Positions 1 to 32,000 are shown, counted from the stretch's first letter. The stretch is DNA of 32,000 bases from Dickeya solani IPO 2222 (GCF_001644705.1 NZ_CP015137.1:2790001-2822000); one strand, 5' to 3'. A program made the numbers and translations. The notes: generated by a model from the letters alone, not told the origin.

Positions 1-879
1 GAACTGCCGGCGGCGTTCACCGCCTGGCTGAATGAACACAACACCTTCTGCTCGACACTGGTGGACCGCATCGTGACCGGTTACCCGCGCGCCGAAGTGG
101 ATGCACTACAGCAGGAACTGGGTTATCAGGACACCTTCCTGGATACCGCTGAGTACTTCTACCTGTTCGTGATTCAGGGGCCGCAATGGCTGGCGGAAGA
201 GCTGCGTCTTAACAAGCTGAGCCTGAACGTGCGTATTGTCGACGACATCAAACCGTACAAAGAACGCAAAGTGGCGATTCTTAACGGCGCGCATACCGCG
301 CTGGTGCCGGTGGCGTTTTTGGCCGGCCTGGATACCGTGGGCGAATCCATGAGTGATGCGCAGATCGGCAAGTTTGTCGAAACCACCATCGCCGACGAGA
401 TCGTACCGGTGCTGGATCTGCCGCACGACGAATTAATGTCGTTCGCTCAGGCGGTGCTGAGCCGTTTCAGAAACCCGTTCATTCAGCACCAGTTGCTGTC
501 CATCGCCCTGAACGGCATGACCAAATTCCGTACCCGCATCCTGCCGCAACTGCTGACCTACCGCGAACGCCACGGCGCCTTGCCGAAACGCCTGACCTTC
601 GCGCTGGCGGCGCTGATTGCTTTTTATCGCGGCGAGCGCAACGGCGACAGCTACCCGCTGCAGGATGACGCTCACTGGCTGGAACGCTACGAAGTGCTGT
701 GGGGCGGCGTGCGCGCCGGCACTACGTCGCTGGCGCAGGTGGTGAACGCGGTGCTGGGCGATGCGGAGCACTGGGAGCAGGATTTGACGCTGGTGCCTGG
801 TCTGGCGGCGCTGGTCACCGAACAACTGCAGGCTATCGTTGATCGCGGCATGCGTGACGCGGTGGCGGGTTATTGCTAA
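1..879 (+). CDS. uxaB: altronate oxidoreductase / tagaturonate reductase, C-terminal part (5' end outside window)
   Basis: Frame 1 is open from base 1 ([29 protein letters not shown]...) and runs into track ORF 61..879. Mannitol-dehydrogenase-family C-terminal domain. Stops 18 bp before uxaA. Confidence 0.85.
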
Positions 880-897
880 TCGCATAAGGTTTTATCC

Positions 898-2388
898 ATG
901 CAGAGCATCATCAAGATTCATTCGTTGGACAATGTCGCCGTCGCCCTGCGCGATCTGGCGCAGGATGAAACGGTGTCGGTTGGCGATATCTCCCTGACGT
1001 TGCCGCAGGCGGTGGCGCGCGGGCATAAGTTCGCCCTCAAGCCGATGGCGTCCGGCGACATGATCGTCAAATACGGGCTGCCGATCGGCCATGCGCTGGT
1101 CGCCATCGCGCCCGGCGAGCACATCCACTCGCAGAATGCCAAAACCAACCTGAGCGATCTGGATCAGTATCAGTACCAGCCGGAGTTCATCGATCTGCCG
1201 GCGCAGGTGGCGGATCGCGAGGTGGAGATCTATCGTCGCGAAAACGGCAACGTCGGGATTCGCAACGAACTGTGGATCTTGCCGACCGTCGGCTGCGTCA
1301 ACGGCATCGCCCGTCAGATCCAGCAGCGTTTCCTCAAGGAAACCAACGATGCGGAAGGCATCGACGGCGTTTACCTGTTCACTCATCCGTTCGGTTGTTC
1401 CCAACTGGGGCAGGACCACGAAAACACCCGCACTATGCTGCAGAACATGGTGCGTCACCCGAATGCGGGTGCGGTACTGGTCATCGGTCTGGGGTGTGAG
1501 AACAATCAGGTGTCCGCATTCCGCGACACGCTGGGTGAATTCGATGCCGATCGCGTCAACTTCATGATCTGCCAACAGCAGGAAGATGAAGTGGAAGCCG
1601 GTCTGGAGCGCCTGCACCAGTTGTATCAGGTGATGCGTGACGATCGCCGGATGCCGGGTAAACTCAGCGAGCTGAAGTTTGGTCTGGAGTGCGGCGGTTC
1701 GGACGGTCTGTCCGGCATTACCGCCAACCCGCTGCTGGGACGTTTCTCGGATTATCTCATCGCCAACGGCGGCACCACCGTGCTGACCGAGGTGCCGGAA
1801 ATGTTCGGTGCCGAGCGCATCCTGATGAGTCGGTGCCGCGATGAGGCCACATTCGAGAAAACCGTGCATATGGTCAATGATTTCAAACAGTATTTCATTG
1901 AACATAACCAGCCGATCTACGAAAACCCGTCGCCGGGCAACAAAGCGGGCGGCATCACCACCCTGGAGGAGAAATCCCTCGGTTGCACCCAGAAAGCGGG
2001 GCAGAGCCAGGTGGTGGACGTGCTCAAGTATGGCGAACGCCTGCATACGCCGGGGCTGAACCTGCTGAGCGCGCCGGGTAACGATGCGGTGGCCACCAGC
2101 GCGCTGGCGGGCGCCGGCTGTCATATGGTGCTGTTCAGTACCGGTCGAGGTACGCCTTACGGCGGTTTTGTGCCGACGGTGAAGCTGGCGACCAACACCG
2201 AACTGGCGCAAAAGAAACCGCACTGGATCGACTTTGACGCTGGCCGGCTGATTCACGGTATGTCGATGGACGAGCTGCTGTCGCAGTTTGTCGATCTGAT
2301 CGTCGAGATCGCCAACGGTAAGCAGGCGAAAAACGAGATCAACGACTTCCGCGAACTGGCGATATTTAAAAGCGGTGTGACCTTGTAA
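898..2388 (+). CDS. uxaA: altronate dehydratase
   Basis: 496 aa. N-terminal SAF-like segment (IKIHSLDNVAVAL) plus a UxaA/GarD-type dehydratase core. Length and sequence resemble E. coli UxaA. AAGG lies 8 nt upstream of the ATG. Confidence 0.95.
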   Translation: MQSIIKIHSLDNVAVALRDLAQDETVSVGDISLTLPQAVARGHKFALKPMASGDMIVKYGLPIGHALVAIAPGEHIHSQNAKTNLSDLDQYQYQPEFIDLPAQVADREVEIYRRENGNVGIRNELWILPTVGCVNGIARQIQQRFLKETNDAEGIDGVYLFTHPFGCSQLGQDHENTRTMLQNMVRHPNAGAVLVIGLGCENNQVSAFRDTLGEFDADRVNFMICQQQEDEVEAGLERLHQLYQVMRDDRRMPGKLSELKFGLECGGSDGLSGITANPLLGRFSDYLIANGGTTVLTEVPEMFGAERILMSRCRDEATFEKTVHMVNDFKQYFIEHNQPIYENPSPGNKAGGITTLEEKSLGCTQKAGQSQVVDVLKYGERLHTPGLNLLSAPGNDAVATSALAGAGCHMVLFSTGRGTPYGGFVPTVKLATNTELAQKKPHWIDFDAGRLIHGMSMDELLSQFVDLIVEIANGKQAKNEINDFRELAIFKSGVTL

Positions 2389-2456
2389 AGCGGATCATGA
2401 CCAACACGATCGTTATCAATCCGGTCGTTGTAAATTCAGACGATTCTAAATAAAAT

Positions 2457-2491
2457 AAAACGGCGTTTCATTATTTGAACGCCGTTTTTTC
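2457..2491 (+). terminator. rho-independent terminator after uxaA
   Basis: Stem aacggcgtt (2459-2467) / aacgccgtt (2478-2486), followed by a T-run to 2490. Confidence 0.8.
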
Positions 2492-2517
2492 GTAATTGCG
2501 CTTTTAAGGCAGGGATC

Positions 2518-3063
2518 ATGACATCTTACGTATTTGCTCAGGCAGTTGGCGTACTGGCCTTTCTGGTCGGTATCACTATGTTTTTCAACCGCAGTGAAAA
2601 GAAATTTAAAATCCAGCTCTCCGCCTATAGCGCGGTTATCGCCTGTCACTTCTTCCTGATGGGAGCGAACGCGGCCGGCATGAGCGCCATGCTGAACTCG
2701 GGCCGCACCCTGATCACCCTGAAAACCAACAATATCGCGGTGATGTTCGTGTTTATTGCCCTTACGCTGGGGCTTGGCTTACCGGGTGTGAAACATCCGA
2801 TGGAACTGCTGCCGATTATCGGCACGGTGTGCAGCACCTGGGCGTTGTTCCGGGCGCATGGGTTGACCACGCGCTGTATCATCTGGTGCTCGACCGCGTT
2901 GTGGGTGATGCACAATATATGGTTGGGGTCGATCGGCGGATCGTTGATTGAAGCGAGCTTTCTGGTGATAAACGGTTTCAATATCATCCGTTTCTGGCGT
3001 ATGCAGCGTAACGGTATCGACCCGTTCAAGATGGATGAACATTCGTCCACCAAGAGCGCCTGA
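2518..3063 (+). CDS. ygjV: inner membrane protein YgjV
   Basis: 181 aa, multi-pass hydrophobic. N-terminus MTSYVFAQAVGVLAFLVGITMFFNR and C-terminal IIRFWRMQ..GIDPFK resemble E. coli YgjV as I recall it. Sits near uxaA/alx as in E. coli. Confidence 0.7.
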   Translation: MTSYVFAQAVGVLAFLVGITMFFNRSEKKFKIQLSAYSAVIACHFFLMGANAAGMSAMLNSGRTLITLKTNNIAVMFVFIALTLGLGLPGVKHPMELLPIIGTVCSTWALFRAHGLTTRCIIWCSTALWVMHNIWLGSIGGSLIEASFLVINGFNIIRFWRMQRNGIDPFKMDEHSSTKSA

Positions 3064-3092
3064 GAAAAGAGCCCCGCGGCGGCGGGGCTTGC
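3064..3092. terminator. hairpin between convergent ygjV and alx (likely bidirectional terminator)
   Basis: agccccgc (3070-3077) / gcggggct (3082-3089) with a 4-nt loop. A-run on the plus side gives cttttctc after the stem on the minus strand. Confidence 0.6.
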
Positions 3093-3109
3093 GTTAGCAG
3101 ACGGCGGTA

Positions 3110-4063
3110 TCAACGCCCGGCGCGGCGATTGACCCAGATGTTGATCAGGATGGTGACCAGCAGGATAGCCGCCACCACGCTGAGCGAAATGGCGACCGGA
3201 ATGTGGAACAGATCGATCAGCATCATCTTGATGCCGATAAAGATCAGGATCACCGCCAGCCCGTATTTCAGCATCGAGAACTTCTGCGCCACGCCCGCCA
3301 GCAGGAAGTACATGGCGCGTAGCCCCAGAATGGCGAACAGGTTTGACGTCAGCACGATGAACGGGTCGGTGGTGACGGCGAAAATGGCCGGGATGCTGTC
3401 GACCGCGAAGATCACATCGCTGATCTCCACCATCACCAGCACCAGAAACAGCGGCGTGGCGTACCACAGGCCGTTCTGGCGGATAAAGAAATGCTCGCCT
3501 TGCAGGTCGTCGGTCATCCGCAGGTGGCTGCGCAGCCAGCGGACCACCGGTTTATCGCCGATGGCGGTGTCGTCCGCTTTAGCCAGCGCCATTTTGAGGC
3601 CGGTGAGCAGCAGGAATGCGCCAAACAGGTATAACAGCCACTGGAACTGGGAAACCAGCCAGCTACCGGCGAACACCATGATGGTACGCAGTACGATCGC
3701 CCCCAACACGCCGTAAATAAGCACCCGGCGCTGGTACTGGGCGGGGATGGCAAAATAGCCGAACAACATCAGCCAGACGAATACGTTGTCGACGGCCAGC
3801 GCTTTTTCGATCAGATAACCGGTAAAGAACGCTAGCGCCTGAGCATCCGCCACCTCACGGCCCATAGTGCCGTTGAGATACCACCAAAAACCGGCGTTGA
3901 ACAGTATTGAGAGCGAGACCCAAATCAGCGACCAGACGGCGGCCTGCCGGAAGGTCATCACTGTAGAGCCTTTCTTGCCCTGATAAAACAGGTCAATGGC
4001 CAGCATGACCACCACAATGATTGCGAAGCTGCTCCACATCAGGGGAGTGCCTATAGTTACCAT
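3110..4063 (-). CDS. alx: TerC-family membrane protein Alx (putative Mn2+ exporter)
   Basis: 317 aa polytopic membrane protein of the TerC family (E. coli Alx is ~321 aa). Preceded by a yybP-ykoY-type leader, as alx is in E. coli. Confidence 0.9.
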
Positions 4064-4116
4064 AACAGTATCCCTCAGAACCTATCCCATTAGGGCGATG
4101 TCATCGGCTCTTAGTC

Positions 4117-4155
4117 AGAAAACAAAACGGCCTGTGTCAGAAGGCACAGGCCGTT
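4117..4155 (-). terminator. intrinsic terminator in the alx leader (riboswitch expression platform)
   Basis: Minus-strand RNA aacggcctgtg-ccttctga-cacaggccgtt followed by ttttgtttt. 11-bp stem at 4126-4136 / 4145-4155. Confidence 0.7.
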
Positions 4156-4187
4156 TGCTATTAAGCTGCAAATAGACCTCGCCTTCT

Positions 4188-4300
4188 GGCAAGGTCTCAC
4201 TTACAACTTAATGTGGATAGAGTCATTAAGGTTGCCTGGTAACCGAGTGCAGTTGCACTGTAATGACGATTAACCAGCGAGAAGTTACTCCCCTTTGCAA
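4188..4300 (-). promoter_or_regulatory. yybP-ykoY (Mn2+) riboswitch aptamer upstream of alx
   Basis: Minus strand reads GCAAAGGGGAGUAAC (4298..4284) and, ~90 nt later, GUGAGACCUUGCC (4200..4188). These match the conserved GGGGAGUAG and GAGACC loops of the motif. GCAAGG/CCUUGC can close P1. Confidence 0.75.
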
Positions 4301-4305
4301 TACCA

Positions 4306-4334
4306 AAGATAGGATAGTTCCTGTACAGGGTCAA
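4306..4334 (-). promoter_or_regulatory. candidate sigma70 promoter of alx
   Basis: Minus strand TTGACC (4334..4329), 17-nt spacer, TATCTT (4311..4306). The predicted start falls a few nt before the riboswitch GCAAAGGGG. Confidence 0.5.
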
Positions 4335-4340
4335 ACAATT

Positions 4341-4366
4341 CCATTTGCCGTGCCCATTTGCCGTGC
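4341..4366. repeat. perfect tandem duplication, 13 bp x2 (ccatttgccgtgc)
   Basis: 4341-4353 and 4354-4366 are identical. Lies just upstream of the alx -35 in the alx/rlmG divergent region. Confidence 0.9.
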
Positions 4367-4531
4367 CACAGGCGCTCTCGTTTGGTGGGGGATGTACGTG
4401 TCGCTTACGCGAGCGGGTGAATAGGTTGCCAGCATGACAGACTATCGGGGGTCGGCAGGGAAACCATTTACTTTACTGCGACGCCGTTTTAAGGGATAAA
4501 CAGCGCCAGATTTTGTATTGCAGGAGAGGCC

Positions 4532-5683
4532 ATGAGCCAACTTGATCTGGAAACACATAGCCTGACGCTGGTCCGCTATCCGCAGTCCGATCGCGAGTCC
4601 CCGTTGCAGGCCTGGGAAGCGGCGGATGAATATCTGCTGCGGGAATTGGCCGCGATGCCGTTCGGGCCTGGCCCCCGGCTGATTTTCAACGACGCGTTCG
4701 GGGCGCTGGCCTGTGGTTTACAGGCGCAGGCGCCCTGTTGCATCAGCGATTCGTACCTCAGTCAGCTGTCGACCCGGCATAATCTGTCGCTCAATGGATT
4801 CGCGCCGGAGTCGGTCACCCAACTGGACAGTCTGGCTCCCTTGCCGGACGCGCCGGCGCTGGTGGTGTTGAAAGTGCCGAAAACGCTGGCGCTGCTGGAG
4901 CATCAGTTGCATCAACTGCGCGAGGTAGTGACGCCGCAAACGGTGGTCATTGCCGGTGCGAAAGCGCGTGACATCCACACCTCCACGCTGCAACTGTTCG
5001 AACAAATTTTGGGGCCGACCCGTACCTCGTTGGCCTGGAAAAAAGCCCGGCTGATTCACTGCCAGCCGGAGCCGCGTACGTTCGGCGAACAATCGCAGAT
5101 GTCGGTCTGGACGCTGGATAGCGCCGATTCCCCTATCCACAACTACCACATTCACAACTACGCCAGTGTGTTTGCCCGCAGCGGGCTGGATATCGGCGCC
5201 CGTTTTTTCATGCAGCATTTGCCGCAGCAACTGGACGGCAAAATTGTCGATCTGGGCAGCGGCAACGGCGTCATCGGCCTGGCCGCGCTAGCGCTGAATC
5301 CGCAGGCGTATGTCAGCTTTTTCGACGAGTCCTATATGGCGGTGGCCTCAAGTCAGCGCAATGTGGAATATAACCGGCCGCAGGATATGGCGCGCAGCAG
5401 TTTTGTGGTGAACCATGCGCTGGCGGGCGTCGGGCAGGATAGCCTGCAGGCGGTGCTGTGCAATCCGCCGTTCCATCAGCAACAGGCGATTACCGATGAT
5501 ATCGCCTGGCAGATGTTTTCCGATGCGCGCCGCTGTCTGGCGGTTGGTGGTGAGTTGCGGGTCGTCGGCAACCGCCATCTGGACTACTTCCACAAGCTGA
5601 AACGGCTGTTCGGCAATTGCGAAAACGTCGCCAGCAATCCGAAGTTTGTCGTGCTGCGTGCGGTAAAAACCCGCAGTCACTAG
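4532..5683 (+). CDS. rlmG: 23S rRNA (guanine1835-N2)-methyltransferase
   Basis: 383 aa. Tandem methyltransferase domains with SAM motif [11 protein letters not shown] and catalytic NPPFH. Resembles E. coli RlmG (YgjO). GGAGAGG SD before the ATG. Confidence 0.9.
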
Positions 5684-5744
5684 GCGGCGTTGCCCGCGCG
5701 GCATTTGTTGTCGCGCGGGACTGTCATTATAATCCGCAGGTTAT

Positions 5745-5769
5745 GTCAGCGAAGGTACGTCAGCGAAGG
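5745..5769. repeat. tandem repeat gtcagcgaagg x2 (14-bp period)
   Basis: 5745-5755 and 5759-5769 are identical 11-mers. The second copy supplies the GAAGGA SD of the following ORF. Confidence 0.85.
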
Positions 5770-5776
5770 AAACCCT

Positions 5777-6073
5777 ATGTGTATCGAAGAGTTGGAAGCA
5801 CGGTTGGACAGCGCGCTGCAGGCGCTGGAAGCCAGTGTCAGCCGACAGCAACAGATCTGGCAGCGCGATTATCAGCAGCTTCATTTGCAACTGGCGCAGG
5901 CCCGCCAGCGCGAAGCGGATTTGTGCGCAAGAATCAATGAGCTGGTTACCCGGGTCAACATGATGGATGAATCCCCCGAGCGCAATCCGTTGCTGCAGAA
6001 AATCAACCTGATCCGCGCCCACCTTGATGCGCTGGCTAAAGAAGCCGCCGCGTTTCATCGTTCTCTGCCCTGA
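5777..6073 (+). CDS. hypothetical coiled-coil protein (98 aa)
   Basis: ATG 6 nt after AAGGA. Heptad-like Q/L/A/E-rich sequence (EELEARLDSALQALEASVSRQQQIW...). G/C-rich third codon positions like the neighbours. Followed by a terminator. No family recognised. Confidence 0.55.
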   Translation: MCIEELEARLDSALQALEASVSRQQQIWQRDYQQLHLQLAQARQREADLCARINELVTRVNMMDESPERNPLLQKINLIRAHLDALAKEAAAFHRSLP

Positions 6074-6104
6074 CGATCGGTCAGGGCCGATCTGTTTTAT
6101 TTTC
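6068..6104 (+). terminator. terminator after the coiled-coil ORF
   Basis: Alternative hairpins ccctgac/gtcaggg (6068-6086) and gatcgg/ccgatc (6075-6092), followed by tgttttatttt. Confidence 0.6.
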
Positions 6105-6387
6105 GGTATTATTTTTCTGGTTAATTATATTTGTTTTTATTTTCCATCATGGCATTGGTGTTTTATTTATAATTTCATTTTCTTTCTTTTTATTCGTATT
6201 TTTTCTGTTTGTTTTATTTAAAGAAATTATATTGACTGTTGTGTGAGTGATGAACCAATACCCGGATAATGAGAGTCATAAATTCCTATTGTAGGGTGAA
6301 TATGTCTGAAGCATCAGGCGAGAAAAAAAGAGAATCTCTCTCTTTTTATTTATTCATTTATTCCTCTATTTCTACAGGAGCATTATT

Positions 6388-7335
6388 ATGGCCTATCCAA
6401 CTACTGGCACTTCCGGTATGGTCGGTTTTGCAAAAGCGGGTAGCACCACTGGCGGCACAGGCGGTACCGTTGTTTCTATTACCAGTCTTAGCGACCTGAA
6501 AACGCACGTGGCGGGAACGGATGCGAAAATTCTGGTGATTAACGCCAATATCAGCGCCAGCGCATTAACCAAAGTGACGCTGGGTGCGAATAAATCGATT
6601 ATTGGCTCTTATAGCAGTAATACGCTGACTAATATTCATTTTCGCAGTGCGTCGAGTTCGAAGAATATTATTTTCCAGAATCTGACGTTTAAGCATACCA
6701 GTACCATCAATGGCAATGACGATATTCAAATTTACCTCACGAGCGGCAGTAAATACTGGCTGGATCATCTCACCTTTCCCGGCCATGATTATACGCTGAC
6801 TGACGGCGGGTTGGATAAACTGATTTATATCGGTGAAAAAGCTGATTACGTCACCATTAGCAACTGCCTGTTTAAAAATCATGAATACGGTTTGATTTTC
6901 GGTTATCCGCAGGACGGCAGCAGCAATGGTTCAACCTACGACGGCTACCCGCACCTGACTATTTGCCACTGCTATTTCAGCAATATTTACGTGCGTGCGC
7001 CGGGGCTGATGCGTTATGGCTATTACCACGCCTATAACAACTTCATCGACAAATACCAACTGGGTTTCACGCTGGCGCAGAATGCCAAGATTGTGTCCGA
7101 GTATAACTATTTCGGCACTACCACCAGCAGTAACAAAGGGATGTTGGACGACAAAGGGACCGGGACCTTTACCGATACCGGCAGCACGCCGTCCATTACC
7201 AACCAGACCTCGTCGGCCAGCAAGTGGGCGCCGTCTTCCAATTACAGCTACACGCTGAAGACGGTTTCTGAAGCCAAAACCTTTACCCAGAAATACGCCG
7301 GAGTACAAAGCAGCAGCCTGACTTTCGGCGGGTAA
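6388..7335 (+). CDS. pectate lyase homologue (PL1-type parallel beta-helix), no signal peptide
   Basis: 315 aa. vWiDH-like motif YWLDHLTF (WLDH at 6757-6768). RAPGLMRYGYYHAYNN (6994-) resembles the PL1 RxPxxR-[YF]G-x2-H-x-[YF]NN block. Asp-rich NGNDDIQIY and DGGLDKLIY. AGGAG SD 7 nt before the ATG. Gene and upstream region are visibly AT-richer than the flanks. Confidence 0.8.
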   Translation: MAYPTTGTSGMVGFAKAGSTTGGTGGTVVSITSLSDLKTHVAGTDAKILVINANISASALTKVTLGANKSIIGSYSSNTLTNIHFRSASSSKNIIFQNLTFKHTSTINGNDDIQIYLTSGSKYWLDHLTFPGHDYTLTDGGLDKLIYIGEKADYVTISNCLFKNHEYGLIFGYPQDGSSNGSTYDGYPHLTICHCYFSNIYVRAPGLMRYGYYHAYNNFIDKYQLGFTLAQNAKIVSEYNYFGTTTSSNKGMLDDKGTGTFTDTGSTPSITNQTSSASKWAPSSNYSYTLKTVSEAKTFTQKYAGVQSSSLTFGG

Positions 7336-7342
7336 ACTATCC

Positions 7343-7369
7343 AAACGGGCTGGCGACAGCCCGTTTTCA
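7343..7369 (+). terminator. rho-independent terminator after the pectate lyase gene
   Basis: aacgggctg (7344-7352) / cagcccgtt (7358-7366), then tttc. Confidence 0.8.
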
Positions 7370-7510
7370 CGTCAGTGTTCAGGCCGCTTTCACAAAAAGG
7401 CGGCTCGCTATTGTGGATGACGTGATTGCTCAATCCATGACTGCTCAACCCTTGAACACGCCGGGGCTTAACGCTAAGGTAAGCGCCTCTCGGCCACCCC
7501 AGGTTCAACC

Positions 7511-8101
7511 ATGATTACCCTCGCTCTCATCGACGATCACCTTATTGTCCGTTCCGGTTTTGCCCAACTGCTGGGGCTTGAGCCCGATATGCAGGTGGTG
7601 GGGGAATTCGGTTCCGGGCGCGAGGCGCTCGCGGGGCTGCCGGGGCGGGGGGTGCAAGTCTGTATCTGCGATATTTCGATGCCGGACCTCTCCGGACTGG
7701 AACTGCTCAGCCAACTGCCGAAGGGCATGGCGGTGATTATGCTGTCGGTGCACGACAGCCCGGCGCTGATCGAACAGGCGTTGAACGCCGGGGCGCGGGG
7801 GTTTCTCTCTAAACGCTGTAGCCCGGATGAGCTGATTGCGGCGGTGCGCACTGTTGCCGGAGGCGGCTGTTATCTGACGCCGGATATCGCCCTGAAACTG
7901 GCGTCAGGCCGGCGAGACCCGTTGACTCGCCGTGAGCGTCAGGTGGCGGAAAAGCTGGCGCAGGGGAGGGCGGTGAAAGCCATCGCCGCCGAATTGGGGT
8001 TGTCGCCGAAAACGGTCCACGTTCACCGGGCCAACCTGATGGAAAAACTGGGCGTCAATAACGACGTGGAGTTGGCCCGACGCATGTTTGAAGGCTGGTG
8101 A
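7511..8101 (+). CDS. uhpA: response regulator UhpA (NarL/FixJ family)
   Basis: 196 aa, nearly collinear with E. coli UhpA as I recall it ([25 protein letters not shown]...[10 protein letters not shown]). Receiver domain plus LuxR-type HTH. Confidence 0.95.
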
Positions 8102-9612
8102 TGCGCCCGATTGCTACCTGGCTTATCGCCGCCTTCGCCAGCTGTTTTATCTTCTCCGCCGCGTGGTTTTGCCTGTGGAGCATCAGCCTGCATCTGGTGA
8201 CGCGCCCGGATCTGGCCGCGCTGCTGTTTCCTTTCGGTTTGCGGCTGGGGCTGATGCTACAGTCGCCGCGCCGTTTCTGGCCGGTGTTGCTGGGCAGTGA
8301 ATGGCTGCTTCTGGTCTGGCTGGCGCAGGAAGTGGCGCTGGCGAATTTGCCGCTGCTGCTAACGGGCAGCGTGCTGGCGCTGCTGCCGGTGATGCTGGTG
8401 TCCCGACGGCCGCGCCAGGATGACTGGCACACCTTGCTGTTGCAGGGCGGCGCGCTGATTGCGGCGGCGCTGCTGCAATCCCTGCCGTGGCTCGGCCGCG
8501 GCGAAGAGGCGCTCACGGTGCTGCTGCTGACCCTGACCGGCGGACTGACGCTCTCGCCCACCTGTTTGCTGATCTGGCACTACCTATCCAGCTCGACCTG
8601 GTTACCGCTGGGGCCGTCGCTGGTTTCCCAACCGGTGAACTGGCGCGGGCGCCATCTGCTGTGGTATCTGCTGCTGTTTGTAGTCAGCCTGTGGCTGCAA
8701 CTGGGGCTGCCGGCGGAGTTGTCGCGTTTTACCCCGTTCTGTCTGGCGCTGCCGATCATTGCGCTCGCCTGGCACTATGGCTGGCAGGGCGCGCTGATCG
8801 CTACCCTGATGAACGCCATTGCGCTCATCGCCAGCCAGACCTGGCATGAACATCCGGTGGATTTGCTGCTCTCGCTGCTGGCTCAGAGCCTGACCGGGTT
8901 GCTGCTCGGCGCGGGGATTCAGCGCCTGCGCGAGCTCAACCTGTCGCTGCAAAACCAACTGGCGCGTAATCGCCGTCTGGCGGAGCGGTTGCTGGCGACG
9001 GAAGAATACGTACGGCGCGATGTGGCGCGGGAACTGCACGACGATATCGGCCAGACCATCACCGCCATTCGCACGCAGGCGAGTATTCTTCAGCGGCTGG
9101 CGCCGGAGAACCGCGGCGTGCTACAGAGCGGGGCGCTCATCGAGCAGTTATCGCTCGGGGTGTATGATTCGGTGCGCCGGCTGATGGGCCGCCTGCGCCC
9201 GCGTCAGCTGGACGATCTCACGCTGGAGCAGGCGGTGCGTTCGCTGATGCGCGAGATGGAGTTGGAAGCGCACGGCATCGTCAGCCATCTGGCCTGGCAC
9301 ATTGACGAAGCGTCGCTCAGTGAAGGATTACGGGTAACGCTGTTTCGCGTTTGTCAGGAAGGGCTGAACAATATTGTGAAACACGCCAGCGCCAGCGCGG
9401 TGACGTTGCAGGTCTGGCAGCAGGACGAGCGGCTGACGCTGGTGATCGAGGACGACGGCGGCGGGCTGCTGCCTGGGTCTGGCGCCGAAGGTTTCGGTCT
9501 GCTCGGGATACGCGAGCGCGTCACGGCGTTGGGCGGCACCTTACAGCTTTCCTGTACTCACGGCACCCGTTTAACCGTCAGCCTGCCGCTGCCCGCCGGC
9601 AAGGAGTCTTGA
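8101..9612 (+). CDS. uhpB: sensor histidine kinase UhpB
   Basis: N-terminal multi-pass membrane domain ([17 protein letters not shown]), H-box ELHDDIGQ, HATPase_c. ATG overlaps the uhpA stop as TGATG. A GTG at 8098 is an alternative start. Confidence 0.93.
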
Positions 9613-10958
9613 TGTCCAGTTTCCCTAACATTCGTTTCCTGACCATTCCCGCCAGCGCGCCGCCGCTGGCCGACCGTCAAGCCATTGATGAAACCTACCG
9701 TTACTGGCGTCGGCATATCCTGATTACGCTGTATTTGGGCTATGCGCTGTTTTACTTCACCCGCAAAAGTTTTAATGCCGCGGTGCCGGAGATCCTCGCC
9801 AGCGGACTGATGGCGCGTACCGATATCGGGCTGCTGGCGACGCTGTTTTACGTGACCTATGGCGTGTCGAAATTTCTCTCCGGTATCGTGAGCGACCGTT
9901 CCAACGCCCGTTACTTCATGGGCATCGGCCTGCTGGCGACCGGCGTGGTGAATATTCTGTTTGGTTTTTCCTCGTCGCTGTGGGCCTTCGCCGTGTTGTG
10001 GATGGCGAACGCTTTTTTTCAGGGCTGGGGCGCGCCGGTGTGCGCCAGGCTGCTTACCAGCTGGTATTCGCGCACCGAGCGCGGCGGCTGGTGGGCGCTG
10101 TGGAATACCGCGCATAACGTGGGCGGCGCGCTGATCCCGATGGTGGTGGGGGCGGCGGCGCTGCATTACGGCTGGCGCGCCGGGATGATGATCGCCGGCT
10201 CGCTGGCGATCGTCGCCGGGCTGTTTTTATGCTGGCGGCTGCGCGACAAGCCGCAGACCCTTGGCCTGCCAAGCGTGGGCGAATGGCGTCAGGATGCGCT
10301 GGAGATCGCCCAGCAGCAGGAGGGCGCCGGGCTGTCGCGCCGGGAAATCCTGCATAAATACGTGTTCACCAACCCGTATATCTGGCTGTTGGCCTGCTGT
10401 TATGTGCTGGTGTACGTGGTGCGCGCCGCCATCAACGACTGGGGCAACCTCTACATGTCGGAAACGCTGGGGGTCGATCTGGTGACTGCCAACTCGGCGG
10501 TGACGATGTTCGAACTGGGCGGGTTTATCGGCGCGCTGGTGGCCGGCTGGGGGTCGGACAAGTTGTTTAACGGCAACCGTGGCCCGATGAACCTGATTTT
10601 TGCCGCCGGCATTTTGCTGTCTGTCGGTTCGCTATGGCTGATGCCGTTCGCCAGCTATGTGATGCAGGCCGCCTGCTTCTTCACTACCGGTTTCTTCGTC
10701 TTCGGCCCGCAAATGCTGATTGGCATGGCGGCGGCCGAATGTTCCCACAAAGATGCCGCCGGCGCCGCCACCGGGTTTGTGGGGCTGTTCGCCTATCTTG
10801 GCGCGTCGCTGTCCGGCTGGCCGCTGGCGCGCATCATGGATGTGTGGCACTGGAGCGGTTTTTTCGCGGTGATCGCCGTGGCGGCCGGTATCTCGGCACT
10901 GCTGTTGTTGCCTTTCCTGCGCGCTTCCTCGCCGCGCGCCACAACCGATGTAGCGTGA
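9612..10958 (+). CDS. uhpC: MFS sugar-phosphate sensor protein UhpC
   Basis: 448 aa MFS organophosphate:Pi antiporter family, paralogous to UhpT. ATG overlaps the uhpB stop (TGATG), with AAGGAG at 9601-9606. The track ORF start at 9351 is an out-of-context extension. Confidence 0.9.
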   Translation: MSSFPNIRFLTIPASAPPLADRQAIDETYRYWRRHILITLYLGYALFYFTRKSFNAAVPEILASGLMARTDIGLLATLFYVTYGVSKFLSGIVSDRSNARYFMGIGLLATGVVNILFGFSSSLWAFAVLWMANAFFQGWGAPVCARLLTSWYSRTERGGWWALWNTAHNVGGALIPMVVGAAALHYGWRAGMMIAGSLAIVAGLFLCWRLRDKPQTLGLPSVGEWRQDALEIAQQQEGAGLSRREILHKYVFTNPYIWLLACCYVLVYVVRAAINDWGNLYMSETLGVDLVTANSAVTMFELGGFIGALVAGWGSDKLFNGNRGPMNLIFAAGILLSVGSLWLMPFASYVMQAACFFTTGFFVFGPQMLIGMAAAECSHKDAAGAATGFVGLFAYLGASLSGWPLARIMDVWHWSGFFAVIAVAAGISALLLLPFLRASSPRATTDVA

Positions 10959-10969
10959 TTCGCTTCACT
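10954..10969. promoter_or_regulatory. candidate CRP site of the uhpT promoter
   Basis: cGTGA-ttcgct-TCACt matches TGTGA-N6-TCACA at 8/10 positions. Centre at 10961.5, which is about -103.5 from the predicted start at ~11065. Confidence 0.5.
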
Positions 10970-10990
10970 CTTTTGTCCTGAATCGGCGAA

Positions 10991-11011
10991 AACCAGGAAA
11001 ATTTCCTAGTT
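10991..11011. promoter_or_regulatory. candidate UhpA-binding inverted repeat
   Basis: aaccAGGAAAaTTTCCTagtt is a 21-bp palindrome with one mismatched pair, centred at 11001, about -64 from the predicted start. Confidence 0.55.
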
Positions 11012-11052
11012 TAAGCAGGACGTTCCCTCAGGCCCGTCTTTTCGGCGCTGCT

Positions 11053-11058
11053 TACAAT
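11053..11058 (+). promoter_or_regulatory. uhpT -10 hexamer (activator-dependent promoter, poor -35)
   Basis: TACAAT. The sequence 17 bp upstream (aggccc) does not resemble TTGACA, as expected for a UhpA/CRP-dependent promoter. Confidence 0.5.
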
Positions 11059-11098
11059 GCGAACAAACATAAGGCCGCGCGAACAAACATAAGGCCGC
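11059..11098. repeat. perfect tandem duplication, 20 bp x2 (gcgaacaaacataaggccgc)
   Basis: 11059-11078 and 11079-11098 are identical. Begins right after the -10, so it covers the predicted transcription start and early 5' UTR of uhpT. Confidence 0.95.
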
Positions 11099-11128
11099 AG
11101 GCCGTCACGTCCCGCAAGAGGAAACATC

Positions 11129-12520
11129 ATGCTCAACTTTCTAACCCAGGTGCGTAAGCCAACGCTGGATCTGCCGCTCGATGTGCGGCGCAAAATGTGG
11201 TTCAAGCCGTTCATGCAATCCTATCTGGTGGTGTTCATCGGCTACCTGACCATGTATTTGATCCGTAAGAACTTCAACATTGCGCAGAACGACATGATCA
11301 GCACCTACGGGTTGAGCATGACGCAGCTCGGCATGATTGGCCTGGGTTTTTCGATAACTTACGGCGTAGGGAAAACGCTGGTGTCCTATTATGCGGACGG
11401 CAAAAACACCAAACAGTTCCTGCCGTTTATGCTGATCCTCTCCGCCATTTGCATGCTCGGTTTCAGCGCCAGCATGGGGACTGGCTCTGTAAGCCTGTTT
11501 TTGATGATCGCGTGCTATGCGTTGAGCGGATTTTTCCAGAGCACCGGCGGGTCGTGCAGCTATTCCACCATCACGAAATGGACGCCGCGCCGCAAACGCG
11601 GCACCTATCTGGGGTTGTGGAATATTTCCCACAACCTCGGCGGCGCGGGCGCGGCGGGTGTGGCGCTGTTCGGCGCCAACTACCTGTTCGACGGCCATGT
11701 TGTCGGGATGTTTATCTTCCCGTCGGTCATCGCGCTGATTGTCGGTTTCATCGGTCTGCGTTTCGGCAGCGACTCCCCGGAAGCCTACGGTCTGGGGAAA
11801 GCGGAAGAGTTGTTTGACGAGGCGCTCTCGGAAGAGGACAAGGAGGCGGAAGACGGCGCCATGACCAAATGGCAGATCTTCGTCGAGTATGTGCTGAAAA
11901 ACAAAGTGATCTGGCTACTGTGTTTCTCCAACATCTTCCTGTACGTGGTGCGCATCGGTATCGACCAGTGGTCTACGGTTTACGCCTATCAGGAACTGAA
12001 GCTGCCGAAATCGGTGGCGATTCAGGGCTTCACGTTGTTTGAGGCTGGCGCATTGGTGGGCACGCTGCTGTGGGGCTGGCTGTCGGATCTTGCCAACGGT
12101 CGCCGCGGGCTGGTGGCCTGCATCGCGCTGGCGTTGATCATCGCAACGCTTGGCGTTTATCAGCATGCCAGCAACCAGTATGTCTATTTGTCGTCGCTGT
12201 TTGCGCTGGGCTTTTTAGTGTTCGGCCCGCAGTTGCTGATTGGCGTGGCCGCCGTCGGTTTTGTGCCGAAGAAAGCCATTAGCGCCGCCGACGGCATCAA
12301 AGGAACGTTCGCCTATCTGATTGGCGACAGCTTCGCCAAGCTGGGGCTGGGCATGATCGCCGACGGCACCCCGGTCTTCGGGCTGACCGGCTGGGCTGGC
12401 ACCTTTGCCGCGCTGGACGCCGCGGCGATCGGCTGTATCTGCCTGATGGCGATAGTGGCGGTGATGGAAGAGCGCAAAATCCGCCGCGAAAAACGCCTGC
12501 GCCAGACGCCAGCGGCCTGA
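11129..12520 (+). CDS. uhpT: hexose-6-phosphate:phosphate antiporter UhpT
   Basis: 463 aa, the same length as E. coli Uhp[35 protein letters not shown]-terminus, MFS fold. AGAGGA SD. Confidence 0.95.
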
Positions 12521-12525
12521 TGACT

Positions 12526-12560
12526 CCTGCCGCCGGCGAGGTTGCCGGCGGCGGTTGATG
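12526..12560 (+). terminator. possible terminator after uhpT
   Basis: GC-rich hairpin ctgccgccggc / gccggcggcgg (12527-12554), followed by only a weak T-tract (ttgatgc). Confidence 0.45.
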
Positions 12561-12611
12561 CTCGCTATTGTTTCTCTTTCGCCTGAACGGCCTCTTACGG
12601 AATATTTCCGC

Positions 12612-12627
12612 TTTCTCCACAATTGGC
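12612..12627 (+). promoter_or_regulatory. BaeR-box-like site upstream of spy
   Basis: TTTCTCCACAATTGGC against the E. coli BaeR box as I recall it (TTTTTCTCCATDATTGGC): 15/18 when extended. Overlaps the perfect inverted repeat CACAATTG-gcg-CAATTGTG (12618-12636). Confidence 0.5.
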
Positions 12628-12763
12628 GCAATTGTGAATATCTCCCTTGCAAAGCTTTACCCTAGCCCCCGGTTAACTGAAATTCCCCGGCCTATACTGC
12701 ATCGCAAAGGTTGACGCATTCCGGTGCGTTAATAATTAAAACCGTAACGTGAAGGAAGGTCTT

Positions 12764-13228
12764 ATGTCTAAATTAACTACGATTGTGATTGCCTCTGCGA
12801 TGGCGCTGGGTAGCGTTGGGTTCGCCTACGCGCAGGATAATACCTCGCCGGATCAGGGCGCGCGCATGATGAAACATCATGACGGCGAGCGTGGTGAGCG
12901 CGGCATGGAACATGACATGATGTTTAAAGGGCTGAATCTGACCGACGAGCAGCGTCAGAAAATGCGCGACATCATGGATAACGCCAAAAAGGACCGCGAA
13001 CGGCCTTCGGCTGAGGCGCGTACTGAATGGCACAGCCTGATTGCTGCCGACAGCTTTGATAAAACCAAGGCGGAAGGCGTGGTCAATCAAATGGCTGAAG
13101 CCGGCAAAGCGCATATGCTGAAACGTCTGGAAATCCAGAACAAGATGTACAACGTGCTGACGCCGGAACAGAAAAAACAGTTCAACGACAACTTCGCCAA
13201 ACACCAGAAAGAACCTGCTCCTCAGTGA
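12764..13228 (+). CDS. spy: periplasmic ATP-independent chaperone, Spy/CpxP family
   Basis: 154 aa. Signal peptide MSKLTTIVIASAMALGSVGFAYA|Q. Two LTxxQ motifs (LNLTDEQRQKM, LTPEQKKQF). GAAGGAAGG SD before the ATG at 12764; the track start at 12749 is a GTG inside the SD region. Confidence 0.8.
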   Translation: MSKLTTIVIASAMALGSVGFAYAQDNTSPDQGARMMKHHDGERGERGMEHDMMFKGLNLTDEQRQKMRDIMDNAKKDRERPSAEARTEWHSLIAADSFDKTKAEGVVNQMAEAGKAHMLKRLEIQNKMYNVLTPEQKKQFNDNFAKHQKEPAPQ

Positions 13229-13392
13229 TTTTATCTGAGTCTGTTCAGGATTCTGCGTAAATGCCTGTTTTCAGAAGTGGCCGTCAAGGCGGCCACCGAA
13301 CTCGATAATAAAGCGGCTCATCGCCATTCTTCAGTCCATCCGCGGCATCGTCCATTTCTGAGATGCCGTCTGGATCGCCAGTCATACCACTA

Positions 13393-13540
13393 CTTGAATT
13401 ATTTAGGGTATATACCTTTCATACTTCAAGTTGCAGGTGTGTTGGCTGCGCGCGTTCACCCGAATCACTTACCTGTGTAAGCTCATCGGGATTCACTCAC
13501 TTGCCGCCTTCCTGCAACTCGAATTATTTTGGGTATAGAT
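13393..13540. repeat. ERIC (IRU) element with an extra copy of one terminal arm
   Basis: 13453-13474 matches the complement of ERIC2 (AAGTAAGTGACTGGGGTGAGCG) at 18/22. 13475-13496 matches ERIC1R (ATGTAAGCTCCTGGGGATTCAC) at 19/22. Arms cttcaagttgcagg / cctgcaactcgaa pair. cttgaattatttagggtata (13393-13412) repeats the right end ctcgaattattttgggtata (13519-13538). Confidence 0.85.
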
Positions 13541-13752
13541 TCTTAATCTACAGCTCGGAAACATCACCGGTTTTTTTACGATGATCCCGCCAGGTATTTT
13601 CATTCTATGATTTTTATCTTAATAAAAACAATGTACTGAATAAATAATGAACATTGTATTTATGTTGTTTTTTTTTTAACCGCTAATTAATAATGGATAT
13701 GTTCAGTTTGTTAATGAAATCATGAATAAATACGGGTTAAAGGAGAATTGGC

Positions 13753-15315
13753 ATGAATAAGGGAAGAAGCCTGCTGGCAGGCATTATTGGCAGTTTTATT
13801 ATTATGCTGCCGGTTTCATCAGGAATGGCTGAAGAAGAGGCTCCAACTGCTTCGGTATCGGCGGCGAAAATTGTTACCAAAGCCGATTTTTCTTATACCG
13901 CTAATGTGCTTTCCGTCGCATTTGATGGCGGTCTATCTTCTTTTGATCTCGGTCGTGCTGGTACTTATCAGTGGGATTTTGGTGATGGTACGACATCCAC
14001 CGAAATCAGGCCGCAGCATACTTATGCCAAAGAAGGACTCTATACCGTTTCCCTTACGGTGAAGGATGTCAATGGCCATACCAAAACTGGCCGGGAAAAG
14101 ATATCGGTTCGTTCAGCCAAGACCGGATTCGAGAATGGTTGGCAATTAGGGAGTGAGCGCTCGTATGAGGGAGCGATGCAACCTATGCACATGTGTACTA
14201 CTCAGTCACCGAATTGGGTCAGCATTGTGGATCTGAAGGATGAAGGAATTAGCACGTCTGATATCGTTGGTACTAAGGCGATTAAAAGTTTTTGGACTGA
14301 GACAGGCTATGACTACACGACACATCCAAGACTGAGACGTGGTGCGGAAGCCTGCGCTGGCCCGGATAATGGTACACAAAAAGAGGCGTGGATAGGGTTT
14401 ATGGTGTACCTGCCCTCGAAAGGCTATCCCATGAATAAACGTGGCGGTATTTTCCAGTTGTTTAGTGGTAACGGCAGTTGTACATCATGGGCAGGGATGT
14501 TGACGGTGGTCAATAACAGCCTGATGTTTTCACATCGTACTGGGTGTGTGACGCCAACTGAACCTACCCTCGTTAAGGATATTCCGCGAGATCGCTGGAT
14601 TCCGGTAATTGTTCATGTGGTGGTATCACGTCAGCAGCAAGGTCAGGTCGAGTTATGGTTTGATGGTGCGTCGAAAGATAAGCCGACCTATAGCGCGAAA
14701 AACATCAATTTTGGTTTTGGTGTATGGCGTGATGATGACACCATTGAAGGCCGTATGCATTTTACTTTTGGGCAATATGCCTGGGATGAGTCTAACTACA
14801 CACCTAACGAAACTCGGGTCAACTATTTTGACAATATCCATATTGTCAATGAAGGTCGTGACGATGGCTGGGAGGATGTCAACCCACTGACGGCTCACAA
14901 CCAGTACACCGGCGCACAGGTATGGGCGAACAGGCAGTGGGAAGGCAACGGTGCTCAGCGAGCATTTGATGGTGATATTACCACCAAGTATGCAGCTAAT
15001 GAGAGCAATACACCGCTTTACTTACAATATCGTTTCCCTAAAGGTGAGTCATTACAGGCCGTTCGTTATAAGATCAGCAGCACCGACTCCTCCACAGACA
15101 CACGCTATCCTCGAGACTGGACGTTGCTGGGGTCGAATGATGGCGTGACCTGGAATACGCTTGACCAACAGATGAAGCAGTATTTTGGTAAACGTGCAAC
15201 CCGTGAATTTCAGGTTGCGACACCGGGGGAATATTCCTACTACCGATTGCGTATTGATGCCAATAATGGCGCTAATGGTACAGAAGTCGGTGATATTGTT
15301 TTGTTGGATAAGTAA
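13753..15315 (+). CDS. secreted multidomain protein: signal peptide, PKD domain, concanavalin-like polysaccharide-lyase-like domain, F5/8 type C (discoidin/CBM32-like) domain
   Basis: 520 aa. Signal peptide ...MLPVSSGMA|EEE. PKD signature YQWDFGDGTTS...YTVSLTVKDVNG (~13876-14088). Central WIGFMVYLP / IFQLFSG / RWIPVIVHVVVS..GQVELWFDG / FTFGQYAW pattern resembles the heparinase-I/glucuronan-lyase type 'Polysacc_lyase' fold. C-terminal FDGDITTKY...WTLLGSNDGVTWNTL...YYRLRI (~14935-15306). AGGAG SD. AT-rich gene. Confidence 0.75.
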   Translation: MNKGRSLLAGIIGSFIIMLPVSSGMAEEEAPTASVSAAKIVTKADFSYTANVLSVAFDGGLSSFDLGRAGTYQWDFGDGTTSTEIRPQHTYAKEGLYTVSLTVKDVNGHTKTGREKISVRSAKTGFENGWQLGSERSYEGAMQPMHMCTTQSPNWVSIVDLKDEGISTSDIVGTKAIKSFWTETGYDYTTHPRLRRGAEACAGPDNGTQKEAWIGFMVYLPSKGYPMNKRGGIFQLFSGNGSCTSWAGMLTVVNNSLMFSHRTGCVTPTEPTLVKDIPRDRWIPVIVHVVVSRQQQGQVELWFDGASKDKPTYSAKNINFGFGVWRDDDTIEGRMHFTFGQYAWDESNYTPNETRVNYFDNIHIVNEGRDDGWEDVNPLTAHNQYTGAQVWANRQWEGNGAQRAFDGDITTKYAANESNTPLYLQYRFPKGESLQAVRYKISSTDSSTDTRYPRDWTLLGSNDGVTWNTLDQQMKQYFGKRATREFQVATPGEYSYYRLRIDANNGANGTEVGDIVLLDK

Positions 15316-15326
15316 TTAATCGAAAT

Positions 15327-15366
15327 GTACATCGTCACGCGGGAAATTGGACGCGTGACGATGTAC
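15327..15366. repeat. perfect 15-bp-stem inverted repeat just after the 520-aa gene
   Basis: gtacatcgtcacgcg (15327-15341), 10-nt loop, cgcgtgacgatgtac (15352-15366). No T-tract follows. Confidence 0.9.
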
Positions 15367-15517
15367 TACAACCGAATTGACTTTCACCGCATCGGCTCAC
15401 TCTGTTTTCCACTTTTTGTGTGAATGGCTTTTTCCGGCGGTGCTTTTTGTTTATTAATGGCATGATTGGATTACGTAACGGCATGTATCAAACATTGGTT
15501 GCATAAAGGAGTGTCGC

Positions 15518-16552
15518 GTGAGGTTTTCCTCAGTGTCTCGCATTATTATAGCGGCGTGTATAGTCGGTATAGCTGCAAGCTGTAAACCCGGTTTTCCATC
15601 CCAGGTGTTTGAAGGCAAAACCATGGGCACCTTCTATAGCGTGAAGATCAGCGGAGAGTTGCCGGAAAGTCGTCAGCAGTTACAGCAGGAGATCGATGCC
15701 TTGCTGGAGCAGGCCAACAACGAGATTTCCACCTATCGTAACGACTCGGTGTTGTCCCGCTTTAACCGCGACACCGGCACGGACCCGCAGCCGATCAGCA
15801 ATGGCATGGCGGATATCATTCTGGCCGCGCAGCGTATCGGCCGGGCGACGGGCGGGGCGATGGATATCACCGTGGGGCCGCTGGTCAACCTGTGGGGATT
15901 CGGGCCGCAGAAGCAGCCGGTGGCGATTCCCAGCCAGCAGCAGATTGATGAGGCGCGGCGTAAAGTCGGGCTGAACCATCTTCGCCTTATCAGCGATCAT
16001 CAGGGCGAGTGGTTGCAGAAAGATCTGCCGGGCCTGTATGTGGATCTCTCCACGCTGGGTGAGGGTTACGGCGCGGACCTGCTGGCGCAACTGATGACCC
16101 GCAAAGGCATCACCAACTATCTGGTCTCGGTGGGCGGCGCGATTTCCAGCCGCGGCGTCAACGGGCAGGGTCAACCCTGGCGGGTGGCTATTCAAAAACC
16201 CACCGACAAGGAGAACGCCATTCAAGCGGCGGTCGATCTGCACGGCTACGGTATCAGTACCTCCGGCAGTTACCGCAACTATTTCGAGCTGGAAGGCAAA
16301 CGCTATTCCCATGTTATCGACCCGGCCACCGGTCGGCCGATTACGCATCAGCTGGTTTCTGCCACCGTGATTGCCAGAACCGCGCTGGAGGCGGACGGCT
16401 GGGACACCGGGCTAATGGTGCTGGGCACCGAAAAAGCGTTGAAGCTGGCGGAACAGCAGGGGCTGGCAGTCTATTTGATTACCAAAACCGATAAGGGATT
16501 CGAGGCGGTGATGACGCCGCAGTTCAAAGCGTTTCTGTTGCCGACGCCATAA
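15518..16552 (+). CDS. apbE: FAD:protein FMN transferase ApbE, lipoprotein form
   Basis: 344 aa. GTG start 6 nt after AAGGAG. Lipobox IAAS|C. ApbE hallmarks MGTFYSVK, the GEGYGADL region and HVIDPATGRP. Confidence 0.9.
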   Translation: MRFSSVSRIIIAACIVGIAASCKPGFPSQVFEGKTMGTFYSVKISGELPESRQQLQQEIDALLEQANNEISTYRNDSVLSRFNRDTGTDPQPISNGMADIILAAQRIGRATGGAMDITVGPLVNLWGFGPQKQPVAIPSQQQIDEARRKVGLNHLRLISDHQGEWLQKDLPGLYVDLSTLGEGYGADLLAQLMTRKGITNYLVSVGGAISSRGVNGQGQPWRVAIQKPTDKENAIQAAVDLHGYGISTSGSYRNYFELEGKRYSHVIDPATGRPITHQLVSATVIARTALEADGWDTGLMVLGTEKALKLAEQQGLAVYLITKTDKGFEAVMTPQFKAFLLPTP

Positions 16553-16563
16553 TCAGACAAAAC

Positions 16564-16592
16564 GCCTGATGTCATCCCATCAGGCTCCGTTA
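16564..16592 (+). terminator. possible terminator after apbE
   Basis: gcctgatg (16564-16571) / catcaggc (16578-16585), then tccgttatt (weak T-tract). Confidence 0.45.
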
Positions 16593-16712
16593 TTGCTGGA
16601 TAATCCGGCGCAGCAAACGTACAATCCACCCCGGCTACTTACTCATCAAATTCATATACCTGCATCCTTCTTTTCAGAAGGCGTCATACCCGTGTATTTT
16701 AGATGAGTCGCC

Positions 16713-18149
16713 ATGAATCACTTTATTCTGAATAATCAGCCTGTTTCGGCTGATGTTATTTCACAGCACCTTTCTCGTATGCAAGCAGTCGCCGCCGACT
16801 GTCCGCTGACAATCCCCGAACGTATTTCTATTCTGAATCGCTGTATTGAATTGTTGAAAGCGCATCAGGATGAACTGTGCGAGGCTTACAGTCAGGATTT
16901 CGGCTATCGTGCTCCCGGCAACACGCTGATTTCCGATATTCTCGGCTCCATTGATGCGTTACGTCACTCGGCGCGCCATCTGGAGCAATGGGCGGAGGAA
17001 GAGCAGAGAATCTCGCCGTTTCCCGGCACTCGGGTGGTGGTGGAGTACAAGCCGCTGGGCGTGATTGGCGTCATGAGTCCGTGGAATTTCCCGCTGGTGC
17101 TGACGTTTGGCCCGTTGGCCGGGGTGATCGCCGCCGGTAACCGGGCGATGATTAAGCCCTCCGAACTGGCTGAAAACGGTAGCCGGCTGCTGTGCCGGCT
17201 GATCGCGGAACGGTTCGCCGAAGACGAAATCTCGACATTACAGGGCGGCGTTGAAGCGTCAAAGCGGTTCTCGTCGCTGCCGTTCGACCATCTGGTGTTT
17301 ACCGGCAGTACTGCTACCGGCAGGCAGGTGATGAAGGCCGCGGCGGAAAACCTCACCCCTGTAACGCTGGAGCTGGGCGGCAAATCGCCGGTCATCGTGT
17401 CGCACGGCAGCGACATCGTTCTGGCGGCGCAGCGCATAATGACCGTCAAAACGTTTAATGCCGGGCAGATTTGCATCGCGCCCGACTATGTGCTGGTGCA
17501 CCGGGATGATTTGCCGGCGTTGGTTGAACAGGCCTGTGCGTTTCTGCGCCAGACCTACGGGACGTTTATCGAAAACCGCGAATACACCTCCGTGATCAAT
17601 GCCCGTCAGACCGCACGGCTGAAAGCACTGCTGGATGACGCGCGTAATCAGGGGGCGACACTGGTGTGCGCGACGGCGGAGGCGGACGATTTGTCTCATC
17701 GGCGTATGGCGCCGACGCTGGTGATCAACCCACCGCTCACTGCCCGAATTATGCAGGAGGAAATCTTCGGGCCGTTGCTGCCGGTGATCGCCTATGACCA
17801 TATCGAGCAGTGCCTGACGCTCATCAACGGGATGGATCGTCCGCTGGCGACTTACTATTTCGGCGACAATCAGCAAGAGATCGCGCAGGTCCGGCAGCAT
17901 ACGCTATCCGGTGCGCTGGTCATCAATGATGTCATGAGCCATGTGCTGGTGCATGACATTCCGTTCGGTGGCGTCGGCGCGTCGGGGATGGGGGCTTATC
18001 ACGGCGATATCGGTTTCAAACGGTTCTCGCATGCGCGGCCGGTGTTTTACCAGAGCTCCGGCGGCGAATCCAACCTGCTGATGCGGGCGCCGTTTGATGA
18101 GGTGTCCCGTCGGTTGGTCGCACAATTGATCGACGGAGATATCACTTGA
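16713..18149 (+). CDS. NAD(P)+ aldehyde dehydrogenase, ALDH3 / coniferyl-aldehyde-dehydrogenase-like
   Basis: 478 aa. ELGGKSP glutamate motif and FNAGQICIAPDYVLV catalytic-Cys motif. Size and motif spacing are typical of CALDH-type enzymes. Confidence 0.85.
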   Translation: MNHFILNNQPVSADVISQHLSRMQAVAADCPLTIPERISILNRCIELLKAHQDELCEAYSQDFGYRAPGNTLISDILGSIDALRHSARHLEQWAEEEQRISPFPGTRVVVEYKPLGVIGVMSPWNFPLVLTFGPLAGVIAAGNRAMIKPSELAENGSRLLCRLIAERFAEDEISTLQGGVEASKRFSSLPFDHLVFTGSTATGRQVMKAAAENLTPVTLELGGKSPVIVSHGSDIVLAAQRIMTVKTFNAGQICIAPDYVLVHRDDLPALVEQACAFLRQTYGTFIENREYTSVINARQTARLKALLDDARNQGATLVCATAEADDLSHRRMAPTLVINPPLTARIMQEEIFGPLLPVIAYDHIEQCLTLINGMDRPLATYYFGDNQQEIAQVRQHTLSGALVINDVMSHVLVHDIPFGGVGASGMGAYHGDIGFKRFSHARPVFYQSSGGESNLLMRAPFDEVSRRLVAQLIDGDIT

Positions 18150-18165
18150 GGTGCATCGATTATAT

Positions 18166-18190
18166 AGGCCGCCGCAGGGCGGCCTTTTTA
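18166..18190 (+). terminator. rho-independent terminator after the ALDH gene
   Basis: aggccgcc (18166-18173), loop gcag, ggcggcct (18178-18185), then ttttt. Confidence 0.85.
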
Positions 18191-18318
18191 TGCCGGCAAT
18201 GTATCAGGGAAAGGAATAAATAACTGCGTCGGTAGAGAATATAGGCTTACAAAAAACAAGGAGAACCAACAGCAGTATTCTGGACAGGGTAATTATGAAC
18301 CGGTGTTTTATTTATTGC

Positions 18319-18355
18319 GCACTGCCCGTCATGTTTTAGATTGTCCGGGCAGTGC
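18319..18355. repeat. 10-bp perfect-stem hairpin at the edge of a GC-rich block in an AT-rich spacer
   Basis: gcactgcccg (18319-18328) / cgggcagtgc (18346-18355), 17-nt loop. Confidence 0.8.
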
Positions 18356-18526
18356 CCAAACCCCTCACGTACTCCGTGTCTACCCCTTGCTCCGCGAGGC
18401 TTCCCGTGTCCAGGCTGGCTGCGCCAATTACGCCTATTGGGGGAGGTGCTTATTCAGGTAAATAAGGCGTTATTTTATTTTAAATAAATGTGAACAGTTT
18501 ATTTTTGAATGAACCACTCTTTAAAC

Positions 18527-18539
18527 AACGTTATGACAT
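18527..18539. promoter_or_regulatory. 13-bp direct repeat copy 1 (AACGTTATGACAT), candidate regulator site
   Basis: Identical 13-mer recurs at 18603-18615, 76 bp downstream. Both are upstream of the flavoenzyme gene. Confidence 0.4.
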
Positions 18540-18550
18540 AATAGTGGAAT

Positions 18551-18568
18551 ATTAGTTAATTAACTAAT
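18551..18568. promoter_or_regulatory. perfect 18-bp palindrome ATTAGTTAA|TTAACTAAT, candidate operator
   Basis: Exact dyad between the two AACGTTATGACAT copies, ~130 bp upstream of the start codon. Confidence 0.4.
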
Positions 18569-18602
18569 TTGATTATTTATAAACTAAAAAGACAATCATA
18601 TT

Positions 18603-18615
18603 AACGTTATGACAT
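18603..18615. promoter_or_regulatory. 13-bp direct repeat copy 2 (AACGTTATGACAT)
   Basis: Identical to 18527-18539. Confidence 0.4.
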
Positions 18616-18699
18616 CGGCCCGCTAAGCAAAATCAAAAACAATAAACCGATAACAAATTTAAAGCCTATGAAATATTTTTAATTATGGAGTCACTGACT

Positions 18700-21477
18700 A
18701 TGAACATGAACCACCAGGTACTGAGTCCGTTTATCTTGCCAAATGGCGTCGAGCTTAAAAATCGTCTCCTGATGGCGCCTATGACCACCTGTACCGGCTT
18801 TTATGACGGAACCGTCACCAAAGAACTGGTGGAGTACTATCAGGTGCGCGCCGGCAGTATCGGCGCGGTGATCGTTGAATGCTGCTTTATCGATGATAAA
18901 GGGCTGGCGTTTCCGGGCGCGATTGGCATCGACACTGATGACAAGGTCGCCGGGCTGGCGAAAGTCGCCTCAGCCATCAAGGAGAAGGGCTCAAAAGCCA
19001 TTCTGCAGATTTACCACGGCGGCCGCATGGTGGAACCGAAGCTGATTGGCGGCCGGTCGCCGGTCGGGCCGAGCGCCGTTGCCGCGCCGCGAGAAGGCGC
19101 CGCGGTTCCGATCGCGCTGACGGGCGAAGAGGTGGAAGCCATGATCGCCAAATTTGGCGAAGGGGTACGCCGCGCCATTGAAGCCGGTTTCGACGGCGTG
19201 GAAATTCACGGCGCCAATACCTACCTGATTCAGCAGTTTTACTCCCCGAACTCCAACCAGCGCACCGACGAATGGGGCGGCAGCCGCGACAACCGCGCCA
19301 GATTCCCGCTCGCCGTGCTGGAGATTACCCACCAGATGGCACGCCAGTATGCGGATGCATCCTTCATCATCGGCTATCGCTTCTCGCCGGAGGAAATCGA
19401 AGAGCCGGGCATCCGGTTTGACGACACCCTGTACCTGCTGGAAAAACTGGCGGCGCGCGGGCTGGATTATCTGCATTTCTCAATGGGGTACACCCTGCGC
19501 TCGTCCATCGTCGATACCACCGATCCCACCCCGCTGATTGGCAAATATGTCGCGATGCGCTCTGACACGCTGGCTAAGGTGCCGGTCATCGGCGTCGGCG
19601 GCGTGGTGAATAAAGCGGATGCCGACGCGGCGCTGGAGCACGGTTACGATCTGGTGGCGGTGGGGAAAGCCTGTATTGCCTATCCGGACTGGACCGATCG
19701 CCTCATCAATCAGCAGAAGCTCGAACTGTTTATCGACAGCACCCAACGTGAAGCCCTGACCATCCCAGAACCGCTGTGGCGTTTCTCGCTGGTGGAAGCG
19801 ATGATCCGCGACATGAGCCTGTCGTCGAAAAAATTTAAGGCGGGCGTCTTTCAGGAAAAAGTGCAGGACGACGCCGGCGAACTGGTGATCAACGTCAGTC
19901 TGGAAACGGACCGCATCGCCGATGTGACGCTGGAACCTAATCCGCAACTGAATACCGATTTCGTCAGCAGCTTTGAGGTTATCCGTTCCCGCATTCTTGA
20001 CGCCAATAGCCCGCATGTGGATGCGGTCACCGGTGCCACCACCCAAAGCGAAGCGGTGAAAAAAGCGGTGTCCAAAGCGCTGGCCAAGTCCTGCAAGGCG
20101 GCGATTATGGCGGAAGGCGGCGACCCGGCGGACATGCAGCGTTATGACGTGGTGGTGATCGGCAGCGGCGGCGCCGGTCTGGCCGCGGCGATTCAGGCGT
20201 GCGATGACGGCGCCAGGGTGCTGATTGTCGAGAAGATGTCCAGCATCGGCGGCAATACCATCAAGGCTTCCGTGGGCATGAATGCGGCGGGAACCCGCTT
20301 CCAAAAAATAAAAGGTATCGTAGACGACAAGCAGCGCTTCTACGAGGAGACTCTGAAAGGCGGTAAGCTAAAAAATAATCCCGATTTGCTGAAACGATTC
20401 GTGGAAGGCGCGCCGATGGCGATCGAGTGGCTGGCGGAGCGCGGCATCGAACTGAACGACATTACCATTACCGGCGGCATGAGCGTGGATCGCACCCACC
20501 GACCGGCGGATGGCTCGGCGGTCGGCGGCTTCCTGATCAGCGGTCTGGTGAAAAACATCAACAAACGCAATATTGATGTGATGCTGGAGACGTCGGTTGT
20601 CGACATCCTCCATGAAGCCGGTGCGATTACCGGTGTACAGGTGCTTAACGAGGACAATGAACAACTGACCATCGCCACCAAAGGCGTGGTGGTCGCCACC
20701 GGCGGATTCAGCGCCAACCGCGAGATGGTGGTGAAATATCGCCCGGATCTGGACGGTTTTGTCACCACCAACCATAAAGGCGCCACCGGCAGCGGCATCG
20801 CGATTCTGGAGAAGGTGGGCGCCGATACCGTCGATCTGGGGGAAATTCAGATCCACCCGACGGTCGAGCAAACCACGTCTTACCTGATCTCCGAATCCAT
20901 TCGCGGCGGCGGCGCGATTCTGGTGAACCAGCAGGGGCATCGCTTCTTTAACGAGATGGAAACCCGCGATAAAGTGTCGGCGGCGATCATCAACCTGCCG
21001 GAGAAGTACGCCTATATCCTGTTTGATGAGCAAGTGAGAACCAAGAACAAGGCGGCGGACGAGTATCTGTCTCGCGGTTTTGTGGTCAGCGCCTCTTCTC
21101 CGCGCGAACTGGCGGACAAGCTGGCTATCGACTTTCACGCTCTGCTGGCGACGCTGGAGCGCTATAACCAGTTTGTCGAAAACCAGCATGACGACGACTT
21201 CGGCCGTAAAACCGCGTTGCGTCATCCCATCAATCAGGGGCCGTTCTACGCTATCCGCATCGCGCCCGGCGTGCATCACACCATGGGCGGCGTGGTGATC
21301 AACACCGATACCGCGGTGCTGGACAACAAGAAACGGGTGATCCGGGGCGCTTTCGCCGCCGGTGAAGTGGTGGGCGGCATCCACGGCGGCAATCGCATCG
21401 GCGGCAACGCCGTCGCCGATATCATCGTTTTTGGTATTCAGGCGGGCCGTAACGCGGCATCCTACGTACAGATGTAA
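18700..21477 (+). CDS. three-domain soluble flavoenzyme: OYE-like NADH:flavin oxidoreductase + FMN_bind (covalent-FMN) domain + FAD_binding_2 fumarate-reductase/urocanate-reductase-like domain (2-enoate reductase, substrate unknown)
   Basis: N-terminal OYE motifs (LKNRLLMAPMTT, QIYHGGRM, FDGVEIHGANTYLIQQF..NQRTDEWGGS). Flavinylation motif D-A-V-T-G-A-T at 20020-20040. Rossmann YDVVVIGSGGAGLAAAIQA. Fcc3-like HPT...ESIRGGGAILVN and HHTMGGV. No signal peptide. The ATG at 18700 has GGAG 9 nt upstream; the track start at 18685 lacks an SD. Confidence 0.9.
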   Translation: MNMNHQVLSPFILPNGVELKNRLLMAPMTTCTGFYDGTVTKELVEYYQVRAGSIGAVIVECCFIDDKGLAFPGAIGIDTDDKVAGLAKVASAIKEKGSKAILQIYHGGRMVEPKLIGGRSPVGPSAVAAPREGAAVPIALTGEEVEAMIAKFGEGVRRAIEAGFDGVEIHGANTYLIQQFYSPNSNQRTDEWGGSRDNRARFPLAVLEITHQMARQYADASFIIGYRFSPEEIEEPGIRFDDTLYLLEKLAARGLDYLHFSMGYTLRSSIVDTTDPTPLIGKYVAMRSDTLAKVPVIGVGGVVNKADADAALEHGYDLVAVGKACIAYPDWTDRLINQQKLELFIDSTQREALTIPEPLWRFSLVEAMIRDMSLSSKKFKAGVFQEKVQDDAGELVINVSLETDRIADVTLEPNPQLNTDFVSSFEVIRSRILDANSPHVDAVTGATTQSEAVKKAVSKALAKSCKAAIMAEGGDPADMQRYDVVVIGSGGAGLAAAIQACDDGARVLIVEKMSSIGGNTIKASVGMNAAGTRFQKIKGIVDDKQRFYEETLKGGKLKNNPDLLKRFVEGAPMAIEWLAERGIELNDITITGGMSVDRTHRPADGSAVGGFLISGLVKNINKRNIDVMLETSVVDILHEAGAITGVQVLNEDNEQLTIATKGVVVATGGFSANREMVVKYRPDLDGFVTTNHKGATGSGIAILEKVGADTVDLGEIQIHPTVEQTTSYLISESIRGGGAILVNQQGHRFFNEMETRDKVSAAIINLPEKYAYILFDEQVRTKNKAADEYLSRGFVVSASSPRELADKLAIDFHALLATLERYNQFVENQHDDDFGRKTALRHPINQGPFYAIRIAPGVHHTMGGVVINTDTAVLDNKKRVIRGAFAAGEVVGGIHGGNRIGGNAVADIIVFGIQAGRNAASYVQM

Positions 21478-21548
21478 TTAACGCCAGCCCTGCGTCAGAA
21501 GCCTTTCTGGCGCAGGCATGATTCGCTTCTCTTCCGGGGTTATCCGCC

Positions 21549-22523
21549 ATGCCGCCAGACGATCGGGTTTACGCCTATTCCACCGTACTCATGGGGTCGC
21601 CGATTCTTCTCAAATTGTTTGAGCCGAATGAGCATCTGGCCTCGCAGGTGTTTGGCCGCATTAAACAACTGGAGGATGCGTTGACCGTTAACCGGGCGGA
21701 CTCCGAAGTCATGGATATCAACCGTGCGGCAGGCAAACACCCGGTCGTCGTCAGTCAGCCGCTGTTCAATCTGATTAAGCGCGCCAGAGAGGTCAGCCTG
21801 CTGGACGACAGCTGCTTCAATTTCACCATCGGACCGGTGGTCAAACGCTGGAAAATCGGCTTTCAGGGCCACAGCGTGCCGCCCGCTGACGAATTGCAGG
21901 CGTTACTGGCGTTGACCGACCCGCGTCACGTCGTGCTCAATGCGCAGGCGCGCTCGGTATGGCTGGAAAAGACGGGGATGGAAATCGATCTGGGGGCGAT
22001 CGCCAAAGGGTATATCGCCGATGTCGTCAGGCAATTCCTGTATCAGCACCATGTCTACCATGCGTTGATCAATCTGGGCGGCAACGTGCTGGCGCTCGGC
22101 AGACCGCAAAACGGTAGCCAGACGGCCTGGTCGGTAGGATTGCAAAAACCGTTTGGCGACAACGGCGAGCTTATCGGCCTGGTTCACGTAGCGAACAAGT
22201 CGGTGGTGACGTCCGGCATTTACGAGCGTTATTTCGAATGCGATGGCCGCCGGTATCACCATATTCTCGACCCAAAAACCGGCTACCCGCTGGATAACGA
22301 ATTGCTCAGCGTGACCATCATTTCCGATGCCTCCATCGACGGAGACATCTACACCACCCTGATTTACGGTCTGGGGGTGGAAAAGGGGCTGACGTACCTG
22401 TCCCGGTTACCGCATATCGAAGCCATTTTCGTGACCAACGACCGGCGGGTGATTCTCTCCTCGCAGCGACAATATGATTTTACGCTGTTGGATGCGGGGT
22501 ACGAGGTCGCTGCGATGCGGTAA
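21549..22523 (+). CDS. ApbE-family FAD:protein FMN transferase, leaderless (predicted cytoplasmic)
   Basis: 324 aa. Begins directly at the conserved core (YSTVLMGSPILLKLF, DLGAIAKGYIAD, HHILDPKTGYP). No signal peptide or lipobox, unlike the paralogue at 15518. Lies 71 bp downstream of the flavoenzyme gene. Confidence 0.85.
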   Translation: MPPDDRVYAYSTVLMGSPILLKLFEPNEHLASQVFGRIKQLEDALTVNRADSEVMDINRAAGKHPVVVSQPLFNLIKRAREVSLLDDSCFNFTIGPVVKRWKIGFQGHSVPPADELQALLALTDPRHVVLNAQARSVWLEKTGMEIDLGAIAKGYIADVVRQFLYQHHVYHALINLGGNVLALGRPQNGSQTAWSVGLQKPFGDNGELIGLVHVANKSVVTSGIYERYFECDGRRYHHILDPKTGYPLDNELLSVTIISDASIDGDIYTTLIYGLGVEKGLTYLSRLPHIEAIFVTNDRRVILSSQRQYDFTLLDAGYEVAAMR

Positions 22524-22532
22524 AGCGACGTG

Positions 22533-23114
22533 CTACGCGTCACCCAGCAGCGCTTTTTTGGCTGCCGCGAGAAATTCATCCGACAACGGGTCCCCGGCGG
22601 TCGCACGCGCCAGCATCAGTGCGCCGACTAACAGCACAGTCTGCGTCAGCGCCTGTTGCCTGCGCTGTTCGTCGTCTTCCGTATCGGCAAGGGACTCCAG
22701 CCTGTCCAGCATGGCTTTCACGCCATTGAGATACACCTCACGTACTGGTTTGTCTTCACTTTCCCGAGCGACATCACTGGCTAACGCGGTGATCGCGCAT
22801 CCGTCCTTCACGCCATCGCGGTGGCTGGCAGACAGGTAGTGTTCCACCAGCGTGCGCAGGTTGCGTTGATCCGGCTGTTGGCTGATCGCCTGCCAGTGGG
22901 TACTGGAGTCCTCAAGCGCTTTGTTACTGGCGATAGCGGCCAGTTCATCTTTAGAGGCAAAGTGACCATAAAAGCCGCCGTGGGTTAATCCGGCCGCCGC
23001 CATCAAATCGTTCACGCTGACGCCATTCAGGCCTCGTTCGCGAAAGAGCTGCGAAGAAACCTGGATAATTTCTTCGCGGTTTCGCTCCATCTGTTGTTTT
23101 GATACACGGGCCAT
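22533..23114 (-). CDS. TetR/AcrR-family transcriptional regulator
   Basis: 193 aa. N-terminal HTH (ERGLNGVSVNDLMAAAGLTHGGFYGHFASKDEL). AGGAGG SD. Sits immediately downstream of the AKR gene on the same strand. Confidence 0.9.
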   Translation of the reverse strand: MARVSKQQMERNREEIIQVSSQLFRERGLNGVSVNDLMAAAGLTHGGFYGHFASKDELAAIASNKALEDSSTHWQAISQQPDQRNLRTLVEHYLSASHRDGVKDGCAITALASDVARESEDKPVREVYLNGVKAMLDRLESLADTEDDEQRRQQALTQTVLLVGALMLARATAGDPLSDEFLAAAKKALLGDA

Positions 23115-23199
23115 CGTTTCCTCCTTTATTCAATCCGGCACCATCTTAGGGTATGAAAAACTCAGACTCAATAGATGATGCCTTTCATCAATAGTCAGG

Positions 23200-24243
23200 T
23201 CAGGCTTGTGGCGGCCATGCGGTAATGAAATGGCCGCCGCCCTGCGCCCGGGGCAGTGTGCCGGCAATCTGGTCGTGCGGCGTTCCCAGTGAAATGGCGC
23301 TGACTTCATCCAGCCGGGCAACCTGAGCCTCGCTTAATGTCACATCCAGCGCCACCAACGTGTCATTCAACTGTGTCAGGGTGCGTGAACCCAGAATGGG
23401 GATCAGACTGGTGCTGGCACGAGCCGCTTTGTATCGCAACCAGGCGATGGCAACCTGTATTGGCATCACATTCAGTTGCTGGGCAACGCTAAAGACCTCG
23501 TCCAGCAAGGCGGTATCCTGCTCGGTGTGTACCAGTCGGCCCCCAAAACCGGTTAGACGACCCGCTTTACTTTGACGGTATTTACCGGTCAACAGGCCGC
23601 CCCCCAGCGGTGACCAAAGCGTCGCCGCCAGTCCCAATGCCTCTGCCATGGGCAGCAGTTCCCGTTCGGCGGTGCGCTGCACCAGACTGTATTCCACCTG
23701 AATACCGGCAATACGCGACCAGCCACGTAGTTCCGCCATCGTGTCTGCCCGGGCAATGCGCCAGGCTGGGAAATTAGATAGCCCGGCATACTGGATTTTC
23801 CCCGCGCGGATCAGATCGTCGAACGCCCGAACGATTTCTTCAAGCGGGGTTAACTGATCGTCAAAGTGCGCCCACAGCAGATCAATACGGTCGGTTTTTA
23901 GCCGTTTAAGGCTGTTTTCCACCGAAGCCATCATGTTCTTACGGCTGTTACCGGTTTGGGCGATACCCGCGTCCGGCATCGCGCTTAGGGTGTATTTCGT
24001 CGCTACGACAAAGTGATCGCGATCGGCGGCGATGAACTCCCCGACCATCTGCTCAGACTGGCCGAACTGGTAGGCATCAGCCGTATCGATAAAGTTACCG
24101 CCCGCGTCGGTATAGCGGTCAAACACCTGTTTCGCTTCTTCTTTTTCCGAACCATAACCCCAACCGGTACCAAAGTTGCCTGTGCCAAGGGCCAATTCGG
24201 ATACGCGTAAACCGGTGTTACGACCAAACGTGGTGTAGTGCAT
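23200..24243 (-). CDS. aldo/keto reductase
   Basis: 347 aa from MHYTTFGRNTGLRVSELALGTGNFG (GAGGA SD upstream). AKR motifs GGNFIDTADAY and LLWAHFDD. The track start at 24294 adds 17 AT-rich codons with no SD. Confidence 0.9.
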   Translation of the reverse strand: MHYTTFGRNTGLRVSELALGTGNFGTGWGYGSEKEEAKQVFDRYTDAGGNFIDTADAYQFGQSEQMVGEFIAADRDHFVVATKYTLSAMPDAGIAQTGNSRKNMMASVENSLKRLKTDRIDLLWAHFDDQLTPLEEIVRAFDDLIRAGKIQYAGLSNFPAWRIARADTMAELRGWSRIAGIQVEYSLVQRTAERELLPMAEALGLAATLWSPLGGGLLTGKYRQSKAGRLTGFGGRLVHTEQDTALLDEVFSVAQQLNVMPIQVAIAWLRYKAARASTSLIPILGSRTLTQLNDTLVALDVTLSEAQVARLDEVSAISLGTPHDQIAGTLPRAQGGGHFITAWPPQA

Positions 24244-24262
24244 GCTGCTAATCCTCGTATTT

Positions 24263-24280
24263 AAATGTCGATTGACATTT
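24263..24280. promoter_or_regulatory. inverted repeat AAATGTC-gatt-GACATTT in the AKR/SDR divergent promoter region (candidate operator; contains TTGACA)
   Basis: 7-bp perfect arms. TTGACA at 24272-24277. Confidence 0.4.
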
Positions 24281-24358
24281 ATAATATATGTCATACATCA
24301 TCTATCTGTGCAAGCATGATGTTCATCATCTATATCACCCTGACAAGAGAGCAAGCCC

Positions 24359-25222
24359 ATGAAAACGATTCCCTCGGTTCTCATCACTGGCGCGTCATCC
24401 GGTATTGGCGCTGTCTATGCCGAGCGTTTCGCCAGCCGTGGTTATGATCTGGTGCTGGTTGCCCGCGATCGTGTACGGATGGATGCCCTGGCAACCCGCC
24501 TGCGCCAGAAGAATGGTGTCACTGTCGATGTTCTGCCGGCCGACCTCACCCGATCCGACGAGCTTGCCGTGATAGAGACGCGGCTGCGTGAAGACCACCG
24601 TATCGGGATCCTCGTGAATAATGCGGGGATGAATATCGGCGGACATTTCATCGAGCAGGCGACTGACGATATTGCGCGGCTTGTCGCCCTCAATACGACA
24701 GCGCTTGTCCGGCTTGCCAGCGCGGTTGCTCCACGTCTGGCAGCGGCTGGCGAGGGCGCCATCATTAATGTTGGCTCGGTGGTCGGCCTGGCGCCGGAGT
24801 TCGGGTTGACCGTTTACGGCGCGACCAAGGCGTTCGTGCTGTTTCTGTCTCAGGGACTTAGCCTTGAGCTTGCCCCCAAGGGTATCTACGTTCAGGCCGT
24901 GCTTCCTGCGGCAACACGCACGGAGATTTGGGAGCGCTCAGGCACCGACATCAATACGCTTCCCGCCGTGATGGAAGTAGAGGAACTGGTGGATGCCGCG
25001 CTGGTTGGTTTTGATCGCCGCGAACCGGTAACCATCCCGCCGCTCCACGAGGCAGTGCAGTGGGAGGCTTACCAAAATGCACGGCAAGCCATGTTGCCGG
25101 GGTTTGCGCAGTCGCACGCTGCTGCGCGTTACCGACTGATGCACTCGCCGATGCAGAATTGCGTCCGCAGCGCGCCGGTTTTATTTACTCAGACATCAGA
25201 CAGCCTGATGACGAATCAATAG
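24359..25222 (+). CDS. short-chain dehydrogenase/reductase (classical SDR)
   Basis: 287 aa. TGASSGIG cofactor motif, NNAG, YGATKAF (YxxxK). Confidence 0.9.
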   Translation: MKTIPSVLITGASSGIGAVYAERFASRGYDLVLVARDRVRMDALATRLRQKNGVTVDVLPADLTRSDELAVIETRLREDHRIGILVNNAGMNIGGHFIEQATDDIARLVALNTTALVRLASAVAPRLAAAGEGAIINVGSVVGLAPEFGLTVYGATKAFVLFLSQGLSLELAPKGIYVQAVLPAATRTEIWERSGTDINTLPAVMEVEELVDAALVGFDRREPVTIPPLHEAVQWEAYQNARQAMLPGFAQSHAAARYRLMHSPMQNCVRSAPVLFTQTSDSLMTNQ

Positions 25223-25234
25223 ACAAGGTATTTT

Positions 25235-26045
25235 ATGACATCAAATAAACCCATCGCGCTGGTTACCGGCGCCTCATCGAGCTACAGCGGAACTGTTGGT
25301 ACAGGCCGGCTATAAGGTATACGGCACCAGCCGACGAGGCTCTCAGGCTGGTCACCGACGGTTTGAGCTGCTGGCGCTGGATGTGACCAGCGATGAATCG
25401 GTCGATGCGGCCGTCAGCGAACTGCTGCTGCGGGAAGGGCGTATCGATCTACTGGTGAATAACGCCGGTTTTGGACTCAGCCCGGCAGGTGCGGAAGAAA
25501 GCTCTATCGAACAGGCTAAGGCGATCTTCGACACTAATTTCCTTGGGGTTGTCCGCATGACCCGTGCCGTGGTGCCCTGCATGCGCCAACAGGGTAGCGG
25601 CCGTATCATCAACATCGGTTCCATTCTTGGCGTAGTACCCATGCCTTATGTGGCGCTTTACGCAGCCAGCAAGCATGCGGTCGAAGGCTATTCAGAAGCG
25701 CTGGATCATGAGCTGCGAACCCGCGGTATTCGGGTTTCGGTTATCGAGCCCGCCTATACCAAAACGCAGTTCGAGTCGAACAATGTGCCGCCGGACGCAA
25801 CGTTGGATGAATACGCCACGGTACGCCGGGCGCTGGGCAAGGTGGTGAAGCTGGCGATGGAGAACGCGGACGATCCGGTTGTGGTGGCCGAGGTGGTGCT
25901 AAAAGCCGCCCGCGCGAAACGCCCGAAGCTTCGCTATACGGCAGGTTCAACGGCGACCCGCTTGAGCCTGCTGCGTCGGTTTGCACCGGCGGGTGTGCTG
26001 GATTCCGGCATTCGTAAGAGTCTTCAGCTTGACGTACCGGCGTGA
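25235..26045 (+). pseudogene. SDR oxidoreductase disrupted by a frameshifting deletion in the Gly-rich cofactor motif
   Basis: The ATG at 25235 (AAGG SD) gives MTSNKPIALVTGASS, then runs out of frame to a TAA at 25313. The +1 frame continues (R)ATAELLVQAGYKVYGTSRR... to 26045 (track ORF 25296..26045). The expected G-I-G between the two pieces is missing at ~25279/25280. Confidence 0.75.
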
Positions 26046-26226
26046 TTTTTACACGGGTTCCCGGCCAGTTTTTTACTGGAGAACCCGAGGCATATCCAGA
26101 TGAATTACATGCTTTTTATTGAAAAACTGGCTTTATTTTCATCATCAATACCGGGGAACTGGACGAGTACGCAGGCAATAAAAGCGCCGACCATATCCAT
26201 TTAATCATTCTGGAGAGCAAAATGTT

Positions 26227-32000: not shown

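Follow-up and report, generated by a model that had tools for sequence, protein, structure and literature searches.

A two-gene module of Dickeya solani predicted to encode a soluble NADH:fumarate oxidoreductase and its cytoplasmic flavin transferase

The adjacent genes frd and apbE2 of Dickeya solani IPO 2222 very probably make up a module of two genes that provides a soluble NADH:fumarate oxidoreductase in the cytoplasm and is orthologous to the FRD/ApbE2 pair of Klebsiella. This assignment is based on the architecture, motifs, orthology and synteny of the two genes and on their lack of export signals. Both are located, like all features described below, on the + strand of a 32,000-nucleotide window, i.e., the whole stretch of DNA analyzed, to which all coordinates refer.

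The open frame of frd spans positions 18685 to 21477 (930 aa), and the ATG at 18700 gives a protein of 925 aa (18700..21477). This start aligns across 14 genera and is found 9-10 nt downstream of a Shine-Dalgarno sequence, GGAG (18687-18690). The sequence-only reading had placed a 925-aa three-part fusion at this start, which is correct to the base. Pfam identifies an OYE-like domain (Oxidored_FMN, PF00724) at residues 9-340 (18724..19719, E 9e-72), an FMN_bind domain at residues 397-461 (19888..20082, E 2e-6, 28.6 bits with a cut-off of 22) and a FAD_binding_2 domain, the predicted site of fumarate reduction, at residues 483-905 (20146..21414, E 3e-80). These matches and those of the ApbE proteins described below are all far beyond chance. 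The first domain also matches OYE structures in the PDB (E 1e-46) and contains the triad His170/Asn173/Tyr175 within the sequence HGANTYL; by homology to Klebsiella FRD, it would be the NADH-oxidizing module and bind a non-covalent FMN. The middle domain is the putative carrier of a covalent FMN relaying electrons. Neither a signal peptide nor a hydrophobic N-terminus was found on Frd, the OYE domain already beginning at residue 9, and the 925-aa sequence and its Pfam scan contain no CxxCH haem motif and no cytochrome domain. The lack of a signal peptide and of a haem domain points to a cytoplasmic protein.

The ApbE target motif D441-A-V-T-G-A-T447 (20020..20040) fits the consensus D-x-x-[S/T]-G-A-[S/T], and its D, G, A and T447 are unchanged across 121 homologues. 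Thr447 (20038-20040) is the predicted phosphoester-FMN site. Both the motif and this acceptor had been located exactly by the sequence-only reading, and the consensus match supports its prediction.

Directly downstream, 71 nt after frd, apbE2 (21549..22523) encodes a FAD:protein FMN transferase of 324 aa, whose Pfam ApbE domain begins at residue 15 and covers the model over its full length (E 1e-83). The closest PDB match is 7ESA (E 2e-74), and alignments with 7ESA and 4IFU reveal the active-site blocks GAIAKGY, TSGxYER and HHI[LI]DPxTG, as well as the D..T metal site. As already stated in that reading, the protein has no export signal: its N-terminus, MPPDDRVYAYS, is charged and not hydrophobic, it has no lipobox, and no signal peptide appears in the in-frame upstream extensions of the gene, either in Dickeya or in 80 orthologues. 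The canonical enterobacterial ApbE is an exported lipoprotein in which a Tyr stacks on the flavin; at the position of E. coli ApbE Tyr60, ApbE2 has Asn48. Both the leaderless state and Asn48 are kept in 80/80 orthologues, and the gene is located directly downstream of frd in ~75 of the 80 genomes. With only 140 bits, ApbE2 stays far below the cut-off of 498 of the NCBIfam canonical ApbE equivalog. This score, the missing lipobox and Asn48 place it in a cytoplasmic subfamily of its own, just as in Klebsiella. Its predicted target is Thr447 of Frd, to which it would attach FMN.

A second, canonical ApbE gene, not mentioned in the earlier reading, is present 2 kb upstream of frd. This gene, apbE1 (15518..16552), encodes an exported lipoprotein with a lipobox (IAAS/C, residues 18-22) and reaches 594 bits with the same NCBIfam model; ApbE1 and ApbE2 share 28% identity. 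ApbE1 serves periplasm-facing targets and belongs to the context, not to the module.

The substrate assignment is centered on the FAD domain, which was aligned residue by residue with Shewanella Fcc3 (PDB 1QJD, E 5e-115). All the fumarate-binding and proton-relay residues of Fcc3 are kept in Frd: His719 (codon 20854-6), Ser731 (20890-2), Glu732 (20893-5), Arg735 (20902-4), Arg756 (20965-7), His859 (21274-6) and Arg899 (21394-6). None of these seven residues varies among 121 enterobacterial homologues. The C4-carboxylate motif (Fcc3 Arg402, His504 and Arg544) corresponds to Arg756, His859 and Arg899, and the proton relay (Fcc3 Glu378, Arg381 and Arg402) to Glu732, Arg735 and Arg756. The C1-carboxylate motif (Fcc3 His365 and Thr(Ser)377), which tells fumarate reductases apart from acrylate, urocanate and methacrylate reductases, is represented by His719 and Ser731 and matches the Klebsiella homologue; the authors of the Klebsiella FRD work themselves write the Thr377 position as "Thr(Ser)". 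The HPT…R and HHTMGG blocks recognized earlier are located at residues 719-721 with Arg756 and at 859-864, respectively. Neither the mark of acrylate reductases (Met) nor those of urocanate reductases (Tyr, no Glu) occur in the aligned active site, and the FAD domain scores higher with the Fcc3 fumarate reductase (388 bits) than with the urocanate reductase UrdA (293 bits). All pocket-lining segments of the Dickeya protein are invariant in comparison with 11 other genera. The comparison with Fcc3, UrdA and the Klebsiella and Vibrio enzymes, proposed as a check by the sequence-only reading, returns fumarate-type residues, and fumarate is strongly predicted as the substrate.

The closest characterized counterpart is the soluble NADH:fumarate oxidoreductase FRD of Klebsiella pneumoniae (KPK_2907, UniProt B5XRB0), for which Bertsova et al. 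(2014 BBA; 2020 FEMS Microbiol Lett) are cited. The papers citing them describe it as an NADH-dependent enzyme composed of an OYE-like, an FMN_bind and a FAD_binding_2 domain, with a covalent FMN and non-covalent FMN and FAD. Its flavinylation is reported to require a second, signal-less ApbE (ApbE2), and the type is characterized by NADH:fumarate activity and by FMN, covalent FMN and FAD at 1:1:1. Over 920 residues, Frd aligns without a single gap to a K. pneumoniae homologue that has the same architecture and length and is not B5XRB0 itself, with 76% identity and 87% similarity. This homologue, also of 925 aa, belongs to a 90% cluster of 7,406 members, consisting of Klebsiella and Raoultella proteins of the same architecture. 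The identity amounts to 81% in the OYE, 64% in the FMN_bind and 75% in the FAD domain. The flavinylated Thr447 is shared (DAISGAT in Klebsiella, DAVTGAT in Dickeya), as are the fumarate-binding and proton-relay residues, including the Ser at the Thr377 position. Moreover, both genomes contain a leaderless ApbE directly downstream and a second, exported ApbE elsewhere, although in Dickeya, a different genus, apbE1 is only 2 kb upstream of frd. Domain order, flavinylation motif, C4 and C1 motifs, proton relay, predicted cytoplasmic location and leaderless ApbE: all these sequence hallmarks of a Klebsiella-type FRD were found for Frd.

The sequence-only reading had also pointed to a likeness to the enzymes of Klebsiella and Vibrio. 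This holds for Klebsiella FRD and for the NADH:acrylate reductase ARD of Vibrio harveyi (P0DW92), but not for the NADH:cinnamate reductase Crd of Vibrio ruber. ARD has the same domain order, the same donor NADH and a covalent FMN attached by ApbE to the Thr in a DxxSGAT motif. However, it is larger (calculated 112 kDa with tag), has Met instead of the C1-carboxylate-binding His and retains a single Arg of the proton relay. In Frd, His719, Glu732 and Arg735 speak against an ARD-type acrylate reductase; the acrylate reductase of S. woodyi has Gly and Tyr among the corresponding residues. In Crd, by contrast, NADH is oxidized by a PF03358 NADH:flavin domain, a second subunit (CrdA) is needed, the enzyme is redox-regulated, and the substrate pocket is acrylate-reductase-like. 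The N-terminal PF00724 domain does not fit this type, and no PF03358 protein is encoded near frd.

The FAD domain of Frd aligns with Fcc3 from end to end with all catalytic residues conserved, so the same hydride and proton mechanism would be expected. Fcc3 is, however, periplasmic and receives electrons from an N-terminal tetrahaem domain, whereas Frd is predicted to be cytoplasmic, lacks haem motifs and would use OYE-FMN and covalent FMN instead; Thr377 and Met375 of Fcc3 are Ser and Leu in Frd. The urocanate reductase UrdA of Shewanella oneidensis (PDB 6T85), the second-best structural family by sequence (E 3e-86), shares the core of FMN_bind (covalent FMN) and FAD_binding_2. It is periplasmic, has no OYE domain, carries Tyr373 for the His and Asp388 for the imidazole ring, and misses the relay Glu. 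His719, Glu732 and the absent signal peptide speak against a UrdA-type enzyme. The kinetoplastid NADH:fumarate reductase is likewise intracellular, with a covalent FMN installed by a dedicated intracellular ApbE; in that case, reductase and ApbE are joined in one polypeptide instead of coming from adjacent genes, and FAD_binding_6 takes the place of OYE as the NADH module.

Upstream of frd, a regulatory region (18480..18699) contains blocks conserved in 14 enterobacterial genera, as seen by alignment and repeat analysis: an 18-nt perfect palindrome with the halves ATTAGTTAA and TTAACTAAT (18551-18568), the block AACTAAAA, a -10-like CATATTA (18597-18603) and the block ATGACATCGG (18610-18619). 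Neither an FNR-consensus site nor a sigma-70 consensus match was found upstream of frd. The aldehyde dehydrogenase gene upstream is followed by an intrinsic terminator (18166..18195), an inverted repeat with an 8-bp GC-rich stem and then TTTTT, which sets frd-apbE2 apart as its own transcription unit. Within the 71-nt spacer between the two genes, a 12-bp stem-loop without U-tract (21489..21516) has a dG of -25.7 kcal/mol; with a z-score of only -1.5, it is weak evidence, and it may process or stabilize the mRNA or do nothing.

Among 80 species-representative related genomes, 71-75 have the following genes around the pair: class-I fumarase, DASS dicarboxylate transporter, and DcuS/CitA-type sensor kinase plus response regulator. 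This association is a feature of the orthologue group seen here and not a published FRD criterion. The cluster is present in most of the Enterobacterales loci examined and in a Raoultella locus serving as proxy for Klebsiella, but these genes are absent from the 32-kb Dickeya window, and the association is also absent in D. undicola. The contextual support for fumarate hence comes from the relatives only. Dickeya has lost these neighbors, and the promoter blocks, which it shares with the genomes holding the cluster, remain. The pair is instead surrounded by aldehyde dehydrogenase, aldo-keto reductase, SDR and quinone-reductase-like genes and a TetR regulator, and the new neighbors are not conserved even within Dickeya: the aldehyde dehydrogenase gene is missing in D. 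undicola. A neighboring SDR gene carries a frameshift. The identity of Frd itself is 92-99% among D. dadantii, solani, fangzhongdai, undicola, zeae and oryzae; Musicola Frd reaches 89%, and none of the catalytic residues varies.

This change of neighbors leaves room for the idea that the same machinery, leading from NADH via FMN and covalent FMN to FAD, reduces another 2-enoate in Dickeya, such as acrylate, cinnamate or hydroxycinnamates, or urocanate. The host is a plant pathogen meeting phenylpropanoids, and classical residues do not fully predict specificity in Frd-like reductases. Domain order alone does not give it either, a fair caution of the sequence-only reading that the Crd authors share. 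Nevertheless, we consider another acceptor unlikely: His719, Ser731, Glu732 and Arg735 are the fumarate-type set, unlike in ARD, UrdA and the S. woodyi enzyme, Crd differs in its NADH domain and second subunit, the pocket segments do not differ from those of orthologues retaining the fumarate context, and the new neighbors vary within the genus. That reading had called the substrate unknown and plant-derived 2-enoates plausible. The Klebsiella match, collinear and with 76% identity, and the complete fumarate motif set make this too cautious, and the absent acrylate and urocanate signatures and the fumarase/dicarboxylate context in most relatives argue in the same direction.

It is less probable still that the pair is a relic in decay, left behind when its partners were lost, and little or not expressed. 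The lost cluster, the undetected consensus promoter and the frameshift in a neighboring SDR gene would suit such a decay, but both reading frames are intact, the protein is conserved throughout Dickeya and Musicola with invariant catalytic residues, and the promoter blocks and Shine-Dalgarno are maintained. The names of the source annotation, a periplasmic "flavocytochrome c" and a "thiamine biosynthesis lipoprotein ApbE", deserve hardly any credence. Frd does pass the NCBIfam flavocytochrome c equivalog (628 bits, cut-off 542), because this model covers only the FAD part, residues 446-924. Without CxxCH, cytochrome domain or signal peptide, a periplasmic flavocytochrome c is refuted at the sequence level, and neither lipobox nor leader occurs in ApbE2; it is the gene at 15518 that encodes the true lipoprotein ApbE.

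For the NADH:fumarate oxidoreductase favored here, the enzymes of Klebsiella, Vibrio and Shewanella are the models from which we infer flavin content, electron path, substrate and role. ApbE2, without export signal, would remain in the cytoplasm and use FAD and Mg2+ to put FMN on the Thr447 hydroxyl of the FMN_bind domain through a phosphoester bond. NADH would then reduce the N-terminal OYE-like domain at its non-covalent FMN, and electrons would travel from there via the covalent FMN to the C-terminal domain, where a non-covalent FAD would accept them. The FAD would transfer a hydride to fumarate, its C1 carboxylate held by His719 and Ser731 and its C4 carboxylate by Arg756, His859 and Arg899, and Arg756, fed by the Glu732-Arg735 relay, would give the proton, yielding succinate. 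The Dickeya pair thus appears to be a close copy of an enzyme already characterized in Klebsiella, real but ordinary. Under oxygen shortage, its physiological role may be to reoxidize NADH independently of the respiratory chain.

The frd reading frame extends from 18685 to 21477 (+), and translation from the ATG at 18700, preceded by a GGAG at 18687-18690, yields a protein of 925 residues (Frd); this start aligns across 14 enterobacterial genera. Three Pfam domains follow one another in the protein: Oxidored_FMN, of the Old Yellow Enzyme (OYE) family (residues 9-340, E 9e-72), FMN_bind (residues 397-461, 28.6 bits for a cut-off of 22) and FAD_binding_2 (residues 483-905, E 3e-80). The predicted fold is settled by sequence-level matches (E 1e-114). 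A His/Asn/Tyr triad is seen in the OYE domain (HGANTYL), and HPT (719-721), Arg756 and HHTMGG (859-864) are found in the FAD domain. The motif DAVTGAT occupies residues 441-447 (20020-20040); hence, Thr447 is encoded at 20038-20040. The next gene, apbE2 (21549-22523 (+)), encodes a full-length ApbE (E 1e-83); its N-terminus, ahead of the domain start at residue 15, is charged and not hydrophobic. No in-frame upstream extension encoding a leader is present in the window or in the 80 orthologues. The sequence-only reading had described a 925-residue, three-domain protein starting at 18700, with Thr447 at 20038-20040, followed by a leaderless ApbE; its coordinates are exact, and both the architecture and the missing leader are confirmed. 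An Rfam scan was negative both within the locus and around it, and the hairpin in the frd-apbE2 spacer was not significant relative to shuffled sequences.

The same architecture is known from the soluble NADH:fumarate oxidoreductase of Klebsiella pneumoniae (FRD; KPK_2907, B5XRB0). As described in papers of the Bogachev/Bertsova group, this enzyme consists of an OYE-like, an FMN_bind and a FAD_binding_2 domain and contains FMN in a non-covalent and a phosphoester-linked form, besides non-covalent FAD; the OYE domain serves to oxidise NADH, and the FAD domain to reduce fumarate. Of the two ApbE proteins of K. pneumoniae, one is a lipoprotein and the other lacks a signal peptide; this cytoplasmic protein is essential for flavinylation of the soluble fumarate reductase (2025 review). 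The title and summary of a 2014 Klebsiella paper speak of the "localization-controlled specificity". The window reproduces this arrangement in full: Frd, an adjoining leaderless ApbE2 and an exported ApbE1.

Klebsiella, which is absent from the 80 genome loci, was reached through the 90%-identity cluster of the Raoultella orthologue (7,406 members, many of them 925-aa proteins of K. pneumoniae, K. oxytoca and K. aerogenes). With a K. pneumoniae member of this cluster, used as a proxy and distinct from B5XRB0 itself, Frd shares 76% identity and 87% similarity over 920 residues without a gap, the identity amounting to 81% in the OYE, 64% in the FMN_bind and 75% in the FAD domain. The match to the Klebsiella layout, proposed in the sequence-only reading, is borne out by these values and by the shared architecture; the likeness also drawn there to the cinnamate reductase of Vibrio ruber (Crd) does not hold, as the layout of that enzyme differs. 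Neither "DAISGAT" nor the Thr447 numbering was matched in the text of the literature searched. The sequence-testable defining features of the Klebsiella-type FRD/ApbE2 system, in domain order, motifs, predicted location and ApbE partner, are all found in the Dickeya pair. The single one lacking is the C4-dicarboxylate neighbourhood, which is a comparative observation of this study and no published criterion. Judged by its sequence, frd-apbE2 is assigned to the Klebsiella-type system. The pair is real and rightly described; it is a probable orthologue, as yet uncharacterised, of an enzyme pair already known and not a new type of system.

The exported paralogue, ApbE1 (15518-16552 (+)), absent from the sequence-only reading, carries a classical lipoprotein signal (…GIAAS↓C, lipobox IAAS↓C) and passes the NCBI ApbE equivalog threshold (594 bits vs. 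498). It is only 28% identical to ApbE2. The two genes, one for an exported Tyr-type and one for a leaderless Asn-type protein, lie within 7 kb of each other, and in D. undicola (L001) apbE1 is located directly upstream of frd, at a gap of only 843 bp. In the proposed mechanism, ApbE2 would remain in the cytoplasm and move FMN from FAD onto Thr447 of Frd, a protein that the exported ApbE1 would be unable to reach; this is the localization-controlled specificity of the 2014 paper. The FMN of the OYE domain would be reduced by NADH, the covalent FMN would pass the electrons on to FAD, and fumarate would take a hydride from FAD and a proton from Arg756 via the Glu732-Arg735 relay. Architecture, motifs, orthology (with the proxy), synteny and topology are read from the sequences; the cofactors, the path of the electrons, the substrate and the role in physiology are inferred.

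The closest solved relatives of ApbE2 are 7ESA (E 2e-74) and Treponema pallidum Ftp (E 3e-58), and the ApbE structures of V. cholerae, E. coli and Salmonella match it less well (about 1e-33 to 1e-37). ApbE2 Asn48 (codon 21690-21692) occupies the position of Tyr60 in E. coli Ftp and Asn55 in T. pallidum Ftp; it is Asn in all 80 orthologues (L001-L083) and Tyr in ApbE1. According to published work on Ftp, the residue at this position decides whether FAD is bound alone or hydrolysed too, and the Y60N variant of E. coli Ftp gains FAD pyrophosphatase activity. Asn48 would place all ApbE2 orthologues in the "FAD-pyrophosphatase-capable" class of Ftp. Therefore, as a second, smaller possibility, the cytoplasmic ApbE2 might act as an FAD hydrolase too and affect the FAD/FMN pool.

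The substrate residues were read from a residue-by-residue alignment of Frd to the Shewanella flavocytochrome c3 fumarate reductase, Fcc3 (1QJD, E 5e-115). His365, Met375, Thr377, Glu378, Arg381, Arg402, His504 and Arg544 of Fcc3 correspond to His719, Leu729, Ser731, Glu732, Arg735, Arg756, His859 and Arg899 of Frd, respectively. By the definitions in the paper on the Vibrio harveyi NADH:acrylate reductase (ARD), both carboxylate motifs (C4 and C1) and the proton relay are present, and their residues are invariant in 121 enterobacterial homologues and identical in Klebsiella. Ser731 is normal for this group: where the same authors align sequences that include Kp_Frd, they write the C1 pair as "His and Thr(Ser)". 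The entire clamp helix (727-742) and other pocket segments are invariant in 12 genera. Against Fcc3, the FAD domain reaches 388 bits, compared with 293 bits against UrdA, the urocanate reductase of Shewanella. ARD, compared here through the residues stated in its paper and not by alignment, has a Met for the His and is devoid of the Glu/Arg relay; UrdA has a Tyr for the His and is devoid of the Glu; the acrylate reductase of S. woodyi has Gly and Tyr. None of these acrylate (ARD, S. woodyi) and urocanate (UrdA) signatures occurs in Frd. Frd as ARD, Crd, UrdA or a true flavocytochrome c was rejected on domains, residues and the absent haem motif. "ARD-like" genes in Dickeya zeae are mentioned by the ARD authors; all D. 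zeae orthologues of frd have His at position 719, so this remark must concern a different paralogue.

Among 80 species-representative loci, apbE2 directly follows frd in about 75. In 71-75 of the 80, divergent genes upstream of the pair code for a DASS transporter (Na_sulph_symp/CitMHS) and a 548-aa class-I fumarase. Convergent genes downstream encode a 239-aa response regulator and a DcuS/CitA-type sensor kinase (sCache_3_2/SPOB_a/HATPase_c). A malic enzyme gene is found further out in Rahnella and can be counted to the cluster, for which locus L082 (1-13230) is an example. These genes form a coherent malate/fumarate-to-succinate module and lend independent support to fumarate as the substrate. 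A 2020 abstract in FEMS Microbiology Letters reportedly states that induction of the Klebsiella FRD requires anaerobic conditions together with fumarate or malate; this would agree with the cluster. Brenneria keeps the fumarase and the transporter and is missing the sensor pair; in the window and in D. undicola, only frd-apbE2 is left. Neither the conserved cluster (70+ species) nor its erosion in Pectobacteriaceae was found stated in the literature searched. L038 and L076 (Erwinia sp. V71, Winslowiella arboricola) carry an additional frd copy that has no apbE2 beside it and that adjoins a DASS transporter in L076; hence, one ApbE2 may serve two Frd paralogues.

The 220 nt upstream of the Dickeya frd keep sequence blocks common to all genera compared: an 18-nt perfect palindrome, ATTAGTTAATTAACTAAT (18551-18568), in the conserved promoter, a -10-like CATATTA and a ATGACATCGG block. 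A 13-nt direct repeat, AACGTTATGACAT, is Dickeya-specific, with two copies 76 nt apart (18527-18539 and 18603-18615). Palindrome and repeat are candidate operator sites for a regulator. The same type of regulation as in these genera probably persists in Dickeya. Scanning 18200-18700 revealed no FNR box (TTGAT-N4-ATCAA) and no sigma-70 consensus. AGTTAATTAA was dropped as an ArcA box, as the conserved element is an inverted and not a direct repeat. The otherwise AT-rich 500 bp upstream of frd contain a GC-rich hairpin (18315-18359; 14-nt arms, 17-nt loop) that has no Rfam match; it may represent a REP-like element or the terminator of a small RNA.

The lost neighbourhood bears on the substrate as well. 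Together with the Crd authors' own warning that specificity is not fully set by the classical residues, it leaves some room for a physiological acceptor other than fumarate in Dickeya, which is improbable. By an elaborate variant, the pair was cut from its cluster in Dickeya and re-purposed for plant 2-enoates or detoxification, through non-classical residues and a regulator acting on the kept 18-nt palindrome; we consider this very unlikely. Plant 2-enoates had been suggested in the sequence-only reading, which regarded the substrate as unknown. The active-site comparison it called for does not support that suggestion: the residues are of the fumarate type, with no signature of the other characterised specificities, and fumarate is the predicted acceptor.

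The best protein match of Frd is in Dickeya dadantii (99%), and the exact sequence is found on 42 contigs, in a cluster that comprises proteins from D. dadantii and D. solani. The identity is 92-97% in D. fangzhongdai, D. undicola, D. oryzae and D. zeae, 89% in Musicola, 82% in Brenneria and 76-80% in Rahnella, Ewingella, Enterobacter, Kosakonia, Raoultella and others. The remainder of the window, with uxaBA, a pectate lyase, uhp-like genes and the end of rpoD, fits Dickeya. The pectate lyase gene (6388-7335 (+)) sits in a low-GC patch, and is followed by a uhpABC-T-like cluster for sugar-phosphate sensing and transport (7511-12520 (+)) and a gene for a secreted-looking PKD, polysaccharide-lyase and F5/8-type-C protein with no NCBIfam match (13753-15315 (+)). 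An aldehyde dehydrogenase (ALDH) gene between apbE1 and frd (16713-18149 (+)), with a strong terminator at its end (18166-18195), has an MdlD-like benzaldehyde dehydrogenase as its best NCBIfam match, under the cut-off. D. undicola lacks it at this site, which implies an insertion or deletion within Dickeya. The ALDH, TetR, AKR, SDR and quinone-reductase-like genes were rejected as functional partners of Frd: outside Dickeya, none of them is conserved beside frd, and even D. undicola is without the ALDH gene. A short-chain dehydrogenase gene (~25225-26045 (+)) seems frameshifted: the frame with the N-terminal Rossmann motif MTSNKPIALVTGASS stops, and the remainder continues in another frame from 25296, either as a pseudogene or through a sequencing error. 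Finally, a low-GC stretch (27600-31000, about 40%), which contains ORFs that match no Pfam family and encodes a Bro-N domain protein, adjoins a tRNA (31138-31210 (-)) and the rpoD 3' end (31475-31957 (-)); it resembles a small element integrated at the tRNA.

In Dickeya and many other Enterobacterales records, frd is named "flavocytochrome c" even though its protein has no haem motif, and the leaderless ApbE2 is labelled "thiamin biosynthesis lipoprotein ApbE" in some, such as that of D. dadantii 3937. Both names are misleading, as the sequence evidence points to a cytoplasmic NADH:fumarate reductase with a private cytoplasmic flavin transferase. Better annotation of these genes in Dickeya and many Enterobacterales is the main value of the finding, and the conserved fumarase/DASS/frd-apbE2/DcuS-like cluster may help studies of the regulation of this enzyme family. 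During soft rot, frd-apbE2 would offer a plausible route for NADH reoxidation in oxygen-poor, malate-/fumarate-rich macerated tissue, independent of the membrane-bound FrdABCD.
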